Positions 1-64,000 of a stretch of DNA of 64,000 nt are shown one piece after another. Positions within the stretch are counted from its first letter, which is position 1; each line of letters opens with the position of its first letter. A model generated the notes under the pieces. That model saw only the letters and a list, made by a program, of their open reading frames with translations, searched no databases and was not told the DNA's origin. Location: positions 8,227,461 through 8,291,460 of the forward strand of contig NZ_CP114039.1 of assembly GCF_026965535.1 (NCBI RefSeq). Direction: 5' to 3'. The position numbers and the translations under genes were made by a program. The DNA comes from Corallococcus sp. NCRR. Lineage in GTDB: Bacteria; Myxococcota; Myxococcia; Myxococcales; Myxococcaceae.

Positions 1-1
1 G

Positions 2-664
2 GGCGAGGCTCCGGCCTCCATGGACGCGGACGAGGGCAGCAACGTGGTGCTGGACGCTTCCGGCATCACGGATCCGGACGGTGACGCGCTCACCTACGTC
101 TGGGCCCAGGTCGGTGGCCCCACGGTGCAGACGACGGGCGCGGGCACGGCGCAGCTGGCGTTCACCGCGCCGCAGGTCCAGGCCGACACGGCCGTGGCCT
201 TCAGCCTGACGGTGACGGACGTCGACGGCGCCGCCTCGGGCCCGTACGTCTACACGGTCAACGTGAAGCAGGTGAACCAGGCGCCGGTCGCCAAGGTCCG
301 GGTCATCTCGGGCGTGCGCGGCGGTGAGCTGGTGAAGATTGACGCCTCCACGTCCACGGATCCGGACAACGAGACGCTGACCTACACCTGGGAGCAGACG
401 GGTGGCCCGTCCGTGACGCTGACCGGCGCCAACTCCGCCGAGGCCAGCTTCACCCCGCCGGCGAAGAAGACGCTGGAGAACTACACCTTCAAGGTGACGG
501 TGAAGGACGCGGCGGGTGCCTCCAGCACCGCCAACATCACGGTCAACGTGCCGAAGGCCGACGACGGCGGTGGCTGCTCCTCCACGGGCGGCTCCGCGGG
601 TGGCATGGCGCCGCTGATGGCGCTGTTCGCGGCGATGGCGCTCGCGCGCCGTCGCAAGGCTTAA
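2..664 (+). CDS. C-terminal part of a secreted/surface protein with tandem PKD/Ig-like repeats (repeated DPDGDxLTYxW ... GGP motifs) ending in a MYXO-CTERM sorting signal (GCSSTGG...MAPLMALFAAMALARRRKA); the 5' end lies outside the window
   Basis: ORF 20..664 is open back to the window edge. Two repeats each show the acidic DPD(G/N)(D/E)xLTYxW...GGP signature. The C-terminus is Gly/Ser-rich, then Cys, then a hydrophobic helix, then RRRK, which matches the MYXO-CTERM architecture. A terminator hairpin follows. Confidence 0.7.
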   Translation, partial: GEAPASMDADEGSNVVLDASGITDPDGDALTYVWAQVGGPTVQTTGAGTAQLAFTAPQVQADTAVAFSLTVTDVDGAASGPYVYTVNVKQVNQAPVAKVRVISGVRGGELVKIDASTSTDPDNETLTYTWEQTGGPSVTLTGANSAEASFTPPAKKTLENYTFKVTVKDAAGASSTANITVNVPKADDGGGCSSTGGSAGGMAPLMALFAAMALARRRKA

Positions 665-697
665 AGCCGGCGCTTCATCCTGAAGCCCTGAAGTGAT

Positions 698-742
698 GGG
701 GGGCGGTCCTCACGAAGCGTGGGGGCCGCCCCTTCTTCATTT
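698..742 (+). terminator. Rho-independent terminator candidate: GGGGGGCGG ... CCGCCCC followed by TTCTTCATTT
   Basis: GC stem (700-706 pairs with 726-732) with a T-rich tail, immediately after the stop codon of the MYXO-CTERM protein. Confidence 0.45.
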
Positions 743-765
743 GATGCGGTAGGCTTCCGCGCCTC

Positions 766-1161
766 ATGGCACGCACGTTCCAGGTGGGAGACACCTTCAC
801 GCACGTCCGCCAGTGCGACCGGCTGCGGCCGGTGTATTACGCGGGCGCTTCCGGGGACTACAACCCCATCCACATCGACCCGGAGGTGGGCCGGCAGGCC
901 GGCTTCAACGGCGTCATCCTCCAGGGGCTCTGCACGCTGGGCTGGGCGGTGGAGGCCGTGGCCGTCTTCGTGGGAGACCCGGGCCTGGTGCGCCGGGTGA
1001 AGGTGAGATTCTCCCGGCCGGTGCTGCCGGAGGACACCGTCACCTTCCAGGGCCGCGTCACCGCCATCGCGGAAGGGCGGCTCACCACCGAAGTCACCGC
1101 CACCAACCAGCGCGGCGAGCCCGTCCTCCGGGGCGCCGTCGTCGAAACCTCGCTCGGATAG
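766..1161 (+). CDS. MaoC-like (R)-specific enoyl-CoA hydratase/dehydratase, hot-dog fold (catalytic subunit type)
   Basis: 131 aa; contains the YAGASGDYNPIHID hot-dog hydratase motif (D...NPIH). Confidence 0.8.
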   Translation: MARTFQVGDTFTHVRQCDRLRPVYYAGASGDYNPIHIDPEVGRQAGFNGVILQGLCTLGWAVEAVAVFVGDPGLVRRVKVRFSRPVLPEDTVTFQGRVTAIAEGRLTTEVTATNQRGEPVLRGAVVETSLG

Positions 1162-1163
1162 CC

Positions 1164-1646
1164 ATGGCCCTGGACCCCAAGTTCGTCGGCCGTGCGTACG
1201 GCCCCTTCACCTATGAGATTGGCCGGGAGAAGCTGCGCGAGTTCTCCCTCATCCTCGGCGGCGCCGTGCCCTCCGCGGGCACCTTCGGCGAGCCCCCCGC
1301 GCAGGTGAGCCCCCTGCTCTACTCTCGGGAGGCGGCCCAGGCGGGCCCGTACGGCGACGTCATCGCCTTCCCCAGCTTCGCGGTGGTGTTCGCCATCCGC
1401 CCCTTCAGCGCCGCCATCGCGGATCCGGAGCTGGGCGTGGACCGCGTACGGCTGGTGCACGGGGAGCAGGAGCTGGAGTTCCTGGGCGTGATGCGCCCCG
1501 GGGACGTGCTCACCACCACGGGCTCCATCACGGAGCTGTACCGCAAGGCGGGGATGGACTTCCTCGTCGTCACCACGGAGACGCGCAACGCGAAGGGCGA
1601 GCCCGTGGTGCGCGGCGTGTGGACGGCCGTCATCCGCCCCGCGTGA
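1164..1646 (+). CDS. MaoC-family dehydratase N-terminal-like (FAS1-like) hot-dog partner subunit
   Basis: 160 aa beginning MALDPKFVGRAYGPFTYEIGREKLREF, typical of the non-catalytic FAS1-like dehydratase domain. The start codon lies 2 nt after the stop of the MaoC gene, suggesting a HadAB-like two-subunit dehydratase. Confidence 0.7.
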   Translation: MALDPKFVGRAYGPFTYEIGREKLREFSLILGGAVPSAGTFGEPPAQVSPLLYSREAAQAGPYGDVIAFPSFAVVFAIRPFSAAIADPELGVDRVRLVHGEQELEFLGVMRPGDVLTTTGSITELYRKAGMDFLVVTTETRNAKGEPVVRGVWTAVIRPA

Positions 1647-1664
1647 CGTCAGCGCCGCGCGCGG

Positions 1665-2441
1665 CTACTCGCCGGGGGCGATGATGCCCTCGTCGAGCAG
1701 CTGCGCGAGGATGCGCGCGGTGTCCAGGCGCGACATGCCGGACAGCGCGAAGAGGTCGTCGAAGCTCACCGCGCCGTCAATCTGCGCCAGCACGAAGCCC
1801 GCGCGGTGGTCCAGGTTGAGCCAGATGATGTCATCCGGCTGCAACCGCACGCGCGGCCTGCGGTGCAAATCCCCCAGCCGCGCCTCCAGCATGGACACGA
1901 GGATGCGCTCGCTGCGATCCCTCAGCGCCTCCACGCGCGGGTTCTCCGGCGCCAGGGACTGGGCGCGGCGCAACAGCTCCACCGCGCCGGAGTGGTCATC
2001 CAGCGCCAGCAGGTCCTCCGCGCCGCGCAGCAGGCTCTCCACCTCCGAGCCCTCCGGCAGCCCGCCCGCTGGCGCGAAGGTGTCCGGCAGCCCGAACTCC
2101 TGCGTGCGGTGCGCCTCCGCGATGAGGTCCAACGCATCGCCGCGCATGCCCGTGCCCTCGGGCAGGCTCACGGATTCACGCAAGGGGGCTTCCACCGGGC
2201 CGGGCGCGGTGGGGCCGGCCCAGGCGCCCCAGTCCGCCTCCTGCTCCGGGCCCGCCAGGTTCCACCCGGTGTCCCCACCGGGCTCCACCGGGCCGTCCCG
2301 CCCCAGGAGCCGGCGCGCGCGTGCGTTGGCCGGGTCCAGCTCCAGGGCCCGGGCGAACAGCCTCTCCGCGCCGGACATGTCGCCACTCAGTCGCAGCAGC
2401 AACCCGGCTTCGACCAGCGCCTTGGCCCGGAGCGCGTTCAT
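1665..2441 (-). CDS. TPR-like hypothetical protein, last gene of the J-domain/Hsp70 operon
   Basis: 258 aa; the N-terminus has a TPR-like ALELDPANARA motif and the rest is acidic and low-complexity. The start is 4 nt downstream of the Hsp70 stop codon on the same strand. Confidence 0.55.
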   Translation of the reverse strand: MNALRAKALVEAGLLLRLSGDMSGAERLFARALELDPANARARRLLGRDGPVEPGGDTGWNLAGPEQEADWGAWAGPTAPGPVEAPLRESVSLPEGTGMRGDALDLIAEAHRTQEFGLPDTFAPAGGLPEGSEVESLLRGAEDLLALDDHSGAVELLRRAQSLAPENPRVEALRDRSERILVSMLEARLGDLHRRPRVRLQPDDIIWLNLDHRAGFVLAQIDGAVSFDDLFALSGMSRLDTARILAQLLDEGIIAPGE

Positions 2442-2444
2442 GGG

Positions 2445-4292
2445 CTACCTCCCCGGCGTTCCGCGCGGGCCCGCGGAGCGCAAGAGCGGCAGGCTCTGCG
2501 CCAGGGCATCGCAGGCCCGGGTGAGCACGCCTACGTCGTCCGCGCCGCGCGCCTGGCGCGCGGAATCCAGGGCGGCCTCCGCGCGGGCGACGACGTCCGG
2601 CGACAGGCCTCCGGCCCCGGGCATGAGCCGCACGCGGGAGAGCGCGTCCACCAGGTCGCGGGCGAGGATGTCCAGCTCCACGCGCTTGGCCTTCAGCTCC
2701 TCCGTGTTGCGCGCGGCCACCAGCCAGTCGCGCTGCTCGTCCATGATGCGGCGCAGCTCGTCCTCCGTCAGGCCGCTGGACGCGGTGACGGTGATGGACT
2801 GGCGCAGGCCCGTGTCGCGGTCGCGCGCGGACACGGAGACGATGCCCTCCGCGTTGATGTCGAACGTCACTTCAATCTCCACCTGCCCGCGCGGCGCCTC
2901 GCGCAGGCCGGTGAGGAGGAACTCGCCCAACAGCTCGTTGTGGTGCGCGAGCTCGTGCTCGCCCTGGAGCACCATGATCTTCACCGTGCGCTGGAAGTCC
3001 TTGGAGGTGGCGAACACCTCCGTGGCGGACGTGGGCACGGTGGTGTTGCGCGGAATCAGTCGCCGCACGTAGCCGCCCGCGATGGCCACGCCCATGCTCT
3101 GCGGCGTGACGTCCAGCAGCAGCAGTTCGCTCTCGTGGCCCACCAGCGCGTGCGCCTGGATGGCGGCGCCCAGGGCGACCACTTCCTCCGCGTGCACGCC
3201 CTTGCAGGGCTCGCGGCGGAAGTACTGGCGCACCTGCTCCACGATGCGGGGCATGCGCGACATGCCCCCCACGAGGATGACCTCCTTCAGGTCCGAGGGG
3301 CGCACCTTCGCTTCACCCAGGACTTCCGACGTGATGCCCACCAGGCGCTCGCCCAGGTCCGCCGTGAGCTCCTCCAGCTTCTCGCGGGTGAGCGTGGACT
3401 GCAGGTGCAGCGCGGCGCCTCCGCCCGGTGGCGTGCAGATGAAGGGCAGGTGCACCTGCGTCTCCTTCACCGACGACAGCTCCACCTTCGCCTTCTCCGC
3501 GGCGTCCTTCAGCCGCTGCAGCGCCATGCGGTCCTTGCGCAGGTCGATGCCGTGTTCCTTGGCGAAGCCGAACACCATCCACTCGATGATGCGGTGATCC
3601 CAGTCCTCGCCGCCGAGGAAGGTGTCGCCGCCGGTGGCCACGACGTCGAAGACGCCGTTGTTGATCTCCAGCACCGACACGTCGAAGGTGCCGCCGCCCA
3701 CGTCCAGCACGGCGACCTTGCCGTTCACCGTGCGGCCGAAGCCGTAGGCCAGCGCCGCGGCGGTGGGCTCGTTGATGATGCGCAGGACGTCCAGCCCCGC
3801 GATGCGGCCCGCGTCCTTGGTGGCCTGGCGTTGTCCGTCGTTGAAGTAGGCCGGCACGGTGATGACGGCCTGGGTGACGGGCCGGCCGAAGTGCGCCTCC
3901 GCGTCCGCCTTCAGCTCCGCGAGAATCATGGCGCTGACCTCCGGCACGGCGAGGTCGCGGCCCGCCAGCCGGATGCGCACGTCGTCATGCGCGCCGCACA
4001 CCACCTGGTACGTGAGCGCGCGCAGCGCGTCCTGCACCGGGTGCGAGGAGAACTTGCGGCCGATGAGGCGTTTGGCCGCGGACACCGTCTCCTGCGGGTT
4101 GGTGATGGCCTGCCGCTTGGCGATGCCGCCCACCAGCCGCTTGCCGTTCTTCGACACCGCCACCACGGACGGCGTGAGGGGCTGGCCGGTGCGGTTCTTG
4201 ATGATGATGGGCTGACCGTCCTGCACCGTGGCGACGAGGCTGTTCGTCGTCCCCAGGTCGATGCCAATCAGCGGTTCGGGCTCAGCAGCCAT
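2445..4292 (-). CDS. Hsp70 family chaperone (DnaK paralogue, non-canonical)
   Basis: 615 aa with the [16 protein letters not shown] and [12 protein letters not shown] actin-like ATPase motifs. The C-terminal substrate-binding and lid region is divergent. Confidence 0.9.
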
Positions 4293-4310
4293 GGGGACGC
4301 ATGCACCTCA

Positions 4311-5648
4311 TCACGTGAACGTCCAGCGCAGCTTCTTGAGGCCAGCGCGAGCATCGGCGTTGTCGGGGTCCAGGCGCACGACCTCCTCGAAGTGGTGCTT
4401 GGCCTGCTTCTTCTGCCCCGCCACCAGGAGCACCTGGGCCAGGAGCAGCTGGTAGTCCGCGCGCCCTGGCTTCAGCTCCACCGCGCGCTGCGCGAGCTTC
4501 AGCACCTCCTGCGCGTCCTGCGCCAGCTCCCGCCCCACGCGCGCCGCCTGGTAGGCCGCCTCCGGGTTGTCCCCGTTGAGCGACACGGCCAGCTTGTACG
4601 CGGCCTGCGCGCCGGCGAAGTCGCCGCGCATCTCCAGCTGCTGGCCGCGATCCACCTCCGCCTGCGCGCGCGCCAGGTCGTGCTTGCGGCGCGCCTCCAC
4701 CAGCAACTGAGAGACCTCTCGGTTCTTCGGGTCCAGGCCCAGCACGTGGTTGAAGTCCTGGTAGGCCCGCTCGAAGTCGCCGCGCGCGGTGGCCGCCCTG
4801 CCCCGGGCGATGAGCTCCGTGAGCTTGTGGCTGCGCGCCATGTACGGGTGGCGGGCGAAGCGGGCCTGGCGCTCGGCGCGGCGGGCCTCGGACTCCGTGT
4901 CCTCTGGCGGCGGCGCGGCGGAGGGCTGCACCGTGGCGAAGGACCCCGAGGGCGGGCGAGTCCCCGGAGCGGCGGGGGGCGGCACCGCCGCGAAGCCGCT
5001 GCCGGACACCGTGCGCGGGGGCGCGGCGGCCGGAGGAGGCGTCGTCGGGACGCGCGCGGGCGGGGCCGCGGGCGGCGTCGCGGGGGACCGTGCAGCAGGG
5101 GACGGCTCCTGGCGGCCGAGGGCGTTGTGGGCGTCCGTGAGGCGCTTGAAGATGCGCTCCAGCCGGGCGCGGAAGCTGCCCAGGTTCTTGCCGAAGTAGC
5201 GGTCCGGGTGGAAGCGGCGGGAGGCGTTGTAATACGCCTGCTTCACCTCCTGGGCGCTGGCGCCCCGGGCCACGCCCAGCACCGCGTGGTGGTCCATCCC
5301 GTCCAGCGAGCGCTCCATCTCGATGATGTCGCGCTTCTGGTCCGGCGACAGGTCCACCTCCTCCGCCATGGCGGCGTCCACCGCCGGGGCGGCGGGCGCG
5401 GCGCGCGGCACCACCCGCGCGGGCACGATGGCGCCCTTGGCGCGCAGCGCCAGCAGCACGGCGATGGTGCGCGCCTCGCCCAGCGAGGAGCGGGACAGCA
5501 CGGCGTCGATGCGCTCGACGCGGCCCACCAATGCCAGCACGGAGCCCTCTTCCGGGCTGAGCTGGAGACGGGCCGGGTCCAGGTGGGGCACCGTGGCGAT
5601 GTGGTCGGTCCTGCCCCCCAGGCCGACGATGGGGTTGGGCGCGCTCAA
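4311..5648 (-). CDS. J-domain (DnaJ-like) protein with Pro-rich linker and C-terminal TPR repeats
   Basis: 445 aa; the J-domain carries an HPD motif (YYNASRRFHPDRY). A long PAAPPA-rich linker precedes C-terminal TPR-like repeats. It sits immediately upstream of the Hsp70 gene on the same strand. Confidence 0.8.
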   Translation of the reverse strand: MSAPNPIVGLGGRTDHIATVPHLDPARLQLSPEEGSVLALVGRVERIDAVLSRSSLGEARTIAVLLALRAKGAIVPARVVPRAAPAAPAVDAAMAEEVDLSPDQKRDIIEMERSLDGMDHHAVLGVARGASAQEVKQAYYNASRRFHPDRYFGKNLGSFRARLERIFKRLTDAHNALGRQEPSPAARSPATPPAAPPARVPTTPPPAAAPPRTVSGSGFAAVPPPAAPGTRPPSGSFATVQPSAAPPPEDTESEARRAERQARFARHPYMARSHKLTELIARGRAATARGDFERAYQDFNHVLGLDPKNREVSQLLVEARRKHDLARAQAEVDRGQQLEMRGDFAGAQAAYKLAVSLNGDNPEAAYQAARVGRELAQDAQEVLKLAQRAVELKPGRADYQLLLAQVLLVAGQKKQAKHHFEEVVRLDPDNADARAGLKKLRWTFT

Positions 5649-5740
5649 GGTGTCAGTTCCGCGGGCTGGCGAATCCCCAAGTGTAGGTGTCCGGGAAGCA
5701 GGGCGTCAAACCTCCCGGGACCGTCAAACCGCTCCCCCTT

Positions 5741-6964
5741 CTACAGCGTGGAGAGGACACGCTGGAGGATGCCCAGCGCTTCGTCCAGTTCGTTCCGCGT
5801 GATGATGAGGGGCGGGGCGAACCGGAGCGTCACCTCCCCTGCGGAATTCACCAGAAGGCCGTTCTCGCGCAGCTTCGCGATGACGGGGGCGACCTCCCGG
5901 TCCAGCTCCACGCCCAGCAGCAGCCCCTGCCCGCGCACGGCCTTGATGCGGCCCTCCGGCAGCGCGGCCTGGAGCGCCCGCGCGCCAGCGAGGAAGTGCT
6001 CCCCCTTGGCCCGCACCTCCTCCAGGAAGCCGGGCTCACGCATCAGGCGGATGACCACGTTGCCCGCGGCGGCGGACACCAGGTTGCCGCCGAAGGTGGA
6101 GCCGTGGGTGCCCGCGGAGAGGCTGCCGGCCAGCTCCTCGTGGCAGAGCATGGCGCCCATGGGCAGCCCGTTGCCCAGCGCCTTGGCGATGCTGATGGCG
6201 TCCGGCCGGATGCCGTGGTGCATGAAGCCGAAGGGCTGGCCGGTGCGGCCCATGCCCGTCTGGACCTCGTCCACGAGCAGGAGCAGGCCCTTCTCGTCGC
6301 AGAGGGCGCGCAGGCCCTGGAAGAAGCCCGGGGGCGCCATGCGCACGCCGCCCTCGCCCTGGATGGGCTCCACCAGGATGGCGGCGGTGGACGGCCCCAC
6401 GGCGTCGCGCACGACGTCCAGGTCGCCGAACGGCAGGTGGCGGAAGCCCTGGGGCAGCGGCTCGAAGCCGGCGTGGTACTTCGGCTGGCCGGTGGCGGTG
6501 ACGGTGGCCAGCGTGCGGCCGTGGAAGCCCTTCTCGAAGGAGAGGATCTCGAAGCGCTCCGGCTGGCCCCGGTCCTTCATCACCTTGCGGGTCAGCTTGA
6601 TGAGGGCCTCGTTGGCCTCCGCGCCGGAGTTGCAGAAGAACGCGCGCGGCAGGCCCGCCCAGTCGGTGAGCTGCGCGGCCAGGTCGATCTGCGGCTGCGA
6701 GTAGAAGACGTTGGAGACGTGCCACAGCGTCTCCAGCTGCGCCTTCGCCGCCGCGACCACCTCCGGGTGGCAGTGGCCCAGCGCGCACACGGCGATGCCG
6801 CCAATGCAATCCAGGTACGCCTTGCCATCCGCGTCCCACACCCGCGTGCCCTGCCCGCGGACCAGGGCAATGGGTTGCTGCTTGTAGTTCTGCAGCAGGT
6901 GCTGCTTCGCCTTCTGGATGAGGCCTTCGTTACCAGGGGCGGATGCGGGGGACGGCGTTTGCAA
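5741..6964 (-). CDS. argD: Class-III PLP aminotransferase, acetylornithine aminotransferase-like
   Basis: 407 aa with the LLVDEVQTGMGRTG motif and the class-III aminotransferase fold signature throughout. Confidence 0.8.
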   Translation of the reverse strand: MQTPSPASAPGNEGLIQKAKQHLLQNYKQQPIALVRGQGTRVWDADGKAYLDCIGGIAVCALGHCHPEVVAAAKAQLETLWHVSNVFYSQPQIDLAAQLTDWAGLPRAFFCNSGAEANEALIKLTRKVMKDRGQPERFEILSFEKGFHGRTLATVTATGQPKYHAGFEPLPQGFRHLPFGDLDVVRDAVGPSTAAILVEPIQGEGGVRMAPPGFFQGLRALCDEKGLLLLVDEVQTGMGRTGQPFGFMHHGIRPDAISIAKALGNGLPMGAMLCHEELAGSLSAGTHGSTFGGNLVSAAAGNVVIRLMREPGFLEEVRAKGEHFLAGARALQAALPEGRIKAVRGQGLLLGVELDREVAPVIAKLRENGLLVNSAGEVTLRFAPPLIITRNELDEALGILQRVLSTL

Positions 6965-7023
6965 GGTGGGGTACCTCTCTCTTCCTGATGACGCGGTGGG
7001 ACGACGCGGCGGACCCTAGCGCG

Positions 7024-8421
<1,398 letters not shown>

Positions 8422-8433
8422 GGGGCGGTCCTC

Positions 8434-8961
8434 TCAGAGCTCTTCGTAGGAGACGTTGGCGTTGGTGTAGACGCAGATGTCCGCGGCGATGGCCATGGCC
8501 TGCGTGCAGATGTCGCGGGCGGACAGGTTGGAGTGCGCCTGGAGGGCGCGCGCGGCGGCCAGGGCGTAGTGCCCGCCGCTGCCCACGGCGGCGATGCCGT
8601 GGTCCGGTTCGATGACGTCGCCCGCGCCGGACAGGATGAAGGTCTTCTCCTTGTCCGCCACGATCAGCAGCGCCTCCAGGCGGCGGAGGAAGCGGTCGGT
8701 GCGCCAGTCCTTGCCCAGCTCCACGCACGCGCGGGCCAGGTTCTTCTGGTGCTCCTTGAGCTTGGCCTCGAAGCGCTCGAAGAGCGTGAAGGCGTCCGCG
8801 GTGCTGCCCGCGAAGCCGGCGAGCACCTGCCCCTCGCCGAGCTTGCGCACCTTGCGCGCCGTGTTCTTCATGATGGTCTTGTCGAGGCTGACCTGGCCGT
8901 CACCCGCGATGACGACCTTCCCTTCGCGGCGGACGCAGAGGATGGTGGTTCCGTGGAACAT
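8434..8961 (-). CDS. hslV: ATP-dependent protease subunit HslV
   Basis: 175 aa beginning MFHGTTIL (catalytic N-terminal Thr after Met removal) with the GSGGxYAL motif. Confidence 0.92.
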
Positions 8962-8994
8962 GACCGGGGGTTTAACAAGACCACCCGGCCGCGA

Positions 8995-9020
8995 CCCACA
9001 AAAACCGCGCGGCTGTCCGC
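8995..9020 (-). terminator. GC hairpin plus T5 run downstream of the DUF1801 gene (terminator candidate)
   Basis: Minus-strand reading GCGGACAGCCGCGCGG TTTTTGT; it separates the DUF1801 gene from the hslVU promoter region. Confidence 0.3.
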
Positions 9021-9042
9021 TCCCTCACCCTGCGACAGGCGC

Positions 9043-9432
9043 TCAGGTCGCGGTCGCTTTCATCCAGCGGCCCACGAGCTTAATCAGGGCCGCCTTCCTC
9101 GCCTTCACCGTCTTCGCGTCCGGCAGCGTCACGACGCCCCGGTCCTTCGCCAGCCACTCCACCAGGCCGGAGTCGTCCTCGAAGGCGAAGCCCTCCGCGT
9201 CCTTCACCTTCGCGCCCCGGTGGAGGATGACCTGGAAGATGCCCCTGGGGGCCAGGCGGAACGTCACGCGGTCATCACCCGCGTGGACGAAGCTGGGGGC
9301 CTTCCATTTGATCCGCTCGGTGATGCTGTCGTCCGAGTCCAGGATGGCCGTGCGCACGGCTTGGATCTCCGCCTTCAGCGGGTGCTCGAGCTCCGCCATG
9401 AATTGGTCGACTTCGCCGTTGCGCCTGGCCAT
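9043..9432 (-). CDS. DUF1801 (YdhG-like) domain protein
   Basis: Start chosen at the internal Met (MARRNGEVDQF...) preceded by a GGGAAGGGGA RBS. The longer ORF (start 9576) would overlap the upstream gene by 130 nt. Confidence 0.6.
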   Translation of the reverse strand: MARRNGEVDQFMAELEHPLKAEIQAVRTAILDSDDSITERIKWKAPSFVHAGDDRVTFRLAPRGIFQVILHRGAKVKDAEGFAFEDDSGLVEWLAKDRGVVTLPDAKTVKARKAALIKLVGRWMKATAT

Positions 9433-9446
9433 TCCTGTCCCCTTCC

Positions 9447-11714
9447 CTACTTCGCGGGCGCCGGAGCGGGCGCGGTCCCCGAGGGAGCGGGCGCGCCCGG
9501 CAGCTCGGACGGCACCAGCTTGGGCAACAGCACGCGGCAGGCGTCCTCGGAAAGCCAGTGGTACGTGCACAGCCATTCCGTGACGGGCACGCGCACCTGC
9601 CAGCCCAGCACGAAGAGGATGAGCAGCGTGAGCCCCAGGCGGGCGCCCAGCGACATGCTCTCGGTCTCGTCGTCGTCCTGCGTGTGGCGCAGCGCCCCGC
9701 GCACCAGGTCCGCGTGATCCACGCGCGCGTTGCTCGGCAGCTTGGGCCTGCGGGTGATGAGCGTCGCCACGCCGCGCGTGAGCATCAGCCGGTCATTGAG
9801 CGCCCAGCCGGAGCCCTCCAGGAGCAGCGCCAGGTTGCGCCTGCGCAGCTTCAACCACCCCAGCAGGCCCGCGGGCGCCATCACCACGATGGCCAGGATG
9901 GTCGCCGCGGTGATGACGTCCACCAGCGTGAGCGACTTCACCTGCGTGAGGATGAACGCCAGCGAGGAGCCCAGCGCCGCGAACGCGATGCCGCCCGCCG
10001 CGAGCACGCCCGCGAGGCCGCCTCCCGCCGGAGCCGCCGCGGGCGCCGCACCCGCCGGGGCCGGAGCCGCGGGGGGCGGAGGCGCGGTCACCGTCTGCTT
10101 GTAGCCGGACTCCAGCGACGCATCGAAGTCCTTCTCACCGGACGCGGCCAGCCCCTCCACCTTGCTGGTGATGAACGCGCCGATGCGCATGAACGGCATG
10201 GTCATCGACTCCCAGAGCGACACGGGCTGGCGGACGATCTGCGTGACGATGGCGTCGCTCTCCTTGCCGTCCACGTCGTAGAACACGCCGCGCTTGCCCA
10301 CGACGAGCTCCGTGCTGCGGCCGGCGGTGACGGGCACCGCCACCTCGTAGCCGTCCGTCGCGTCGCGGGGCAGCACCTTCACGTAGAGGATGCAGGTGGT
10401 CCCCTGCCCCGTCAGCGCCGCGTGCGCCGCGCGGTCCGTCACCAGCACGGACAGCGTGTACTTGCGCCCCGCCATGATGAGCGAGCCCCGCTCCATCAGC
10501 GCCCGCCGCTTGGGCAGGTACAGGTTGGGCATGCTGATGAAGTTGTTGGCGAACTGCAGCAGCCAGCGCTGGTACAGCACCAGCCGCTCCAGCTCCGCGA
10601 TGACGTCCAGCGTGGGCTTGAGCGACAGGTCCTCGCGGCTCACCGACTCCAGCGCGTCCAGCTCCTCGTCCGATACGGCAGCCAGCGTGTCCGCCACCGC
10701 GTGCAGCGGGCTTGAGTCGCGCTTCGCCTGCCAGCCGAGGATGGCTTCCGCCTTCGCGGACAGCTCGCGCCAGGCCGTGTCCGTCAGCTTCACGCCGTCG
10801 CCCAAGAGCGGCGTCGCGACCTCCTGGTGGAAGGCCTCCAGCTTCTCGTAGCCGGCGCCGCGGTACAGCCGCGCCCACACCAGCACGCCGCTGGGGTCCG
10901 GCGGCGCGATGGGCAGCTCGTTCGCGGCCTTCCCCATGGCGCCCAGGTCCCCCAGCGCGCCCTCCACCCGGTCCGCGCGCAGGCGCAGGCTGGCGGCGGC
11001 CTCCGGCTGCGCGGCCACCAGCCGGCACTGCACGAAGTAGCCATCCAGGAGCGGCGCCACGTCGCGCACGCGCTTCGCCTGCTCCAGGCTCGCCGTGCCC
11101 CAGGTGAACAGCGCGTCCTTGCCGCCCAGGTGCGCGAGCAGGGCCGCGCGCTCCTCGCGGAAGCGCTTCACCAGCCCCACGTCCACGCCCGCCAGGCCCG
11201 CGCGGTTCGTCACCTGCGGGAAGGCCGCGATGATGGACTGCGCCAGGGGCCGCAGCCGCTCCGGCAGCGACACCGGCGCGATGATGCCGTCGCCGTTCTT
11301 GCCCGCGTCGCGCAGCGCCTTGTCGCTGGTGCGCAGCTGCTCCAGCGACAGCTTCGTGATGTCCGGCGCGTTGAGCGTGCGCAGCACCAGCTCCGCCGCG
11401 CCCCGGAGGTTGGCCCCCGTCTCGGAGAGCGCGGAGAGCTCCAGCACGTCGCTGCCCGCGTCCGCGCCCTTGCGGTCCTGAAGCCGCGCCGCCGTCCAGT
11501 CCACCGCGGCGCGCAGCTCCTCCACGCGGATGCGGCGGTTGCCGTCCGCGTCCATCAGCGTGAGGAAGCGCGGATCACACGCGATGCCCTCCATGGGGCA
11601 CGCGAGCGCCATCCACTGCGTCGCGGGGATCCTCACCGCCTCGGTGAGGGTGTTGAAGTCAGGGATGTCGACCTGGAGCGAGCCGCCGTAGCGGCGATAG
11701 ACGAGCTGTGCCAT
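9447..11714 (-). CDS. Large hypothetical protein with Ala/Pro-rich linker and C-terminal transmembrane helices; start uncertain (11714 or 11753)
   Basis: A single long ORF of ~755-768 aa with coherent codon usage, two predicted TM helices near residues 560-620 and one near the C-terminus. No family recognised. Confidence 0.5.
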   Translation of the reverse strand: MAQLVYRRYGGSLQVDIPDFNTLTEAVRIPATQWMALACPMEGIACDPRFLTLMDADGNRRIRVEELRAAVDWTAARLQDRKGADAGSDVLELSALSETGANLRGAAELVLRTLNAPDITKLSLEQLRTSDKALRDAGKNGDGIIAPVSLPERLRPLAQSIIAAFPQVTNRAGLAGVDVGLVKRFREERAALLAHLGGKDALFTWGTASLEQAKRVRDVAPLLDGYFVQCRLVAAQPEAAASLRLRADRVEGALGDLGAMGKAANELPIAPPDPSGVLVWARLYRGAGYEKLEAFHQEVATPLLGDGVKLTDTAWRELSAKAEAILGWQAKRDSSPLHAVADTLAAVSDEELDALESVSREDLSLKPTLDVIAELERLVLYQRWLLQFANNFISMPNLYLPKRRALMERGSLIMAGRKYTLSVLVTDRAAHAALTGQGTTCILYVKVLPRDATDGYEVAVPVTAGRSTELVVGKRGVFYDVDGKESDAIVTQIVRQPVSLWESMTMPFMRIGAFITSKVEGLAASGEKDFDASLESGYKQTVTAPPPPAAPAPAGAAPAAAPAGGGLAGVLAAGGIAFAALGSSLAFILTQVKSLTLVDVITAATILAIVVMAPAGLLGWLKLRRRNLALLLEGSGWALNDRLMLTRGVATLITRRPKLPSNARVDHADLVRGALRHTQDDDETESMSLGARLGLTLLILFVLGWQVRVPVTEWLCTYHWLSEDACRVLLPKLVPSELPGAPAPSGTAPAPAPAK

Positions 11715-11817
11715 GCGTCGGACGAAGACAGCACACCCCGTCCGGGTGTGCACGCCTCAACATCACGCCGCGCCCGGGAAGGAAGGCCCGGGCGGCCTCC
11801 CTTCCCTGGGTCACCCG

Positions 11818-13437
11818 CTACTGCGCGGTGGCGACGGCGCTGTACACGCCGGGGTTCTGCCCCTGGCCGATGATGTAGACGGCCCGGGCGTCATCCTTGC
11901 CCGCGAAGTACACGGGCACCTGCACGCCCTGGTCGAGCGTCTTGCGCGCTCCCGACTTCACGTCGTAGACGGCCACGTCGTAGGTGTCCGAGTCCATGCG
12001 CGCGTACGTCGCGAGCACGCGGGCGCCGTCCTCCGAAATCTTGTAGCTGAAGATGCCCTGCAGCCACGTCTTCGCCTCGGCCTGCTTCTGGTTCAGGTCC
12101 ACGGCCTTGAAGTCGCACGCGCGGCCGTTGCGGATGCAGTTGGTGCGGAACACCACCGCGGCGTTGTGGGGCGCGAAGCCGTAGCCGAACACGCCCGGCT
12201 GCACCTTCTCCGCCTTCTCCTGGCCCAGCGCGTACAGCATCAGGTCCACGGAGAACACCGGCTTCACGAAGCGCGACAGGAACGCCACGTATCGGCTGTC
12301 CGAGCCCCACACGAAGTTGGGCACGCGGTCCCCCACGCGCTTGGGCGCGCCGTCCGGCAGCGACGCCACGGCCAGGCCCCCCGCGCGAGACGGCTGGTCG
12401 TACTTCTCCAGGAAGCCCACCGCCTTGGAGTCCGGCGCGAACGCCAGCTCCTCCACGGCCTCGCCCAGCTTGCGCCCCGCGCCGCCGGACGCCGGGCCCA
12501 CGTACAGGTCGCCCAGCTGCTCCGGCTTGCCGTTCTCCGTGCGCGCCAGCCACTGGCCATCCGGGGAGAAGCTGAAGTTCTTCGAGCCCGTGGCCAGCTT
12601 CGCGCCCTTCAGCGCGGGCACGTCCGCGAGGTACAGGTCATACATCCCGCGCACGGCCTCGCTGCGCACCTGGTAGGCCACGTGCTTTCCGTCCGAGGAC
12701 ACCTGGTAGTCGCCCACCTGATCCGCCAGCTTGCGCGGCGCCTCCGTGGAGCCCACCGTCACCGCCGCCAGCCCGCCCGCGGCCGACAGCCGGCGCTTGA
12801 AGAGCAGCGTCTTGCCGTCCGGGGTGAACTGCGCGGTGCTCACCTCGCCCGCCACGTCCTGGAACGGCCCCTGCGGCAGCTTGCCCAGCTTCAGCGTGCC
12901 CGCGTCCACGAAGGCCACGTGCGCGCCGTCCGGCGACGGCAACAGGTAGCTCACCGCCGTGCCCAGCTTCACCGGCTCCGCGGCCGCGTCCGTGAGCGGC
13001 AGCACGTTCAATTCACCGGACTGCGAGGCCGGGTTGTAGCCCGTCACGTACAACAGGTGCTTCGAGTCCTGGGTGAACAGCAGGCTGCCCGGCACGTTCG
13101 TCACGCCGTCGCCCAGCGCGCGCGACTTCCCGCCCGCCGTCGGCACGATGTGCAGCGAGCCCACCAGCATCTGCGGCGGAATGCCGTCCAGCCGGGGCTT
13201 CTGCCCGTTGAGCAGGAACGTGGCGAACTGCCCGTCCGGAGACAGGCGCAGGTCCGCCGCGCGCCCCGCCGCGAGCAACTGCCCCTGCCCGCCCACCACC
13301 GCGGTCCCCTTGGCCGCGCTGCGGACCGTGTCCCCCTGCGCGGCGCTGCGCTGGGAGGGCGCGGCGTTGTCCTCGCCCTTCTTGCACCCTGACACCGCCA
13401 GCAGGGCCACCAGGCCCACCATCCCGGTTCGCTTCAT
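11818..13437 (-). CDS. Lipoprotein with TolB-like PD40 beta-propeller repeats
   Basis: Start at [21 protein letters not shown] (lipobox LAVSGC). Recurrent SPDGxxx[22 protein letters not shown]40-type repeats are present. The N-terminal 155 aa of the six-frame ORF are a GC-driven extension. Confidence 0.7.
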
Positions 13438-14798
13438 GCGCTCGTCTGTCCTTCCGTCTGGGCGACAACGCCCGCGAGTGGCAGCCAGGCCGCCAGGTCC
13501 TGCTTCGCCCGCGCCGAGTAGGCCGCGCGCTTGTCCGCCTTCTTCATCCGCCCGGACAGCGGCGGGAACAGGCCGTAGATGACGTTGGTGGGCTGGTGCG
13601 GGTGATCCGGCGGGTGCGCTTCCCCGGTGAGGTGCCGGTACAGCGACCCCAGCGCCGTCGTGGCCGGGGGCGGCACGAACGCGGTGCCCGTCAGCCGCGC
13701 GTGCACCGCCAGCGCCACCATGTAGCCGCACGCCGCGCTCTCCACGTAGCCCTCCACGCCCGTCACCTGTCCCGCGAAGAACACCCGCCGCTCCGTCTTC
13801 AACGACAGGTCCTCCGCCAGCAGGCGGGGCGAGTCGATGAACGTGTTGCGGTGGATCTGCCCCATCCGCAGGAACTCCGCATTCTGGAGGCCCGGGATGC
13901 ACGTGCTGAAGATGCGCTTCTGTTCACCCCAGGTCAGACGCGTCTGGAAGCCCACCATGTTCCACGCCGTGCCCGCCCGGTCCTCCATGCGCAACTGCAC
14001 CACCGCGTACGGGTCCTGCCCCGTGCGCGGGTCCTTCAGCCCCACGGGCTTCATCGGCCCGTAGGCCAGCGTGTCGTCGCCGCGCTCGGCCATCACCTCG
14101 ATGGGCAGACACCCTTCGAAGTATTTCGGTTCCTCGAAGCTGTGCGGCACCACCTTCTGCCCTGCCTTCACCTCGGTGACGAAGCGGTAGTACTCGTCCT
14201 TCGTCATGGGCAGGTTGAGGTAGTCGTCCCCGCCGCCCTTGCCGTAGCGGCTCTGGCGGAACGCGATGTCCATGTCGATGGAGTCGCCGTTCAGGATGGG
14301 CGCGATGGAGTCGTAGAAGTAGAGCTTCGTGCCCACGTGGCGCTCCAGGTCCGCCGTGAGCGCCTCCGACGTCAGCGGCCCCGTGGCCACCACCACCACG
14401 CCGTCCTCCGGAAGCTTCTCCACCTCACCGCCCACCAGCTCCACGCCCGCGCCGGAAGTCAGCCGGGTGGTGATTTCGCGCGAGAAGCCCTCGCGCTCCA
14501 CCGCCAGCGCGTCACCTGCGGGCACGCGGTGCAGGTCCGCGCTGGACAGCACCAGCGAACCCAGCGCGCGCAGCTCCGCGTGCAGGAGGCCAATGGCGCT
14601 CTCCGGGTTGTCCGAGCGCAGCGAGTTGCTGCACACCAGCTCCGCGAGCGAGTCCGACTTGTGCGCGGGGGAGCGCTTCTGCGGCTTCATCTCCCGCAGC
14701 ACCACCGGCACGCCGCGCCGCGCCAGCTGATACGCGCACTCCGTCCCCGCCAGGCCGCCGCCAATCACCGTCACCCGCTGCTGCTTCACGTCCGACAT
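13434..14798 (-). CDS. trmFO: Methylenetetrahydrofolate--tRNA-(uracil54-C5)-methyltransferase TrmFO
   Basis: Start at [26 protein letters not shown] (FAD GxGxxG motif). Full-length similarity pattern to TrmFO/Gid. Confidence 0.88.
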
Positions 14799-15028
14799 GC
14801 ATGCCTCCGGGCCCCCTCGTACCGGGGACCCAAAGGGCCCTGTTAGCAGAGAGGCCACGCCCTTTCACGTCCGCCCGCCTGCCCTGCGTCCCACCATGCG
14901 TGCGGAATGGGAGGTGAGGTTTCCCCACCTCGGATCCAACCCTAGGTTTCTCGCGGTCTTCGCTCGGGACGGGAAGCGTCCGGGCGAGCGCCCTACAACC
15001 GCCAATCTGGGATGGGAGTGACGCAGCC

Positions 15029-15421
15029 ATGAGCCGAGCCGACGACTTGTTGAAGATCCGGGGCCTGTTGCAGGAGCGTCGCAGGACGACCGAGACCGCG
15101 CAGGCAGGCGCCCGCCGTGAGCTGGCCGCCCTGAAGGATCAGGAGCGTGATCCCGAGTACGAGGAGCAGGCGCAAGCAGAGCTGGCGGACTACACGCTCA
15201 GCACGCTGATTGAAGCGCAGCGCCGGGAGATCATGCTCATCGACGCCGCGATGAGCCGCATGGACAACGACGTGTTCGGTGAGTGCGTGGACTGCGGCAA
15301 CGAAATCTCGCTGGACCGGCTGGAGGCCATGCCCTTCGCCATCCGCTGTGAAGAGGACGCCGCCATCCACGAGCAGGAGACGCGAGAGGCCGCGCGCCAC
15401 GTGGGCAGCCTGTCCCTCTAG
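15029..15421 (+). CDS. DksA/TraR-family C4-type zinc-finger protein
   Basis: 130 aa with an N-terminal coiled-coil and a C-terminal CVDCGNEISLDRLEAMPFAIRC zinc finger. Confidence 0.8.
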   Translation: MSRADDLLKIRGLLQERRRTTETAQAGARRELAALKDQERDPEYEEQAQAELADYTLSTLIEAQRREIMLIDAAMSRMDNDVFGECVDCGNEISLDRLEAMPFAIRCEEDAAIHEQETREAARHVGSLSL

Positions 15422-15438
15422 CGAAGCCGTCTGGAGCG

Positions 15439-15469
15439 CTCCCCCGTGCGTCCATCCCGCGCGGGGGAG
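15439..15469. terminator. Bidirectional terminator candidate hairpin (CTCCCCCG ... CGGGGGAG) between convergent genes
   Basis: 8-bp perfect inverted repeat between the convergent dksA-like gene and the ExbD/TolR-like gene. Confidence 0.3.
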
Positions 15470-15484
15470 TCGTGTGTCCGGCGG

Positions 15485-16060
15485 CTACTCCGCGTCGCGC
15501 TGGAGGACGATGAAGCGGTAGTTCTGAAGCTCGTTCTCGCCCGCCGTGTAGAGCACCGTGAGCAGCAGGTCGTACGGGACCATCTTGTCCGCGATGACCG
15601 ACAGCTCGTGCGTGAAGGGCGCCGCCGGGTTGCGCTCTTCGATGTACTTGAGCTTCGCCACTTCCTTCTTCAGCTGCGCGTCCAGCCCCGCCACCAGGCG
15701 CCCCTGGAGCTGGGCCTCCGGGATGCGGCCGTCCTTCAGCCGCACCACCTCTTTGTCCCCCACGAGGATGTTCTTGGGGGTGATGGTGATGGCCACCGTG
15801 TCCTTGGGGGAGGCGCGCGTGGAGGACACCGGCGGCCGGACGTCCTCCGACGCGGTGATGGCCGCGGAGGACGACGCGAAGGACTTCAGGAGGAACACCA
15901 GGATGATGGTCATCATGTCCATCATCGCGGTGATGTTGAGCTCCTTCACCTCGCTGGCGGCCTCGCGCTCCTTGCGCTTCTTGCGCGCGAGCGCCCGGCG
16001 GTAGCGCATGCGCGCGAGCTGGTCGGCTTCTTCGGCGGACAGGGGCGCGGTTTCGGCCAT
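15485..16060 (-). CDS. ExbD/TolR-family proton-channel accessory protein (second of two)
   Basis: 191 aa with a single N-terminal TM helix carrying a conserved Asp (NITAMMDMMTIILVFLL) and an ExbD/TolR periplasmic domain. Confidence 0.8.
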   Translation of the reverse strand: MAETAPLSAEEADQLARMRYRRALARKKRKEREAASEVKELNITAMMDMMTIILVFLLKSFASSSAAITASEDVRPPVSSTRASPKDTVAITITPKNILVGDKEVVRLKDGRIPEAQLQGRLVAGLDAQLKKEVAKLKYIEERNPAAPFTHELSVIADKMVPYDLLLTVLYTAGENELQNYRFIVLQRDAE

Positions 16061-16062
16061 GG

Positions 16063-16587
16063 CTAGAGGACGCCCAGGGTGACGTCGGGGAAGAGCAGCT
16101 TGCGCTCGGCGACGGTGCCCGTCGTCTCACGCAGGGCGTCCATCGTCTGGATCAGCGCGTCGTAGGGGATGTCCGGATCCGCCGCGACGATGACCTTCGT
16201 CTCCCGCGGGAAGGCGGCCTTGAGCTTCACCATCTGCGCGTTCAGCGCGGCGTAGTCCTGCGTGCCGTCCGCGCGCAGGGGCAGCGTGGGCGCGCCGCCC
16301 TCCGTGGCGGGGATCTCCGCGCTGTTGCCCCGGACGATGAGCCCCTTCTGGGAGATGAGCACGGACAGGTTCAGCTTGGGCGCGTCCGCGTCCCCACCCG
16401 CCCCCGCGGTGGCGCCGTAGCTGGGCGCGTTCACGTTGAGCGCGCCAAAGGCGGTGAGGCCCGTAATCGACAGCAGCATGAAGATGATGAGGTTCATGAG
16501 GATGTCGAGGTACGGGACGATGTTCAGCTCGCCCGCCTCCTCCTCTTCCCTCGGCTTCAGCTTCCGGCGCGAGTAGTGGAACGCCAT
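16063..16587 (-). CDS. ExbD/TolR-family proton-channel accessory protein (first of two)
   Basis: 174 aa with a TM helix carrying Asp (LNIVPYLDILMNLIIF). Confidence 0.8.
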   Translation of the reverse strand: MAFHYSRRKLKPREEEEAGELNIVPYLDILMNLIIFMLLSITGLTAFGALNVNAPSYGATAGAGGDADAPKLNLSVLISQKGLIVRGNSAEIPATEGGAPTLPLRADGTQDYAALNAQMVKLKAAFPRETKVIVAADPDIPYDALIQTMDALRETTGTVAERKLLFPDVTLGVL

Positions 16588-16597
16588 GGCGTGTCTG

Positions 16598-17353
16598 CTA
16601 CGACGCGGCGCGGACGTCGGAGTCCGAGGGGATGACTTCCAGCGAGCCCCGGCGCGACAGCAGGTTCTCCAGCTTCAGCGCGTTGAGCTCCACCAGCTCC
16701 ACCATGTTCTTGGCGTAGTTGCTGAAGAACAGGTGCGACACGATGCAGAGCACCGCGATGGAGAGGCCGAAGCCCGTGTTGTACATGGCCTCCGAGATGC
16801 CGTTGGAGAGCAGCGCCTGCTTCTGCTCCGCCGGCACGTTGCCCAGCGCGCGGAAGGTGCCGATGAGGCCCACGATGGTGCCGACCAGGCCCACGAGCGT
16901 CGCGATGTTCGCGAGCGACCACAGCCACTGCACCCGGCGCGACACGTGCGGCGTGTACTCCGCCAGCGCCTCCTCCACCGCCTTGGCGACCTCCAGCTCC
17001 CCCCGGTTCGCGTTGATCAGCCCCGCGCGGATGACGCGGGCCAGGGGCGAGCGCGGCGCCATGCCGCAGAACTTCACCGCGCGGTCCAGGTTGCCGCTGC
17101 GGACCATCTTGTGGACCTGCTCGATGAACGCCGTCGCGTTGAGGCGGTAGCGGTAGAGCAGCGTCACCGCGCGCTCGCCGATCACCGCCAGCGAGGCGGC
17201 CAGCCAGAACAGGTTCACGAACATGAACGGGCCGCCGGCCTTGAAGGCGCCGACGATGAAGTCCCCCAGCCCTCCCGAAGAGGCATGGCCCGCCGCGGCG
17301 GGTGCGGCCTCGGCCACCACCACACGCAGCAACTCATTCATGGAGGGAATCAT
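16598..17353 (-). CDS. MotA/TolQ/ExbB-family proton channel
   Basis: Start at MIPSMNELL, with three TM helices and a MotA_ExbB C-terminal signature (LANIATLVGLVGTIVGLIGTF). The N-terminal 26 aa of the ORF is a GC-driven extension. Confidence 0.8.
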   Translation of the reverse strand: MIPSMNELLRVVVAEAAPAAAGHASSGGLGDFIVGAFKAGGPFMFVNLFWLAASLAVIGERAVTLLYRYRLNATAFIEQVHKMVRSGNLDRAVKFCGMAPRSPLARVIRAGLINANRGELEVAKAVEEALAEYTPHVSRRVQWLWSLANIATLVGLVGTIVGLIGTFRALGNVPAEQKQALLSNGISEAMYNTGFGLSIAVLCIVSHLFFSNYAKNMVELVELNALKLENLLSRRGSLEVIPSDSDVRAAS

Positions 17354-17515
17354 CGCGGACCGCGTCCTTTCGCTGCCCCCGCGCGCACCCCTGCCGCGAA
17401 ACGGGCAGGAGGCATGCTGGTGGGCCGGGAGCAATCCGGACTTCTAGGACTTCGTGCGCGAGGGTGTCAAGCCAGGGGGCCGGGCCTACCCCCCTGGAAT
17501 GACTGGGCTTTCCCC

Positions 17516-20110
17516 TCAGGCTTCCACGGTGGGCGTGGGAGCAGGCGCGCCTTCCGCGGAAGCCCCCGGAATGGCGGGCTCCACCACCTCGCGGCGGTAG
17601 TCGCACTCCTTATTGGGGCAGGCGATGTAGGCGCCGTCCCGCTTGGAGAACTTCTGCAGCAGGTAGGGCGACGCGCACTGCGGGCACTGCTCCGCGAGCG
17701 GCCGGTCCCACGCGGCGAACTTGCACTCCGGATACCGGTTGCAGCCGAAGAAGATCTTCCCGCGGCCGCTGCGGCGCTCGGTGAGGTACCCCACCTTGCA
17801 CTCCGGGCAGTTGACGCCAATGGAGATGGGCTTGGACGTCTTGCAGTCCGGGTAGCCCGAGCACGCCATGAAGCGCCCGAACCGGCCGCGTTTGATCACC
17901 ATGGGCTTGCCGCACTTCTCGCACTTCTCGTCCGTGGTCTCCTCCTCCACGATGACGATCTTGCCCTCGGCGTCCCGCTTGAAGTCCTTGGTGTTCTTGC
18001 AGTCGGGGTAGTTCGAGCAGGCGAGGAAGTGGCCCATCTTCCCGAACTTGATGACGAACGGGTTGCCGCACTTCTCGCAGGCGATGTCGGTCTTGATCTC
18101 CTCGCGCTTGACGTCGCGCATCTCCGCTTCGGCCTTCTCCAGGGTCTCCTTGAAGGGGCCGTAGAAGTCGTGCAGCACCGTCTTCCAGGACGCGCCGCCG
18201 TCGGAGATCTGGTCCAGCTTCTCCTCCATGCTGGCCGTGAACGACACGTCCAGCTCATGGGGGAAGTGCTTCACCAGCAGCTCGTTGGTCATCTGCCCCA
18301 GGTCGGTGGGACGGAAGCGGCTCTCCAGCTTCTCCACGTACTTCTTGTCCTGGATGTTGGAGAGGATGGCCGCGTACGTGGACGGACGCCCGATGCCGCG
18401 CTCCTCCAGCTCCTTCACCAGCGTGGCTTCGCTGAAGCGCGGAGGGGGCTGGGTGAAGTGCTGCTCGTTGAGCAGCTTGTCCAGCGTGAGGACCTCGCCC
18501 TCGTTGAGCGGGGGCAGTTCGCCCACCGCGTCCTCGGCGGCCTCTTCACCCGCGGCCTTGGCCTTCTCCGCCGCGGCCTCTTCCTCCGGCGTGAGGCCGG
18601 CGCCGTAGACGCCCAGGTAGCCGGGGAACTTCAGCGTGCTGCCGGACGCGCGGAAGGTGGCGCGGCCCGCGGTGATGTCCGCGGCCGTCTGATCATAGAC
18701 GGCGGGCTTCATCTGGCACGCGACGAAGCGGTTCCAGATGAGCTCGTAGAGCCGGAACATGTCCAGCTCGTCCATGGCCTCGAAGAAGGCCTTCACGCGC
18801 TCGGGCGGGTACTCCAGGGACGTGGGCCGGATGGCCTCGTGCGCGTCCTGGGCGCTCTTGCGGCTCTTGTAGACCATGGGCTCCGGCGGCAGGTAGTCCG
18901 CGCCGTACTTCTGCCCGATGAACTCGCGCACCTGCGTCACGGCGTCGTCGGACAGACGCGTGGAGTCCGTACGCATGTACGTGATGAGCGCCGTCTGGCC
19001 CTCTTCACCCAGCGGGACGCCTTCGTACAGCTTCTGCGCCAGCGTCATCGTCTTCTTGGCGGTGAAGTGCAGCCGGTTCGCCGCCTCCTGCTGGAGCTTG
19101 GAGGTGATGAAGGGCGCGGGCGCGTTGCGGCGGCGCTCCTTGCGGTCCACCTTCGCCACGGTGAAGGGGGCATCCTTCAGCTCCGCGACGAGCCCGTCCG
19201 TGGTGGCGCGGTCCTTGAGCTCCACCTTCTTGCCGTCCACGCGGGACAGCTTCGCCTTGAAGGGCGGCGGCCCCTGCGGGCCCTGCACCAGCGCGTCCAG
19301 CGTCCAGTACTCTTCCGGCTGGAAGGCCTTGATCTCCGCCTCGCGCTCGACAATCAGGCGCACCGCGACGGACTGCACGCGGCCGGCGGACAGGCCGCGG
19401 CGGATCTTCTTCCAGAGCAGCGGCGAGATTTGATAGCCGACGAGCCGGTCGAGGATGCGGCGGGTCTGCTGCGAGTCGTAGTTGTCCTGATTGAGCTCAC
19501 GCGGCTGCGCGATGGCGTCCTGCACGGCGCGCTTGGTGATCTCGTTGAACGTCACCCGGAGCGAGTCCGGGTGGCCCAGCTCCTCCTTGATGTGCCAGGC
19601 GATGGCCTCGCCCTCGCGGTCGGGGTCCGTCGCCAGGAAGACGCGGTCCACCGTCTTGGCCATCTTCTTCAGCTCGTTGAGGACCTTCTCCTTGCCCTTG
19701 ATGACCGTGTACTCGGGCTTGAAGTCGTCCTCCACGTCGACGCCGATCTTGCTCTTGGGCAGGTCCTTCACGTGGCCCACGGACGCCTTCACCGTGTAGC
19801 CGGAGCCCAGGTACTTCTTGATGGTCTTCGCCTTGGCGGGCGACTCCACGACCACCAGGTAGTGCGGGCCCTTGCCACGGCGCTCGGGCACTTCTTCCTC
19901 GGCGTCCGCGTCCGCGTCCACGGTGGGGAGCTCGTCGGCGTCCGCGCCACGGCGGCGGGCCGCCGTCTTCTTCTTGGCGGTGACCTTCTTGGCAGCCGTC
20001 TTCTTCTTGGCGGCCTTCTTGGCCGCCGGCTTCTTCGCGGCCGCCTTCTTGGGCGTCTCCTCCGCCGCCGCCTCCGTCTGCGCCGCCTGTGTCTTCTTCC
20101 GCGTGGCCAT
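17516..20110 (-). CDS. topA: DNA topoisomerase I with Lys/Ala-rich N-terminal tail and multiple C-terminal C4 zinc ribbons
   Basis: 864 aa with a TOPRIM domain, the topo IA core, and repeated CxxC...CxxC zinc-ribbon modules. Confidence 0.92.
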   Translation of the reverse strand: MATRKKTQAAQTEAAAEETPKKAAAKKPAAKKAAKKKTAAKKVTAKKKTAARRRGADADELPTVDADADAEEEVPERRGKGPHYLVVVESPAKAKTIKKYLGSGYTVKASVGHVKDLPKSKIGVDVEDDFKPEYTVIKGKEKVLNELKKMAKTVDRVFLATDPDREGEAIAWHIKEELGHPDSLRVTFNEITKRAVQDAIAQPRELNQDNYDSQQTRRILDRLVGYQISPLLWKKIRRGLSAGRVQSVAVRLIVEREAEIKAFQPEEYWTLDALVQGPQGPPPFKAKLSRVDGKKVELKDRATTDGLVAELKDAPFTVAKVDRKERRRNAPAPFITSKLQQEAANRLHFTAKKTMTLAQKLYEGVPLGEEGQTALITYMRTDSTRLSDDAVTQVREFIGQKYGADYLPPEPMVYKSRKSAQDAHEAIRPTSLEYPPERVKAFFEAMDELDMFRLYELIWNRFVACQMKPAVYDQTAADITAGRATFRASGSTLKFPGYLGVYGAGLTPEEEAAAEKAKAAGEEAAEDAVGELPPLNEGEVLTLDKLLNEQHFTQPPPRFSEATLVKELEERGIGRPSTYAAILSNIQDKKYVEKLESRFRPTDLGQMTNELLVKHFPHELDVSFTASMEEKLDQISDGGASWKTVLHDFYGPFKETLEKAEAEMRDVKREEIKTDIACEKCGNPFVIKFGKMGHFLACSNYPDCKNTKDFKRDAEGKIVIVEEETTDEKCEKCGKPMVIKRGRFGRFMACSGYPDCKTSKPISIGVNCPECKVGYLTERRSGRGKIFFGCNRYPECKFAAWDRPLAEQCPQCASPYLLQKFSKRDGAYIACPNKECDYRREVVEPAIPGASAEGAPAPTPTVEA

Positions 20111-20133
20111 GGCTCTCCTACCTCGAACTGCCT

Positions 20134-21264
20134 CTAGACCTTCTCGTACCGTTTACCCGGGTGCTGGACCACCAGCCCCGACAATTCCAACTCCACCAGG
20201 GCGCTCGTGAGCGCCGCGGGTGACAGCGCGCTCTGGGCGAGCACCTCGTCGAACGAACGGGGAACCCGGTCCAACAGCCCATAGGCCCCGCGCGCTTCCG
20301 CCGACAACGCCTCCCACCACCCACTGTCCCGCCCCGCGGGGACCGCACGGACCGGATGAACGCCCACGACCGCGCAAATCGATTCCGCGGACGTACAAGC
20401 GCGTGCCAGCCCGTCCGCCAGCAGGGCGTTGCAGCCCGCCGCGGCCGGCTGCCAGACGTCCCCGGGCAGCGCGAACACCGGCCGGCCCTGTACCCGCGCC
20501 GCCTCCGCCGTGTACAGCGCACCGGAACCTTCCCCGGCCCGCATCACCAGCACCGCGTCCGACGCGCCAGCGATGAGCCGGTTGCGCCGGGGGAAGGTCG
20601 TCGTGCTCGCCCGGACCCCAGGCGGCAGCTCGCTGAAGTACACCCCTCCCCGCTCGAGGAAGTGGGGCAGGAGCCGGGCCTGGGCGGGGTCCAACGCGTC
20701 CAGCGCGGAGCCCAGGAAGGCCCACGTCTCCGCGCCCACATCCAGCGCGCCCCAGTGGCAGGCCCGGTCCACGCCCTCCGCCGCGCCCGACACCACCCCC
20801 ACGCCAGCCTCCGCCACCTTCCGGGCGAACGTGCGAGCGAACGGCAGGAAGCCCTGGTCCGGATGCCGGCTGCCCACCATGGCCAGCCTGCGCCGGGGCG
20901 GCCCCGGGTTTCCCAGGAAGAAGAGCAGCGGGGGCGCGTCCTCCAGCCCCACCAGCCGCGCGGGATAGGCCGGCGAGCCCGCGAAGGCCACCTGGAGCCC
21001 CGTCCGCGCACAGGCCTCCTCCGTCCGGGACGCCAGGGCGTCCAGGGATGCGACGGTGGCCAGCCGCTGGCGGACGGTGGGGGGGACCGGCACGTCCGCC
21101 ACCCAGTCCCGCACGGGCGTGGACGCCAGCCGGGACAGCGCCCCACCGGCGAACGCGCGCACGGCGTCCAACGTCCGGGGCCCCAGGCCGGCAATGGCCC
21201 AGAGCGCCAGGGTGGCGCGCTGCTCGTCCCAGTGTACGTGCGTATCCGTGTTTATGTCCGCCAT
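20134..21264 (-). CDS. dprA: DNA-processing protein DprA (Smf)
   Basis: Start at MADINTD. The Rossmann-like DprA core is present (MVGSRHP... GVGVVSGAAEGVD) plus a C-terminal winged helix. It lies immediately upstream of topA, the classical dprA-topA pair. Confidence 0.85.
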   Translation of the reverse strand: MADINTDTHVHWDEQRATLALWAIAGLGPRTLDAVRAFAGGALSRLASTPVRDWVADVPVPPTVRQRLATVASLDALASRTEEACARTGLQVAFAGSPAYPARLVGLEDAPPLLFFLGNPGPPRRRLAMVGSRHPDQGFLPFARTFARKVAEAGVGVVSGAAEGVDRACHWGALDVGAETWAFLGSALDALDPAQARLLPHFLERGGVYFSELPPGVRASTTTFPRRNRLIAGASDAVLVMRAGEGSGALYTAEAARVQGRPVFALPGDVWQPAAAGCNALLADGLARACTSAESICAVVGVHPVRAVPAGRDSGWWEALSAEARGAYGLLDRVPRSFDEVLAQSALSPAALTSALVELELSGLVVQHPGKRYEKV

Positions 21265-21371
21265 GCCGTCCCCCGCCTGATTCCCACCTATATAGAGGTG
21301 GTCCCGGGAGGGGCGTGACACATAACACCGGTTCTTCGGGGGTCAAGCGACCCGCCCTTCCCGGGCGGGCC

Positions 21372-21386
21372 GGAATGCAGCATTCC
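21372..21386. promoter_or_regulatory. Perfect 15-bp palindrome GGAATGCAGCATTCC, candidate operator
   Basis: Seen directly in the sequence between the LysM gene stop and the dprA start. A 1-nt centre means it cannot be an RNA hairpin, which favours a dimeric protein-binding site. Confidence 0.25.
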
Positions 21387-21405
21387 TGCCGATCGCCGCC
21401 CGCGT

Positions 21406-22620
21406 TCAGCGGCTGGCGGTGGACGTTCCGTCCTTGCGCATGGTGGCGCGGTCGCCAGCGGAGATCTCCACCATGGAGCGGGTCACCAGGCAGTTGGAGG
21501 TGCGCTCACGCACTTCGGTGACCATGCACTGGGCCACGGCCTCCCAGGGGTAGGCGTTCTGGCCCTTGCCCGCGTCGCCCATCTTGTAGTCGCTGCGGCC
21601 GAGCACGTCCTTGCTGGGGTCGCCGCGGCGCTCGATGGTGAAGGTGTTGCCCACCTGCACGCCGTCCGCGGTGCCGCGGTCCACGACGATGAAGTTGTGC
21701 TCGCCTAGCAGCGTCTGGCCCGGCGTCATCGGCGTGAGCACGAAGCCGGGGATCTCCTTGCTGTTGGGCTTGGGGGCGATGCGCTCGGACAGCTTCTCGC
21801 TGGAGGGGCCCACCAGGTCGCCGCGGGCGATGGGGTCCCAGGTCTCCATGATGCGCGCGGTGACCACGTCGTTGTTGATGGCGACGACCTGCACCGTGCC
21901 CAGCAGCTCCGTGAGGTAGCCCGTGCGCGCGTGGGTGATGGGGTGCTTCACCTCTTCCACGGTGTGGAAGATGACGTAGCGGTCGCCCATCTTGGCGGCG
22001 CCGCGCTTCTTGAAGCGCAGGTAGACCTTCTCCGGAGCGGAGAGCATCAGCGCCTCGGAGGTGGAGCCCTCGATGCGGCCCGCCTCGTCCAGTTCGCGCG
22101 TCGTCACGAAGCCCTTGGTCGTCACCGGGCTGGACTTCGACGGGTCGAAGCCAATCTTCCCGACCACCGACACCAGGCTGCCGCCGCTCACGTCCGTGGG
22201 CGCCGCCACGTCGTCGGAGGGAAGGTCGCCGCCCTCCACGCGCGCGGGCACCTCCTCGCCACCCGCGAAGAACTTCACGTTGTTGCCCGGGTAGATCCAG
22301 TGCGGGTTGGCGATCTGCGGGTTGTAGGACCAGACCTTGGGCCAGTACCAGGGGCTGCCCAGGTAGCGCTGGGACAGGTCCCACAGCGTGTCGCCCGTCT
22401 CCACGGTGTGGACCTGGCCGGGCGCGCTCTCACGGCCCTGCGGGGCGCCGGGCGGCAGCGTGACGGAGGTGGGGCGCTGCTCCACGTCGTCGGAGATGTC
22501 CTGCCCCTCCGTCTCGGAGGACGGCTGGGATTCTTCCTCCTGCGCGTCCTGGGCGAAAGCCGTCCATGCCGGCGCGACGGTGAGGGGCACGAGCAGGGAG
22601 GCGAGGATCCGGGAGCGCAT
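21406..22620 (-). CDS. Secreted LysM-domain protein with Cys-containing beta-rich C-terminal region
   Basis: Start at MRSRILASLLVPLTVAPAWTAFA (signal peptide) preceded by an AAAGGACG RBS. The LysM motif is GDTLWDLSQRYLGSPWYWPKVWSYN. The six-frame ORF extends a further 320 aa upstream in a GC-driven frame. Confidence 0.7.
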   Translation of the reverse strand: MRSRILASLLVPLTVAPAWTAFAQDAQEEESQPSSETEGQDISDDVEQRPTSVTLPPGAPQGRESAPGQVHTVETGDTLWDLSQRYLGSPWYWPKVWSYNPQIANPHWIYPGNNVKFFAGGEEVPARVEGGDLPSDDVAAPTDVSGGSLVSVVGKIGFDPSKSSPVTTKGFVTTRELDEAGRIEGSTSEALMLSAPEKVYLRFKKRGAAKMGDRYVIFHTVEEVKHPITHARTGYLTELLGTVQVVAINNDVVTARIMETWDPIARGDLVGPSSEKLSERIAPKPNSKEIPGFVLTPMTPGQTLLGEHNFIVVDRGTADGVQVGNTFTIERRGDPSKDVLGRSDYKMGDAGKGQNAYPWEAVAQCMVTEVRERTSNCLVTRSMVEISAGDRATMRKDGTSTASR

Positions 22621-22646
22621 CGGACGACGTCCTTTCACAAAAGAGC

Positions 22647-23522
22647 TCAAGGCGAGAGCGCGGCGAGCCGCTGCTCCGCCTGCGTGGCGGCGGCCGTCCC
22701 CGGGAACTGGGTGACGACGCGGGTATAGAGGGCACGGGCATCCACGGCCTGGTTCAGCCGCACCCGGCACTCCGCGAGCCGGAGCATGCCGTCCTGGACG
22801 GCGTCCCCGGCGGGGTAGTTCTTGATGAGCTTCTCGAACGTCCTGGCCGCGCCGGCCGCGTCCTTGAGCCCCATCTGGCCCAGGCCGCTGAAGTACAGCG
22901 CGTTGTCGGCGCGGGGGTGGCGGGGGTTCTCCGCCGCGAAGCGCGTGAGGGTCTCCACGCCGCCTTCCACGTTGCCGGTGCGCAGCATGGCCACCGCGCG
23001 CTCGTATTCGGCGTCGAGGATGTCCGGGTCCTTCTCCGGCGGCTCCATGCGAGCGGCCGTCGTGGAGCCCATCGCGCTGCCCAGGCCCACCGAGCCCGTC
23101 CCCGACGAGCCCTCCACCGGGGAGATGAACATCTCCATCTGGTCGGCGTCCGGCTCCATCACCGCCACCGCCGTGTTGATGCGCGGCGCGGGTTCCTTCT
23201 TCGGCTTGAGCCGGACCACCGTCAGCTCCGCCGGCGCCAGGCCCAGCGACTCGCCCGCTTCCGGCGAGGCGGCCTCCGGCTTCGCGCTGGCCGCCGGGGA
23301 TGTGGCGGGAGCCGGGGCGACGGCGCGGGCACGCGAGACGGCGTCGCGGTTCTCCAGCCGCTCCAGGCGCTCCTGCAGCGACGCCTGGGAGGCGCGCAGC
23401 GTGCGCACCTCCGCCTCCAGCCGGCCCACCTCCGCCTGCGAAGCAGCGGTGGTGGCGCAGGCGGTCGGCGCGGACAGCGCGACGGCGGCAAACAGGCGGA
23501 AGAGGAAGGGACGCACCGGCAC
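22647..23522 (-). CDS. YbgF/CpoB-like lipoprotein (N-terminal coiled coil, C-terminal TPR)
   Basis: 291 aa with an LSAPTAC lipobox, a coiled-coil (EVGRLEAEVRTLRASQASLQERLERLE) and C-terminal TPR repeats, as in Tol-Pal YbgF. Confidence 0.65.
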   Translation of the reverse strand: MPVRPFLFRLFAAVALSAPTACATTAASQAEVGRLEAEVRTLRASQASLQERLERLENRDAVSRARAVAPAPATSPAASAKPEAASPEAGESLGLAPAELTVVRLKPKKEPAPRINTAVAVMEPDADQMEMFISPVEGSSGTGSVGLGSAMGSTTAARMEPPEKDPDILDAEYERAVAMLRTGNVEGGVETLTRFAAENPRHPRADNALYFSGLGQMGLKDAAGAARTFEKLIKNYPAGDAVQDGMLRLAECRVRLNQAVDARALYTRVVTQFPGTAAATQAEQRLAALSP

Positions 23523-23604
23523 GAGCCTGGACGGAGGGAATTCCAGGTCGAGGATAGGAAGGCCGGTCGGAGACCGTCAAGAAAACGACCCCGGAGGGCC
23601 TCCG

Positions 23605-24363
23605 CTAGAAGCGGTGCAGCACGTAGTTGAGGTGACGCCCGGTGCGCCCCGCGTCCCGGCGGTGGGAGAAGAACCTGTCCGGATCACACGCCGTACAGGC
23701 CTGTAGCACGTCCACGTGCGCCGGCTTCAGGCCCGCCTTCAGCAGGGACGACTTCACCGCGAGTGACAGGTCCAGGTGCGGCTTGCCCCCCGCGCGGACG
23801 ACGTCCGGGCCGAAGCGCGCGCGGAAGCGGTCCCCCAGCTCCGGGGACACCTCGTAGCAGCACGCCTGGATGCAGGGGCCCACCGCCGCCAGCAGGTCCT
23901 CTGGGCGGCTGCCCCGCGCCACCAGCGCCTCCACCGTGCGGGCGCTGATCTCCAGGTCCGTGCCCTTCCATCCGGAGTGCACCGCCGCCACGCGCTTCTC
24001 TCGCGGATCCACGATCAGCACCGGCACGCAGTCCGCGGTGCCCACCGCCACCCAGCTGCCCTCCCCTTGCGTCCACAGCGCGTCCGCTTCGCCCAGCGTC
24101 GGGCGCAGCACGTCATCCGCTTCACCGCGCGCCTCCAGCACCGTGTCGCCGTGCACCTGCGACACCCGGCAGAGCGCGCCCACCTGCGCTCCCGCCGCCC
24201 GGGCCAGCCGGCGGTGGTTCTCCTCCACGCGGGGGCGCTCGTCGCCCACGGAGAAGCCCAGGTTCAGCGACGCGTAGGGCCCTTCGGACACCCCACCCGC
24301 GCGAGTGGCGAAGCCGTGCGGCACCGGCAGCAGCGCGGACGTGAGGAACTGGGGCGTGGCCAT
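23605..24363 (-). CDS. pgeF: Purine nucleoside phosphorylase / polyphenol oxidase YfiH (PgeF, DUF152)
   Basis: Start at MATPQF with the VHGDTV, TADCVPVL and AVHSGWKGT motifs. Confidence 0.85.
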   Translation of the reverse strand: MATPQFLTSALLPVPHGFATRAGGVSEGPYASLNLGFSVGDERPRVEENHRRLARAAGAQVGALCRVSQVHGDTVLEARGEADDVLRPTLGEADALWTQGEGSWVAVGTADCVPVLIVDPREKRVAAVHSGWKGTDLEISARTVEALVARGSRPEDLLAAVGPCIQACCYEVSPELGDRFRARFGPDVVRAGGKPHLDLSLAVKSSLLKAGLKPAHVDVLQACTACDPDRFFSHRRDAGRTGRHLNYVLHRF

Positions 24364-24578
24364 GGCGGGAACTCCTCTTTTCAGCGGCGGCTTCGGGAGT
24401 ACCGCCACCGTGTCACGGGTACAGCCCGTGAAAACAGGAACATGCCGAGGAACAACACCCCCATTTCAATATTTCGACACCGGTACGTTTGACAGGGCGT
24501 GTCACGCCCCTGACAATTTTGAACACTCCGTCACTCGCGGACAGAACGCGAGTGCACGAAGCACACTGCGCCCCGCAC

Positions 24579-26504
24579 ATGGCCCTCGGTTCCGAGACGA
24601 TTGGCAGGAAGCTCTTGTGGAGCATCGCGCTGCCCGGGTTGGTGGTGGCGCTCCTGGGCGTGGGGCACTTCTCGCGCGAGGCACGCCAGGCGGTCCGGGA
24701 AGGCACCCACCTGGAGGCGCTCGCGCTGGCGGAGGCGGTGGCCTCCACCTTCACGCTGCCGCAGACGCCGGGCGCGGCCCCGCATGGCGCGGTGGCGGAG
24801 GTGCTGGCGTCGGACACGCGGCTGTTCCGCTCCGTGGAGGACCTGCGGGTCCTGACGCCGGACGGGCGCATCCGCTGGAGCCGGCGGCCGGCGGAGCAGG
24901 GCCACCCGCACCCGGAGGCCGCGCGGCTGTCCGCGACGGGACCGGAGACGGCGCGCTCCAGCGACCACGGCACGGAGGTGGTGCGGCCCCTGGGCGGTCC
25001 GGAGTGCTCCGGCTGTCACACGGGTGAGGCCGCGCAGCGCATGGGCGTGCTCCAGGTGCGCATGGGCGAGCCCGCGCTGACCCGCCAGCTCCAGACGGTG
25101 TTCCAGGACGCGCTGGGCGCGATGGTGCTCTTCGTGGGCATCCTGGGGCTCGTTACCTGGCTGTCCCTGCGCTTCGTGCTCACCGCGCCGCTCAAGCGGC
25201 TGAGCGAGGCCATGGGCCGCGCGGCGGACGGCGACCTGCTGGTGCGCGCGGAGGCCCGGGGCACGGATGAAATCTCCCGGCTGGGCGCGGCCTTCAACCA
25301 GATGCTCGCGCGGCTCACCTCCATGAAGGTGGAGGAGATCGACACGCACCGCGACCTGCAACTGGTGAAGGAGAAGCTGGCGCTGAAGGACGAGCTGGAG
25401 GAGCGCCTGACGGAGCTGTCGCTCTTGTTCGACGTGGCCCGCTCGCTCAACACCACGCTGGAGCTGGATGAGCTCCTGGCGCGCATCACCCGCATGGTGG
25501 TGGAGCGGCTGCACATCCCGGACTTCTCCATCATGCTCCTCAACGAGGAGGGCCTGCTGGAGGTGAAGCACGCGTGGCCGCAGGGCCGGGGCCTGGAGGG
25601 CCACACCTTCGCCATGGGCGAGGGCGCGTGCGGCCGGGCCGCCCAGGCGCGCAAGGCCGTGTACCTGCCGGACCTCACGGACAGCACCAGCATCTTCGCG
25701 CGGCGCGGGCTGCGCGGCGGCTCGGAGCAGGGGTCGCTGCTGGCGGTGCCCATGGTGCACGCGGACACGTTGCTGGGCGTCATCAACTTCCAGCGCCCCC
25801 AGACGGCGAGCATCTCCGCGGAGGAGATCGAGCTCTTCACCGCGGTGGCCGACCAGGCCGCGACGGCGGTGACGAACGCGCGGCTGCACGCGGAGACGGT
25901 GAAGCTCACGCTGACGGACGCGCTCACGGGCGTGCCCAACCGCCGCCACCTCTTCCAGCGGCTGGACCTGGAGCTGGCGCGGGCCCAGCGCTTCGGCGTG
26001 CCCATGGCGCTGCTGATGGTGGACGTGGACCACTTCAAGCGGCTCAACGACCTGGCCGGACACCGCGCCGGGGACGAGACGCTGCGCCGGGTCTCCGACG
26101 TGCTCCGGACGCGCGCTCGCAAGGTGGACACGCTGGGGCGCTACGGCGGCGAGGAGTTCGTGCTGCTCCTGCCGCAGGTGTCCAAGGCCACGGCGGTGGA
26201 GGTGGCGGAGACGCTGCGCCGCGCGGTGGCGGACTCCGTCACGCTCAGCCGTCCGGGGCTGCCCGGGGGCCACGTCACGGTGTCCATCGGCGTCTCGCAC
26301 TTCCCCACGGACGCGACGGCGCAGGACACGCTGGTGGACTGCGCGGACTCGGCGCTCTATTGCAGCAAGCGCACCGGCAGAAACCGCGTGACGGCGTTCG
26401 AGCCCGGCATGGAGGTCCACCCCGGCCGCGAGCGCAGCATCAGCACGCCGCCCGCGGACGCGCCCTCCACGCCGCCCGCGCCCTCGGGCATCGCGAAGGC
26501 CTGA
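24579..26504 (+). CDS. Sensor diguanylate cyclase: periplasmic sensor region with CxxCH motif - TM - HAMP - GAF - GGDEF (GGEEF)
   Basis: A TM helix is followed by a periplasmic region containing GPECSGCHTGEAA, a second TM helix, a HAMP domain, a GAF domain, and a GGDEF domain with RYGGEEF. The start could alternatively be an upstream TTG at 24489. Confidence 0.8.
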   Translation: MALGSETIGRKLLWSIALPGLVVALLGVGHFSREARQAVREGTHLEALALAEAVASTFTLPQTPGAAPHGAVAEVLASDTRLFRSVEDLRVLTPDGRIRWSRRPAEQGHPHPEAARLSATGPETARSSDHGTEVVRPLGGPECSGCHTGEAAQRMGVLQVRMGEPALTRQLQTVFQDALGAMVLFVGILGLVTWLSLRFVLTAPLKRLSEAMGRAADGDLLVRAEARGTDEISRLGAAFNQMLARLTSMKVEEIDTHRDLQLVKEKLALKDELEERLTELSLLFDVARSLNTTLELDELLARITRMVVERLHIPDFSIMLLNEEGLLEVKHAWPQGRGLEGHTFAMGEGACGRAAQARKAVYLPDLTDSTSIFARRGLRGGSEQGSLLAVPMVHADTLLGVINFQRPQTASISAEEIELFTAVADQAATAVTNARLHAETVKLTLTDALTGVPNRRHLFQRLDLELARAQRFGVPMALLMVDVDHFKRLNDLAGHRAGDETLRRVSDVLRTRARKVDTLGRYGGEEFVLLLPQVSKATAVEVAETLRRAVADSVTLSRPGLPGGHVTVSIGVSHFPTDATAQDTLVDCADSALYCSKRTGRNRVTAFEPGMEVHPGRERSISTPPADAPSTPPAPSGIAKA

Positions 26505-26525
26505 AGCGCGCGAAGGCGCCCTCCC

Positions 26526-27119
26526 CTACCGCCGCACGAGCGTGCGGACCACGGGGAGCATCAGGTCCGCCCACTCCTCGTAGCCCTCCGCGGACGGGTG
26601 GAAGCCATCCGAGCAGAAGAAGTCCGGGCGCCGGGGGATCATCTCCCGGCTGGCGGTGAACAGGTCCACCAGGTGCAGCCCGTGCGCGCGGGCCACGGTG
26701 GCGATGGCGTCGTTGAACGGCTCGATGCGCCCTTCGTACAGCGCGCTGGGCACCATCTTCGCCACCGGCGCGAGCGCCATGTCCGCCAGGTTCACCACCA
26801 CCATGGACGCGCCCGTCTGCTTCAGCCGCCGGGCGATGCGGTCCAGGTCGTCCTGGAACTCGGCCACCTCGGTGCCGCGCCAGACGTCGTTGGTGCCCAC
26901 GCCCAGGGTGATGAGCGTGGGCTGCAACGCGACGACGCGCTTGAGGGCGTTATTGACGATGTCGCGCACGCGCGCACCGCTCTGCCCCAGGTTGGTATGG
27001 CCCACGGGGAGGCCGTCCTTCCGGAGGCGGGAGGCGAGCCGGTCGGGGTAGCCCCCGCCCTGCGACGCCCCCACCCCCACCGCCGTGCTGTCACCCAACG
27101 AGACGTAGTTGACGCTCAT
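26526..27119 (-). CDS. SGNH/GDSL-family hydrolase
   Basis: 197 aa with an N-terminal VSLGDSTAVG block (GDS motif) and a C-terminal DGFHP catalytic His block. Confidence 0.8.
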   Translation of the reverse strand: MSVNYVSLGDSTAVGVGASQGGGYPDRLASRLRKDGLPVGHTNLGQSGARVRDIVNNALKRVVALQPTLITLGVGTNDVWRGTEVAEFQDDLDRIARRLKQTGASMVVVNLADMALAPVAKMVPSALYEGRIEPFNDAIATVARAHGLHLVDLFTASREMIPRRPDFFCSDGFHPSAEGYEEWADLMLPVVRTLVRR

Positions 27120-27130
27120 TCATCCCCACT

Positions 27131-28642
27131 TCAGGGCACGGTCAATGCGCGCAGCAGGCGTCCACCACCCGGGCCGGCCACGCGCAACAGCAGCGTGCTG
27201 CCCTTGGGCGCGGCGCGGATGGCCGCGGCCAGTTCCTTCGCGCTGGCGATGGGCTTCTTGTTCGCCTCCACCACCAGCATGCCCGGCGTCAGCTGCGCGC
27301 GGTCCGCGGGCGAGCCCGGGACGATGTCGGTGATGAGCGCGCCGGCGCGCTCGGTGAAGCCCGCCTGGGACGCCGTGCGCGCATCCAGGTCCTGCAGGGA
27401 CACGCCCACGCGGCGCGAGCTGTCCTGCTCGTCGTTGGTCGACGGCTTCTTCTTGGACAGGCCCTCCAGGTCCGGCCGGGTGCCCATGGTCACCTTGACG
27501 TCCTGCTTCTTGCCGTCGCGGTAGAGGGTCAGCGTCGCGACGCTGTTGGGCTTCTTGAGCGCCACGGTGCGGGTGAGCTCGCTGTCGGAGCGCACCTGCT
27601 TGCCGTCCACGGCCACCACCACGTCGTCCGGCTTCAAGCCCGCCTTCGCCGCCGGGGAGTCGGGGGTGATCTGCGTGAGGATGGCGCCCTCGCTCACCGA
27701 CAGCTTCAGCGCCTGGCCCAGCTCGCGCGTGAGGGGCTGGATGCCCACGCCCAGCCAGCCGCGCGTGACGGCGCCCTCCTTCTCCAGCTGCGGCAGCAGC
27801 GCCTTGATGAGGTTGCTGGGCACGGAGAAGCCGATGCCCGTGCCTCCGCCGACGATGGCGGTGTTGATGCCCACCACCTCGCCCTTCATGTTGAAGAGCG
27901 GGCCGCCGGAGTTGCCGGGGTTGATGGCCGCGTCCGTCTGCAGGAAGTCGTCGTACACGCTGGCGCCGATTTCACGGGCGCGCGCGGACAGGATGCCCAC
28001 GCTCACGCTGGAGGCCAGGCCGAACGGGTTGCCGATGGCCAGCACCCAGTCGCCCACGCGCACGGCGTCCGAGTCGCCCAGCTTCACGCTAGGGAGCTGA
28101 TCCACCTTCTCCTTGATCTTCACCACGGCCACGTCGGTGAGCGGGTCGCGGCCCACCACCTCGCCCGTGAACGAGCGGCCGTCGTCCAGGCGGATGGTGA
28201 TGGTGACCGCGTCCTCGATGACGTGGTTGTTGGTGAGCACCAGGCCCTTGGGGTCGATGATGAAGCCAGACCCGGCGCCCTGGCGGATCTGCTCGCGCTC
28301 GCTGCGGCCGCCCCGGCCCCGCCCGTTGCCTCCGAAGAAGCGGTCGAAGAGCGGGTTGTCCTCCATGCCCTCCGGCACCTCCGGACGGGCCTGCACGTCC
28401 ACGTTCACCACGGCGGACTTCACCGACTCCACCAGGGGCGCCAGCGAGGCCAGCGACTGGGCCTCACGCGTGGCGGGCTGGAGGTTGCCGGCCTGACCGG
28501 TGACCGCCTGCTGCGTCTTGGGCGCGGCCGGCTGGGGAGCGGGAGCCTGCGCGAGGGCGAGCGTGGGCGACGCCAGCACCAGCACGGCGGCCACGAGCTT
28601 GCGACGGGACGAAGAGAGCGTGTGGGTCATGGATTTCCTCAA
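27131..28642 (-). CDS. degP: Periplasmic serine endoprotease DegP/HtrA (two PDZ domains)
   Basis: 503 aa with a signal peptide, a trypsin-like GNSGGPL catalytic Ser motif and two PDZ domains. Confidence 0.88.
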   Translation of the reverse strand: MRKSMTHTLSSSRRKLVAAVLVLASPTLALAQAPAPQPAAPKTQQAVTGQAGNLQPATREAQSLASLAPLVESVKSAVVNVDVQARPEVPEGMEDNPLFDRFFGGNGRGRGGRSEREQIRQGAGSGFIIDPKGLVLTNNHVIEDAVTITIRLDDGRSFTGEVVGRDPLTDVAVVKIKEKVDQLPSVKLGDSDAVRVGDWVLAIGNPFGLASSVSVGILSARAREIGASVYDDFLQTDAAINPGNSGGPLFNMKGEVVGINTAIVGGGTGIGFSVPSNLIKALLPQLEKEGAVTRGWLGVGIQPLTRELGQALKLSVSEGAILTQITPDSPAAKAGLKPDDVVVAVDGKQVRSDSELTRTVALKKPNSVATLTLYRDGKKQDVKVTMGTRPDLEGLSKKKPSTNDEQDSSRRVGVSLQDLDARTASQAGFTERAGALITDIVPGSPADRAQLTPGMLVVEANKKPIASAKELAAAIRAAPKGSTLLLRVAGPGGGRLLRALTVP

Positions 28643-28732
28643 CCTAAAGCGGAAACGAAGCCCCGCAACCGGAACGACCGTGTCCGGTGACGGAAGGTGA
28701 ACCCCCGGCCCGGCCGCCTGTTCCCGAACCGC

Positions 28733-30322
28733 TCAACCGGGCCGGTAGACGCGGTAGTCCAGCTCGGGGAACAGGTTGTTGCGTCCTTCGACGTGGGACA
28801 GCCAGGACTCGTCCACGGTTCCGGCGCGCACCTGATCGTGCAGGCGCAGGAAGCGCTGGAGGTGCTCCTTCGTGCGGCGCACGGCGTAGTCCACCATGGT
28901 GCCGGTCTTCATGATGAAGGCCCAGTCGGAGGACTGCGCCAGCAGCAGCTCACGCGCGGCCTGGTTCAGGGCCCGGCGCTTGAGCGACGGCGCGTCCGGG
29001 AAGTCCCGGGCCAGCTCCACCATCTGCCGCGCGGCGTGGTTCAGGTGCCGGTAGATCCAGTCGTTCGTGCCATCCAGCCACATGTTCGCGTAGCCGCCCG
29101 CGCCCCAGGACGACAGGGGCGGCGTGGCCACCTGGTTCTCCGGGTGCTCGCGCAGGTCGTCCAGCGGGCTGATGAGCGTGAAGCGGCTGGGGTTGCGCGC
29201 GGCCTGGCGGATGAGGGCGTCGATGAAGTGGGGACCCTCGAACCACCAGTGGCCGAAGAGCTCCGCGTCATAGGGCGCGACGACCACGGGCTTGCGGCCG
29301 CCCATGCGCGACGCGAGGTATTCGAACTGGCGCTCGCGGTTGAAGAGGAAGTTGCCCGCGTGGACCCAGGCGCGCTCGCGGGCGGCGGCCGGGTTGTAGG
29401 GCTGCTTGTCGTTCGTCTTGCCGGTGATGCGGAAGTACTTGAAGCCGGTGTTCTTACGGTCGCCGGTGGGCTGGATGAAGGGCCGGATGTAGTCCAGGTC
29501 CAGGTCCCAGCCGATGTCCCGGTAGAACTCGCGGTAGACGGGGTCGCCGGGGTAGCCGTGCTCGGTGCTCCAGACCTGCTGGCTGCTCTCCGGGTCGCGC
29601 GCGAAGGCGGCCACGCCGGGCTCGGTGAAGATGGGCGCGTAGGGGCCGTGCAGCGGGCGCGGCGTGGCGTCCGTGAGCGCGTGCGTGTCCACGAAGAAGT
29701 AGCGGATGCGCTCGGCGGAGAGGATGCGCTCCAGGCCCGGGTAGTAGCCGCACTCGGCCAGCCAGATGCCGGCGGGGTCGCGGCCGAAGTTCTGGCGGTA
29801 GTGGTTCGCCGCGACCGTCACCTGCGCGCGCACGGCCTCCGGCGTCTGCTGCATGAGCGGCAGGAAGCCGTGGGTCGCGTTGCAGGTGAGGATGTCCAGG
29901 TGGCCTGCGTCCTGGAGCCTGCGGAACGCGGCCACCAGGTCGCGCCGGTAGTGGTTGTGGTACGCGAGCCGCAGCGATTCGAAGTGGTCGCGGTGGAAGA
30001 CGGCCAGCGGGTGGAAGGTGGGGTCGTCCCGGGTGCGGTGCACCTCGCGCGCGCCCAGCTCGCAGAGCGAATCCAGCCGCTTCGCGTAGCGCTCCCGCAG
30101 CAGGTCGTCGTTGAGCATCGACACGAGCGTGGGCGAGAGCGTCATCGTCACCCGGAAGGGGACGCGGTCCTCGACCAGTCTGTCGAACACGCGCAAGAGC
30201 GGCAGGTACGTCTCGGAGATGGCCTCGTAGAGCCAGTCCTCCTCGAGGAAGTCTTCGTATTCGGGATGGCGGACGAACGGCAGGTGCGCGTGAAGGACCA
30301 GCGCGAGGGAGCCCAGGCTCAT
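28733..30322 (-). CDS. Glycoside hydrolase family 57, 1,4-alpha-glucan branching enzyme-like (DUF1957)
   Basis: Start at MSLGSLALVLHAHLPFVRHPEYE, the canonical GH57 N-terminus. The GH57 catalytic core is present throughout. Confidence 0.85.
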   Translation of the reverse strand: MSLGSLALVLHAHLPFVRHPEYEDFLEEDWLYEAISETYLPLLRVFDRLVEDRVPFRVTMTLSPTLVSMLNDDLLRERYAKRLDSLCELGAREVHRTRDDPTFHPLAVFHRDHFESLRLAYHNHYRRDLVAAFRRLQDAGHLDILTCNATHGFLPLMQQTPEAVRAQVTVAANHYRQNFGRDPAGIWLAECGYYPGLERILSAERIRYFFVDTHALTDATPRPLHGPYAPIFTEPGVAAFARDPESSQQVWSTEHGYPGDPVYREFYRDIGWDLDLDYIRPFIQPTGDRKNTGFKYFRITGKTNDKQPYNPAAARERAWVHAGNFLFNRERQFEYLASRMGGRKPVVVAPYDAELFGHWWFEGPHFIDALIRQAARNPSRFTLISPLDDLREHPENQVATPPLSSWGAGGYANMWLDGTNDWIYRHLNHAARQMVELARDFPDAPSLKRRALNQAARELLLAQSSDWAFIMKTGTMVDYAVRRTKEHLQRFLRLHDQVRAGTVDESWLSHVEGRNNLFPELDYRVYRPG

Positions 30323-30348
30323 AGGTCGGTCGGAGAAGCCGTGCGGGT

Positions 30349-32922
30349 TCACTTCCGTCCACGGCGCGAGGGCCGGGACTTGGAGGAGGACTTGGAGCCC
30401 GAGGGCTGGGGCTCCGGTGCTTTCGGGGCCGCCTTCGCGGGCTCGGCGGGTGGGGACTTCACGGCCTGCGTCTTCGCGGGCGGAGTGCTCGGAGCCGCCG
30501 GGCCTTCCACCTTCGCGGGCACGGAGGCAGGTGCGGCCCGTCGCGCGGCTTCAGTGGCCTCGCGGGCCTTGTCGAGGGCACGCTGTTCGGACGCGGAGGG
30601 ACCGCGAGCCACGCTCAAGGCCCACGGGTCCTTGGGAGGCTCCGGCTCCGTGGGCCGCCACGAATCCGTGGAGGCCATTTCCTGCGTTGATGGGGCGGAC
30701 AAGACCGAACCCGGAGCCTGCGCGGCGGGACGCGACGACGAGAGGTCCCGCGCTTCGAGCGCGTCGCCCTGTGAGCGCGGCGTCTCTGGAGACCAGGCAT
30801 CCGAGCCCCCGGCCGCACGCGATACCCCGGGCTGATCCGAAGCGCGATCCAGGGACAGGTGGCGCTGATCCGAAGTCCCTGCCGCTCGGGGCGCCGTGGG
30901 ATATTGCTGATCCGGCGCATCCGTGGCGCGATCCACGGACAGGTAGCGCTGATCCGAAGCGCCCGCCGCCCGTGGCACGGTGAGGTACTGCTGGTCCGAT
31001 GCGCCCGTGGCACGCTCCGCGGACAGGTACCGCTGGTCCGAAGCCCCAGCCGTACGCGGCACGGTCAGGTACTGCTGATCCGATGCGCCCGTGACGCGCT
31101 CGGCGGACAGATACCGCTGGTCCGAAGCGCCGGCCGCGCGAGACACGGTCAGGTACTGCTGGTCCGAAGCGCCCGCGGCACGAGGGACACTCAAGTACTG
31201 CTGGTCCGACGCACCCGCCGCGCGAGGCACGGTCAGGTACCGCTGATCCGAAATCCCCGGCGCATGCCGCGCACCCTGGGTCCCCTGCCCTCCCGCGACG
31301 TATCGCTGGTCCGAAGCGCCCGGTGCACGCGGCACCTCCAGATACCGGTACTCCGAAACGCCACCTGGCAGCGCCTCCCCGTACCGCTGGTCCGAAGCGG
31401 CCGGCGCACGCGGCACCTCCAGATACGAAGACGCCACGTCGTAGCGCTGCTCCGAGGCACCCGGTGCGCGCGGCACCTCCAGATACGGAGACGCCACGTC
31501 ATAGCGCTGGTCCGACGCGCCCGGAGCCAACTCCACGGCCAGGTAGCGCTGATCCGACGCCCCGGGTGCGCGGGACGGGGCCAGCACCGCGCCCTCACCG
31601 AGCGTCGCCTCCCCCACGCGCGCATACTGCTGATCCGACGCCCCTGGCGCTCGCGGCGCGCTCTCCAGATACGCCTCTTCCACGTAGCGCTGATCCGACG
31701 CCCCGGGGACGCGCGGCGCGTCGACATACGCCTCGGTGCGCTCGCGGTGGACCTCCGGCACATCCGCCACCCCGGCGCTCCCGGGCAACTTCACCCGGCG
31801 CCAGGTGACGTACTCGCGCTCCTCCACCCGGGGACCACGCGCGGTCGCCGCGGCGGGAACGGCTTCGCGCGACCGGTCCACCACCGGCGGAGGCGGCATG
31901 CGCAGGAAACGGATGGACGTGTCCTCCGATGGCCCCGCGGGCGGCAGCGTGGCCCGATTGGACGAATGTCCAATGCGGCGCGACCGGCCATCCGAACCGA
32001 CGAAGTGTGCCTCCACCCGGTACGTGCGCCCGGGCGTCATGCCCTGCAGATAGAAGCTGCGCGACTCCAGCGCGAAGTCCACCTCGCGCGACACGCCCTC
32101 GCCGTCGAACACCTTCATCACCGCGCGCGGCACCGGCAGGCCATCCAGCGCCCGGCTCCGGCTCGCGTCACTGAAGTCCCAGAAGACGAAGAGCGTGTGC
32201 GGATCCCTCGCGAGCAGCACCATCGCGTCGTCCTGGTAGTCCAGGGGCAGCATGGCCAGGTGCTCGTCGCGCTCGGGCGACACGTCCGCCGGAGGAAGGC
32301 GCGGCGCGTGCTCCTCCAACAGGTGATGGCGGCGCGCCTCCTTCTCTCCCGCCATCTTCGTCACGAAGAACCCCTCCACCAGGGGCTCGGCGGCATGCGG
32401 CGGCTCACTCGCGGGCGAGGGCGGCGCGGCGGCGGGCGGGTCCTCACTGGGAGCGCTCGACGGGCGCGGCGTGGGCGCTTCCGGCGACAGGGACAGCGTG
32501 TCCTCGTCGTCCGGATCGCGGCGCGCCTTCCCGCGGGCAGGGAACGTCACCACGCGCGCGGGCCGCGTCTTGGGGCCTCCGCCAGGCTCCGTGATGGGCT
32601 CCTCGGAAAGTTCTCGTGCCTGCGGCGCGGCGGCGCTCTCGGGCGGAGGCAGGGGCACGGACCCGGAGGTCGGAGCCTTGGCGGACTGGGACTCCGCCGG
32701 GCCGGAATCCAGGGTCCGCTCCTCGCCCCCCACGGCACCGGAGCCCCGCCGGGACGTCGCCAGCCCGGCCATGCGCGCGAGCCGCCCCAGGGCGGGAATG
32801 CGCTCGGCCAGCGAGGTGACCAGCTCCCGCCCGCGGGACGCGCCAGCTCCTTCCCGGAGGTATTTCCGGGCCAGCTGCCGCAGGTAGCTCACGGTGACGC
32901 CCTTCCGCTCATCCATGGACAC
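30349..32922 (-). CDS. Rho_N-like plus DUF4912 domain protein with a ~290-aa expansion of tandem 13-aa repeats (PRAxGASDQ[QR]YL[ST]V) and a Lys/Pro/Ala-rich C-terminus
   Basis: The N-terminus (VTVSYLRQLARKYL) resembles the Rho termination factor N-terminal motif, and the DUF4912 core is MVLLARDPHTLFVFWDF. About 22 degenerate repeats follow. Its stop overlaps the GH57 start region, suggesting co-transcription. Confidence 0.7.
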   Translation of the reverse strand: MSMDERKGVTVSYLRQLARKYLREGAGASRGRELVTSLAERIPALGRLARMAGLATSRRGSGAVGGEERTLDSGPAESQSAKAPTSGSVPLPPPESAAAPQARELSEEPITEPGGGPKTRPARVVTFPARGKARRDPDDEDTLSLSPEAPTPRPSSAPSEDPPAAAPPSPASEPPHAAEPLVEGFFVTKMAGEKEARRHHLLEEHAPRLPPADVSPERDEHLAMLPLDYQDDAMVLLARDPHTLFVFWDFSDASRSRALDGLPVPRAVMKVFDGEGVSREVDFALESRSFYLQGMTPGRTYRVEAHFVGSDGRSRRIGHSSNRATLPPAGPSEDTSIRFLRMPPPPVVDRSREAVPAAATARGPRVEEREYVTWRRVKLPGSAGVADVPEVHRERTEAYVDAPRVPGASDQRYVEEAYLESAPRAPGASDQQYARVGEATLGEGAVLAPSRAPGASDQRYLAVELAPGASDQRYDVASPYLEVPRAPGASEQRYDVASSYLEVPRAPAASDQRYGEALPGGVSEYRYLEVPRAPGASDQRYVAGGQGTQGARHAPGISDQRYLTVPRAAGASDQQYLSVPRAAGASDQQYLTVSRAAGASDQRYLSAERVTGASDQQYLTVPRTAGASDQRYLSAERATGASDQQYLTVPRAAGASDQRYLSVDRATDAPDQQYPTAPRAAGTSDQRHLSLDRASDQPGVSRAAGGSDAWSPETPRSQGDALEARDLSSSRPAAQAPGSVLSAPSTQEMASTDSWRPTEPEPPKDPWALSVARGPSASEQRALDKAREATEAARRAAPASVPAKVEGPAAPSTPPAKTQAVKSPPAEPAKAAPKAPEPQPSGSKSSSKSRPSRRGRK
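30840..31720. repeat. Intragenic tandem repeat array, ~39-bp period, ~22 copies (consensus CTG[AG]TCCGA[AT]GCGCCCG..GC.CG...AGGTAC), encoding GASDQ[QR]YL repeats on the minus strand
   Basis: Seen directly in the sequence and the translated ORF. The copies are imperfect (about 70-90% identity). Confidence 0.8.
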
Positions 32923-32959
32923 CTCGCCTCGTTATGACGCGGCATACAGGGGGTCAACG

Positions 32960-33011
32960 CATCCGTCACGGGATGTGTTGTTCCGCCGACCCCCTTCTTC
33001 ATCCGTCACGG
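32960..33011. promoter_or_regulatory. Two direct 12-bp repeats CATCCGTCACGG (32960-32971 and 33000-33011) in the divergent promoter between the DUF4912 gene and the GT4 gene
   Basis: Exact 12-mer duplicated at 40-bp spacing (about 4 helical turns) inside a 129-bp divergent intergenic region. Confidence 0.3.
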
Positions 33012-33051
33012 CCGATGACACCTCACCCCTGTCCAAGTATCCTGCGACCGC

Positions 33052-35895
33052 TTGAGTGACCTGCCCAGACTTCTCCTGTGCAGCTTTGACGTCATCCCCG
33101 GCCCGTCTGGCTCCTCACGCCGACTGACCGAGTATCTGAAGGCGTTGCCTGATCGCTTCTCCGTGGTGGTGCTGTCGGCGAAGACGCCCGACCACTCCCA
33201 TATCGAGAAGTACCAGGGCGCCCGGCTGCTCCGCGTCCCGGTAGGCTCCGGGGACCTGGCGTCGCGCATCCAGTCCTTTGAACGGGCCGTGCGCCGCCAG
33301 CTCGAAAGCGAGGACTACGCCCTCGCCCACTTCACGGACCCCTTCGGGGGGTACGCGCTGTGCGAGCTGAAGGCGGACTATGGCTACCGCCTCATCTATG
33401 AGGCGCAGACGTTCCCGTCCCAGGAGCTGCGCTACACCCATCCTCAGACGGACGGGGACCGCCGCTTCCTGTCGAAGATCCGCCGCCAGGAGCTGTTCTG
33501 CCTGATGAACGCGGACCTCGTCGTCACCGGCTCGCAGACGACGCGCGCGTTCATCCAGGGGCTGGGCGCGGCGGAGGACCAGCTGCGGACGATTCGCGCG
33601 CCCGTGGACCTGAAGCCGTACGACCCGGAGGTGCTCGGCGCCCCGGACGGTTCGCCCCTGCGCATGATGTACCTGGGCAGCCACGTGGGCTGGCAGGGCC
33701 TGCCCACCCTCCTGCGCGCCACGGCGCTCGCGGCCCAGCAGGTGGACGTGCGCCTGACGCTGGTGGGCGCGCACCATCCGGACTGGAAGCCCCACCTGGA
33801 GGACCTGGTCAACGACCTGGGCATCAAGGAGAAGGTCGACTTCCAGCCGCCCGTCGCGCACGACGACCTGGTCAAGGTGCTGGCGCTGGCGGACGTGGGC
33901 GTGCTGCCGCTGGACGACTCGGAGCGCAACCGGCTCCAGGGTGGACCGCTGGCCAAGGTCTCCGAGTACCTGGCCGCCGGCCGGCCGGTCATCGCCGCGG
34001 ACCTGCCCGTCACCCGCGAGCTGCTTCCGAAGGACGCGGCCCTCTTCTTCCCTCCGGGCGACGCACGCGCGCTCTCCGAGCGCATCCTGGACCTGGCGCG
34101 CGACGTGCCCCGCCGCGTGGCGCTGGGCAAGGCCGGGCGCGCGTTCGCGGAGAAGGTGCTGGACGCGGGCCTCATCCGGGGCCAGCTGCTGGACCTCTAC
34201 GACTCGCTGCTGGAGAAGCGCGGCCACGTCCCGGTCGAGGCCGCCAGCGAACCGCCCGACGTCACGATGACGGGCACGCCCACGAACCGGCTCGCGAGCC
34301 TGGGCATGCCGGAGGCGTCCCAGCCCGCGGCGCCCAAGCCGCCCGCGAAGCCCGCGGCCCAGGCCACGTCCGACGAAGCCGCCCCGCCCCCCGCGAAGGA
34401 TGGCGCGGAGGACGCGCCCGTGGTGATGGGCATGGCCCTGGACGACGGGATGGATACCCGGCTCGTCAAGACCGAGCCGGACATGCGGCCGGACGAAGTG
34501 CCCATGGTCATGGGCCTGCCGCTGCGCGAGTCCGCCAAGGCCCCTCCGGCCTCCGAGAGCAGGGACGCCACGCCGCCTCCTCCGGAGCCCCCGGCCGCGC
34601 CCCAGACGACCGCCGCCACCGCGAAGGACGAGGAGCCGGAACCGCTGGGAGGCCGTGGCTCGGAGCCGGCGCCGCCCACGGAGATGGTGACGAGCCCCCT
34701 GGTGAAGGCCCTCGGCTTGAAGGATGCCGGTGGGGACGACGCCGGGGATGCGGAGGCCCGCGCCTCCGAGGATGCCTCCGCTGGAGCGACGGCGGTGGTG
34801 CGCCGGCCGGTGGAGGTCGCCGAGGACGACACGAGCGCGCCAGCCCCCACGCCCATCGTGCGCCGGCCAGCCGCCGAGGACGAGGCCCCCGCGCCCACGC
34901 CCATCGTGCGCAGGCCAGCCTCCGAGGACGAAGAACGCGCCCCTACGCCCGTCGTGCGCAAGCCAGCCTCCGAGGACGAGGCCCCCGCGCCCACGCCAGT
35001 CGTGCGCAGGCCCTTGCCGGAAGACGAGCCTCCCGCGGCCACGCCCATCGTGCGGCGCCCCACCTCCCCCTCCGAGGATGAGGAGCGGGCCCCCACGCCC
35101 GTCGTGCGCCGGGCCGGCGTCATGCGCGATGAGGAGGAGGCCCCCGCGCCCACGCCCATCGTGCCCATGCGCTCGTTGCTGACCGGCGCGCGAAGCACGA
35201 ACGCCGGCCGTGCGCAGCGGCCGCAGGACTCCGCTCCCTCTGAACCCCCGCGTCTCTTCCCCACTCCCCCTCCCATGGCCGACGCGGACAAACCGCCCAT
35301 CCGTGGCGGCCTCGCCGCGGATCCAGGCCGGCCCGCCTCCCGCCCTCCGGTGCTCACGGAGTCCGACAAGCCGCCCATCCGGGGAGGCTCCATCTCCGAC
35401 GCGGACCGCCCGCCGCAGCTGCCGCCCCGCGCCGTCGCGCCGCCGCCCGTTCCGCGCCAGGGACCGCCGCCCCGGCTGAGCCCCACGCCGCCCGTGCTGA
35501 AGCCCTCCACGGCCACGGCCTCGGACGACGAGCCGGAGGAGATCGCCGCCGACGAGGCCCAGTCCCTGGACGACGACGCCGGGCACACGCCCGCCAACGC
35601 CAGCGCGGCGCTGGACGAGGCCGAGGAGATCGGCGCGGACGAGGTCCACGACGCGGACTCGCTCGACGTGGAGGCCGCGGACACCGAGGACCCGGGGCCG
35701 CCGCCCGCGCCGCCCGACTCCACCCTCAACCCGTGGTTCGCCCAGCTGGCGCACGGGTACTGTCCCCCCGAGGGCGCCCGCTTCGCCCGACCCACCCCGC
35801 CCACCAACTTCCCCGGGCGGGATCCGGAAGCAGGCGTGTCCCCCGGGTCGGTCCCCCCTGTCGGCCAGGGAGCGGTTCGCGGCAAGAACTCGTGA
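33052..35895 (+). CDS. GT4 (GT1-fold) glycosyltransferase, N-terminal ~400 aa, fused to a ~550-aa Pro/Ala/Glu-rich disordered tail containing six tandem ~19-aa repeats (APAPTP[IV]VRRPAxEDEx)
   Basis: Apparent TTG start. The GT4 C-terminal Rossmann half is recognisable (LTLVGAHHPD...VGVLPL...EYLAAGRPVIAADLP). The tail is low complexity with 57-bp DNA repeats. Confidence 0.7.
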   Translation: MSDLPRLLLCSFDVIPGPSGSSRRLTEYLKALPDRFSVVVLSAKTPDHSHIEKYQGARLLRVPVGSGDLASRIQSFERAVRRQLESEDYALAHFTDPFGGYALCELKADYGYRLIYEAQTFPSQELRYTHPQTDGDRRFLSKIRRQELFCLMNADLVVTGSQTTRAFIQGLGAAEDQLRTIRAPVDLKPYDPEVLGAPDGSPLRMMYLGSHVGWQGLPTLLRATALAAQQVDVRLTLVGAHHPDWKPHLEDLVNDLGIKEKVDFQPPVAHDDLVKVLALADVGVLPLDDSERNRLQGGPLAKVSEYLAAGRPVIAADLPVTRELLPKDAALFFPPGDARALSERILDLARDVPRRVALGKAGRAFAEKVLDAGLIRGQLLDLYDSLLEKRGHVPVEAASEPPDVTMTGTPTNRLASLGMPEASQPAAPKPPAKPAAQATSDEAAPPPAKDGAEDAPVVMGMALDDGMDTRLVKTEPDMRPDEVPMVMGLPLRESAKAPPASESRDATPPPPEPPAAPQTTAATAKDEEPEPLGGRGSEPAPPTEMVTSPLVKALGLKDAGGDDAGDAEARASEDASAGATAVVRRPVEVAEDDTSAPAPTPIVRRPAAEDEAPAPTPIVRRPASEDEERAPTPVVRKPASEDEAPAPTPVVRRPLPEDEPPAATPIVRRPTSPSEDEERAPTPVVRRAGVMRDEEEAPAPTPIVPMRSLLTGARSTNAGRAQRPQDSAPSEPPRLFPTPPPMADADKPPIRGGLAADPGRPASRPPVLTESDKPPIRGGSISDADRPPQLPPRAVAPPPVPRQGPPPRLSPTPPVLKPSTATASDDEPEEIAADEAQSLDDDAGHTPANASAALDEAEEIGADEVHDADSLDVEAADTEDPGPPPAPPDSTLNPWFAQLAHGYCPPEGARFARPTPPTNFPGRDPEAGVSPGSVPPVGQGAVRGKNS
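34837..35165. repeat. Intragenic tandem repeat, 57-bp period, ~6 copies, encoding APAPTPIVRRPA[AS]EDE repeats of the GT4 tail
   Basis: Seen directly in the sequence (GCGCCCACGCCCATCGTGCGCAGGCCAGCCTCCGAGGACGA...). Confidence 0.8.
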
Positions 35896-35994
35896 GGCAG
35901 CCGACCGAGCACCGCTCGGAAACTTCCCAAGCCTTGCGCCCGCCCGATAGGATGTGGCGGTTTTCACTGCACTTTTTGCTGGGTGAAGGGCTTC

Positions 35995-38900
35995 ATGGAG
36001 CGTCGCGTCCTCATCGTCGAAAGCCAGAACGACTTCGCACTCAGCATGGCCTCCGTGCTCAAGAGCGCGGGCTACAACACGGCCATGGCCACCACTGCGT
36101 CAGACGCGCAGCGGGAGCTGGAGAAGCGCCGACCCGACCTCGTCGTCGTGCGCGCGGAGCTGCCGGACCAGTCCGGCTTCGCCCTCTGTGGGCAGATCAA
36201 GAAGGGCAAGTGGGGCCAGAACCTCAAGGTCCTCCTGCTCTCCTCCGACTCCGGCGTGGAGGGTCTGAACAAACACCGTGAGACGCCGGCCGCCGCGGAC
36301 GGCTACCTCGTCATCCCGTTCGAGATGGGCGAGCTGGCCTCCATGAGCGCCGGCATCGTGCCGCCCGGCTCCGACGAGTCCGACGCGGACCTGGACGCCG
36401 CGCTCTCCGGCACCCCGCGCGAAGCCCCGCCCCCCATGCCCGGCGTGCGCACGGGCGCTCCGCCGAAGCTGCCCAAGCGCGAGCGCCGCAGCGCGATGAC
36501 GGACGAGGACAAGTCCTTCATGGACCGGGCCTTCTCCTCCATCGCGGACCGCAAGGCGGAGCTGCTCGCGGAGTCGCGTCAGCTCAAGCGCCCGCCCCCG
36601 CGCCGCGAGCTGATGGGCACGCCCGAGGGTAAGATCCAGATCCTCCGGGACGAATTGAAGACGCGCGAAGCCCAGCTCGCGCGCCTGTCGGAAATCTGGA
36701 GCGTCCGCGAGCGCGAGCTGCTCTCCGTCGAGGACCGCCTCCACGAGAAGGACGTGGAACTGCAGGGCCTGAAGATGCAGGTGGACGACCTGCTGCGGCG
36801 CTTCAACGACGCGCAGCAGTCCATCGTCCAGAAGGAGCGCGAGCACGGCGCCACCGTCGACGACCTGCTGCTCCAGAAGTTCTCCTCGGAGAAGGACCTC
36901 ATCGAGGTCGTCGCCTCCAAGGAGAAGGACATCAACGTCCTGCGCAAGGAGGTCAACCTCCGCGACGAGGAGCTGGCCCGGCGCGGCGCGGACCTGGAGT
37001 CCTGGCGCAACGAGTTCGACAAGCTGGAGAAGCACCTCGGCGTCGTCACGCTGGAGTTCGAGGTCAAGGAGCAGAAGCTCCAGGACACCGTCCGCGCCAA
37101 CGAGGCGGACATCCTCCAGCTGCGTGAGCGCGGCGATCAGTTCGAGTCCGAGCTGTCCCGCACCGTCAGCGAGCGCGACCAGCGCTACGCCGAGCTGGAC
37201 GGTGAGCTTCAGGCCCTCCAGGAGCGGCTGACCCAGACGGAGCAGGAGCGCGACGCCACCGTGCGCGGCCTGGAGGCCCGGGCCACCACGGCGGAGGAGC
37301 ACGCCAGCCGTTCGGACGCGGAGATTGAGCGCCTCAACGCCGAGCGTGCCGCGCTGGAGCAGCGCCTCACGCAGCAGGTGGCGGACCTCGAGTCCGACAT
37401 CTCGCGCGTCACCGGCGAGCGCGACCAACTCCGGCTGGACAAGGACGCGCTGGAGCAGGACCTCACGCAGCGCGTGGAGGAGCGGGACGGGAAGCTGTCC
37501 GCGCTCGACCGCGAGCTGCAGGAGACCATCGCCCGCAACGAGAACAGCGAGGCCGAGCTCAACGCCACCATCCAGCAGCACCGCGAGCGCATCGGTGAGC
37601 TGGAGGGCGAGGTCGAGGCCGTCAAGACGCACCTGGAGGACCGCGAGAACGAGCTGACCGCGGAGCTCCAGGCGCTGCAGCAGGCCAAGGACGCGCTGGA
37701 GCAGGACCTCACCAGCCAGTTGGAGGACCTGCGCGCGGCGAAGGACGCCCTGGAGGCGGACCTCAACGGCCAGATTCAAGCGCTCACCGAGCAGTTGGAC
37801 GCGGCCCAGCGCCAGGGCGAACAGCTCTCCGCGCGCGTGGCCTCGCTCGAGGACACCGTCTCCCAGCGCGACGGCACCATCGAGGGCCTGCAGACCGACG
37901 TCTCCGACCGCGACGCCCGCATCGCCGAGCTGACCGGCAACCTGGAGGCCACGAGCCAGCAGCTCTCCGAGACGCAGAGCACGCTCTCCAGCACGGAAGC
38001 CACCCTCGCGGAGACGCGCGGCGAGTTGGAGGCCACCAGCCAGCAGCTCTCCGAGACGCAGGGCACGCTCTCCAACACGGAGGCCACCCTCTCCGAGACG
38101 CGCGGCGAGCTGGAGGCCACGAGCCAGCAGCTCTCCGAGACGCAGACGCGCCTGGCGCAGACGGAGGAGACGCTCTCCACCACGCGCGGTGAGCTCGAAG
38201 CCACCAGCCAGACGCTGGCCACCACCGAGTCCACGCTCGCGCAGACGCAGGAAACGCTGGCGCGCACGGAGGCTACGCTCTCCGAGACGCAGGCCACGCT
38301 CTCCAGCACCGAAGGCACGCTGGCGGAGACGCGCGGCGAGCTGGAGGCCACCAGCCAGACCCTGGCGGACACCCAGTCCAAGCTCGCGCAGACGGAGGAG
38401 ACGCTCTCCACCACGCGCGGTGAGCTGGAGGCCACCAGCCAGACCCTGGCGGACACGCAGGCCACCCTCTCCAGCACGGAGGGCACGCTCGCGGAGACGC
38501 GCGGGGAGCTGGAGGCCACCAGCCAGACGCTGACGGACACGCAGGCGAAGCTCGCGCAGACGGAAGGGACGCTCGCGTCCACCCAGGGCGAGCTGGAGGC
38601 CACCAGCCAGACGCTGGCCACCACCGAGTCCACGCTCGCGCAGACGCAGGACACGCTGGCGCGCACGGAAGGAACGCTCGCCGACACGCAGGCCACCCTC
38701 TCCAGCACCGAAGGCACGCTCGCGGAGACGCGCGGCGAGCTGGAGGCCACCAGCCAGACGCTCACGCAGACCCAGGAGACCCTGGAGTCGACGCGCGCGG
38801 ACCTGGCGAAGGTCACCCAGCACCGCGACGAGCTGGACGCGGAGCTCAACGAGACGCGCGACATCCTCCAGGAGACCAACGGCCTCCTCGCCCGCACCAC

Positions 38901-40584
38901 CGAGGAGCGCGACGCGCGCATCGCGGAGCTGGCGGCGCTCAACGCGGCGAAGGACGCGCTGGAGCAGGACCTCACCGGCCAGATTGGCCAGCTGCGCGCG
39001 GACCTGTCGGAGACGCAGGGGCTCTACAACGCGGAGCGCACCGCCCACGCGGCGCTCGCGGAGGAGACCACCGCGCGCATCCACGCCCTCACCGGCGAGC
39101 GCGACAACCTCACCGCGGAGCTGAACGCCACCTCGCAGCAGCTGGCCGACACGCAGGGCCAGCTCGCCAGCACCCAGGACGCGCTGGCCCGCGAGGAGCA
39201 GGCCCACGCGCAGTCCCGCCAGGCCGCCGCCAGCGCCCAGGAGGAGCTTACGCGCCAGCTCACCGAGGCCCAGGCCAACGGCGAGGACCTGGCCGAACAG
39301 CTCATCGTCACCAAGCACGAGCTGGGCACGCGCGTGTCGGAAGTCACGCAGCTGTCCTCCACGCTCGCGCAGACGGAGAACGCGCGGCACCACCTGGAGG
39401 ACCGCCTCCAGACGCTCACCCACGAGTCGCAGCGCCGTGAGGAGCTCCTCCAGAACGAGGTCGACACCAAGGGCAAGGAGCTGTCGGACACGCTCCGCAA
39501 GCTCACGCACGTGACGCAGGAGAAGATGCGTCAGGCGGAGGTGCTCAACCGCGAGGTCACCACCCGCACGGAGCAGGTGAAGCAGCTGGAAGGCCAGCTG
39601 GAGCACCAGGCCTCCGAGGCGAAGAAGCAGGCGGACGCGCTCCACCAGCAGATCGCCAACGTCTCCGGCGAGCTGGACGGCGCGCGCAAGGCCATCGCGG
39701 ACCGCGACGGACAGCTCCAGCAGGCCGCGAACCAGCAGAAGAAGCTCACCAGCGAGCGCGACGGGCTGGCCGGACAGCTCCAGCAGGCCCAGGCCCAGGC
39801 GCAACAGCAGGCCCAGCAGGCCCAGGCCGCCGCCGCCGAGGCGAAGAAGCAGTCGGACAGCCTGGCCGCGAAGCTCGCCCAGGCCGAGCAGCGCATCGCC
39901 CAGCTCTCCCAGGAGGCCCAGAAGTTCGCCGCCGACACGGAGGCGAAGCTCAAGGACTCCCAGGCCCAGCTGCAGGCTCGCACCAAGAAGGCCCAGGACC
40001 TGGAGCTGGCGCTGGAGAACGCCCAGAGCACCCGCGCCCGCGCGGAGAAGGAGCTCAACGCTCGCGTCGCCGCGGCGGAGACCAAGGCCAACGAGGCGGC
40101 CGCCAGGCTCGCCACGGCGCAGAAGGACCGCAAGGACCTGGAGGCCCGTCAGGCCAAGGAGCTGGAGGACCTCAACGCCAAGCAGAAGGCGGAGCTCGAG
40201 CGCCGCGAGGCCATCAAGGCCCAGGAGGTCGCCCGCCTCCAGACGTCCGTCCAGGAGAAGAGCAAGGCGCTCAAGGTCGCCGAGTTGGAGCTGGCCCGCT
40301 ACAAGACCAAGGCCCCGGCCGCCGCCGCACCCGCCGCGAAGGCCAAGGCCACCGAGGAGGAGCACCTGGCCGCCACCGTCCAGGCGAACCCGGTCATCCC
40401 GGCCGCCGCCAAGCCCCCGGCCAAGGCCGCCGCCAAGCCCGCCGCGAAGAAGGCCGCCGCCGCGCCCACCCCCGTCCCCCTGGACGAGGAGGCCCCGGAG
40501 CGCACCATGGTGATGCAGCTGCCCACCGCCCCCGAAGCCGGTGAGGACGACTGGACGGCGCTCGTCGACGAGCTCGACAAGTAG
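35995..40584 (+). CDS. aglZ: AglZ-like gliding-motility protein: N-terminal pseudo-receiver domain plus a ~1400-aa coiled coil with near-identical 28-aa tandem repeats
   Basis: Start at MERRVLIVESQNDFALSMASVLKSAGY (an upstream GTG at 35983 is also in frame). The receiver-like fold lacks the canonical acidic pocket (ESQND and VRAELPDQSG replace DD...D), as in AglZ/FrzS pseudo-receivers. The remainder is heptad-repeat coiled coil. Size and architecture match AglZ (1395 aa in M. xanthus). Confidence 0.55.
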   Translation: MERRVLIVESQNDFALSMASVLKSAGYNTAMATTASDAQRELEKRRPDLVVVRAELPDQSGFALCGQIKKGKWGQNLKVLLLSSDSGVEGLNKHRETPAAADGYLVIPFEMGELASMSAGIVPPGSDESDADLDAALSGTPREAPPPMPGVRTGAPPKLPKRERRSAMTDEDKSFMDRAFSSIADRKAELLAESRQLKRPPPRRELMGTPEGKIQILRDELKTREAQLARLSEIWSVRERELLSVEDRLHEKDVELQGLKMQVDDLLRRFNDAQQSIVQKEREHGATVDDLLLQKFSSEKDLIEVVASKEKDINVLRKEVNLRDEELARRGADLESWRNEFDKLEKHLGVVTLEFEVKEQKLQDTVRANEADILQLRERGDQFESELSRTVSERDQRYAELDGELQALQERLTQTEQERDATVRGLEARATTAEEHASRSDAEIERLNAERAALEQRLTQQVADLESDISRVTGERDQLRLDKDALEQDLTQRVEERDGKLSALDRELQETIARNENSEAELNATIQQHRERIGELEGEVEAVKTHLEDRENELTAELQALQQAKDALEQDLTSQLEDLRAAKDALEADLNGQIQALTEQLDAAQRQGEQLSARVASLEDTVSQRDGTIEGLQTDVSDRDARIAELTGNLEATSQQLSETQSTLSSTEATLAETRGELEATSQQLSETQGTLSNTEATLSETRGELEATSQQLSETQTRLAQTEETLSTTRGELEATSQTLATTESTLAQTQETLARTEATLSETQATLSSTEGTLAETRGELEATSQTLADTQSKLAQTEETLSTTRGELEATSQTLADTQATLSSTEGTLAETRGELEATSQTLTDTQAKLAQTEGTLASTQGELEATSQTLATTESTLAQTQDTLARTEGTLADTQATLSSTEGTLAETRGELEATSQTLTQTQETLESTRADLAKVTQHRDELDAELNETRDILQETNGLLARTTEERDARIAELAALNAAKDALEQDLTGQIGQLRADLSETQGLYNAERTAHAALAEETTARIHALTGERDNLTAELNATSQQLADTQGQLASTQDALAREEQAHAQSRQAAASAQEELTRQLTEAQANGEDLAEQLIVTKHELGTRVSEVTQLSSTLAQTENARHHLEDRLQTLTHESQRREELLQNEVDTKGKELSDTLRKLTHVTQEKMRQAEVLNREVTTRTEQVKQLEGQLEHQASEAKKQADALHQQIANVSGELDGARKAIADRDGQLQQAANQQKKLTSERDGLAGQLQQAQAQAQQQAQQAQAAAAEAKKQSDSLAAKLAQAEQRIAQLSQEAQKFAADTEAKLKDSQAQLQARTKKAQDLELALENAQSTRARAEKELNARVAAAETKANEAAARLATAQKDRKDLEARQAKELEDLNAKQKAELERREAIKAQEVARLQTSVQEKSKALKVAELELARYKTKAPAAAAPAAKAKATEEEHLAATVQANPVIPAAAKPPAKAAAKPAAKKAAAAPTPVPLDEEAPERTMVMQLPTAPEAGEDDWTALVDELDK
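37930..38790. repeat. Intragenic tandem repeat, 84-bp (28-aa, 4-heptad) period, ~10 copies, high identity (ETRGELEATSQTLADTQATLSSTEGTLA)
   Basis: Seen directly in the translated ORF and the DNA. Copies are nearly identical, suggesting recent expansion or concerted evolution. Confidence 0.8.
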
Positions 40585-40609
40585 CCCTCCCCTCCGCTGG
40601 AAACGACAA

Positions 40610-40662
40610 GGGCCCGCGCACTCCCTGGAGTGCCGGGCCCTTCGTCCATCTCAAGGCTTTTT
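40610..40662 (+). terminator. Rho-independent terminator after the aglZ-like gene: GGGCCCGCGCACTCC CTG GAGTGCCGGGCCC followed by TTCGTCCATCTCAAGGCTTTTTCC
   Basis: 13-bp GC-rich stem with one bulge and a T-rich tail, 25 nt after the stop codon. Confidence 0.6.
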
Positions 40663-40671
40663 CCCTGCCGG

Positions 40672-40902
40672 TTACAGCGCCGTGGCGGCCTTCGCCTCAC
40701 GGATGAGGTCCCGGAAGTGCAGCGCGCCCACCACGTCCCGCACCACCGACACCGGCCGGCCCTCTTCCCGAGCCTGCGCCTGCGCCACCCGCCAGCGCTC
40801 CAGCAACGTCCGCGTCGCGATGTACGCCAGCACGAGGGGGAAGCCCCCCGGCATCACCACCACCAGCACCGCCATCGCCAGCTTCAGCCACGCCCACATG
40901 AC
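40672..40902 (-). CDS. Small hypothetical membrane protein (~76 aa, one TM helix); start uncertain
   Basis: The ORF 40672..40977 carries the hydrophobic segment MWAWLKLAMAVLVVVMPGGFPLVLAYIAT. No homology recognised. Confidence 0.3.
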   Translation of the reverse strand, partial: VMWAWLKLAMAVLVVVMPGGFPLVLAYIATRTLLERWRVAQAQAREEGRPVSVVRDVVGALHFRDLIREAKAATAL

Positions 40903-41056
40903 CCGCGACCTCGTCGTCCTGAGATACGCCCGCATAGATGCACGGTGCATGCCCGCGGTGCGAAAATAATTACGCACTCTGATTCCGCAGGTTTACAGCT
41001 CCCACGGCCCTCAAGAGTGCGGACGGCGCCCCCACAACCCTGGCATTTTTGCCGCA

Positions 41057-42031
41057 GTGGCCACGGAACCGTCGGTTAAGTTGACGAGCGTGAGCCCCCC
41101 TCAACTGACTCCGGAGATTCGCTCGTTCACCAGCGTGGAGGACGCGGCGCGTCGCCTGGAGGCGGTGGGCTACCTGTCGTCCCCTGAAATCGCCACGGCG
41201 GTGTTCCTGGCGGACCGCATGGGCAAGCCCATCCTGGTGGAGGGCCCGGCCGGCGTGGGCAAGACGGAGCTGGCCAAGGCCCTGGCCCAGGCACTGGACC
41301 GGACCTTCATCCGGCTCCAGTGCTACGAGGGCCTGGACGAGGCCAAGGCCCTCTACGAGTGGGAGTACGCCAAGCAGCTGCTCTACACCCAGCTGCTCAA
41401 GGACAAGATTGGCGAGCTGACCCAGGGCACGGCCACGCTGTCGGAGGCCGCGGACCGGCTCGCGTCCGGCGACGCGGTGTTCTTCTCCGAGCGCTTCCTC
41501 CTCCCCCGCCCCATCCTCCAGGCCCAGCTGTCGGACACGCCGGCCCTGCTGCTGGTGGACGAAATCGACAAGGCGGATCCGGAGTTCGAGGCCTTCCTGC
41601 TGGAGGTCCTCTCTGACAACGCTGTCACGGTGCCGGAGCTGGGCACCATCCGCGCGAAGCATGTCCCGCGCGTCATCCTCACCAGCAACAACGCCCGGGA
41701 GCTGTCGGACGCGCTCAAGCGCCGCTGCCTGCACCTGCACATCGACTTCCCGGACCGCGAGCGCGAGCTGCGGATCGTCCGCTCGCGCCTGCCGGAGGTC
41801 CCCCAGGTGCTGGCCGAGCAGGTGGTGGAGGCCATCGCCGCCATCCGCGCGCTGGATTTGAAGAAGGCCCCGTCCATCAGCGAGACGCTGGACTGGGCGC
41901 AGAGCCTGGCGCTGCTCAACGCGGAAGCGCTCAGCTCGGACGTCGTCGCCGCCACGCTCAACCTCGTCCTCAAATACGAGGGCGACATCGAGAAGGCCCG
42001 CGCCAACCTGCCGACCATCGCGCAGGCCTGA
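41057..42031 (+). CDS. MoxR-like AAA+ ATPase (CbbQ/NirQ/NorQ/GvpN-type)
   Basis: Walker A VEGPAGVGKTELAKALA, Walker B LLVDEIDKA, and an arginine finger region; GTG start. No VWA partner gene is adjacent. Confidence 0.8.
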   Translation: MATEPSVKLTSVSPPQLTPEIRSFTSVEDAARRLEAVGYLSSPEIATAVFLADRMGKPILVEGPAGVGKTELAKALAQALDRTFIRLQCYEGLDEAKALYEWEYAKQLLYTQLLKDKIGELTQGTATLSEAADRLASGDAVFFSERFLLPRPILQAQLSDTPALLLVDEIDKADPEFEAFLLEVLSDNAVTVPELGTIRAKHVPRVILTSNNARELSDALKRRCLHLHIDFPDRERELRIVRSRLPEVPQVLAEQVVEAIAAIRALDLKKAPSISETLDWAQSLALLNAEALSSDVVAATLNLVLKYEGDIEKARANLPTIAQA

Positions 42032-42145
42032 CGCAAAGCGCCGCGAACGGAGCGTCGATCGTTGGCGTTTCACGCTTTGCGTCCCCAGTGTGCCTGGGTA
42101 CAAGTCCCTGAGCTGTCCCACCCCTAGCCCGAGAGGTACTTCCCG

Positions 42146-43096
42146 ATGAGCTCGACCTCATCCACCGTGCTGCGCGCCGAACACATCTGGCTCGATGGGA
42201 AGCTGATGAAATGGGACGAGGGCAACGTGCACGTGATGACGCACGCCCTCCACTACGGCCTGGGCGTCTTCGAGGGCATCCGCGCCTACAAGACCCATGA
42301 TGGCCGGCTCGCCGTCTTCCGGCTGCGCGAGCACATCCGCCGACTGCTCGACTCCGCGCACATCATCATGCTGCAGATGCCCTACAGCGAAGACGAGCTG
42401 GTGGAGGCCACGCTGGAGCTGCTGCGCAAGCAGAAGGCGCAGTTCGCCAACGGCGCGTACCTGCGCCCGGTGGCCTTCATGGGTGATGGCGCCATGGGCC
42501 TGGGCGCGGTGAACCCCACCCGCGTGGGCATCACCGCCTGGGACTGGGGCGCGTACCTGGGTGACAAGGGCATCAAGGAGGGCATCCGCGCCAAGGTCAG
42601 CTCGTTCACGCGCAACCACGTGAACGTGAACATGGTGCGCGGGAAGATCACCGGCCAGTACGTGAACTCCATCCTCGCCAAGCGCGAGGCGGTGATGGCC
42701 GGCTACGACGAGGCCATCCTCCTGGACGTCAGCGGCTTCGTCGCGGAGGCCTCCGGCGAGAACATCTTCATGGTGAACAAGAAGGGCATCATCAAGACCC
42801 CGCCCCTCTCCTCCCCCGTGCTGGACGGCATCACCCGGGACACGGTGCTGAAGCTCCTGCGCGACGCCGGCCACACCACCATCGAGGAGGTCACCGTCAC
42901 CCGTGACGCCCTCTACATCGCCAACGAGGTCTTCTTCACCGGCACCGCCGCGGAGATCACCCCCGTGCGCGAGGTGGACAACCGCCAGATTGGCGACGGC
43001 AAGCCCGGCCCCATCAGCAAGTTCGTCCAGGACATGTACTTCCGCGTCGTGCGGGGCCAGGAAGCCCGCTATGCGGACTGGCTGACCTACGTTTGA
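42146..43096 (+). CDS. ilvE: Branched-chain amino acid aminotransferase
   Basis: 316 aa with the class-IV PLP aminotransferase fold (EGIRAY, GTAAEITPVREVD). Confidence 0.88.
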   Translation: MSSTSSTVLRAEHIWLDGKLMKWDEGNVHVMTHALHYGLGVFEGIRAYKTHDGRLAVFRLREHIRRLLDSAHIIMLQMPYSEDELVEATLELLRKQKAQFANGAYLRPVAFMGDGAMGLGAVNPTRVGITAWDWGAYLGDKGIKEGIRAKVSSFTRNHVNVNMVRGKITGQYVNSILAKREAVMAGYDEAILLDVSGFVAEASGENIFMVNKKGIIKTPPLSSPVLDGITRDTVLKLLRDAGHTTIEEVTVTRDALYIANEVFFTGTAAEITPVREVDNRQIGDGKPGPISKFVQDMYFRVVRGQEARYADWLTYV

Positions 43097-43155
43097 GGAC
43101 AGTCGGCGGACGTGAAGTCCCGGCGGCCGGGGGAATCGGGTAGAACCCGTACCCG

Positions 43156-44493
43156 ATGCCTCCCGCCGGCTACGCGTACGAAGACAATCCCTTCAAGCTG
43201 GAGAACCCGTCCGTCCTCGACATCGCTCCAGGTGAGCCGAAGTCGCTGGAGGACACGGGACTGAGGATGGGTCTGCTCGCGGACCTGGGCCTCAAGTTCC
43301 TCTACTACGCCGGCACCGGGACGGGCGTGGCCATCGCGGAGAGCATGTGCCTGCCCTGGTCCGGCGTGGTGGAGCACGTGGTGGACTTCCTCGCCGCGGA
43401 GAAGCTCGTGGACCTGCGCGGCGGCAAGGGCTTTGGCCGCGCGTCCGTGGAGTTCGCCCTCACGGAGAAGGGCCGCGAGTACGCGCGCGACGCCCTCACC
43501 CGCTCCACCTACGTGGGCCCGGCCCCCGTGCCCATTGAGCAGTACAACGCGCTCATCAGCAGCCAGACGGAGGAGACGCCCGTCGTGGGCCAGGAGGACC
43601 TGGTCGCCGCCCTGGGCCACCTCACCGTCTCCGCGGAGCTGATGGACAAGCTGGGCCCGGCGGTGAACTCCGGCCGCTCGCTCTTCCTCTACGGCCCGCC
43701 CGGCAACGGCAAGACGAGCCTGGCCGAGGCGATTTCCCACATGTTCGGCGGCGAGGTCTTCGTCCCGCACTGCCTGGAAATCGACAACCAGATCATCAAG
43801 GTCTTCGACCGCATCATCCACACGCCCGTGTCGCTGGAGGTGGGCCGCGACGCCAACGGCCGCCGGCAGACCTTCGAAATGGACAAGCGCTGGTCGCTCT
43901 GCCGGCGCCCCGCGGTGGTGGTGGGCGGCGAGCTGACGCTGGAGACCCTGGACCTCATCTACTCGGAGAGCACCCGCTTCTACGAGGCGCCGTTCCAGGT
44001 GAAGGCCAACGGGGGCATGCTCCTCATCGACGACTTCGGCCGCCAGAAGGTCCACCCCACGGACCTGCTCAACCGGTGGATCGTCCCCCTGGAGAAGCGG
44101 GTGGACTTCCTCACCCTGCACACCGGCAAGAAGTTCGAGATCCCCTTCGATCAGCTGCTCGTCTTCTCCACCAACCTGGACCCCAAGGAGCTGGTGGACG
44201 AGGCCTTCCTGCGGCGCATCAAGTACAAGATTGAAGTGGGCAATCCGGACGAGGAGTCCTACCGGGAGATCTTCCGCCGGGTCTGCGAAGCGGCGGGCAT
44301 CCCCTACGTGGACCAGGCCATCACCTACCTGGTGGAGCACTACTACAAGCCGCGCAGCATGGAGATGCGCTCCTGCCACCCCCGCGACCTCGTGTCGCTC
44401 ATCCGGGACGCCGCCCGATACCGGCAAATCCCGCCAGCCCTTTCAAAAGATCTGCTGGATCAGGCCTGCGAAGTGTTCCTGGTGAATCTGTAG
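43156..44493 (+). CDS. Uncharacterised P-loop AAA+ ATPase with ~170-aa N-terminal (winged-helix-like) domain; Walker B of hhhhDDFG type (DnaC/IstB-like)
   Basis: Walker A LFLYGPPGNGKTSLAEAI, Walker B GGMLLIDDFGRQ, sensor-1 LVFSTN, and C-terminal arginines (LRRIKYKIEV). Confidence 0.65.
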   Translation: MPPAGYAYEDNPFKLENPSVLDIAPGEPKSLEDTGLRMGLLADLGLKFLYYAGTGTGVAIAESMCLPWSGVVEHVVDFLAAEKLVDLRGGKGFGRASVEFALTEKGREYARDALTRSTYVGPAPVPIEQYNALISSQTEETPVVGQEDLVAALGHLTVSAELMDKLGPAVNSGRSLFLYGPPGNGKTSLAEAISHMFGGEVFVPHCLEIDNQIIKVFDRIIHTPVSLEVGRDANGRRQTFEMDKRWSLCRRPAVVVGGELTLETLDLIYSESTRFYEAPFQVKANGGMLLIDDFGRQKVHPTDLLNRWIVPLEKRVDFLTLHTGKKFEIPFDQLLVFSTNLDPKELVDEAFLRRIKYKIEVGNPDEESYREIFRRVCEAAGIPYVDQAITYLVEHYYKPRSMEMRSCHPRDLVSLIRDAARYRQIPPALSKDLLDQACEVFLVNL

Positions 44494-44613
44494 TCAGGTT
44501 TTATTTGTTCCAACCGCGCGGAATTTCTAGACTCTCCGTGCCGTTGTACCTCCCGGCGCAGCCTCTGGGAACCAGCGCCCGGGGCGGGCCGGGGCGAGAA
44601 GGAGCCGCAGTCC

Positions 44614-45453
44614 GTGAAGGAACGCTACCAGGACATCGACGAGAAGAACGAGCAGCTGCGCGAGTACCTTGAGATCTACAAGGGCAAGCCGCCTGCGCGT
44701 GAGTACCTCGACCGCTTCGAGATGTCGTGGATCTACCACGACGCCGCGCTCGAAGGCGTCGTGTACACGCACCAGGAGCTGATGGCCGCGCTCTTCCCGG
44801 AGCGCACCGCGGCCGAAGCCTCCATGATCCCGGTGGTGCTGGAGATCCGCAACCACAAGGCCGTGGCGGACTACATCCGCGAAGAGGCCGCGGGCGCGAA
44901 GAAGCAGTCCGCGCTCACGCTCACCACCATCAAGCGGATGCACGACCTCTTCCTGGGCAACACGCCGGAAGCGCTGGCCGAGCGTGCGCGCATGGAGCGC
45001 CGCGAGCGCACGGAGAAGGAGCTGGCCAAGGAGCGCGACCGCGCGGGGCTGCGCAAGGACATGCCCCTGCACCGCACCTACTTCCACGACATCACCCAGC
45101 CCGCGAAGATCCAGGCCCGGCTGGAGAAGCTCGTGGACCACACCGCCAGCGCGGAGTTCCGCGAGTTCCACCCGATCAAACAGGCGGCGGTGGTGCAGCA
45201 CGAGTTCCTGCAGATCTTCCCCTTCACCGAGCACAGCGGGAAGGTGGGGCGCATGTGCAGCAACCTCATCCTGCTGCGCAACGGCTACATGCCCGCGGTC
45301 ATCCACTCCATCGACCGGCAGCGCTACTACGAGTCCTTCCGCGCGCCCGTGGCCACGTTCCGCACGGTGCTGATGGACGCGATGGAGAACTCGTTGGACA
45401 ACGGCGTGAAGTACTTCCGCGACCTCGGCCGCAAGTACAAGACCGTCGAGTAG
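44614..45453 (+). CDS. Fic-fold (Fido) protein with degenerate active-site motif (pseudo-Fic)
   Basis: GTG start with a GAAGGAG RBS. The sequence aligns to the Fic core, but HPFx[DE]GNGR is replaced by FPFTEHSGKVGR: the catalytic His is Phe and the GNG is SGK. The flanking NLILLRNGYMPAVI block is conserved. Confidence 0.65.
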   Translation: MKERYQDIDEKNEQLREYLEIYKGKPPAREYLDRFEMSWIYHDAALEGVVYTHQELMAALFPERTAAEASMIPVVLEIRNHKAVADYIREEAAGAKKQSALTLTTIKRMHDLFLGNTPEALAERARMERRERTEKELAKERDRAGLRKDMPLHRTYFHDITQPAKIQARLEKLVDHTASAEFREFHPIKQAAVVQHEFLQIFPFTEHSGKVGRMCSNLILLRNGYMPAVIHSIDRQRYYESFRAPVATFRTVLMDAMENSLDNGVKYFRDLGRKYKTVE

Positions 45454-45480
45454 CGGCCGAAGAGGGACGAAGTCGAAGCC

Positions 45481-46314
45481 GTGCGCATCGGGGCTCATGA
45501 ATCCATCGCCGGAGGCGTGAGTCAGGCCTTCCAGCGAGCCGAAGCGCACGGCGCCCGCGCCCTGCAGATCTTCACGAAGAACGCGCGGGGCTGGAGCGCC
45601 CCCGCCCTGACGGACGCGGAGGCCCAGGCCTTCCGCGCCGAGGCCCGCCGCACGGGCCTCCCCGTCATCGCCCACGGCAGCTACCTGGTGAACCTGGCCG
45701 GTGAGGCGCCGGAGGCCCGTGAGAAGTCGCTCGCGTGCGTCGCCGAGGAGCTCACCCGCTGCGAGCGCCTGGGCATCCCGCTGCTCATCCTCCACCCCGG
45801 CTCCCACCCGGACGAAGCGCGGGGCCTGCACCTCATCGCCGAAGGGCTGGACGAGGTGCACCGCCGCTGCCCCGGCTACACCGCCCGCGTCTGCCTGGAG
45901 GTGACCGCGGGCCAGGGCAACGCGCTGGGCTGGCGCTTCGAGCACCTGGAGGAGCTGCTCTCACGCGTCGCGGACGAAGCGCGGCTGGCGGTGTGCCTGG
46001 ACACATGCCACCTCTTCGCGGCCGGGTACGACCTGCGGACGCCGAACGGCTACGCGGCGGTGATGGACGAGTGCGACCGGCGCGTGGGCCTGCACCGGGT
46101 GCGCGCCTTCCACCTCAACGATTGCAAGAAAGACCTGGGTTGCCGGGTAGACCGGCACGAGGAACCGGGCAAGGGGGCGATCGGACTGACGGCCTTCCGC
46201 TGCCTCATGAAGGACGCGCGGTTCGTCGACACCATTGGGGTGTTGGAAACACCCTTTCCGGAACGTTACGGGGAGAACATCCGACTTCTCGAATCCCTGT
46301 GCCGGAGGAAGTAA
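45481..46314 (+). CDS. nfo: Endonuclease IV (AP endonuclease, Xyl_isomerase-like TIM barrel)
   Basis: 277 aa starting at a GTG, MRIGAHESIAGG, with conserved His/Asp/Glu metal ligands (HGSYLVNL, LHPGSH, CLDTCH). Confidence 0.88.
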   Translation: MRIGAHESIAGGVSQAFQRAEAHGARALQIFTKNARGWSAPALTDAEAQAFRAEARRTGLPVIAHGSYLVNLAGEAPEAREKSLACVAEELTRCERLGIPLLILHPGSHPDEARGLHLIAEGLDEVHRRCPGYTARVCLEVTAGQGNALGWRFEHLEELLSRVADEARLAVCLDTCHLFAAGYDLRTPNGYAAVMDECDRRVGLHRVRAFHLNDCKKDLGCRVDRHEEPGKGAIGLTAFRCLMKDARFVDTIGVLETPFPERYGENIRLLESLCRRK

Positions 46315-46327
46315 AAGAAGAGTCCCC

Positions 46328-47449
46328 ATGCCTGTCACCCCATCCCTCCAAAGCCGCCGCGCCCAGTTGCCTGCCGGGAGCGAGCTCACGGAGCCTCCGC
46401 CAGCGCGGTTGGCTAAGCTGCCCGCCACCGACAAGCTGGCCCGCCTGCTCCAGGTGGCCAAGGGTCACCGCCGGGCGCTCATCCTCACGCACGACAACCC
46501 GGACCCCGATTCCATGGCGGCGGCGGTGTCGCTCGCGCATCTGCTGGAGCGCAAGGCCGGCCTCGAGGCCCACGTGGGCTACGGCGGCATCATCGGCCGG
46601 GCGGAGAACGTCGCCTTCGTGCGCGTGCTGAAGCTGCCGGTGTCGCACGTGTCGCAGATCGACTTCAGCCAGTACGACCTCTTCGGCCTGGTGGACACGC
46701 AGCCGCCGGTGAGGAACCACTCGCTGCCGGCGCGCTACCGCGCGGACCTGGTGGTGGACCACCACCCGCTGCGCGAGGAGAGCCTGCTGGCCCCCTTCGC
46801 GGACGTGGGCGGCGACTTCGGCGCCACCTCCACCATGCTGGTGGAGTACCTGCGGGCCGCCCGGCTGGAGCCGTCCGTGGAGATCGCCACCGCGCTCTTC
46901 TACGGCATCAAGGCGGACACGCGGGACCTGGGCCGTGAGACGACCCAGACGGACGTGGACAGCTACCTGTGGCTGTTCCCCCGCTGTGACAAGCAGCTCC
47001 TGGGACAGATTGAGCACCCGGAGCTGCCGGCGCGCTTCTTCCAGCTGTTCCACACGTCCATCGAGAAGGCGAAGGTCTACGGCACCGCCATCATCACCGA
47101 CCTGGAGGAGGTCTACTCCCCGGACCTGGTGGCGGAGGTCGCCGAGCGGATGATGTACCTGGAAGGGATGAAGTGGTCCCTGGCCTACGGGACGTACCGC
47201 AACCAGCTCTTCCTCAGCCTGCGCGTGAAGGACCGGCGCATGAACGCGGGCCGCCTCATCCGCGAGCTGTGCGAGGACCTGGGCGGCTCGTCCGGCGGCC
47301 ACGGCAGCATGGCGGGCGCGCGGCTGCCCCTGTCCGGCAGCGCGAACAAGCGCAAGGCGCTCAAGCGCGAGGTGGTGTCGCGCTTCCTCGAAGCCTTCGG
47401 CGTCTCCGAGGAGCGGCCGAAGTCGCTGCTGTCCGCGCAGGACACGTGA
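46328..47449 (+). CDS. nrnA: DHH-family phosphoesterase (NrnA-like oligoribonuclease / pAp phosphatase)
   Basis: Start at MPVTPSL with the DHH motifs (ILTHDNPDPDS, VVDHHP) and a DHHA1 C-terminal GGHxxAAG-like block (GGSSGGHGSMAGA). Confidence 0.8.
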   Translation: MPVTPSLQSRRAQLPAGSELTEPPPARLAKLPATDKLARLLQVAKGHRRALILTHDNPDPDSMAAAVSLAHLLERKAGLEAHVGYGGIIGRAENVAFVRVLKLPVSHVSQIDFSQYDLFGLVDTQPPVRNHSLPARYRADLVVDHHPLREESLLAPFADVGGDFGATSTMLVEYLRAARLEPSVEIATALFYGIKADTRDLGRETTQTDVDSYLWLFPRCDKQLLGQIEHPELPARFFQLFHTSIEKAKVYGTAIITDLEEVYSPDLVAEVAERMMYLEGMKWSLAYGTYRNQLFLSLRVKDRRMNAGRLIRELCEDLGGSSGGHGSMAGARLPLSGSANKRKALKREVVSRFLEAFGVSEERPKSLLSAQDT

Positions 47450-48591
47450 TCTACTGGGACCACAACGCCGCCGCGCCGGTGCGCGCGGAGGTGGGCGCGC
47501 TGCTCGCCCGGGCCTTCACGCAGGGCGGCTTCGGCAACGCGTCCAGCGTGCACGGTGGCGGGCGCGAGGCCCGGGCCCGGCTGGACGCGGCGCGAGCGAA
47601 GGTGGCGCGCGTCCTGGGCTGCGAGCCGAAGGAGATCACCTTCACCGCGTCGGGCAGCGAAGCAGATGCGCTCGCGCTGGTGGGGGCGTACGCGGCCCGC
47701 CCGGTGAAGGACCGCCGCCGCGTGGTGTCCACCACGGTGGAGCACCCGTCGGCGCTGGGCGCGCTCGCGCAGTTGGAGAAGGACGGCGCCCAGGTGGTGC
47801 GGCTGTCCCCTGACGCCCATGGCCGGGTGCCACTCGAGTCCGTGCTGGAGGCGCTCACGCCGGACACCGCGCTGTGCTCGCTGATGTGGGCCAACAACGA
47901 GACGGGCGTGCTCCAGCCGGTGGCGGAGACCGCGCGCGCCTGCCGTCAGCGCGGCATCCTCTTCCATACGGACGCCGTACAGGCCGCGGGCAAGGTGCCT
48001 CTCACCTTGCGCGAAGTGGACGCGGACCTGCTCTCGCTCTCCGCGCACAAGTTCGGCGGCCCCCAGGGCGTGGGCGTGCTCGTGGTGCGCAAGGGCGTGG
48101 ACGTGCGGGCGCTGACGCCCGGACACCAGGAGGGAGGCCGGCGCGGAGGCACGCAGAACGTGCCCTACGCCGAGGCCCTGGCCCTGGCCCTGGAGCTGGC
48201 CGCCGCGGAGCAGGCCACCACCGCCGAGAGGGTGGCGGACCTGCGCGACACCTTCGAACAGCAGGTGCTCCAGCGGCTGCCCGGGGTGACGGTGAACGGC
48301 GCGGGCGCGCCCCGGGTGCCCAACACCAGCAACCTGCGCTTCGACGGCGTGGAGGGCGAAGCGCTGTTGATGGCGCTGGACCTGGAGGACATCCGCGTGT
48401 CCTCCGGAGCGGCCTGCGCGTCCGGCACGCTGTCCCCATCCCACGTGCTGCGCGCCATGGGCCTCTCCCCCACCGAGGCGCGCGGAAGCCTGCGCTTCAG
48501 CCTGGGCCCCGGCACCACCGGCGCGGAGGTCTCCCGCGTCGTGGACGCGCTGTGCACGCACGTGCCCCGGGTGCGCGCCCTCGGAGGCTGA
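47446..48591 (+). CDS. Cysteine desulfurase (IscS/NifS family)
   Basis: GTG start overlapping the nrnA stop (GTGA). Motifs include VIYWDHNAAAPV, SAHKFGGPQGVG (PLP lysine) and the SSGAACAS catalytic-Cys loop. Confidence 0.85.
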   Translation: MIYWDHNAAAPVRAEVGALLARAFTQGGFGNASSVHGGGREARARLDAARAKVARVLGCEPKEITFTASGSEADALALVGAYAARPVKDRRRVVSTTVEHPSALGALAQLEKDGAQVVRLSPDAHGRVPLESVLEALTPDTALCSLMWANNETGVLQPVAETARACRQRGILFHTDAVQAAGKVPLTLREVDADLLSLSAHKFGGPQGVGVLVVRKGVDVRALTPGHQEGGRRGGTQNVPYAEALALALELAAAEQATTAERVADLRDTFEQQVLQRLPGVTVNGAGAPRVPNTSNLRFDGVEGEALLMALDLEDIRVSSGAACASGTLSPSHVLRAMGLSPTEARGSLRFSLGPGTTGAEVSRVVDALCTHVPRVRALGG

Positions 48592-48657
48592 GGCCCGCGC
48601 CCGTCCCAGCGCGAGGCCGGAGGCACGCTCACGCCTCGGGCCGTCGTCAGGGGCGCC

Positions 48658-48831
48658 TCACCACTTCTGGTCTGGCAGGTTCTTCTCGCGGACCTCGGGG
48701 TCGGGCTGTCCGTAGCCGGGCATCCCCTCCTTGGCCTCGTCGGCCTTGGGCGGAAGCCGCTCGTCGCCTTGCCGCGTCTCGCGGGTGGGCTGCTCCTGCT
48801 CGGGCTGCTGCTGCTTTCGCTCGGTCGCCAT
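48658..48831 (-). CDS. Small (57-aa) highly hydrophilic Gln/Glu/Pro-rich protein
   Basis: Start at MATERKQQQPEQEQ with a strong GGGAGGA RBS 7 nt upstream. No TM helix or homology recognised. Confidence 0.4.
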   Translation of the reverse strand: MATERKQQQPEQEQPTRETRQGDERLPPKADEAKEGMPGYGQPDPEVREKNLPDQKW

Positions 48832-48939
48832 GGATTCCTCCCGGTGCATGTTCGCGGGAGGAAAGGTCATCATCCGGGGCAGGCGCCGCAGCGGGCTCCA
48901 CCGGATGGGGGCCCGGGTGACAGGGCCCTGCCCGCCCGG

Positions 48940-49932
48940 CTACCCGTTGTCGCCGGAGGAGCCATTGGACGGCGAGCCCCGGTACGCGGGCATCTCGTCC
49001 GTGGTGCCGAACAGGCCGCGCACCACCGCCGCGATGGCCAGCGGCGTCCCCACGTTCTCGTCGAAGTGCGGCGCCAGCGCCGCCGCGTACTCCTCCGCGG
49101 TCGGGAAGCGGTCCTCGGGGTTCTCCGCGAACGCGCGCGCCAGCACGTCGTCCAGCGCCTGCGGGATGTCCGGACGCACCGAGCGCAGGAGCCGGTACTT
49201 GCGCGACAGGATGCCCGCGAAGACCTCTTCTGGCGTCGTGCCCACGAAGGGCCGGCCCAGCGTGAGCAGTTCGTAGAGCACCACGCTCGCGGCCCACAGG
49301 TCCGCCTCCGGCGTGACGGCGCCCTGCAGCGACTCCGGGGACAGGTAGTACGGCTTGCCCAGCACCTCGCCGCCCTGGAGCTTGCCGTCCACCAGCACGC
49401 GCGACACGCCGAAGTCGCCCAGCTTGATCTCCCCCACGCGGGAGATGAACAGGTTGGACGGGGACACGTCGCAGTGGACGATGCCCAGCGGCTTGCCGTC
49501 CGGGCCGGTGGCGGTGTGCGCGTACGCGAGCGCCTCCAGCAGCACCTTCGCCAGGTACACCGCGAAGTCGACGGGGAGCGGAATCCCGCGCGCCTTGCAC
49601 CGGCGCAGGATGTGGCCCAGGTCGCGCCCGTCCACCAGGTCCATCACCAGGAAGGACACGTCGTCCAGCATCCCGGCGTCCAGCACCTTCACGATGTTCG
49701 GGTGGTCCAACTGGCGCGACAGCTGCGCCTCGCGGCGGAAGAGGTCCACCGACGCCGGGTCGCGGGTGAGCGCGGGCAGGAGCCGCTTGAGCGCGACCGT
49801 CCAGCCTTCATAGGGACCGGAGCGCACGCGCGCGCGGTACACCTCGGCCATGCCGCCCTTGCCCAGCAGCGATTGGATTTCGTAGTTGCCGAAGACGCGG
49901 ATGGGCTTCGACACGGGAGTCGGCGCGTTCAC
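48940..49932 (-). CDS. Ser/Thr protein kinase (Hanks-type)
   Basis: 330 aa with GKGGMAEVY (P-loop), VALK, HCDVSPSN (catalytic loop), DFG and SPE motifs. Confidence 0.88.
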   Translation of the reverse strand: MNAPTPVSKPIRVFGNYEIQSLLGKGGMAEVYRARVRSGPYEGWTVALKRLLPALTRDPASVDLFRREAQLSRQLDHPNIVKVLDAGMLDDVSFLVMDLVDGRDLGHILRRCKARGIPLPVDFAVYLAKVLLEALAYAHTATGPDGKPLGIVHCDVSPSNLFISRVGEIKLGDFGVSRVLVDGKLQGGEVLGKPYYLSPESLQGAVTPEADLWAASVVLYELLTLGRPFVGTTPEEVFAGILSRKYRLLRSVRPDIPQALDDVLARAFAENPEDRFPTAEEYAAALAPHFDENVGTPLAIAAVVRGLFGTTDEMPAYRGSPSNGSSGDNG

Positions 49933-50930
49933 GGGCTGGAACTTCCAGCTCCTTGCGGATCACGGCCCTGGACCCGCGGCTTGCGGCCACGGGCCTGCTT
50001 CACCAGCGCCTCGTACAACGGTCCCGCATTGGCGAACTGCTGGAGCTCGCGCTCCACCAGCGTGTTGCCCTCCGGAGGAGACCAGCCTTCCTGCAGCGCC
50101 CGCTTCAGCGCGGCCTGGGCGAACGCCGACTCCTGCGCCGACCGCTTCACGCACGCGGTCCAGAAGAAGGCCTCCGCCCGCGCCGCGCCGCTGCCCACGA
50201 TGCGCGCCTGATCCAGGAACTTGAGCGCCTCCGGCGACTGCTTGCGAAGGTGGTGCGACACGCCCATGCCCGTCAGCGCCCAGGCGTTGTTCTTCTCCTT
50301 CTCCTGGGACAGCACCAACTGGAACTGCTGCGACGCCCCAAAGGGATTGCTGAGCAGCAGCGACTGGCCCAGCTTCAGGGTGGCCGCCACGTCCAGCGGC
50401 TCCAGCCGGCGCTGCGCCGCGATCTGCGCGGCCCCACCGGACGGCGGAGCGGGCACGGGCGCCTGCGCCTGGCGCTGCTCGGGTGCCTGCGCCGTCGCGG
50501 GTGTCGGCGTCAGGGCGGCCCCCTGCTCCGTCTCCCGGAGCACCAGCATCCGGTTCTTGGGCAGCGCCGGAGACTCGCAACTGGCCTCGATCTTCACCAC
50601 GCCGCCCAGCGCCCGCTCCTCCACGTTGTAGACGAGCATCACCGGGAAGCTCTGGGTCGGGGTGCAGGTGTCCCCCGTCTGACAGAGCGTCAGCTCGCCC
50701 AGGAAGACGTTGCCCTGGAAGTCCCCCACCAGGATCGGCCCGGCTTCAGGGCGCTGGCAGGGCCCCCCGGCCGGCGCGATGCCGACCAGGTGGTCCCCGT
50801 CCGAGCGCAACTCGATGGGGCCGAAGGCATCTGCCTGATAGGTACTGTTCATCTGCGGACCCGCCCAGGCGAATCCGGAGGTGAGGCAGGCTACCGCCGC
50901 GAGAGCCAATGTTGGGGTCGGGAGCGACAT
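49929..50930 (-). CDS. Secreted hypothetical protein (signal peptide, Cys-containing N-terminal half, helical C-terminal half), translationally coupled to the kinase
   Basis: Start at MSLPTPTLALAAVACLTSGFAWA. Its stop overlaps the kinase start by 4 nt. Confidence 0.6.
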   Translation of the reverse strand: MSLPTPTLALAAVACLTSGFAWAGPQMNSTYQADAFGPIELRSDGDHLVGIAPAGGPCQRPEAGPILVGDFQGNVFLGELTLCQTGDTCTPTQSFPVMLVYNVEERALGGVVKIEASCESPALPKNRMLVLRETEQGAALTPTPATAQAPEQRQAQAPVPAPPSGGAAQIAAQRRLEPLDVAATLKLGQSLLLSNPFGASQQFQLVLSQEKEKNNAWALTGMGVSHHLRKQSPEALKFLDQARIVGSGAARAEAFFWTACVKRSAQESAFAQAALKRALQEGWSPPEGNTLVERELQQFANAGPLYEALVKQARGRKPRVQGRDPQGAGSSSP

Positions 50931-51300
50931 GTCGGGGACCCGGGCATCATAGAAGTCCACGGGGCGGCTTGTAAACGCGCGAGGACGGCTTGACCGCACG
51001 CTTCTCCGTCCTTATCATTTTCCCAGAACGCCCTGGGATTTTCCCAGTAATTCTAAGGACTTGCAGCAAGATTTGAGCGGTAAAGGTCTGTTCCCTGCGG
51101 GGTGCGTGATGCCCAGCAGAAATTCGAACCGATACGTCCATTCCGGGGTCCGTTTCGGTCGCCATGTGCAAGCCCTCCCCCTTCACCGGGGATGAGGGAA
51201 GCCTGCGGTGACATGATTTCGGTCCCCACCTGGCTTCTAAGGGTTCAATGGACGCTGGACACACGGCTCGGCGGGGGACTCTTTCTTTGGAGCGGCGGCG

Positions 51301-51933
51301 GTGAGCGAGACGGCGGCGGATACGGTGGCGGCGGCGGCGGAGAAGAAGGTAACGCTTCGTGAGGAACTGACGGCGCGCCGCAAGGCGATGACCAACGACC
51401 TCATCGACGAGCGGGGCCTCAAGGTCCAGTCTCGGTTCCTGGCATCGCCCTACTATCAGAATGCGCGGACGGTAGCGCTCTACGCCCCCATCCGGGGCGA
51501 GGTGCCTACCCGGGACATCCTCATCGCGGCGTTGCAGGACGAGAAGATCGTCTGCTACCCGCTGTCCCACGTGCACGGGCGGATCCTGGCCTTCCGGGCC
51601 ATCAAGTCGGAGAGCGAGTTGGAGCCGGGACGCCTGGGCGTCCGGGAGCCCACGAACTCCTCGGACCTGATCGCGGTGGACCAGATCGATTTGTTCGTGG
51701 TGCCTGGCCTGGGCTTCAGCCCGGACGGCAAGCGGCTGGGGCGCGGCGGTGGCTATTACGACGCCACCCTCAAGGCGGCCAGTTCGCGCAGCCGCCGGGT
51801 GGGTCTGGCCTTCAATGACCAGATCGTCCAGGTGCTGCCCACGACGAGCGACGACGTGGACATGGACCAGATCGTCACGGAGAGCCAGACGCTGCGCGGC
51901 CTGTGCCGCAGCTTCGACTTCCTGGACACCTGA
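51301..51933 (+). CDS. 5-formyltetrahydrofolate cyclo-ligase
   Basis: 210 aa with GRGGGYYD and the conserved MTHFS fold pattern; GTG start. Confidence 0.8.
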
Positions 51934-51970
51934 GCCTTCGGGCGGACGGGCGCAGCTTCACGGGTGGGGT

Positions 51971-52007
51971 GGGACTGAGAAGTCCCGTCCTGCCCGTCGT
52001 CTTTTTT
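51971..52007 (+). terminator. Hairpin GGGACTGAGAAGTCCC plus GC-rich spacer and a T6 run between the MTHFS gene and tyrS
   Basis: Seen in the sequence. The T6 run (52002-52007) ends 21 nt before the tyrS ATG, so it may act as a terminator or attenuator. Confidence 0.45.
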
Positions 52008-52027
52008 GGGCTAGTGTCCGCGGCGCC

Positions 52028-53290
52028 ATGAACCCGGACGCACTGCGCAAGGCGACCCCCGAAGAGCAGTTCGAAGAAGTCACTCGCGGCACCGTGGATT
52101 TGCACGTGCCGGAGGACCTGAAGAAGAAGCTCCAGCGCTCGTATGACAAGGGCAAGCCGCTCATCATCAAGGCGGGCTTCGACCCCAGCCGTCCCGACCT
52201 GCACCTGGGCCACACGCTGCTGCTCACGCGCATGCGGCGCTTCCAGGAGTTCGGCCACACGGTGGTGTTCCTCATCGGTGACTTCACCGCCCTCATCGGG
52301 GACCCGTCCGGAAAGAACGCGGCCCGGCCTCCGCTCACCCGCGAGCAGGTGAAGGTCAACTCGGAGACGTACAAGCAGCAGGTCTTCAAGGTCCTGGACC
52401 CGGACAAGACGGTGGTGAAGTTCAACTCGGAGTGGCTCGACGCGCTGGGCACCGAGGGGATGATCCGCCTGGCCGCGCGCTACTCCGTGCAGCGCATGCT
52501 GGAGCGCGACGACTTCAAGAAGCGCTACCGGGAGAACACCTCCATCGCCATCCACGAGTTCCTCTACCCGCTCCTGCAGGGCTACGACTCCGTGGCGCTG
52601 AAGGCGGACGTGGAGCTGGGCGCGACGGATCAGCTCTTCAACCTGCTCGTGGGCCGTCAGCTGATGAAGGAAGAGGGCCTGGAGCCGCAGGTCATCATGA
52701 CCGGCCCCATCCTGGAGGGCCTGGACGCGAAGCTGGTGGACGGCGTCATCACCGGCAACAAGATGTCCAAGAGCCTGGACAACTACGTGGGCATCGACGA
52801 GCCGGCGGACAACATCTTCGGCAAGTTGATGAGCATCACGGACGACCTGATGTGGCGGTACTACAAGCTGCTCTCCGCCATGCCGCTCAAGCAGGTGCTG
52901 GAGCTGGAGGAGCAGACGAAGTCCGGCGCGGCGCACCCCAAGGCCGCCAAGGTCGCCTTCGCCCAGGAGATGGCCGCGCGCTTCCAAGGTGAGGAGGCCG
53001 GCCGCAAGGCGGCGGAGGACTTCGAGAAGCGCTTCGCCAAGAAGGAGCTGTCCACGGAGGACCTGCCGCTCGTGGAGGTTTCGCTCGCGGGCGCGGAGAA
53101 GCTGCTCGTCACGAAGCTGCTGCCGGAGACGAAGTTCGTCGCCTCCGCCACCGAGGCCCGAAAGATGATGGGCCAGGGCGGCGTGAAGGTGAACGGTGAG
53201 AAGGTCACCGACCCCAAGGCGGAGCTGGGGGCCGGCGAGTACACCGTGCAGGTGGGCAAGCTGAAGGTCACGCGGGTGAAGCTGTCCTGA
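52028..53290 (+). CDS. tyrS: Tyrosine--tRNA ligase (TyrS type 2, with C-terminal S4-like domain)
   Basis: Start at MNPDALRKA with the HLGH ([10 protein letters not shown]) and KMSKS motifs. Confidence 0.9.
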
Positions 53291-53301
53291 CGTGCCCTGG
53301 T

Positions 53302-53334
53302 GCCGCCCGGGCCTGATTTCAGGGCGCGGGCGGC
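53302..53334. terminator. GC hairpin between the convergent tyrS and SDR genes
   Basis: GCCGCCCGGGCC TGATTTCA GGGCGCGGGCGGC, a near-perfect inverted repeat. Confidence 0.3.
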
Positions 53335-54143
53335 TCCTTCGGCAGCGCGCCTTCGTACAGCGCGGCCGAGCGCCCCATCATGAAGCCGTGGGGCAAGAGC
53401 TTCATCATCGTCGCGAGGAAGCGGTTGAGGACGCCGGGCACGCAGAGTTCGCGGCGGTGCACGAAGGCCTCCACGGCGGTGCGCGCGCAGGCCTCCGCGG
53501 ACATGATGCCCACGTCGCCCGCCTTGAACTTCCGGTCCAGGCCGGACACCGACAGCATCTCCGTGGCGATGCCGCCGGGCGCGAAGACGGTGACGGACAC
53601 GCCCGCCTTGCGCAGCTCGTAGGCCAGGCCCCGCCCGTAGCTGATGACGAACGACTTCGTGGCCGCGTAGGCCGTCTGGTACGGCAGCGGCGCGAAGCCC
53701 GCCGTGCTGGCGACGAGCATCAGCGCCCCTCCCCCGCCCCGCTTCGCGAAGTGCGCCCCGAAGAGCTGGGCCATGCGCACCACGCTGGTGATGTTGGTGG
53801 CGAGCATCGCGTCGAAGGACTCGGGCTGCTGCTCCAGCGCGTGACCGAAGTAGGTGACGCCCGCGTTGAGGATGACGCCGTCGACGGTGCGGCCGGACGT
53901 GGCGGTCTGGAAGACGCGCTCGGCGTCGCCCGGCTTCGTGAGGTCCGCGGAGAGGGGCAGCACCTGCACGCCGTGCGCGGACTCCAGCTCCGCCTTGAGC
54001 GCGGCGAGCCGGTCCTCGCGGCGGGCGACGGCGATGATGTGGGCGCCGTGCTCCTTCGCGAGCAGGCGGGCCATCTCCAGCCCCAGGCCGGACGACGCGC
54101 CGGTGATGAGCACCCAGCGGCCTCGGAAATTCATCGGTTTCAT
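53319..54143 (-). CDS. Short-chain dehydrogenase/reductase (SDR) family oxidoreductase
   Basis: Start at MKPMNFRGRWVLITGASSGLG (TGxxxGxG), with the catalytic YxxxK (YAATK). Confidence 0.85.
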   Translation of the reverse strand: MKPMNFRGRWVLITGASSGLGLEMARLLAKEHGAHIIAVARREDRLAALKAELESAHGVQVLPLSADLTKPGDAERVFQTATSGRTVDGVILNAGVTYFGHALEQQPESFDAMLATNITSVVRMAQLFGAHFAKRGGGGALMLVASTAGFAPLPYQTAYAATKSFVISYGRGLAYELRKAGVSVTVFAPGGIATEMLSVSGLDRKFKAGDVGIMSAEACARTAVEAFVHRRELCVPGVLNRFLATMMKLLPHGFMMGRSAALYEGALPKEPPAP

Positions 54144-54229
54144 ATCGGGCGCGTTTATTTCGCGGCGCGGCGCCGGGCGCAACCGGGGAACAGCGAGCTT
54201 CGGGCGCCCCTGTTAGAGTCCGGCGCACC

Positions 54230-55396
54230 ATGCGCCTCTCCGGGTCGCTCGCCTGCTTCTTCCTGGCCCTCTCCACCGCCCCCGCCGCCTTCGCGGGGAG
54301 CGGCGTCTTCGTCACCGACGATGCCGTGGACGCCGTGGACCAGCCCGAGTCCTCCAAGGTCGTCTTCTCCGTGCAGCCGGGCGTGTCCTATCCGCTGATG
54401 AAGAAGGGCGGCCCCGACCGCGCGTGGTGCAAGCTCCAGGGGCCCAAGGCGGAGGGCTGGGTGCTCTGCGATGGCACGCCCACGGATGCCGTCCAGAAGG
54501 CACCGGACACGGACGCGCTCGTGCGCGCGGACCATGAGAACACGCGCCAGCAGCAGGCATCGCGAGGTGGCGGAGTGTCCCTCGCGGAGGCGAAGCCCAT
54601 TGGGAGCGGAGCCAGCGCGGGTGCTCCCGCGGCGGAGCCGGACGACGAAGAAGAGGTCACCGTGGCGGTGCGAGCCCCCGCGGGCCGCGCGCCGGCTCCA
54701 GGCGACGCGGCGGCGTGCGCGAGCACGTGTGACCAACCACCCCTCTTCGCCAAGGCCCCGGCGCTGTCCGCGATGGACCGCGAGGTGCTGGACCTGTGCC
54801 CCGCGCGGCCCGACGCGAGCGTGAGCGCTGGGGACGTGCAGCGCTTCTTCGCGAAGCACTACGACGACGCACGGGTGCAGCGCGCGCTGTCCGCGGCGGG
54901 CCGTCCGGGTACGAAGCAGGCGAACATCGAATGGCTCACCAGCCTGTGGGTGAGCACCGGCCCGCGCAACGCGTTCACGCACGTCTTCTGCGGGGACGAC
55001 TGGCGGCACGGCCCGATTGGCGGCCTCCACTTCCTGCCCCGCTACGCGCAGCTCGAGGCGGAGGGAAAGGTCTGCTACCAGGGCCCGGCCAGGGGCGAAG
55101 AGGCGGTGCGCGGCGAGCAGTACCTCATCCGTTTCAAGGGCCTGTCCCCGTGGTCCTGCGGCGTGAAGCGCACGGGCGGCTTCTCGACGTCGCAGGACGC
55201 GGTCTCCATCGCCGCCATCGGAACCCGGGCGTTCGCGCGTTGCTGTGCGCGGGGCGGGGCGAAGAAGGAGGGCGGCGTGTACTCGGCGCCGGACGTGGGG
55301 GGCGGCAACTGGCGCATCTGGTGCGGCACACGCAACGGCACCTACGGCATCGCCACGCTGCACCCCACCGACGAAGCCGCCACCTGCGCGGAGTAG
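54230..55396 (+). CDS. Secreted cysteine-rich protein with possible EndoU/XendoU-like RNase catalytic signature in the C-terminal half
   Basis: Signal peptide MRLSGSLACFFLALSTAPAAFA and 14 Cys. The C-terminal half contains FTHVFCGDD ... GGLHF ... FKG, with His-x16-His-x38-Lys spacing reminiscent of EndoU. The assignment is tentative. Confidence 0.6.
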   Translation: MRLSGSLACFFLALSTAPAAFAGSGVFVTDDAVDAVDQPESSKVVFSVQPGVSYPLMKKGGPDRAWCKLQGPKAEGWVLCDGTPTDAVQKAPDTDALVRADHENTRQQQASRGGGVSLAEAKPIGSGASAGAPAAEPDDEEEVTVAVRAPAGRAPAPGDAAACASTCDQPPLFAKAPALSAMDREVLDLCPARPDASVSAGDVQRFFAKHYDDARVQRALSAAGRPGTKQANIEWLTSLWVSTGPRNAFTHVFCGDDWRHGPIGGLHFLPRYAQLEAEGKVCYQGPARGEEAVRGEQYLIRFKGLSPWSCGVKRTGGFSTSQDAVSIAAIGTRAFARCCARGGAKKEGGVYSAPDVGGGNWRIWCGTRNGTYGIATLHPTDEAATCAE

Positions 55397-55400
55397 CGGC

Positions 55401-55428
55401 GGACCGGCGCCGCGAAGGACGCCGGTCC
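55401..55428. terminator. Bidirectional hairpin GGACCGGCG ... CGCCGGTCC between convergent genes
   Basis: 9-bp perfect inverted repeat with a 10-nt loop; no clear U-tract. Confidence 0.3.
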
Positions 55429-55444
55429 CCTTCCCCTCCGAGGC

Positions 55445-58400
55445 CTACCGCGCCTTGTCCACGGTGAGCACCGTGCCCGTGGAGTAGGCGGTGAACTCCG
55501 GCGCGTACATGGACTGCACCGTCGCCGGGCCCACGCGGAAGGTGCCCGCCATGTTCGCGCGCAGCCGGTACTTGAAGGTGTACTCACCGGCCGGCAGCGC
55601 CTCGAAGAAGAAGTTCGTCCCCGAGTCGCGCGTCTCCTCGTACCAGACGATGCCCAGGTCCCACTTGTGGCGGGACTGCGCGTTCTCCGGCTCCAGGCCC
55701 GCGGCGCGCGGGTCCCTCAGGTGCACGTACTCCGCCGCGTGCTTCGTGCGCAGCGACAACTGCACCTCCACCTCGTCACCGGGCCGCAGCGTCGCGCCGT
55801 CCGACAGCGGGCGCAGCAGCGTCTGGTTGCCTTCGCGGAGGCGCACGAAGTAGCGGCGCGACACCTGGAAGAAGTCCCCGCGCTCCTCCTTGGGCAGTTG
55901 CTCCGTGGAGAAGTGCCACGTCGCGGACGCGATGGCGAAGCCCGGCGTCGTCTTCTCCACCACCGTGGTCGCCGTGCTCGCGTTCACCTCCGGACCTGGG
56001 ACGACGACCTGGTTCTTCTTCCCCGTGTACACGTCCGGCGAGAAGGTCATGGTCACCGCTTTGGAGCCCACCGTCACCTTCAGCTCCTCGCGCGCGGCCA
56101 GCGAGCCCTCCGCCTCCATGTAGTTGACGAGCGCGTAGAGCGCCTCCGCCGTGGCGCGCGTGGACTTCCAGTGGTTCACCTTCTTGTCCAGGAGCAACCA
56201 CTGCACCAGGCCCGCGCGGCGAGGGTCCTTCGGACGCAGCTCCGACAGCGTGCGCAGCGCGAAGGCGTGCGTCTCCGTGGAGTCGTTGTACCAGAGCCAG
56301 CTCCGGTCCTCCGGCTGCCAGTACGTGCCCAGGTCCTGCGACGTCTTCGCGGAGTCCATCACGCTGTCCCAGACCTTCTGCGCGTCCTTCGCGCGCTTCG
56401 ACCGGTTCAGCGTGAGCGCCAGGTACCCCTTGAGGAACGGCGAGTGCTCCTTCCAGTGCTTGAAGGAGAAGTCGAGCATGCGCTGCCGCTCGGCCGCCGT
56501 GAGCGCCTCGCCCGTGTAGCGCGCGTCCGGATAGGCGGACGCCACGAAGTTGAGGAACGTGAGGAACTCCCAGCCCTGGTCCTTCTTCATCAGCCGGCTC
56601 GCGTAGTCCTGCCGGAAGTGCTTCGCCAGGTAGCCCCACGCGGGCTCCGTCATGTTGGGTGACACCTCCACCCCGTGCTCCATGGCGCGCGACAGGCCAT
56701 GCAGGATGTAGAGCGTCATGTACGGCGACGACGGACCGCCCGGCCACCAGGGGAAGCCACCGTCCGCGTTCTGCGCCTTGCGCAGCTTCTGCTGCGAAGA
56801 GATGCGCTGGGCATTGGCCACCTTCGGGTCCAGCACGCGCAGGAGCGCCTGGTCCGAGTCCGCGCCGCCCTTCGCCTCGTTGAGCCAGGGCGACTCCTCC
56901 AGCGTCATCTTCCGGTTCGGGTCCAGGCCGTCGAAGGTCTCGAAGCGCGTGCTGCGCTCGCTCAGGTCCTTGGCCACCTTCGCCACCGCCGGGTACTTGG
57001 TGAAGAGGCTGGAGACGATGCCCGTGGACACGAAGCGGTTGAGCGTCTGCTCCGTGCACTCGTAGGGGTAGTCCACCAGGTACGGCAGCGCCTGGAGCAC
57101 GGAGTAGAAGAGCTGCGCGTCCACGGTCACGACGAGCTGCTCGTTCACCCGCGTGGGGTCGTCCGACTTCTTCAGGTCGTCGAACGTCAGCGTCCGGCGA
57201 TCCGTGTTGTTCAGCATGGCGAAGCGCGACTGCGCCAGGTGCATGCGGCCGGGCAGCACCGGCAGGGGCCGCAGCTCGCCGTCGCTGAACGCGCCCGTCT
57301 TCGCGACGACGCGGAAGGCCACCGGCCCCACCCGCGCGGGCGTGGTGATGGGGAAGCGCAGGTTCGTGCCCTTCCCCGCCGCCACCGTGAAGGCCTGCGA
57401 TGTCGTCTTCACGCCGAACTCCGTGAGCAGGCTCTTCTGCGTGTCCGGATCCACGATGTCGAACGTGAGCTGGCCCTGCTGCGTCTGGGTCCCCGCGTTG
57501 TTCACCACGACCTCCAGCTCCGCGCGGTCACCCTCGCGCAGGAAGCGCGGCAGGTACGGGCGCACCATCAGCTCCTTCACGGTGCGGGTGGTGCGCTGCG
57601 TGGAGCCGCCGCGCAGGTCCCGCGTGAGCGCGTGCACCCAGACGTCCCACGCCGTCACCGAGTCCGGCACCGTGAACTCCAGCACCGCCGCTCCGTCCGG
57701 CCCGGTGAGCAGCTGCGGAATCCAGAACGCCGTCTCCGCGAAGTTGGAGCGCAGCGGCCCCTCCGGCCCCTCCCCCGGCTCCGGGGCGCCGGGAGCGCCC
57801 TTGATGATCTGGATGATCTCCCGCCGCTTCTCCTCCAGCACCCTGCCGACCTTCGGCGCGGACTCCGCGGCGGACGGCGCGGGCGACGGAGGCGGAGGCG
57901 GAGGCGGTGCACCGTCCGACTGCGGCTGGACGGCCCCGGGCTTCATGGCGCGCATGCGGTGGCCGCCGTAGTAGCTGCGGTAGCCCGGACCGCCCAGCCC
58001 GTAGCCGTCCTCGAACTTCAGCGTGTCTTCGCTGAGAGCCGGCGCGGAGGGCCCTTCCCGGACGAGCGCGTCGAAGAGCCAATCCGCGCCGAAGACGCCA
58101 CCGGACGCCTTGAAGTCCACGTAGACGATCTGCTGCGGATACAGCTGCGCCACCTGCGGCGGCGTGTGCGGCCCGAAGACGTTGAGCGACTGATCGTACA
58201 TGTACGCGAGCAGCTCCGCGGCCCCGGCCTCCAGCTTCGCGCCCTTCGGTCCCTTCACCGTCACGCGGAAGGTCTCCTTCGCGCCGGGCCGCAGCGTGTC
58301 GCGGAACGTGGCGAACTCCAGGCTGAGTTCCTTGTCATCGAAGGGCACGGCCACCGTCTGCTGGAAGCTCAGCGTCTGCCAGTCGCGCACCATCGAGAGC

Positions 58401-61400
58401 ACCACCGTGAAGCCGCCGCGCAGGGACTCCGTCACCGGAAGCTCCACCACTGCGCGCCCCTGCCCCGCCGTCAACTGGCGGTGCTCGACGCGATTGCGCC
58501 CCTGGTACACGTCCATCACCAGCGGCTGGCCGTCGAAGCCGGAGGCCACCATCAGCCGCGCCACCTCGCCCACGCGCACGGAGGCGCGCTCCGCCGCCAG
58601 CACCGCGGGCAACCCCGCTGGGGCGTGGGCCCCCGCCACCACGAAGTCCCGTTGCGCGGTGGCCTTCTGGCCGAACGCGTCCGCCGTCTCGTAGCGCAGG
58701 CGGTACGCCCCCGCGCGCAGCGCCGGAATCTTCACGGTGGCGACACCGTCCGCGCCATGCGTCACGGCCGCCTGCGCCACCTCCGCGCCGTCGTCCCAGC
58801 GTTGCAGCGTCTGCTCCACGTCGTAGGCCGTGTCCCAGCGCGCCTTCTGCGAATCCCCCGGCGTGGGAGAGGTCTCCCTCGCCGACTGGGTGTCCGCGTC
58901 CAGCGGCCTGGGCTTCTCCACCGGGAGCTCGGACGGCATCAGCGGGCGGCCCGGGGCCTTCAAGGCGACGAGCCGCCAGCGGCCGGGGCCCGCCTGCGGC
59001 GCGCCATCCAGGTTCGAGCGGACGAGCCGCACCTCCGACGGGAAGTCCTCGCGGACGAAGCCCACGTCGGAGTCCACGCGGCCCTCCACCGACACGAAGC
59101 CCAGGCGGAAGGCGCGGCTCGCGGAGCGCGTCTCACCGCCCTCGTCCGTCAGGTCCGCCTCCACGCGGTAGCGCCACGACATGCCCTGCGCCTTCGCGAG
59201 CCGCTCGTCCGCTTCCGGGGTGAACGCCACGGTGAAGCCGCCGTCCTCGCCCACCGTGGCCGTCCCGGAGGCCACCAGGTCCGTGGTGGCCGGGATGCGC
59301 TCCCAGAACCACCAGCGCGGCAGCACCGGCTCGCGCGACACGCGCCACTTCACCGCGCCGCTCGCCACCGGCAGGCCGAAGTAGTAGCGGGCCTCGCCCT
59401 TGAACGTCGCGCGCCGGTTGAGCCGCAGCGGCTCCTGCGCGTCCTTCAGCGTCACCTCGAAGGTGGGCCGCTTGTACTCCTCCACCCGCACGCCCGCGTA
59501 GCCGCTGGGGCTCGTGCGCACCGTCCACTGGCCCAGGGGCCGCCCCGAGGGGAGGTCGAACTCGCCCGCCACCGACCCGAACAAGTTGGTGCGCGCCTCG
59601 CGCTTGGCCACCTCCTGTCCGTTGGGGTCGACGAGCGTCACCGTCACCGGCGACTCCGGCAGGACGCGGTAGCGCTTGGACGCCTCATCCGTGCGGTAGG
59701 CCACCACCTTCCACAGCAGCTTCTGCTGGGGACGGTAGACGGCGCGGTCCGTGTAGATGAGCGTCTGGTCCGTCGGGGTCCAGTCGTGGAGGGGGGACAG
59801 GTACACCGAGCCCGGGAGCACCATCACGTTCTTGCCCCGGCCCAGCACCAGCTCCATGTCCTCGTAGCGGTCGGCGTTCTTGCCCGTGAGCAACAGGTCG
59901 CCGTTGGCGTCGGTGCGGCGGCTGACGATGTTGAAGCGGCGGGTGCCGTAGTCCGACTTCACCAGCCGCACCTCCACGTTCGGAGCGCTCGCTCCCGTGG
60001 CCCCGTCCACCACGTGGACCTCCACCTGGTTGGGGGTCGCCTTGCGCACCGTCGCCGCCCAGGTCGACACGGACATCGGCAGGGCGAGAATGCGGCTGTT
60101 CTTCTTCGCGAAGTCCTCGCGCGTGGACAGGGCGATGATGTACGCGCCCGTCTTGAGCGCCGGCGGCGTCACGAACGTCTGGTGCGGCTGGAAGTCCGGC
60201 GTGGGCGGCAGCGCCGTGCTCCACACAGCCTCCGGTTTGCGCGACGCCACCATGCGGAGCATCTCCGCGGTGGAGGGGTACAGCGACAGGTCCTCGCCGG
60301 GCTTCGCGAGCCGTGCCTCCAGGTCCACCGCGTACGCCCGGAAGTACACCGTGCCCACGTTGCGGTGGCCCACCAGGATGGAGCGCTTGCCCGGCCCGTC
60401 CACCTGCATCCCGGTCGCGAACAACTCCGGGGCCTCCAGCCTGCCCACCAGCGCCGCGCACTGCATGCCGCCCACAGACTTGGGCCACGCCTCCGCGCCC
60501 GCCTTCGCCAGGGCATGCGCGGTGATGGCGCGGCCCGCCTCCTCCTCCATCACCGCGAGCTGGTTCTGCCCCTTGGACCACCACGGCACGTCCCGGAAGC
60601 CCTTCAGGTGCGCGGCCAGGTGCTCCTGGATGCGCCGCTTGTCCGCGGCGTCCTTGAACGACGTGGACAGCACCTCGTAGCGCCGCAGCCGCGCCTCCAG
60701 CGCCGCCTCACGCCGGCCCGCCGCCTGGTGCCACGCCTCCAGGTCCCCCAGCACCGCCGCCACCTTCATCAGCGGGTGCGCGGAGGGGTCCTTCAGCTCC
60801 ACCTTCGGCGTGCCCTCCAGGAGCGCGCCCAGGTCCAACCGGTACACGCCCTGCTCCTGCTCCGGGCGCCACAGGTTCGTGTCCTCCAGCGAGGCCACCC
60901 ACAGGTACGTCACCGCGTCGCGCACCGTGGAGCGGATGCCCTCGGGATACGTGTTGGGCTGGACGTACTCGGACAGCCCCTTCACGGGCTCGGTGCCGAA
61001 CTTCTGCCGTGACTCCCAGATGGCGGCGTACGTGCGCTGGATCTCCGCTGAAAGCTGATCCTTCGTCCACGCCTTCAGGTCCACCGGCCCGGAGGACACC
61101 ACCTGCTCGCGCTTGCCAATCTCGTAGCTGTACGCCTGCTGGTAGTTCGCGAGCACCGCCGCGTAGAACAGCTGGAGCGTGGCCTGCTGCCGAAGCCCCT
61201 CCGGCCAGGGCTGTTCACGCAGGAAGCGCACCGCCGTCTCATGGCCATGCAGCCGCGAGCGCAGTTGCACCGTGCGCACCAGCGCGCGCGTCCACTCGTC
61301 TGCGTCACCCCGGGCCTTCGCCGCGGCGAGTCGGGCCTCGGCCCCCTGCGCGGCGGACTCGACCTGGTCGTCCTCGACGAGCGCGTCGATGGCCTTCCAC

Positions 61401-61507
61401 GTCGGGGGCCCCTTCGCGGCAGGGGCCGCCACGGACACGGAGGACAGCGCGAGGGACAGCAGACACAGGACGACGGCGGCGGTACGCGGGCGCGGTGGAG
61501 AAGACAT
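55445..61507 (-). CDS. Bacterial alpha-2-macroglobulin family protein with intact thioester (CTEQ) motif, secreted
   Basis: 2020 aa with a signal peptide, MG domains, and a thioester domain carrying YPYECTEQ (encoded around 57044-57061). C-terminal receptor-binding-like region present. Confidence 0.85.
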   Translation of the reverse strand: MSSPPRPRTAAVVLCLLSLALSSVSVAAPAAKGPPTWKAIDALVEDDQVESAAQGAEARLAAAKARGDADEWTRALVRTVQLRSRLHGHETAVRFLREQPWPEGLRQQATLQLFYAAVLANYQQAYSYEIGKREQVVSSGPVDLKAWTKDQLSAEIQRTYAAIWESRQKFGTEPVKGLSEYVQPNTYPEGIRSTVRDAVTYLWVASLEDTNLWRPEQEQGVYRLDLGALLEGTPKVELKDPSAHPLMKVAAVLGDLEAWHQAAGRREAALEARLRRYEVLSTSFKDAADKRRIQEHLAAHLKGFRDVPWWSKGQNQLAVMEEEAGRAITAHALAKAGAEAWPKSVGGMQCAALVGRLEAPELFATGMQVDGPGKRSILVGHRNVGTVYFRAYAVDLEARLAKPGEDLSLYPSTAEMLRMVASRKPEAVWSTALPPTPDFQPHQTFVTPPALKTGAYIIALSTREDFAKKNSRILALPMSVSTWAATVRKATPNQVEVHVVDGATGASAPNVEVRLVKSDYGTRRFNIVSRRTDANGDLLLTGKNADRYEDMELVLGRGKNVMVLPGSVYLSPLHDWTPTDQTLIYTDRAVYRPQQKLLWKVVAYRTDEASKRYRVLPESPVTVTLVDPNGQEVAKREARTNLFGSVAGEFDLPSGRPLGQWTVRTSPSGYAGVRVEEYKRPTFEVTLKDAQEPLRLNRRATFKGEARYYFGLPVASGAVKWRVSREPVLPRWWFWERIPATTDLVASGTATVGEDGGFTVAFTPEADERLAKAQGMSWRYRVEADLTDEGGETRSASRAFRLGFVSVEGRVDSDVGFVREDFPSEVRLVRSNLDGAPQAGPGRWRLVALKAPGRPLMPSELPVEKPRPLDADTQSARETSPTPGDSQKARWDTAYDVEQTLQRWDDGAEVAQAAVTHGADGVATVKIPALRAGAYRLRYETADAFGQKATAQRDFVVAGAHAPAGLPAVLAAERASVRVGEVARLMVASGFDGQPLVMDVYQGRNRVEHRQLTAGQGRAVVELPVTESLRGGFTVVLSMVRDWQTLSFQQTVAVPFDDKELSLEFATFRDTLRPGAKETFRVTVKGPKGAKLEAGAAELLAYMYDQSLNVFGPHTPPQVAQLYPQQIVYVDFKASGGVFGADWLFDALVREGPSAPALSEDTLKFEDGYGLGGPGYRSYYGGHRMRAMKPGAVQPQSDGAPPPPPPPSPAPSAAESAPKVGRVLEEKRREIIQIIKGAPGAPEPGEGPEGPLRSNFAETAFWIPQLLTGPDGAAVLEFTVPDSVTAWDVWVHALTRDLRGGSTQRTTRTVKELMVRPYLPRFLREGDRAELEVVVNNAGTQTQQGQLTFDIVDPDTQKSLLTEFGVKTTSQAFTVAAGKGTNLRFPITTPARVGPVAFRVVAKTGAFSDGELRPLPVLPGRMHLAQSRFAMLNNTDRRTLTFDDLKKSDDPTRVNEQLVVTVDAQLFYSVLQALPYLVDYPYECTEQTLNRFVSTGIVSSLFTKYPAVAKVAKDLSERSTRFETFDGLDPNRKMTLEESPWLNEAKGGADSDQALLRVLDPKVANAQRISSQQKLRKAQNADGGFPWWPGGPSSPYMTLYILHGLSRAMEHGVEVSPNMTEPAWGYLAKHFRQDYASRLMKKDQGWEFLTFLNFVASAYPDARYTGEALTAAERQRMLDFSFKHWKEHSPFLKGYLALTLNRSKRAKDAQKVWDSVMDSAKTSQDLGTYWQPEDRSWLWYNDSTETHAFALRTLSELRPKDPRRAGLVQWLLLDKKVNHWKSTRATAEALYALVNYMEAEGSLAAREELKVTVGSKAVTMTFSPDVYTGKKNQVVVPGPEVNASTATTVVEKTTPGFAIASATWHFSTEQLPKEERGDFFQVSRRYFVRLREGNQTLLRPLSDGATLRPGDEVEVQLSLRTKHAAEYVHLRDPRAAGLEPENAQSRHKWDLGIVWYEETRDSGTNFFFEALPAGEYTFKYRLRANMAGTFRVGPATVQSMYAPEFTAYSTGTVLTVDKAR

Positions 61508-61558
61508 AGGGGCGGCACTCTAGACGCCGCCCGCGCCGCTGGCGTTCCCTTCTCCGTT

Positions 61559-62182
61559 TCAGGTGGCCGCGGGCGCCGCGGGGGCCCGGCGCCGCAGCCC
61601 CACCACGTAGACCTCCATGCTGGCGCCGCGCGTCGCTTCGGGACGGACGATCTTCACCTCTTCAAAGTGCTTGCGCACCTCGTCACGGAAGGCCTCGAAG
61701 TCGCCGCCCATGAAGACCTTGGCCACGAACGTGGCGCCGGGCCGGCCGCGCGTGGCGGCCACCTCCAGCGCCTTGCCCGCGAGCCGCAGGCTGCGCGCCT
61801 CGTCCGTGCCCTTGATGCCGGACGTCTTGGGCGCCATGTCGGAGATGATCGCGTCGTAGGGGCCGTCGTACAGCGCGGCCAGCTTCGCGTCGAAGTCGTC
61901 CGCGAGCACGTCCAGCACCGCCGTCGTCACCCACTTCTGGGAGAACGGACGGATGGCCGCGATGTCCACGCCGACGACGCGCCCGTTCATCCCCACCGCG
62001 TCCGCCAGAATCTGGAGGAACCCGCCCGGCGCCGCGCCGAGATCCAGCACCGCCGCGCCCTTCTTCACGGACCCGGGGAAGCGCTTGAGGATCTCATCGA
62101 CCTTGAACGCGGAACGCGCTCGCAGTCCCTCTTGCTTGGCTTTCTGGAAATAGTGGTCTTTAGGACGGTAGGGCTTGCCCAT
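61559..62182 (-). CDS. rlmE: 23S rRNA (uridine2552-2'-O)-methyltransferase RlmE (FtsJ)
   Basis: Start at MGKPYRPKDHYFQKAKQEGLRARSAFK with the SAM-binding motif LDLGAAPGG. Confidence 0.88.
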   Translation of the reverse strand: MGKPYRPKDHYFQKAKQEGLRARSAFKVDEILKRFPGSVKKGAAVLDLGAAPGGFLQILADAVGMNGRVVGVDIAAIRPFSQKWVTTAVLDVLADDFDAKLAALYDGPYDAIISDMAPKTSGIKGTDEARSLRLAGKALEVAATRGRPGATFVAKVFMGGDFEAFRDEVRKHFEEVKIVRPEATRGASMEVYVVGLRRRAPAAPAAT

Positions 62183-62284
62183 GTCAGAAGCCGTCCCTAG
62201 CATCCGCTACTGTCTTCGGAAAGCCGGAGCAGTCGCGGCCTGTTGGCTGGCCGCGCCCACGGACTTCGCCGGAGGGTTGGTGGC

Positions 62285-62692
62285 ATGGGCACCCGGAGCG
62301 TGACAGCGGCCTTGTGCATCTCCCTGCTCTTCGCGGGCGGGGCGGCGTTCTGCTACGCACGCGCCGAGGCCCTCCAGGCGGAAGGCCGCTGGCTGATGGC
62401 CCGGGGCAGCGCCCAGGCCTCCGACTTCGCCCAGAAGCTGGACGGCACCTCCGTGGACGCCCAGTTGAAGACCTTCAAGGAGCGCCGCGGCGTGATGGAG
62501 CAGGCCCACCGCTGGCAGCGGGGCATGCTGCTGGGCATCATGGCCGCCGTCCTGTCCGGCCTGTCCGCCTACGTCCTCTTCCTCCTCAAGCGGCTGGACG
62601 ACCAGCTCCTGGACGCCACCGGCGAGCTGCGCCGGCCCCAGGAAGCCTCCTCCCTGCCCGCCCCGGCGTTCGCGCCCAGCGTCCAGCGTTAG
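62285..62692 (+). CDS. Hypothetical membrane protein (two TM helices); start uncertain (62243 or 62285)
   Basis: ORF with hydrophobic segments (SVTAALCISLLFAGGAAF; LLGIMAAVLSGLSAYVLFLL). No family recognised. Confidence 0.4.
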   Translation: MGTRSVTAALCISLLFAGGAAFCYARAEALQAEGRWLMARGSAQASDFAQKLDGTSVDAQLKTFKERRGVMEQAHRWQRGMLLGIMAAVLSGLSAYVLFLLKRLDDQLLDATGELRRPQEASSLPAPAFAPSVQR

Positions 62693-62743
62693 GCCCGGAC
62701 TCTGGCAGGATGTCCCCGTCACCGTCTGACGGGGAGGACCGCC

Positions 62744-63031
62744 ATGCCCGGCTGCGCGCACTGCGGACACGCACTCGACATCATCGCGAATCAGGTCGGC
62801 CGGAGCGCCACGTGCCCCAGCTGTGAAGAGGACCTGCGCTCGTGCCGCAACTGCCGGCACTTCGACGCGTCCGTGGCCAAGGCCTGCAAGGAGCCCTTCG
62901 CGGAGGTGCCCCGCGACAAGGACGAGGCCAACTTCTGCGAGCTCTTCCAGTTGGGTGAAGGCGGCCTGCACGCGAAGGCCTCCCGCGACGCGATGCTCAG
63001 CGCCGCGGAGGCCCTCTTCGGCAGGAAGTAG
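62744..63031 (+). CDS. Small zinc-ribbon protein (95 aa, four CxxC-type pairs)
   Basis: CAHC...CPSC...CRNC...C..C with a strong GGGGAGGA RBS 6 nt upstream of the ATG. Confidence 0.5.
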   Translation: MPGCAHCGHALDIIANQVGRSATCPSCEEDLRSCRNCRHFDASVAKACKEPFAEVPRDKDEANFCELFQLGEGGLHAKASRDAMLSAAEALFGRK

Positions 63032-64000
63032 CTAGAAGCCGTACAGCTTGGAGATGATCTCCTTCATCACCTCGGAGGTGCCGCCGCCGATGGTGATGAG
63101 CCGCACGTCGCGCCACATCCGCGCGATGGGCGTCTCCTCGATGTAGCCCATGCCGCCGAAGAACTGCTGGCAGTCGTAGGCCACGCGCTGGGCCAGGTCT
63201 CCGGCGAACAGCTTCGCCATGGAGATCTCCTTCACCGGGTTCTCCTTCCGGTCGTAGAGGTCCACCGCGTAGTAGTTGAGCCGCCGCGCCGCCTCCACCG
63301 CCGTCAGGTGCTCCACGAACTTGTGGCGCCACACCTGGAACTTGATGAGGGGCCGGCCGAACGCCTCGCGCTCGTTGCCGTACTGGAGCGCGTCCTCCAG
63401 CATCCGGTCCATGCCGCCCACCGTGGTGATGGCGCCCACCAGGCGCTCACCCTGGAAGTTGGTCATGATGTGGTAGAAGCCCGCGTTCTCCTCGCCCAGC
63501 ACGTAGCGCGCGGGGATGCGGCAGTCCTCGAAGTAGAGGATGGCCGTGTCCGAGGACAGGTTTCCAATCTTGTCCAGCTTCTTGGAGATGCTGAACCCCT
63601 TCACGTCCGTGGGGAACGTCACCAGCGAGATGCCTCCGTAGCCCTGCTCACCGGTGCGCACCGCCAGCGTGATGAAGTCCGCGCGCGTGCCGTTGGTGAT
63701 CCACATCTTGGAGCCGTTGATGACGTAGTCGTCACCGTCCCGGCGCGCCGTCGTCTTGATGCTCGCCACGTCGGAGCCGCACCCCGGCTCGCTCACGCCC
63801 AGCGCCGCGATGCGCTCGCCCTTGAGCGCGGGCTCCAGGAACTCGCGCTTCTGCTCGTCCGTGCCGATCTCATTGATGATGGGCGTGGCCATCTGGCTCT
63901 GCACCAGCAGCGCCATGTTCACGCCCGCGTTGCGGCTGCGCGACAGCTCCTCCGCGAACGCCGTCACGTACCAGTAGTCCAGGCCGCTGCCGCCGAACTT
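63032..64000 (-). CDS. Acyl-CoA dehydrogenase (middle and C-terminal domains; N-terminus beyond the window edge)
   Basis: ACAD beta-barrel and C-terminal helical domain motifs (GSKMWITNG; QFFGGMGY). The ORF is open to the window end. Confidence 0.85.

Follow-up and report, generated by a model that had tools for sequence, protein, structure and literature searches.

Analysis of a 64,000-nucleotide stretch of the Corallococcus sp. NCRR genome (hereafter, the window) revealed that a DUF4912 gene followed by a GH57 gene constitutes a widespread but unstudied two-gene unit (DUF4912→GH57), and that the locus in the window is an unexceptional example of a syntenic block shared by every one of the Myxococcaceae and Archangiaceae examined. 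We tentatively propose, at a little short of an even chance, that this unit encodes a cytoplasmic α-glucan (glycogen-type) module in which the DUF4912 protein serves GH57 as an adaptor or scaffold. The underlying observation, made in a first-pass annotation of this DNA, was confirmed, while its interpretation was partly supported.

Organization of the locus

The gene order is htrA, a GH57+BE_C gene, a DUF4912 gene, a divergently transcribed GT4 gene and aglZ, and the Myxococcus xanthus counterparts of the last four are MXAN_2994, 2993, 2992 and 2991, respectively. ORF calls of the window reproduced the coordinates in the first-pass annotation, a Pfam HMM check recovered all three families that it had named (GH57, DUF4912 and GT4), and the protein lengths it gave held as well (855/857 aa for DUF4912 and 947 aa for GT4). 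The features discussed below are:

28733..30322, minus strand: GH57 + BE_C enzyme of AmyC type, 529 aa (Pfam; orthologue of MXAN_2994)
30349..32916, minus strand: DUF4912 protein, leading gene of the DUF4912→GH57 pair (PF16258; orthologue of MXAN_2993)
30853..31725, minus strand: 17-unit array ..(Y)LxVPRAPGASDQ(R/Q)Y.. (motif list and TRF)
31918..32238, minus strand: DUF4912 core domain, FN3-like β-sandwich fold
32794..32898, minus strand: degenerate helix-extended-helix (Rho_N-like) motif VTVSYLRQLARKYLREGAGASRGRELVTSLAERIP, position conserved across the family
32917..33051, no strand: divergent promoter region (promoter scan and 12-sequence alignment)
32951-32959, minus strand: GGGTCAACG box, TTGACC on the minus strand, putative -35 for DUF4912
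33015-33020 and 33038-33043: ATGACA, 17 nt, TATCCT, putative GT4 promoter
33052..34227, plus strand: GT4 catalytic domain, residues 1-392 (Pfam; orthologue of MXAN_2992)
34228..35895, plus strand: acidic Pro/Ala-rich disordered tail, 555 aa, net charge -39
35722-35823, plus strand: C-terminal island LNPWFAQLAHGYCPPEG..FARHTPPT.FPGRD, conserved in orthologues

The locus is flanked by genes for HtrA, a GDSL lipase, a HAMP-GAF-GGDEF protein, Cu-oxidase_4, LysM and AglZ. The syntenic flanks contain no glgC, GT5 glgA, GH13 glgB or glgP; with htrA, the GDSL lipase, the GGDEF protein and aglZ as neighbours, this is not a classical glgBXCAP operon, in agreement with the first-pass view. Wzx/Wzy/ABC and synthase genes are likewise missing from the flanks, as are genes for export, polymerase, methyltransferase or acyltransferase functions.

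ATG 30322, 26 nt past the DUF4912 stop, is the most likely GH57 start, because the resulting MSLGSLALVLHAHLP N-terminus is common to orthologues and to Thermotoga maritima AmyC. The two coding regions had been described as abutting or overlapping; the close spacing stands, while an overlap (GTGA) arises solely with the alternative GTG at 30352. The most likely DUF4912 start is ATG 32916, giving 855 aa (857 aa if GTG 32922 is used), based on a 100% identical 855-aa NCBI protein in Corallococcus. With this start, the spacer to the divergent GT4 gene measures 135 bp rather than the 129 bp first reported. A promoter scan of this region returned one site against 0.0 expected. The 12-sequence alignment, which spans several genera, showed conservation of GGGTCAACG, TGACA, a -10 core of GTAT-CT (TATCCT or TATTCT) and the TTG codon at which GT4 starts, predicted to be near-leaderless. 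The two exact 12-bp direct repeats noted at first pass are present (CATCCGTCACGG at 32960-32971 and 33000-33011), and the 64 kb window holds exactly these two copies with no third exact copy. We considered this repeat as a conserved operator and rejected it since its conservation is not deep: the first copy is conserved solely in Corallococcus, and the second has diverged in three of four other Corallococcus species.

The GH57 enzyme is AmyC-like and lacks the flexible loop

On the ORF at 28733-30352(-), Pfam identified Glyco_hydro_57 (3e-31, 109.2 bits against a gathering score of 21.2) and BE_C (4e-42, 143.1 bits against 25). The closest solved relative is T. maritima AmyC (2b5d, E 7e-169), to which the protein is 50% identical over its full length, gap-free at the loop. 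Both the catalytic Glu (nucleophile, CSR-3, WLAECGYY) and Asp (acid/base, CSR-4, DAELFGHWW) are invariant in an alignment of this GH57, AmyC and three other GH57s. In Thermus/Thermococcus-type GH57 glycogen-branching enzymes (GBEs), a flexible loop of 17-22 residues covers the active site and β5-β6 strands are present (PMC9291813). Both of these hallmarks of 'true' branching enzymes are absent here, as there is no insertion relative to AmyC, which itself lacks both. We also rejected assignment to the Thermus or Thermococcus type by NCBIfam equivalogs; scores of 321 and 316 bits fall far under the cutoffs of 1000 and 920, and GH57 is thus not filed with either. The 'branching enzyme' label of the first-pass annotation was therefore revised, given the missing loop in the AmyC alignment, to an AmyC-type, loop-deficient GH57 GBE-like enzyme.

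AmyC is a biochemically demonstrated GBE with high hydrolytic activity (PMC6616209). However, the loop required for good branching activity is missing from ~92% of the sequences classed as GH57 glycogen-branching enzymes, and this loop-deficient class (including the M. tuberculosis enzyme) has little or no activity on amylose; its in-vivo substrate and pathway have been described as unknown, and it has been proposed to serve not-yet-identified pathways outside glycogen synthesis (PMC9291813). MXAN_2994 (locus tag from PMC12802240) has a single mention in the literature, as a proximity-labelling hit. No literature that we found on AmyC biochemistry considers a DUF4912 partner.

The DUF4912 protein combines a conserved core with an expanded repeat array

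Pfam DUF4912 (PF16258) matched residues 229-335 of the ORF at 30349-32922(-) (1.4e-18; 67.7 bits, cutoff 29.4), and a profile of DUF4912 orthologues recovered 1611 cluster representatives at E<=1e-3. The protein has a confident FN3-like core flanked by disordered segments. The FN3-like fold is generic and uninformative on ligand, and a PDB sequence search with the protein yielded only noise (E about 0.5). No literature on MXAN_2993 was found.

A Rho_N domain had been assigned to this protein at first pass, but Pfam found no Rho_N (PF07498) match in its N-terminal 80 aa even at E<=10; the aligned M. xanthus and Hyalangium orthologues scored 24.6 and 23.5 bits, at the threshold (cutoff 24.9). 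These near-threshold scores suggest that the N-terminus is a degenerate homologue of a Rho_N-like helix-extended-helix, and Rho_N membership was rejected, the name surviving only to denote homology by position. Vulgatibacter-type DUF4912 members lack the element altogether. The linker here is P/A/S-rich with a net charge of merely +2, and long K/A/P-rich linkers are seen in several orthologues and distant DUF4912 members, for which some sources use the name 'AlgP'.

The motif ..PRAPGASDQRY.. occurs 17 times at a spacing of 14-27 aa, with the last ten copies at an exact 14-aa (42-bp) period. At the DNA level, tandem arrays of 42/84 bp (30842-31252) and 39/60 bp (31310-31524) are present, and TRF reported an 84-bp super-period with 4.9 copies and 81% match. 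SDQ(R/Q)Y is found in 7-16 copies in Corallococcus and 1-5 copies in most Myxococcus, while Archangium and Stigmatella have GSSEQ variants in its place. From Vulgatibacter to Corallococcus, the (A/S)S(D/E) core of the motif is retained, and the unrelated high-GC loci L130, L146 and L167 have GASE-type tandem arrays as well. The 17 PGASDQRY units represent lineage-specific growth of what was ancestrally one 'SGG…LG(A/S)SE' motif located after the domain.

The long low-complexity extensions reported for both non-hydrolase proteins were evident as repeats and disorder, and AF2 predicted no structure for either tail. They are not special to this genome, as had been supposed: a length comparison found all orthologues to be extended, with DUF4912 proteins of 476-939 aa and GT4 proteins of about 640-1590 aa.

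The GT4 protein carries a disordered tail with conserved islands

Five GT4/GT1 clan models, including Glyco_trans_1_4, matched residues 19-366 of the ORF at 33052-35895(+) (Glyco_transf_4, 43.2 bits against 28.5; Glycos_transf_1, 57.9 bits against 26.4). The catalytic domain is 70-99% identical among Myxococcaceae and Archangiaceae loci, and its closest solved relative is merely SPS 6kih (E 2e-11). Neither GlgA model (TIGR02149 or TIGR02095) is among its 14 NCBIfam matches, the best of which are weak exopolysaccharide-type GT4s (42-53 bits), and it is 21-23% identical to the GlgA-like GT4s of metagenome loci L105, L132 and L161. Going by sequence, the Corallococcus GT4 is not GlgA-like.

The tail contains six A-P-T-P-I/V-V-R-R units, encoded by a 48-bp DNA array at 34831-35054, and only Corallococcus and its close relatives have these APTPIVRR repeats. 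It also contains islands comprising TGTPTNR, DTRLxKTEP..PPVVMGLPLRE and two EEPEEIS motifs, in addition to the C-terminal island; across 70 GT4 orthologues, four tail islands are nearly invariant and the linkers variable. In an AF2 model of the full-length protein, the tail had 10-residue block means of about 34-52 pLDDT and a short helix at 894-900 as its sole secondary structure, and the C-terminal Rossmann domain had block means mostly of 72-97. No docking of the C-terminal peptide on the catalytic domain was seen in this model, in which the N-terminal domain was poorly modelled and the tail was of low confidence.

GT4 is limited to Myxococcaceae and Archangiaceae and is missing beside the pair in Anaeromyxobacter (Anaeromyxobacteraceae) and Vulgatibacter. 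It is co-directional with aglZ, across a gap of 87 nt here and 99 nt in M. xanthus, and an aglZ-like receiver domain lies beside GT4 wherever sufficient DNA lay beyond it. At the MAG locus L086, an aglZ-like receiver gene adjoins DUF4912 without GT4. We found no literature on MXAN_2992, including any motility phenotype.

DUF4912 and GH57 are paired across distant genomes

In all 76 evaluable Myxococcia genome loci, DUF4912 is immediately followed by GH57 (80 loci were scanned, of which the remaining 4 run into a contig edge). Spacing within the pair is -4 to 26 nt in M. xanthus, Archangium, Vulgatibacter and Anaeromyxobacter. The genome scan used an alignment of the closer DUF4912 set (A4), the divergent set (A3) being too variable; because A4 restricted the scan to Myxococcia, a wider test was begun from the GH57 side in metagenomes. 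Among 80 metagenome loci chosen solely by GH57 similarity to T. maritima AmyC (4 of them without upstream DNA), 58 had a DUF4912 ORF directly upstream of GH57, over 26-72% GC, and one more had DUF4912 downstream. The nearest metagenomic AmyC relatives (57-60% identity; L088-L090) have a DUF4912 gene directly upstream. The pair was also found on one distant non-myxobacterial contig. By contrast, 18 of the 76 evaluable AmyC-like loci, several of which appear cyanobacterial, had no detectable DUF4912 beside GH57, indicating that GH57 is not strictly dependent on DUF4912; one distant DUF4912 gene had no GH57 neighbour. No literature linking DUF4912 with GH57 was found.

The first-pass annotation had regarded GH57, DUF4912 and GT4 as a recurrent neighbourhood. 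This holds for the DUF4912→GH57 pair but not for the triad: only about 20/80 distant loci have a glycosyltransferase within 5 kb, either a GT5 GlgA or a GlgA-like GT4. GT5 GlgA occurs in nine of these metagenome loci (two of which were tested and scored 555 and 558 bits, the cutoff being 328), and about nine have GT4s with glgA_Coryne as the best model. The adjacency of bona fide glgA to the pair in other lineages favours glycogen-type α-glucan metabolism rather than disfavouring it, contrary to the earlier view that this is not a glycogen-like pathway.

Cellular location

The N-termini of the three proteins are conserved catalytic or fold elements. Their maximal 19-residue Kyte-Doolittle values are 0.95, 0.79 and 1.16, and none of them showed a hydrophobic stretch on this scale that would point to export or membrane anchoring. 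On hydrophobicity, envelope anchoring was rejected as unsupported. The scaffolded or envelope-anchored machine proposed at first pass accordingly loses its anchor for want of a membrane segment, while a scaffold is plausible given disordered extensions with peptide motifs conserved across genera.

A model for the DUF4912-GH57 module

The core of the proposed module would be the co-transcribed, closely spaced DUF4912→GH57 pair. GH57 would act as an AmyC-type retaining glucanotransferase/hydrolase without the flexible loop, and DUF4912 as a non-catalytic partner with a degenerate N-terminal helix-extended-helix of the nucleic-acid/polyanion type. DUF4912 may bind or position GH57, and possibly a glucan synthase, on a polymer substrate, or it may set GH57 activity; more motif copies would raise the valency of the scaffold. 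GT4 may be a later addition in Myxococcaceae and Archangiaceae that shares a promoter region with DUF4912 and combines an acidic disordered tether with a putative, conserved C-terminal docking peptide. We infer the physical interaction, the scaffold role, the α-glucan substrate in myxobacteria and the placement of GT4 in the same pathway. Several observations count against this model: a spread of 7-16 copies within one genus and DNA units that are 81% alike are also expected of neutral slippage in a tolerant disordered region, the two genes are not always neighbours in distant loci, loop-deficient GH57s have been proposed to play no part in glycogen synthesis (PMC9291813), and GT4 shows no affinity in sequence to glucan synthases.

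There are other readings of the DUF4912 protein. GH57 might act alone in glycogen turnover as an ordinary soluble enzyme, with DUF4912 dispensable and its repeats, like those of the GT4 tail, the product of slippage without a valency function. The varying SDQ(R/Q)Y number among close Corallococcus species, DNA units that are 71-90% alike (as in recent slippage), the structureless AF2 tails, the narrow range of APTPIVRR and the 18 AmyC-like loci without adjacent DUF4912 would all fit. Nevertheless, we regard such drift as unlikely: the (P/L)G(A/S)S(D/E) core and its post-domain position are kept across the class and beyond, the four GT4 tail islands barely vary, and the tight DUF4912→GH57 spacing persists over the entire GC range. 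We see still less reason to view DUF4912 as a nucleic-acid- or nucleoid-binding regulator that controls expression or tethers GH57 to the nucleoid. Its Rho_N/SAP-like helix-extended-helix, at the Rho_N threshold in orthologues, and the histone-H1/AlgP-like K/A/P-rich linkers of several orthologues and distant members suggest this role, but it is very improbable here because the motif is degenerate, the linker is P/A/S-rich and nearly uncharged (+2), Vulgatibacter-type members lack the motif, and the sole constant partner is a carbohydrate-active enzyme.

Other readings concern the glycan. GT4 may belong with aglZ as a motility- or polarity-linked enzyme acting on a protein or surface glycan, its adjacency to DUF4912 being an accident of synteny. 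This would account for its orientation towards a gliding-motility gene with an adjoining aglZ-like receiver, for its absence beside the pair in Anaeromyxobacteraceae and Vulgatibacter, for its exopolysaccharide-type rather than GlgA-type matches, and for the receiver gene next to DUF4912 in L086. We consider it rather unlikely, though it deserves serious weight, since other phyla have a GT4 or GlgA at the same divergent-upstream or downstream place by DUF4912-GH57, the 135-bp promoter region is shared and has elements conserved across genera, the flanks contain no export or polymerase genes, and the literature yielded no motility phenotype for MXAN_2992. In M. tuberculosis, Rv3031 (GH57) and Rv3032 (a GT4 α-1,4-glucosyltransferase) belong to the methylglucose lipopolysaccharide cluster, an arrangement of GH57 beside GT4 that is not known to include DUF4912. 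By analogy, GH57 and GT4 could build a small α-glucan of specialised type instead of storage glycogen, in line with the low amylose activity of the loop-deficient class and the other pathways proposed for it (PMC9291813). The lack of methyltransferase and acyltransferase genes in the flanks and the adjacency of the pair to bona fide glgA in other lineages make this highly doubtful.

A more ambitious version of the adaptor model, which we hold to be quite improbable, is that DUF4912 serves as an organiser or protein primer for loop-deficient GH57s, as do glycogenin or plant PTST-type granule-initiation scaffolds. Its GAS(D/E) motifs would be multivalent docking or Ser/Tyr glycosylation sites, GT4 in the Myxococcus group would be tethered to them via its C-terminal peptide, and α-glucan particles would be nucleated or shaped. 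If true, this would account for the near-inactivity of most GH57 'branching enzymes' on naked amylose in vitro.

A conserved, closely spaced upstream partner, DUF4912, has now been identified for AmyC-type enzymes. This pairing holds over widely differing GC content, often next to glgA. In myxobacteria, a highly conserved and uncharacterised GT4 sits directly upstream of the gliding-motility gene aglZ.

Comparison with known systems

T. maritima AmyC (TM1438, PDB 2B5D; 528 aa) and the Corallococcus GH57 (529 aa) share the GH57 (β/α)7 + BE_C architecture, the catalytic Glu/Asp and a short 'catalytic loop'; the latter differs in being mesophilic and myxobacterial. Classical glycogen clusters (glgB-GH13/glgX/glgC/glgA/glgP) resemble this locus in that an α-glucan-active enzyme adjoins a glycosyltransferase, and the DUF4912-GH57-glgA clusters of other phyla have the same pair followed by a genuine GT5 GlgA. 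Unlike both, the Corallococcus locus has no GT5 glgA, its glycosyltransferase being a divergent GT4 with a 555-aa tail. At Rv3031/Rv3032, as here, a GH57 adjoins a GT4, and the Corallococcus locus differs by having a DUF4912 partner and no methyl- or acyltransferase genes. Rv3031, too, is loop-deficient (PMC9291813).

The layout of GT4 (a conserved catalytic domain, a disordered linker of variable length and a nearly invariant ~35-aa C-terminal peptide) is reminiscent of that of eukaryotic glycogenin. Glycogenin consists of a GT8 domain, a variable linker and a conserved C-terminal peptide that binds glycogen synthase. The catalytic families differ (GT4 here and GT8 there); the likeness is one of architecture alone. 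Finally, the DUF4912 protein resembles other PF16258 proteins (for which 'Rho termination factor N-terminal domain-containing' and 'AlgP' are frequent annotations) in having the domain above the gathering threshold and in its order of helix-extended-helix, low-complexity linker, domain and S/E-rich motif tail. A C-terminal Ig-like 'LRPDGTF' domain, present in 11/60 metagenomic DUF4912 members, is absent from the Corallococcus protein, and its helix-extended-helix has decayed below detection. At about twice the usual 300-450 aa, the Corallococcus protein owes its length to the 17-unit array.

DUF4912 and GH57 form a conserved gene pair

Pfam matches well over threshold bear out the family assignments of the first-pass annotation for all three genes (GH57, DUF4912 and GT4), which lie between a protease gene and an orthologue of the gliding-motility gene aglZ in a window of ~70% GC overall:

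27131-28642, minus strand: htrA/degP, HtrA/DegP protease (TIGR02037, 457 bits), the next gene downstream of GH57
28733-30322, minus strand: GH57 with BE_C (Pfam)
30349-32916, minus strand: DUF4912 gene (Pfam)
135 bp between the DUF4912 gene and GT4: divergent spacer
33052-35895, plus strand: GT4 (Pfam)
35983-40584, plus strand: aglZ orthologue, with a receiver domain and a long coiled coil (66% identity to M. xanthus AglZ)

The DUF4912 protein is 100% identical to an 855-aa NCBI entry, 'DUF4912 domain-containing protein [unclassified Corallococcus]'. Aligned against its orthologues and AmyC, the Thermotoga maritima GH57, the window GH57 starts at ATG 30322, 26 nt past the DUF4912 stop (25 nt in M. 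xanthus). The order htrA/GH57/DUF4912/GT4/aglZ is common to M. xanthus DK1622 and Archangium. Synteny with htrA is kept in Corallococcus, Myxococcus, Archangium and Cystobacter loci of sufficient extent, and no htrA was detected next to the pair in Anaeromyxobacteraceae or Vulgatibacter loci. The family shares a syntenic block, of which the locus is an ordinary example. Because the M. xanthus orthologues of GH57 and AglZ are MXAN_2994 (PMC12802240) and MXAN_2991 (PMC4546325) and the order is kept, the DUF4912 and GT4 genes correspond to MXAN_2993 and MXAN_2992, on which a literature search found no papers.

Scanning genomes with a DUF4912 alignment yielded 80 loci, from Anaeromyxobacteraceae, Vulgatibacter, Corallococcus, Citreicoccus, Archangium, Cystobacter, Vitiosangium and MAGs. 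GH57 lies directly 3' of DUF4912 in 76 of them, with gaps of -4 to +26 nt by gene calls, and the remaining four stop at a contig edge. To reach beyond the class, we used aligned AmyC-like GH57s (reference, T. maritima AmyC) to scan metagenomes and sought DUF4912 ORFs with an HMM of the myxobacterial domains. This returned 80 loci (46-60% identity to AmyC, 26-72% GC), 58 with a same-strand DUF4912 ORF ending just before GH57, one with DUF4912 downstream and four without upstream DNA; all three of the closest AmyC relatives (57-60% identity) have the partner. Two distant DUF4912 genes were found independently, one followed by GH57 with BE_C and the other by no GH57. These results demonstrate that the conserved unit is DUF4912 followed by GH57, a coupling for which our literature search found no earlier description.

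Several partnerless AmyC-like GH57 loci have a SasA-like kinase upstream and look cyanobacterial, which suggests a cyanobacterial origin and a partner lost or never present in that lineage. The SasA-like (KaiB-fold plus HisKA) gene is often near such GH57s (scan loci L120, L121, L125, L134 and L152). Separately, the pair is present on a contig from the bin 'Fredinandcohnia sp.' (Bacillota; L039, DATGOH010000165.1); this contig is probably mis-binned, since both identities (DUF4912 segment, 51% to the Vulgatibacter-type query; GH57, 66% to the Corallococcus GH57) are within the Anaeromyxobacteraceae range.

The DUF4912 protein carries amplified repeats

The DUF4912 family comprises 1611 cluster representatives at E<=1e-3, and most members outside the Myxococcus/Archangium group have 300-450 aa. 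Across the whole family the order of parts is constant: first a helix-extended-helix, then a low-complexity linker, which many members have in K/A/P-rich form, a conserved 'EP..EGFFVARV' segment, the domain and an 'SGG…LG(A/S)SE' motif. AF2 modelling with 76 sequences predicted a confident β-sandwich (model residues 61-160; mean pLDDT of 10-residue blocks 94-98), then a less confident β-hairpin, with low-confidence flanks. The Rho_N domain proposed earlier gave no Pfam match in the window protein even at E<=10; orthologous N-termini score 24.6 (M. xanthus) and 23.5 bits (Hyalangium) against a cutoff of 24.9, and the segment is a decayed helix-extended-helix. In the metagenomic set, 11 of 60 DUF4912 proteins (including those of L091, L099, L118, L124, L135 and L161) have an extra conserved C-terminal β-rich domain (…ELIVYGATEPDA.VTI.G.PI.LRPDGTFS…), which is absent from myxobacterial DUF4912 proteins.

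The tandem repeats noted on first pass hold at both DNA and protein level, with 17 ..PRAPGASDQ(R/Q)Y.. units in the window DUF4912 protein. Vulgatibacter-type and many other proteins of the family carry the 'SGG…LG(A/S)SE' motif once; in Archangium and Stigmatella it is present as a few GSSEQ copies, in most Myxococcus as 1-5 copies of SDQ(R/Q)Y and in Corallococcus as 7-16. Three unrelated high-GC metagenomic loci (L130, L146 and L167) likewise have GASE in tandem, with 5-13 copies, and two of the three carry glgA downstream. The window array is therefore an old short motif amplified in this lineage rather than a new invention.

The GT4 glycosyltransferase is a lineage-restricted neighbour

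Of the 80 genome loci, 31 have GT4 in divergent orientation to DUF4912, and each of these is of Myxococcaceae/Archangiaceae type; GT4 is absent beside DUF4912 in Anaeromyxobacteraceae and Vulgatibacter. A glycosyltransferase lies within 5 kb in 22 of the 80 metagenome loci: GT5 GlgA accounts for nine of these, GT4s with glgA_Coryne as best model for about nine, and other GT4-type or unassigned ORFs for the rest. The recurrent triad proposed earlier thus stands as a nearby GT-B enzyme but fails for the window GT4, whose identity to the metagenome GT4s is only 21-23% and which is therefore a separate acquisition. Among PDB entries its best relative, at E 2e-11, is a cyanobacterial sucrose-phosphate synthase, its best NCBIfam matches are exopolysaccharide-type GT4s (42-53 bits) and no NCBIfam match is GlgA-type; the enzyme is far from anything characterised. 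Conservation is higher in its catalytic domain (70-99% identity across genera) than in the DUF4912 domain.

Every GT4 orthologue has a tail (total lengths ~640 to 1590 aa). In the window protein it is Pro/Ala/Asp/Glu-rich, has a net charge of -39, is predicted by AF2 to be unstructured and contains six APTPIVRR units. Several islands are nearly invariant:

TGTPTNR
DTRLxKTEP…PPVVMGLPLRE
two EEPEEIS motifs
LNPWFAQLAHGYCPPEG..FARHTPPT.FPGRD, ~55 residues from the end

aglZ always follows the window-type GT4 in loci that extend far enough. The window AglZ has 1533 aa versus 1395 aa in M. xanthus, the added length being expanded 28-aa 'ETRGELEATSQTLxxTQxxL' units (84-bp and 399-bp tandem arrays, 37935-38759). 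Many draft Corallococcus/Myxococcus assemblies have 3-9 kb contigs that start or stop inside the locus (L041, L050-L062 and others) and GT4 proteins annotated 'partial' (orthologues P0123, P0130-P0145); short-read assemblies are evidently broken by the repeat arrays of the GT4 tail, DUF4912 and aglZ. One Myxococcaceae MAG has an aglZ-like receiver gene as the immediate upstream neighbour of DUF4912, without an intervening GT4 (L086, 6028-6438), and one Vulgatibacter MAG encodes a receiver domain (42% identity) on the downstream side of GH57 (L026, 4695-5078). From these two arrangements, the receiver/DUF4912-GH57 neighbourhood may predate the GT4 insertion.

The divergent spacer contains conserved promoter-like elements

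Aligning 12 spacers drawn from several genera revealed an invariant GGGTCAACG, whose minus strand reads TTGACC, a plausible -35 of DUF4912. The GT4 side has a conserved (A/G)TGACA, 17 nt and TAT(C/T)CT. The conserved TTG start of GT4 is 8 nt past this promoter-like -10 (TATCCT; region 33015-33054), a spacing that suggests a leaderless or nearly leaderless GT4 mRNA with a non-AUG start, an unusual arrangement. The reported exact 12-mer, CATCCGTCACGG, is indeed present twice, 40 bp apart, with no further copy in the 64 kb. We rejected it as a deep feature: the first copy is conserved within Corallococcus only, and the second, which abuts the putative GT4 -35, has diverged in three of four other Corallococcus species. 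It may be a genus-level regulator site.

The module pairs a loop-deficient GH57 with a putative scaffold

The first-pass observations were confirmed, and their interpretation as a scaffolded or envelope-anchored glucan machine is partly supported. Envelope anchoring found no support: the module is cytoplasmic, with no hydrophobic segments found. Given glgA linkage in other lineages, α-glucan is the most likely substrate. Conserved and amplified motifs in disordered regions fit an adaptor or scaffold role for the DUF4912 protein; the variation in repeat number may yet be neutral. Judged by sequence, the GT4 could serve either the DUF4912-GH57 pair or aglZ. TurboID proximity labelling in M. xanthus enriched 11 proteins with the EPS response regulator EpsW, MXAN_2994 being one of them, and the authors note no known EPS role for it (PMC12802240).

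Two elements of the module are constant: a GH57 that lacks the loop, and a non-catalytic protein with an FN3-like domain and disordered segments. The best solved relative of the window GH57 is AmyC (2b5d, E 7e-169; 50% identity, catalytic Glu and Asp invariant), and the Thermus, Thermococcus and Pyrococcus glycogen branching enzymes (GBEs) score about half its bits. AmyC itself is a short-loop GBE whose hydrolytic activity reaches up to 30% (PMC6616209). Our alignment shows no insertion at the flexible-loop site of 'true' GBEs, and the window enzyme belongs to the loop-deficient majority class. Xiang et al. found the loop and β5-β6 strands absent from 92% of 2497 GH57 'GBE' sequences, reported low or no amylose activity for several loop-deficient enzymes and proposed that these act in yet-to-be-identified pathways (PMC9291813). 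The DUF4912-GH57 coupling is broad and bears directly on what such GH57 enzymes do.

Follow-up and report, generated by a model that had tools for sequence, protein, structure and literature searches.

Do an ATPase gene and the gene for a degenerate Fic-like protein that lie side by side on a Corallococcus (Myxococcota) chromosome form a two-gene system, and what might a Fic protein do without its catalytic histidine? Fic proteins have been studied almost wholly as enzymes, that is, as AMPylases, phosphocholine transferases, and kinases. The window analyzed here (the whole stretch of 64,000 nucleotides, with a GC content of 70.3%) carries both genes in what comparison of related genomes identifies as a syntenic housekeeping block. 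Both open reading frames and all of the motifs quoted in an earlier note on this DNA were found in place.

42146..43096, + strand: ilvE-type class IV aminotransferase (PF01063), the conserved neighbor upstream of the ATPase gene
43156-44493, + strand: ATPase gene (ORF, ATG start, 445 aa)
44614-45453, + strand: Fic-like gene (ORF, GTG start, 279 aa)
45481..46314, + strand: nfo, endonuclease IV (TIGR00587, 271 bits versus a cutoff of 130; PF01261)
46325..47449, + strand: DHH/DHHA1 phosphoesterase (PF01368 and PF02272; start codon approximate)
47449..48591, + strand: NifS/IscS-type cysteine desulfurase (PF00266; TIGR03402 at 415 bits, under the equivalog cutoff of 531; start approximate)

The cysteine desulfurase gene is the final gene of a Fic-nfo-DHH-nifS block whose synteny is kept in relatives.

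We are confident that the 279-aa protein has a Fic fold, as had been proposed from its sequence, and that it is FICD-like. It matches Pfam PF02661 at 43.7 bits (gathering score of 24; E = 5.1e-11) over profile positions 2 to 93 of 93, and human FICD matches it in phmmer at E = 2.5e-13, with HPFIDGNGRTSR of FICD aligned with FPFTEHSGKVGR. Its AF2 model (pLDDT, 92.8; pTM, 0.90) superposes on FICD in Foldseek over about 275 columns (E = 1.7e-10; TM score, 0.78), and 48 PDB Fic chains match the model at E ≤ 1e-3. By sequence and by fold alike, the top PDB match is FICD/HYPE (PDB 4u04 and 6i7g), a class II AMPylase/deAMPylase of BiP. The two proteins share the HP...A helix, the Pro and Gly of the loop, the final Arg, and the NLIL..GYPP..I block, and the inhibitory-helix motif of FICD, with its Glu in cis, has an N-terminal look-alike in the 279-aa protein (IYHTVAIEGN in FICD, IYHDAALEGV here). 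Unlike FICD, the 279-aa protein is without a transmembrane or TPR region, and it also departs from FICD in the loop that replaces the catalytic motif.

44740..44757, + strand: DAALEG (residues 43-48), putative counterpart of the class II inhibitory motif [S/T]xxxE[G/N] (TVAIEGN in FICD)
45217..45252, + strand: FPFTEHSGKVGR (residues 202-213), the degenerate counterpart of the Fic loop HPFx[D/E]GNGRxxR

The signature of catalytic Fic enzymes, HxFx[D/E]GN[G/K]R with an invariant His, is not found in the 279-aa protein. Its loop, which is followed directly by SNLILLRNGYMPAVIHS, has Phe in place of the catalytic His, HSG in place of GNG, and Lys in place of the first Arg. The missing His is thus confirmed, and the substitution is fixed across a large and old family: among 55 diverse aligned members, position 202 is Phe in 37, Tyr in 13, Trp in 4, Ala in 1, and His in none. 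P203 and R213 are invariant in the same alignment, position 208 is Ser in 39, Thr in 9, and Asn in 5, position 209 is Gly in 54, and position 210 is Lys in 27 and Arg in 13. Position 206 is variable (Glu in 18, Lys in 11, Asp in 4, Arg in 4, and others), and so the acidic metal ligand of FICD is not conserved in the family. The resulting pattern, [FYW]-P-[FWY]-x3-[S/T]-G-[K/R]-x2-R, recurs in about 130 representatives. The inhibitory-type motif has Glu (46 members) or Asp (9 members) at position 47, Gly at position 48 in all 55, and Asp or Glu, never Ser or Thr, at position 43. Besides the two invariant loop residues, all 55 members share R147, Y156, and R235, and 53 of them have H158; a flap motif, YRKDxPLHRxYFHE, sets this pseudo-Fic family apart from FICD. 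Because the catalytic His, the Asn, and the first Arg of GNGR are all missing, one may reasonably predict from the sequence that AMPylation-type chemistry has been lost.

At E ≤ 1e-3 the family comprises 2,232 representatives, a number that falls to 381 at E ≤ 1e-10, and proteins with the canonical HPFxDGNGR motif enter the search only at E of about 1e-20. It spans Myxococcia and Polyangia, with members in Myxococcaceae and Archangiaceae as well as in Sorangium, Chondromyces, Minicystis, and Polyangiaceae. Some members are longer than the 279-aa protein, and in most of the long homologs the extra length is low-complexity sequence rich in Lys, Ala, and Pro. We counted 89 long forms with basic tails (median tail of 168 aa; 52% K+A+P; pI of 11.6), and the tails of the Polyangia forms resemble histone H1. 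No fusion to the ATPase occurs among 31 long Fic homologs of 340 to 790 aa. One long homolog, P0251, is a frameshifted read-through of Fic-nfo-DHH.

That a Fic fold can serve as a binding module has a precedent in Bartonella BepC, one of several Beps with degenerate motifs. Its FIC domain departs from the canonical signature, has shown no enzymatic activity, and works by binding GEF-H1 (PMC8401265). Unlike the pseudo-Fic proteins, which are vertically inherited, chromosomal, phylum-wide, and either single-domain or basic-tailed, the Beps are lineage-specific, secreted effectors of FIC-OB-BID architecture that arose from a FicTA module. Khater and Mohanty (2015) described a Doc clade, D2, with the motif Qx[F/Y]x[D/E][G/V]NKR, in which His is replaced, and AvrB, which is without the motif (PMC4454073). 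These resemble the pseudo-Fic family in that the clade is conserved although the catalytic His is replaced or the motif is missing, and for such conserved non-canonical clades non-AMPylation and perhaps new functions were argued (PMC4454073). The D2 proteins differ in sub-fold (Doc is without the flap), in the replacing residue (Gln), and in their biology as toxins or effectors, and none of the five motif classes in that study has Phe or Tyr for His (PMC4454073).

In the protein encoded upstream, a MarR-like winged helix precedes a divergent AAA+ ATPase; its family is uncharacterized. This agrees with the earlier description of the protein as a wHTH-AAA+ ATPase.

43243..43500, + strand: N-terminal winged-helix domain (roughly residues 30-115; H-S-H-H-S-S in the AF2 model, pLDDT 76-88)
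43693..43716, + strand: Walker A GPPGNGKT (residues 180-187), read from the sequence and invariant in 41 orthologs
44020..44040, + strand: Walker B LLIDDFG (residues 289-295), read from the sequence and invariant in orthologs

A sensor 1 (VFSTN) and an Arg finger (LRRIKYK), both invariant in the 41 orthologs, complete the set of AAA+ elements, and about 100 residues separate Walker A from Walker B, with an insert of about 90 aa. The match to PF00004 is weak (27.4 bits versus 21.2) and covers only residues 177 to 217, and Pfam and NCBIfam gave no family-specific match. For the winged helix, sequence profiles gave no match, and the best Foldseek matches of the model are MarR-family regulators (E = 5e-5 to 1e-3; probability of 1.00 for the top match). 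With the modelled topology, these matches support a MarR-like wHTH at the level of fold, with DNA binding as a putative function. The AAA core was modelled at a pLDDT below 50 from a shallow alignment (75 to 97% identity), and the wHTH and lid domains are the usable parts of the model. The suggestion that the ATPase is DnaC/IstB-like did not hold: PF01695 reaches 10.8 bits against a cutoff of 24.1 (E = 0.33) at Walker A only, and NF038214 reaches 14.6 bits against 200. Instead, Walker A and the sensor-1/Arg-finger region (VFSTN...DEAFLRRIKYKIEV) align with spastin, a member, like p97, of the classic AAA clade, from which the winged helix and the insert between the Walker motifs set the 445-aa protein apart.

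More than 100 orthologs of the ATPase are 76 to 97% identical to it, and full-length homologs at 36 to 44% identity occur in Rhizobium, Sinorhizobium, Burkholderia, Photobacterium, and Salipiger. Genes of this kind, annotated as AAA family ATPase in Rhizobium, Salipiger, Burkholderia, and Photobacterium, have the DD Walker B (VFIIDDFG in Rhizobium etli) and lie in or beside Tad pilus loci; in the two such loci that are annotated, no Fic gene is annotated nearby. At other loci, the ATPase gene has genes for Tad or type IV pili as its neighbors. Unlike the proteobacterial loci, the 64-kb window has no Tad gene. The ATPase had no phage match, and we found nothing specific in the literature on a Tad-associated wHTH-AAA protein.

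The 120-bp spacer between the two genes had been called unusually AT-rich. This description fits the 60 bp at its 5' end (44494-44553), which at 50% GC rank in the lowest 0.25% of 60-bp windows, and does not fit the whole. The second half has 80% GC, and the spacer overall, at 65%, lies at the 15th percentile of the 120-bp windows of the stretch. Two elements lie in the spacer.

44505..44533, + strand: sigma-70-like promoter-like element TTGTTC-N17-TAGACT, from cross-genus comparison, in the AT-rich 5' half of the spacer
44598..44604, + strand: Shine-Dalgarno sequence GAAGGAG, 9 nt before the GTG of the Fic-like gene

The ribosome binding site is as earlier described, and GAAGGAGC is conserved at Corallococcus, Myxococcus, Archangium, Cystobacter, and Hyalangium loci. 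A strict promoter and terminator scan gave no match in the spacer; the promoter-like element was seen only by comparison across genera, with the consensus TTG(T/A)(C/T)C-N17-TA(G/C)A(A/C)T. Of 73 ATPase-Fic spacers, 63 contain its core, GGAATTTCTA, which is also kept in L087, a locus with ilvE instead of the ATPase gene upstream. We think that the Fic gene probably has its own sigma-70-type promoter in the AT-rich half of the spacer, judging from this conservation. The scan found no terminator 3' of the ATPase gene, so read-through from the ATPase gene into the Fic gene is possible. In the Fic-gene leader of roughly 70 nt, RNAalifold found no conserved structure (3 invariant pairs, no covariation).

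How often the two genes occur together depends on which of them serves as the anchor. The Fic gene lies 3' of the ATPase gene in 58 of 74 ATPase-anchored related genomes from at least 8 genera, and the other 16 all have GNAT-(PilZ)-cNMP-PilT in its place. Among Fic-anchored metagenome contigs, which carry no taxonomy and include near-duplicates so that counts are not independent, the ATPase gene is upstream in only 4 of 41: 1 of 1 at Fic identities of at least 75%, 3 of 22 at 60 to 75%, and 0 of 18 below 50%. The ilvE gene adjoins the ATPase gene upstream in 65 of 76 loci and, where the ATPase gene is missing, lies directly upstream of the Fic gene (17 of 41 contigs). The ATPase gene is absent from all eight of the more distant Fic contexts examined. 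The adjacency reappears on four short contigs (L125, L133, L137, and L145) with Fic proteins 44 to 48% identical. Wide adjacency and recurrence with very divergent Fic proteins mean that the arrangement is old. Nevertheless, neither gene requires the other at the locus, since many relatives have just one of the two there and cases of both kinds occur; they do not make up an obligate unit. Most likely the pair is a conserved neighborhood and no functional unit, though some functional tie is conceivable. We rejected the cataloguing of an ATPase with a degenerate Fic protein as a new two-gene system, the genes being separable.

Downstream of the Fic gene, the neighbors are more stable. The nfo gene starts 27 bp past the Fic stop codon, and the two are probably in one operon. 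Of 52 metagenome contigs, 42 have a full-length nfo directly 3' of Fic, as do 19 of 58 cultured-type genomes; in these genomes, nfo at the Fic site is degraded in 16 and absent in 23. In two sets of contigs, nfo was downstream of Fic in 20 of 23 and 20 of 21, and DHH in 22 of 23 and 21 of 21, and DHH lies within 1.6 kb 3' of Fic in 47 of the 49 Fic-anchored contigs with enough sequence. In Myxococcia the Fic gene thus has nfo-DHH-nifS as its stable 3' partners; in Polyangia the partner is endonuclease III in four contexts (L170, L171, TnCSekiJ, and L173), where nth lies 13 to 121 bp 3' of Fic (TIGR01083, 236 to 248 bits versus a cutoff of 212) and where the flanks of L170 differ from those of the other three. 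Five distant Fic contexts, among them L172 with a divergent recN, have no adjoining base-excision-repair nuclease. Endonuclease IV and endonuclease III serve one pathway without being homologous, and base-excision-repair genes number, by a rough estimate, a dozen among 10,000 or so. From gene neighborhood we infer a role for the pseudo-Fic protein in base-excision or AP-site repair, given its conservation in both classes, the nfo or nth gene directly downstream, and the basic tails in Polyangia. We found nothing specific in the literature on a link between Fic proteins and base-excision repair.

The account that we prefer, which seems to us about evenly balanced between right and wrong, is that of two adjacent, separable genes, with the Fic gene heading the Fic-nfo-DHH-nifS block and encoding a non-catalytic binding module tied to base-excision repair. 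The Fic gene would be transcribed from its own sigma-70-type promoter as the first gene of that block. The catalytic loop of its product has been rewritten (His to Phe/Tyr/Trp, no conserved acidic residue for metal binding, Asn to Ser/Thr, and the first Arg mostly to Lys/Arg), with retention of Pro, Gly, and the final Arg in the loop and of the Glu in the inhibitory-type helix. Most likely unable to AMPylate, the protein may act as a ligand- or protein-binding module, its partner being, for example, a nuclease of the repair pathway or a DNA end after processing.

This account has to be weighed against a reading in which the wHTH-AAA+ ATPase and the pseudo-Fic protein form a two-gene module, with the ATPase binding the spacer or remodeling Fic, possibly in a manner akin to defense or toxin-antitoxin systems. 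The shared strand, the short spacer of about 120 bp with no terminator detected, and the adjacency in the 58 genomes and four divergent contigs would fit such a module, as would weak and partial PADLOC matches to IetA (41.8 bits; E = 2e-11), SoFic (40.4 bits), and PDC-S04 (56.7 bits; E = 5e-16). However, loss or relocation is independent in both directions, the promoter-like element persists where ilvE replaces the ATPase gene, fusion proteins were not found, the Tad-locus homologs of the ATPase have no annotated Fic neighbor, and the two genes have different stable neighbors, so we regard the module as improbable. The PADLOC matches are consistent with generic AAA/Fic similarity, as the NCBIfam models for SoFic (14 bits versus 550) and IteA (39.6 versus 510) fall far below their cutoffs, and an anti-phage system was rejected on those scores. 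A FicTA or Doc-Phd toxin-antitoxin pair was likewise set aside, given that the neighbors are the 445-aa ATPase and nfo, that the inhibitory-type helix is in cis, and that the locus is syntenic across genera. An IetS-type protease partner was not seen among the flanking genes (ilvE, Fic, and nfo-DHH-nifS), and the locus gave no toxin-antitoxin, defense, plasmid, or phage signal. On plasmids and phages the Fic protein has no close relatives, and the top matches there are canonical Fic proteins at 23 to 35% identity. The toxin-antitoxin or defense context entertained in the earlier note therefore gives way to housekeeping synteny.

Nor need the rewritten loop be inert. The protein could still be an enzyme, of altered chemistry, that uses the Ser208/Lys210/Arg213 loop with H153 and H158 of the flap instead of the catalytic His. 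The strong purifying selection on loop and flap, seen in the five invariant residues and the near-invariant H158, points that way, as do the residual activity noted for an IbpA His-to-Ala mutant and the new functions proposed for non-canonical clades (PMC4454073). We hold this to be quite unlikely, however, because the canonical position has no general base, the Mg-binding acidic residue at position 206 is unconserved, the retained inhibitory Glu, with the Arg that partners it, points to a site that is permanently occluded, and H42, H158, and H186 are also FICD-like features and so offer no new catalytic candidates. Somewhat more plausible, though still doubtful, is pure inherited synteny, in which the pseudo-Fic protein has a role apart from both the ATPase and DNA repair, such as binding an Hsp70-type chaperone, and the proximity of nfo or nth is coincidental. 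The nearest characterized relative, FICD, does target the Hsp70 BiP, nfo is often lost at the site, several distant Fic contexts have unrelated neighbors, and the block includes the metabolically unrelated ilvE and nifS. Against coincidence, the slot just 3' of Fic is taken in the two classes by nucleases that are not homologous yet serve one pathway, which is hard to explain by chance; the Polyangia tails are of a DNA-binding type; and the TPR domain that FICD uses for BiP is missing.

Taking the repair-linked binding module further, we suggest tentatively, as a possibility on the weaker side, that this dead FICD-like protein is an unrecognized accessory of base-excision repair. Its loop might read a 5'-AMP, 3'-phosphate, or dRP terminus, or the protein might dock or regulate endonuclease IV/III, and in Polyangia the H1-like tail might tether it to the nucleoid; the ATPase, separately, might be a new conserved component or regulator of Tad/type IV filament systems. 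The recurrent adjacency to two non-homologous AP-site-processing nucleases makes the proposed role directly testable, and the family would provide a clear-cut case from nature of a Fic pseudoenzyme that serves core physiology, not virulence. For this family, the annotation "Fic family protein / protein adenylyltransferase" is probably misleading. The His was replaced apparently through the whole history of the phylum, with the fold, the inhibitory Glu-Arg pair, and the new loop and flap signature still under selection. As a point against our preferred account, the strong conservation of the replacement loop (S-G-K...R) and of the YRKDxPLHRxYFHE flap could mean new chemistry instead of none.

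The window derives from a Corallococcus chromosome; its ATPase is 100% identical to that of C. coralloides KYC2213, and its Fic-like protein is 99% identical to that of C. exercitus. The ORF list, the protein sequences and a cross-genus comparison (for the promoter-like element) place the following features.

43156-44493, + strand, ATPase ORF, 445 aa
43693-43716, + strand, Walker A of the ATPase, GPPGNGKT
44020-44040, + strand, Walker B of the ATPase, LLIDDFG
44505-44533, + strand, promoter-like element, TTGTTC-N17-TAGACT
44614-45453, + strand, Fic-like ORF, 279 aa, GTG start
45217-45252, + strand, degenerate Fic loop, FPFTEHSGKVGR

All motifs quoted in the earlier note are present, including FPFTEHSGKVGR and NLILLRNGYMPAVI, and the GAAGGAG ribosome-binding site of the Fic-like gene lies at 44598-44604, 9 nt 5′ of the GTG. 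Long antisense ORFs cover both genes, as is common where a genome has 70% GC; they are shadow ORFs, and the + strand genes are supported by homology. The surroundings are a housekeeping neighborhood, in the order receiver and coiled-coil protein (1533 aa, 35983-40584), MoxR-like AAA_5 ATPase, class IV aminotransferase of the ilvE type, the 445-aa ATPase, the Fic-like gene, endonuclease IV (nfo; TIGR00587, 271 bits), DHH/DHHA1 phosphoesterase (DHH) and NifS/IscS-type cysteine desulfurase. The 1533-aa protein combines a response-regulator receiver with a long coiled coil and has numerous, nearly identical repeats of the form ELEATSQ(Q/T)L..TQ..L..TE.TL; we presume a resemblance to motility regulators of the AglZ/FrzS class in myxobacteria.

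The reading of the downstream protein as a Fic fold without the catalytic His is correct, since profile search, alignment, modeling and structural comparison agree. The protein matches Pfam PF02661 at 43.7 bits (cutoff, 24), and its best solved relative by sequence is human FICD (E = 2.5e-13), in which HPFIDGNGRTSR aligns opposite FPFTEHSGKVGR and the inhibitory-helix motif TVAIEGN opposite DAALEGV. An AlphaFold2 model built from a 55-sequence alignment reached a pLDDT of 92.8 and a pTM of 0.90, and a Foldseek search with it ranked FICD first (TM, 0.78) and further Fic structures after it. The least confident stretch of the model (pLDDT, 64 to 78) is a highly charged insertion before the flap, PEALAERARMERRERTEKELAKERDRAG (44956-45048, Fic residues ~115 to 145), found among the 55 aligned members only in the query, in its relative P0243 and, with a different sequence, in P0253.

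Among 1.84 billion cluster representatives, 2232 are related to the pseudo-Fic at E ≤ 1e-3, and 381 of them reach E ≤ 1e-10. Of the best 150 relatives, essentially every one that covers the region carries the loop [FYW]-P-[FWY]-x-x-x-[S/T]-G-[K/R]-[VIL]-[AG]-R, and proteins with the canonical HPFxDGNGR enter the list near an E value of ~1e-20. The loss of His is thus family-wide. The observation in the earlier note is largely correct, and its pseudo-Fic interpretation is right and has a stronger case than the note could know.

Loop columns in 55 diverse family members (23 to 76% identical to the query)
Position 202: F37, Y13, W4, A1; His never
P203: invariant
Position 206 (the Mg-binding acidic residue in enzymes): variable; E18, K11, D4, R4, others
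Position 208: S39, T9, N5
G209: 54/55
Position 210: K27, R13
R213: invariant

The same 55 members conserve a WIYHDxALEG motif (E47 or D47, with G48 invariant), the flap motif YRKDxPLHRxYFHE (R147 and Y156 invariant) and DRQRYY. As judged from these columns, purifying selection acts on the family although its active-site loop has been rewritten, a combination that marks a pseudoenzyme or a repurposed site. NCBIfam holds no model for the family, and an F/Y-for-H class is not among the motif classes of the 2015 Fic/Doc survey (PMC4454073). A search from a long-form member recovered relatives in Sorangium, Chondromyces, Minicystis and Polyangiaceae, and the family therefore spans Myxococcia and Polyangia. 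N-terminal tails are carried by 89 long-form members (median, 168 aa; 52% Lys+Ala+Pro; pI 11.6); DNA-binding tails of the histone-H1-like kind typically have such a basic, Lys/Ala/Pro-rich composition. The long forms, of about 350 to 690 aa, are Polyangia proteins (P0275 to P0345 and P0395 to P0513), some of which also have Glu/Arg/Lys-rich, coiled-coil-like repeats. One apparent fusion, P0251 (649 aa), was rejected as an assembly or gene-calling artifact in which a frameshift lets Fic read through into nfo and DHH.

We asked whether the ATPase and the pseudo-Fic form a unit. Among 80 species-representative Myxococcaceae/Archangiaceae genomes (the best 80 of 210, biased to close relatives), the Fic gene lies 3′ of the ATPase in 58 of the 74 loci with enough downstream sequence, and ilvE lies 5′ of the ATPase in 65/76. 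Yet all of the remaining 16 loci, whose ATPases are 77 to 81% identical, have GNAT-(PilZ)-cNMP-binding-PilT/PilU ATPase genes downstream (TIGR01420, 435 bits for the last) and no Fic, nfo or DHH. These 16 are metagenome-assembled genomes (L049, L055, L056, L061, L063, L067, L068, L070 to L075 and L077 to L079), and the locus L081 (8001-12742) shows the same arrangement, a second conserved setting of the ATPase with ties to type IV pili. From the Fic side, few contigs carry the ATPase.

Neighbors of the Fic gene in 80 unlabeled metagenome contigs (some near-duplicates; counts not independent)
Fic identity ≥75%: ATPase upstream, 1/1; nfo downstream, 2/5; DHH within 1.6 kb, 4/5
Fic identity 60 to 75%: ATPase upstream, 3/22; nfo downstream, 20/23; DHH within 1.6 kb, 22/23
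Fic identity <50%: ATPase upstream, 0/18; nfo downstream, 20/21; DHH within 1.6 kb, 21/21

In 17 of these contigs ilvE directly adjoins the Fic gene. The ATPase is absent from all eight more distant Fic contexts examined, and no ATPase-Fic fusion occurs among the long homologues. The proposal of an undescribed two-gene system is therefore not supported. Since four short contigs (L125, L133, L137 and L145) carry an ATPase fragment upstream of a 44 to 48%-identical Fic, the order ilvE-ATPase-Fic-nfo-DHH-nifS is probably the ancestral one, from which the ATPase and the Fic block would have come apart more than once.

Several neighbors of the Fic gene are repair genes. In Myxococcia, nfo lies directly 3′ of it (median gap, 7 bp in genomes; 27 bp in the window). 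In four Polyangia contexts (L170, 8001-10040; L171, 5001-6761; an ENA contig; and, from Sorangium sp. So ce124, L173, 6001-8104), endonuclease III (nth) lies 13 to 121 bp downstream; the two scanned, L170 and L171, scored 236 and 248 bits against TIGR01083 (cutoff, 212), and the flanks of L170 differ from those of the other three. In another lineage, L172 (3030-5870), a bona fide recN (TIGR00634, 525 bits) divergently adjoins the Fic gene. Endonucleases IV and III, though non-homologous, both process AP sites in the base-excision repair pathway. These neighbors, together with the histone-H1-like tails, suggest a DNA-repair-associated role for the family; five distant Fic contexts have no adjacent base-excision-repair nuclease. 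Given gene neighborhood and domain architecture, the most likely mechanism is that the non-catalytic Fic fold would serve as a binding or adaptor module tied to base-excision repair. A precedent for a binding Fic fold is the FIC domain of BepC, for which activity was not detected and which binds GEF-H1 (PMC8401265).

A further caveat on the repair link is that, of 58 cultured-type genomes, 19 have a full-length nfo at this site, 16 retain a fragment and 23 lack the gene, so that endonuclease IV has been lost repeatedly from a conserved locus. The fragments (L001, L005, L007 to L012, L028 to L030, L036, L038, L043 and L057) lie about 100 to 300 bp after the Fic gene; nfo is absent in all Myxococcus spp. 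sampled (L015 to L025) and intact in the window.

The earlier note had instead raised a defense or toxin-antitoxin context. PADLOC did return matches, all weak (IetA, 41.8 bits; PDC-S04, 56.7; SoFic, 40.4), and NCBIfam scores fell far below cutoffs (IteA, 39.6 against 510; SoFic, 14 against 550). Fic relatives in plasmid and phage collections are only canonical Fic proteins at 23 to 35% identity, the phage collections contain no ATPase relative, no small antitoxin-like ORF occurs at the locus, and the ATPase-Fic locus is vertically syntenic. We rejected this reading.

In the ATPase, the only profile match above threshold is a short PF00004 hit around Walker A. In PDB searches, the Walker A and sensor-1/Arg-finger regions align with spastin and other AAA proteins of the classic clade, and Walker A and Walker B are ~100 residues apart. 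The supposed DnaC/IstB likeness was not borne out (PF01695, 10.8 bits against 24.1; NF038214, 14.6 against 200). Since available homologues are 75 to 97% identical, the model is poor in the AAA core (pLDDT, 51.6 overall). Residues 30 to 115 are modeled with H-S-H-H-S-S topology (pLDDT, 76 to 88), and Foldseek matches them best to winged-helix regulators of the MarR family (E = 5e-5), so that the predicted N-terminal winged helix is supported at the fold level.

Full-length homologues of the ATPase (36 to 44% identity, 93 to 96% coverage) occur on megaplasmids of Rhizobium, Sinorhizobium, Burkholderia, Photobacterium and Salipiger. On R. etli p42e (L166, 6941-8245), the AAA gene ends a Tad operon ordered TadE/G, CpaE-like response regulator, L,D-transpeptidase, CpaF, TadB, TadC, AAA gene; in Salipiger the homologue is convergent with the same operon, and CpaE and CpaF are 5 to 7 kb from it in B. 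cenocepacia and Photobacterium. Two of the loci, R. etli p42e and Salipiger, come with annotation, and neither lists a Fic gene. The family may be an unrecognized Tad-associated component or regulator, and the Tad loci and the PilZ-cNMP-PilT context in 16 myxobacterial genomes offer a lead toward type IV filament biology. These homologues, at loci L166 to L169 of Alpha-, Beta- and Gammaproteobacteria inside or beside Tad/Flp pilus operons, are annotated merely as "AAA family ATPase" or "hypothetical."

The 120-bp spacer (44494-44613) had been described as AT-rich, which is true of its first 60 bp (50% GC, the lowest 0.25% of 60-bp windows) but not of the whole (65% GC, with the rest at 80%), which is unremarkable since it falls at the 15th percentile of 120-bp stretches of the window, itself 70.3% GC. 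The cross-genus comparison found a conserved TTG(T/A)(C/T)C-N17-TA(G/C)A(A/C)T in the AT-rich part, and its GGAATTTCTA core recurs in 63/73 ATPase-Fic spacers and in L087, where the upstream gene is ilvE, not the ATPase. The element at 44505-44533 looks like a predicted sigma-70-type promoter of the Fic gene, of which TTTTATTTGTTCC and TTTCTAGA, singled out earlier, would be the putative -35 and -10 regions; a stricter promoter scan of the spacer did not pick it up. RNAalifold found no shared RNA structure or covariation in the leader (44541-44613 and equivalents in L001 to L120), which between the element and the ribosome-binding site contains lineage-specific GC-rich palindromes. Right after the -10 region, the leaders share a conserved CCGTTGT/GGGTTTC box.

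Follow-up and report, generated by a model that had tools for sequence, protein, structure and literature searches.

The gene at positions 54230–55396 (+ strand) of the window, a 64,000-nucleotide stretch of the Corallococcus sp. NCRR genome, encodes an EndoU-family enzyme that is predicted to be exported and disulfide-rich and was labelled EndoU in public databases beforehand. Its product consists of a signal peptide, an SH3b-like domain, a disordered linker and a two-lobed EndoU domain. We consider it probable that the protein is a stand-alone, Sec-exported endoribonuclease of the EndoU superfamily that acts on periplasmic or extracellular RNA. Most likely it digests RNA outside the cytoplasm, and is neither an injected toxin nor a partner of the alpha-2-macroglobulin (A2M) encoded beside it. 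The gene is divided as follows.

54230–55396, + strand: whole gene, 388 codons plus TAG (from the ORF list), for an SH3b-EndoU protein of predicted export
54230–54295, + strand: putative Sec-type signal peptide, residues 1–22, with predicted cleavage between AFA and GS, read from the sequence
54296–54475, + strand: SH3b-like beta-barrel domain, residues 23–82, with the invariant C67 and C80
54476–54709, + strand: low-complexity linker rich in A, P, G, D and E, residues 83–160, pLDDT mostly below 50
54710–54964, + strand: helical N-terminal extension of the EndoU domain, residues 161–245, holding C163, C167 and C190
54965–55393, + strand: EndoU catalytic core, residues 246–388

The reading frame starts with ATG and encodes 388 residues, exactly as the earlier note on this DNA had delimited it, and its in-frame GC3 is 0.91. 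A long antisense ORF (54155–55363, − strand) was dismissed as a high-GC artefact. The RefSeq entry WP_206792805.1 (Corallococcus), an "EndoU domain-containing protein", is 100% identical to the window protein; the EndoU identity was thus known before, as an automated annotation names the exact protein. A total of 163 homologs were found.

The resemblance to EndoU, XendoU and Nsp15 that had been read from short motifs was borne out by profile searches. In Pfam, the suggested check, the protein matched PF14436 (EndoU_bacteria) over residues 246–338 with 30.2 bits against a cut-off of 25.3 (E = 6.5e-7), and all 39 aligned relatives scored above the gathering score of the same family. PF09412 (XendoU; gathering score, 32.3 bits) gave no match to the window protein at E ≤ 10 and was matched by seven of the 39 relatives (best E = 6.7e-6). 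The two families belong to one clan, and the superfamily is represented by InterPro entry IPR037227. Among the PDB sequences, the first family profile (A1) hit only Nsp15, with a non-significant E of 2.2. A broader family profile (A2) matched human EndoU (9ftw, E = 1.4e-10), XendoU (2c1w, E = 2e-6) and MERS Nsp15 (5yvd, E = 1.6e-4), and both histidine motifs were aligned in these matches. The helix and beta-sheet units of the EndoU fold are present in the window protein, and structure comparison aligned 195 residues to 9ftw versus 119 to a minimal toxin domain. The earlier note would have given up its reading had neither profiles nor structure linked the protein to the EndoU fold; both do.

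The N-terminus, MRLSGSLACFFLALSTAPAAFA followed by GSG after the predicted cleavage site, has a basic n-region, a hydrophobic core and an A-x-A sequence ahead of a conserved mature start. The same n/h/c pattern, small residues at −3 and −1 included, recurs in the homologs despite sequence variation, pointing to Sec export and to cleavage at this site; pLDDT in the region is below 50. A lipoprotein was rejected as a candidate, since C9, which the homologs do not conserve, is too near the N-terminus and lacks a lipobox, and no lipobox cysteine stands at +1. Tat export was also rejected, the twin-arginine motif being absent. The protein has 13 cysteines instead of the 14 counted earlier. C9 belongs to the signal peptide, and the mature protein keeps the other 12, all of them invariant. 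The signal peptide and these invariant cysteines suggest that the protein is indeed free-standing and secreted, as the earlier note had proposed.

Disulfide pairs were deduced from the co-occurrence of cysteines, not from model coordinates. Among 69 remote relatives, the presence and absence of cysteines co-vary: the N-terminal cysteine occurs with C282 (phi 0.94), C339 with C365 (phi 0.96), and C167 with C310 (phi 0.89), and C190 and C254 are near-universal. We predict six disulfides. The SH3b-like domain would have one (C67–C80), and the nuclease domain would have C190–C254, C339–C365, C338–C386 and two more, in which C163 and C167 are joined, in either order, to C282 and C310.

The N-terminal domain adopts an SH3-like beta-barrel fold, and its best structural matches are the SH3b domains of cell-wall hydrolases. 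The Pfam profiles SH3_3 and SH3_4 did not match the window protein; they matched two of the 39 relatives weakly (E = 0.0016 and 0.0073). The linker that follows is the part of the gene with the highest dN, and its length in the family ranges between about 10 and about 110 residues. In the structure model, residues 181–240 form four helices, which belong to a XendoU-type helical extension packed on the catalytic core. The alignment of 195 residues to 9ftw includes this region, though the catalytic core has only 143 residues, and the HMM alignment takes in the last helix of the extension.

The active-site positions and one discarded lysine are located as follows.

54980–54982, + strand: H251, first catalytic His, in the motif FTHVFCGDD, aligned to human H285 and to FEHVVYGD of Nsp15
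54995–54997, + strand: D256, acidic, at position +5 from the first His and aligned to human E290
55028–55030, + strand: H267, second catalytic His, in the motif GGLHF, aligned to human H300
55136–55138, + strand: K303, the "FKG" lysine of the earlier note, not conserved
55166–55168, + strand: K313, probable catalytic Lys, in the motif PWSCGVKRTGGF, assigned by conservation, spacing and pairwise alignment
55355–55363, + strand: T376-L-H378, C-terminal [ST]-x-[YH] active-site motif, from the profile alignment

The block FTHVFCGDD, GGLHF and FKG described earlier is present at residues 249, 264 and 302, with spacers of six (WRHGPI) and 33 residues in place of the seven and 38 first given. H251 and H267 are 16 residues apart, and H267 and K303 are 36 apart. 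The EndoU His-His spacing is typically 12–18 residues (PMC7297114), and the spacing in the window protein falls inside this range. H267 and D256 are invariant in all 118 representatives; the position of H251 is His in 113 of the 118 and Tyr in the other five, which form the Stigmatella clade. In human EndoU, E290 locks the catalytic His, and the E290D mutant has a higher rate (PMC11275989).

In the proposed His-His-Lys triad, the two histidines stand and the lysine has to be moved. Position 303 is occupied by Lys in just 18 of 119 representatives and by R, H, T, A, Q, V or S in the rest, so K303 is not the catalytic lysine. The invariant lysine is K313 (117 of 117 representatives), which lies 46 residues after H267, compared with 43 in human EndoU. 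A BLOSUM62 global pairwise alignment paired PW..K..G of K313 with NW..K343..G of the human enzyme. The human sequence in this alignment was matched to the published residue numbers alone, and we infer the equivalence of K313 and K343 rather than assert it. The hmmsearch and hmmalign alignments with the human sequence ended before the lysine, and a profile of the C-terminal half (A3) matched no EndoU entry of the PDB and gave only a spurious geopilin match. At the C-terminus, the profile sequence ivTlYPd is aligned with VQTFYPR and VATFYPQ of Nsp15; the 118 representatives comprise 65 with TxY, 31 with TxH and 22 with SxY. The partner roles of T278 and S229 of XendoU are given in PMC3482391.

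Human EndoU (PP11; 9ftw) and XendoU (2c1w), both PF09412 enzymes, are two-lobed like the window protein, and in all three the domain is extended by helices on its N-terminal side. They also correspond in the motifs F-x-H-V-F-x-G-[DE] and G-[GF]-[LF]-H, in the lysine and in the C-terminal I-A-T-x-[YH], and an acidic residue stands at His+5, D256 here and E290 in human EndoU. Animal EndoUs also begin with a signal peptide and have small N-terminal domains rich in disulfides (PMC11275989), although the window protein has an SH3b-like module in place of somatomedin-B. The sequence identity is only 16–18%, and the nuclease domain of the window protein differs in its five predicted disulfides. At the position of the Ca2+ site-1 ligand E284 of human EndoU stands an invariant Thr (T250), and in the catalytic hairpin C254 stands where the human enzyme has S289. 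The uridine-recognizing Ser of human EndoU and Nsp15 (Lys+4) appears to be replaced by Gly, with G317 for human S347. Coronavirus Nsp15 (NendoU) and arterivirus nsp11 align in the H...H hairpin and the T-F-Y-P motif. However, the viral enzymes are cytoplasmic, hexameric or dimeric, and embedded in a replicase polyprotein, and they lack the signal peptide, disulfides and SH3b domain.

These comparisons suggest how the enzyme may work. After removal of the 22-residue signal peptide, the protein would fold in the oxidizing periplasm with six disulfides, and the SH3b-like barrel on its flexible linker would probably tether it to peptidoglycan or another polymer. The C-terminal domain has the two-lobed architecture of XendoU and human EndoU, a helical extension and a beta-sheet core. 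Single-stranded RNA would be cut by an RNase A-like acid/base mechanism in which H251 and H267 catalyze, K313 stabilizes the transition state, D256 keeps H251 in place, and T376 and H378 line the nucleotide pocket, yielding 2',3'-cyclic phosphate and 5'-OH ends. Export and disulfide-dependent folding would shield the producer by compartmentation, so that no immunity protein would be needed. From the context and the lack of toxin features, a scavenging role is likely, in which the enzyme would recover nutrients by degrading RNA, in the periplasm or outside the cell, that stems from lysed prey, kin or matrix.

The RNase A family and the E. coli periplasmic RNase I resemble this enzyme in working, not in ancestry: they are secreted and stabilized by disulfides, and compartmentation protects the producer, whose cytoplasm requires no inhibitor. 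RNase A uses His-His-Lys chemistry and yields 2',3'-cyclic phosphate products. RNase I belongs to another fold, T2, RNase A is at most remotely related, and no sequence similarity of the window protein to either was detected. According to one proposal (PMC7297114), EndoU and RNase A are distantly linked in evolution.

The gene is a conserved core gene of the Myxococcaceae and Archangiaceae. The orthologs, which occur only in Myxococcota, are syntenic and present as one copy per genome in 72 species; the tyrS-EndoU synteny is conserved, and the nuclease domain is under purifying selection (dN/dS = 0.075–0.25). A sister clade, found in Hyphomicrobiaceae, Thiothrix/Thiolinea and many metagenomes, has the same SH3b-EndoU architecture of signal peptide, two-Cys beta domain, linker and EndoU domain. 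Its small beta domain ends in W-V-x-x-x-C-G, its EndoU domain contains the cysteines corresponding to C190 and C254, no immunity gene accompanies it, and its label is likewise only "EndoU domain-containing protein". It differs in having about 25% identity to the window protein, a K-G-Y lysine motif, the C-terminus T-F-Y-P-D-A-T-P and fewer disulfides. At one Thiothrix locus, a single case, the EndoU gene is flanked by an Endonuclease_NS gene and an Exo_endo_phos gene. The Anabaena exoproteome contains an EndoU-like nuclease, All2314 (PMC10957091), which may be related to the sister clade.

The sequences downstream of the gene are the following.

55398–55430, no strand assigned: GC-rich hairpin between the convergent stops of the EndoU and A2M genes, a weak candidate for a shared terminator
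55445–61507, − strand: A2M gene, 2020 residues, with Pfam bMG10, A2M, MG2 and A2M_BRD and the CTEQ motif (context only)

The adjacent A2M gene reported earlier was recognized by these four Pfam families and by CTEQ, its thioester motif. The functional pairing that had been suggested for the two genes found no such support. The genes are convergent, for which reason a functional operon was rejected; their stop codons are only 48 bp apart, and they are adjacent in only about 40 of 76 related loci. Insertions interrupt the adjacency in some genomes, and neither diverged myxobacterial lineages nor the sister clade in other phyla show it. The adjacency fits inherited synteny. The hairpin between the stops has a folding energy of −26.6 kcal/mol, which is not significant against shuffled sequences (z-score of only −1.4). 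Terminator-like matches within the coding sequence were disregarded, and a promoter scan showed no sigma-70-like site. The neighborhood also contains tyrS and genes for an SDR protein, a 5-FTHF cyclo-ligase and a kinase; an operon with tyrS was rejected as a requirement, since in Corallococcus the SDR gene lies in the opposite orientation between tyrS and the EndoU gene.

An antibacterial role, with the EndoU RNase getting into competitors or prey by diffusion or in vesicles and cutting their tRNA or mRNA as the CdiA-CT, MafB and Rhs EndoU toxins do, is in our view unlikely. It would suit the habits of myxobacteria, which prey on other cells and secrete lytic proteins and vesicles, and MafB of Neisseria is reportedly a Sec-dependent EndoU toxin. 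In the literature, most of the bacterial EndoU domains described so far are toxin tips (PMC3113570; PMC3482391). CdiA-CT of E. coli STEC_O31 (5hkq), MafB and the Rhs/LXG EndoU toxins are, like the window protein, bacterial, exported and members of PF14436. However, the toxin tips are minimal domains of about 130 residues carried on large delivery regions, whereas the window protein lacks domains for trafficking or translocation, and its nuclease is preceded only by the signal peptide, the 60-residue SH3b-like barrel and the linker. The tips are also polymorphic between strains and always paired with immunity, neither of which holds for the window protein: the gene is a single-copy ortholog with conserved synteny and not a variable cassette, no conserved downstream (immunity) gene was found in the 76 myxobacterial loci or in the sister-clade loci, and the 48 bp to the A2M stop leave no room for one. 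The absence of an immunity gene and of a delivery domain therefore argues that this is not a polymorphic toxin. The purifying selection on the nuclease domain, the much greater structural similarity to the two-lobed eukaryotic enzymes than to the minimal toxin domain and the occurrence of the same architecture in Thiothrix and Hyphomicrobiaceae, which are not known as predators, also argue against an antibacterial role. Quite improbable, too, is a periplasmic guard RNase, anchored to the wall by its SH3b-like domain, that destroys RNA entering the periplasm. Such an enzyme may also destroy the cell's own RNA when the inner membrane is breached by phage infection, developmental lysis or attack, acting beside other envelope defense proteins such as A2M. 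The similarity of the N-terminal domain to the SH3b domains of cell-wall hydrolases, the neighboring gene for an envelope defense protein, and a remote relative, P0166, in which a ThsB-like TIR defense domain is fused to a similar EndoU domain, are consistent with this role. In contrast, a PADLOC scan matched no defense-system protein model, the neighborhood (tyrS and the SDR, 5-FTHF cyclo-ligase and kinase genes) holds no phage-defense genes, and the A2M gene is convergent and adjacent only in some lineages; periplasmic retention and secretion fit the present evidence equally.

The fold could also have lost its catalysis and been repurposed to bind RNA or another ligand without cleavage, which seems to us very improbable. 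The Tyr that replaces the first catalytic His in the Stigmatella clade, the Thr at the Ca2+ site-1 position and the apparent Gly in place of the uridine-recognizing Ser point in that direction. However, both histidines are present in the window protein and in 113 of the 118 representatives, the lysine, the Asp lock and the Thr are invariant or nearly so, and the catalytic domain is under strong purifying selection. In addition, bacterial and arteriviral EndoUs require no metals (PMC11275989). That the motif likeness is coincidental and the protein unrelated to EndoU has a negligible chance of being correct. A single-sequence search of the PDB sequences with the window protein found nothing, and the NCBIfam scan of the protein matched no family, but the Pfam score above the cut-off, the significant profile-to-PDB matches and the structural comparison refute this explanation. 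An exported, stand-alone endoribonuclease remains our preferred reading.

In itself, the protein is ordinary but uncharacterized and of little practical surprise, and Sec-exported bacterial versions of EndoU have been noted before in comparative-genomics papers. Our search of the literature linking EndoU to myxobacteria, including predation, exoproteomes and vesicles, found no paper on this protein. RNA makes up a major share of prey biomass; no extracellular RNase of myxobacteria was found in the literature searched, and the window protein is a candidate for one. It also indicates that a bacterial EndoU is not always a polymorphic toxin. In this case it is a conserved enzyme of the core genome without an immunity gene, and domain-based "toxin" calls in lists of myxobacterial predation proteins therefore need care.

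The myxobacterial clade and its sister clade may possibly be the bacterial counterpart of the full two-lobed EndoU/XendoU enzymes, with the predicted C190–C254 disulfide replacing Ca2+ site 1, a proposal that we regard as tentative and rather doubtful. The helical extension is said in recent structural work to be eukaryote-specific and to serve as the Ca2+ sensor of human EndoU; its presence in a bacterial clade bears on the origin and regulation of the eukaryotic EndoUs. If the proposal is correct, the enzyme would be active only once exported and oxidized, and would be a living example of the secreted, disulfide-rich His-His-Lys RNase state that is invoked in the proposed EndoU-RNase A link. 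In that case, the eukaryotic enzymes could plausibly have come from stand-alone bacterial EndoUs that are secreted and stapled by disulfides.

The open reading frame 54230..55396 (+) runs from an ATG through 388 codons to a TAG in the ORF list, as the earlier note had claimed, and its GC3 of 0.91 in a genome of roughly 70% GC fits a real gene; the long antisense ORF 54155..55363 was dismissed as the usual artefact of high GC. The N-terminus, MRLSGSLACFFLALSTAPAAFA followed by GSG, begins basic, continues into a hydrophobic core, and has A-x-A ahead of the first conserved mature residues, a pattern that recurs with differing sequence in all aligned homologues. Lipoprotein and Tat signals were both ruled out for this N-terminus, and we infer that the protein is exported. 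The features of the protein and its neighbourhood are as follows.

Features of the EndoU protein and the adjacent genes
aa 1-22: signal peptide, read from sequence
aa 83-160: disordered linker with a high content of A, P, G, D, and E, differing widely in length across the family
aa 161-245: helical region
aa 246-388: beta-rich catalytic core
53319..54182, minus strand: SDR (short-chain dehydrogenase) gene, divergent from the EndoU gene
55445..61507, minus strand: alpha-2-macroglobulin (A2M) gene, 2020 aa, convergent with the EndoU gene

The suspected EndoU-like signature proved well founded, as the C-terminal part belongs to the EndoU superfamily by a Pfam match and by profile matches to solved EndoUs. 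EndoU_bacteria (PF14436) matched residues 246-338 of the window protein (E = 6.5e-7, 30.2 bits; curated cut-off, 25.3 bits) and 39/39 aligned relatives. The eukaryotic XendoU profile (PF09412) matched 7/39 relatives with E values down to 6.7e-6, and its threshold was not passed by the window protein in the Pfam scan. A profile of the C-terminal domain and of remote relatives (A2), searched against 177,635 PDB sequences, matched human EndoU (9ftw, E = 1.4e-10), Xenopus XendoU (2c1w, 2e-6), and MERS Nsp15 (5yvd, 1.6e-4); both His motifs are aligned in these matches, and in Nsp15 also the C-terminal TFYP motif. Chance resemblance, the last in likelihood of the alternatives considered, is refuted by the PF14436 and PDB profile matches. 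The window protein belongs to the EndoU superfamily and, judging from its sequence, would work like the other members.

The block FTHVFCGDD/GGLHF/FKG was found at residues 249, 264, and 302, with spacers of 6 and 33 residues instead of the proposed 7 and 38. Conservation of the active site was counted over up to 119 family representatives. The Lys of FKG (K303), previously assigned to the triad, is Lys in just 18/119 representatives and does not hold as a member; the sole invariant downstream Lys is K313 (117/117), 46 residues past H267 (43 in human EndoU). In the profile alignment, H251 and H267 align with human H285 and H300, respectively. H267 is conserved in 118/118 representatives and H251 in 113/118, the remaining five, all of the Stigmatella clade, having Tyr. 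These five orthologues (P0081, P0084, P0085, P0086, and P0088) read FTYVFCGDD and retain H267, K313, D256, and all Cys; their activity may be altered or lost. The H251-H267 spacing of 16 residues falls inside the 12-18 typical of EndoU (PMC7297114). D256 (118/118) stands where human EndoU has E290, the lock on the catalytic His; the E290D mutant of the human enzyme is faster than the wild type (PMC11275989). Directly before H251 lies an invariant Thr in place of human E284, a ligand of Ca2+ site 1 without which activity is lost (PMC11275989), and Ca2+ site 1 is thus probably not conserved. T376-x-H378 is the counterpart of TxY in Nsp15 and XendoU, the family-wide form being T/S-x-Y/H (118/118). 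A BLOSUM62 global alignment with the human sequence pairs PW-SCGV-K313-RTG with NW-DGYY-K343-EVG and IATLH with IATAY. Past residue 318, the human sequence was checked only against the published D330 and K343 and the chain length of 410; because of this, K313 is given as no more than the probable equivalent of K343. The C-terminal-half profile alone found no EndoU entries in the PDB. At Lys+4, where human EndoU and Nsp15 have the Ser that recognizes uridine, the window protein appears to have Gly.

The alignment to human EndoU spans 195 residues against a core of 143, so that the helical part must match the extension at the N-terminus of the eukaryotic catalytic domain; the last helix of this extension also falls within the HMM alignment (LTsLW versus human DDLKNMWF). 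Malard et al. (PMC11275989) described the extension as eukaryote-specific, with a Ca2+-sensing role, and Zhang et al. (PMC3113570) had already remarked that some bacterial EndoUs are nearer eukaryotic forms. The two-lobed eukaryotic enzymes are structurally nearest to the window protein, which differs from them in falling below the PF09412 threshold and lacking one Ca2+ ligand.

The protein contains 13 Cys rather than the 14 first counted, C9 belonging to the signal peptide. The other 12, all in the mature protein (67, 80, 163, 167, 190, 254, 282, 310, 338, 339, 365, and 386), are invariant in the 39 aligned relatives. Disulfide pairs were predicted from how Cys columns covary in their presence and absence across 69 remote relatives: an N-terminal Cys (column 163/167/169) goes with C282 (phi 0.94; both in 23 sequences, one in 2, neither in 44), C339 with C365 (phi 0.96), and C167 with C310 (phi 0.89). 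C386 pairs with a column for which C338 substitutes in the myxobacterial family, and C190 and C254 each occur in 66/69. Six predicted disulfides, including C67-C80 of the SH3b-like domain, would account for all 12 mature Cys. C254 sits within the catalytic motif H-V-F-C-G-D and C190 within the helical extension; hypothetically, a C190-C254 bond would staple both lobes at the Ca2+ point of the animal enzymes.

The window protein is exactly RefSeq WP_206792805.1 ("EndoU domain-containing protein", unclassified Corallococcus), and the cluster around it at 90% identity is made up of Corallococcus proteins, most so named and a few deposited also as "hypothetical protein". It is a known kind of protein, already labelled EndoU in public annotation and biochemically uncharacterised; a literature search found no paper on it or its orthologues. 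Scanning one genome per GTDB species placed the family in 72 loci, all Myxococcota bar one apparent exception (Corallococcus, Myxococcus, Pyxidicoccus, Hyalangium, Archangium, Cystobacter, Vitiosangium, Citreicoccus, and MAGs), essentially single-copy in each genome. The exception, L056 (BNCN01000003.1, titled 'Comamonas sp. KCTC 72670'), has the whole Myxococcus-type tyrS-EndoU-A2M arrangement at 67-84% identity; the record may carry a wrong label or contain contamination. When 1.84 billion representatives were searched exhaustively with a profile, just 116 matched at E <= 1e-3 and 15 at E <= 1e-30. The 10 remote matches scanned were all PF14436 proteins, and several shared the full architecture (signal peptide, two-Cys beta domain, linker, and EndoU). 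This sister clade of SH3b-EndoU proteins from other phyla turns up often in metagenomes; Hyphomicrobiaceae and Thiothrix/Thiolinea, to our knowledge not known as predators, are among its carriers. In the remote relative P0166 (695 aa), an EndoU domain that contains Cys and is of the same subtype is joined to a ThsB-like TIR domain (PADLOC E = 1.4e-51) plus a hydrophobic segment, and P0140, P0145, and P0148 carry an N-terminal membrane segment and an uncharacterised ~250-aa region before EndoU; these four may be defence or signalling variants.

The EndoU and A2M stop codons are 48 bp apart, and a functional pairing had been proposed. Of 76 related loci, about 47 have tyrS upstream on the same strand and about 40 have a convergent A2M downstream, with additional genes ahead of A2M in several genomes. 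In more diverged lineages tyrS and A2M are both missing as neighbours; at sister-clade loci A2M was not found and the neighbours are unrelated. Since the adjacency is lost in these lineages, it fits inherited synteny, not a functional pairing. The SDR insertion is Corallococcus-specific: in the window (52028-54182) the oppositely oriented SDR gene separates tyrS from the EndoU gene, which in Myxococcus (L001:8642-10001) directly follows tyrS on the same strand at about 96 bp. The window appears to lack the YmdB-like gene that precedes tyrS in Myxococcus. In A2M (55445-61507, minus strand), a CTEQ thioester motif lies at residue 1484, and the N-terminal signal, unlike that of enterobacterial lipoprotein A2Ms, does not resemble a canonical lipobox. 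Between the two stops, a GC-rich hairpin (55398-55430) has a perfect 9-bp core stem, GGACCGGCG/CGCCGGTCC (-26.6 kcal/mol; z = -1.4 versus shuffles, not significant). Elsewhere in the window, 35983-40584 (+) encodes a 1533-aa protein resembling AglZ or FrzS, with a response-regulator receiver domain and then a very long coiled coil; this gene accounts for the strong AT-skew peak of 0.25-0.49 at 36-40 kb.

Most likely, the window protein is an exported, disulfide-stabilised EndoU endoribonuclease acting outside the cytoplasm. H251 and H267 would serve as acid and base and K313 would stabilise the transition state, leaving 2',3'-cyclic phosphates on the product ends; the SH3b-like module is probably a tether holding the enzyme on a polymer, and compartmentation would protect the producer. 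A diffusible or vesicle-borne toxin comes next in likelihood. No conserved small gene follows the nuclease at any related locus, and there is thus no immunity candidate; the three tested defining features of polymorphic toxins (immunity gene, delivery region, and variable cassette) are all missing, so the protein is not a polymorphic toxin. The dN/dS values against orthologues (EndoU domain, 0.075-0.25; SH3b, 0.22-0.62; linker, 0.14-0.61) indicate purifying selection, unlike toxin-tip diversification. The PADLOC defence models gave no match to the window protein. A wall-anchored periplasmic guard RNase is less likely than a toxin, and a non-catalytic derivative less likely still.

Our best guess is that the exported endoribonuclease turns over or scavenges RNA in the periplasm or outside the cell. 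This role is suggested by its core-gene behaviour, the lack of toxin features, and the same architecture in bacteria outside the known predators, as well as by a Thiothrix locus and an EndoU-like protein in the Anabaena exoproteome (PMC10957091). In the Thiothrix MAG (L078:3775-6901), a sister-clade SH3b-EndoU gene is flanked by an Endonuclease_NS gene (PF01223), after which comes an 83-aa ORF, and by a convergent Exo_endo_phos gene (PF03372), in what looks like a nucleic-acid degradation neighbourhood. The interest of the protein thus lies in a candidate extracellular RNase of myxobacteria, in the occurrence in bacteria of an extension regarded as "eukaryote-specific", and in a disulfide that may replace the Ca2+ lock.
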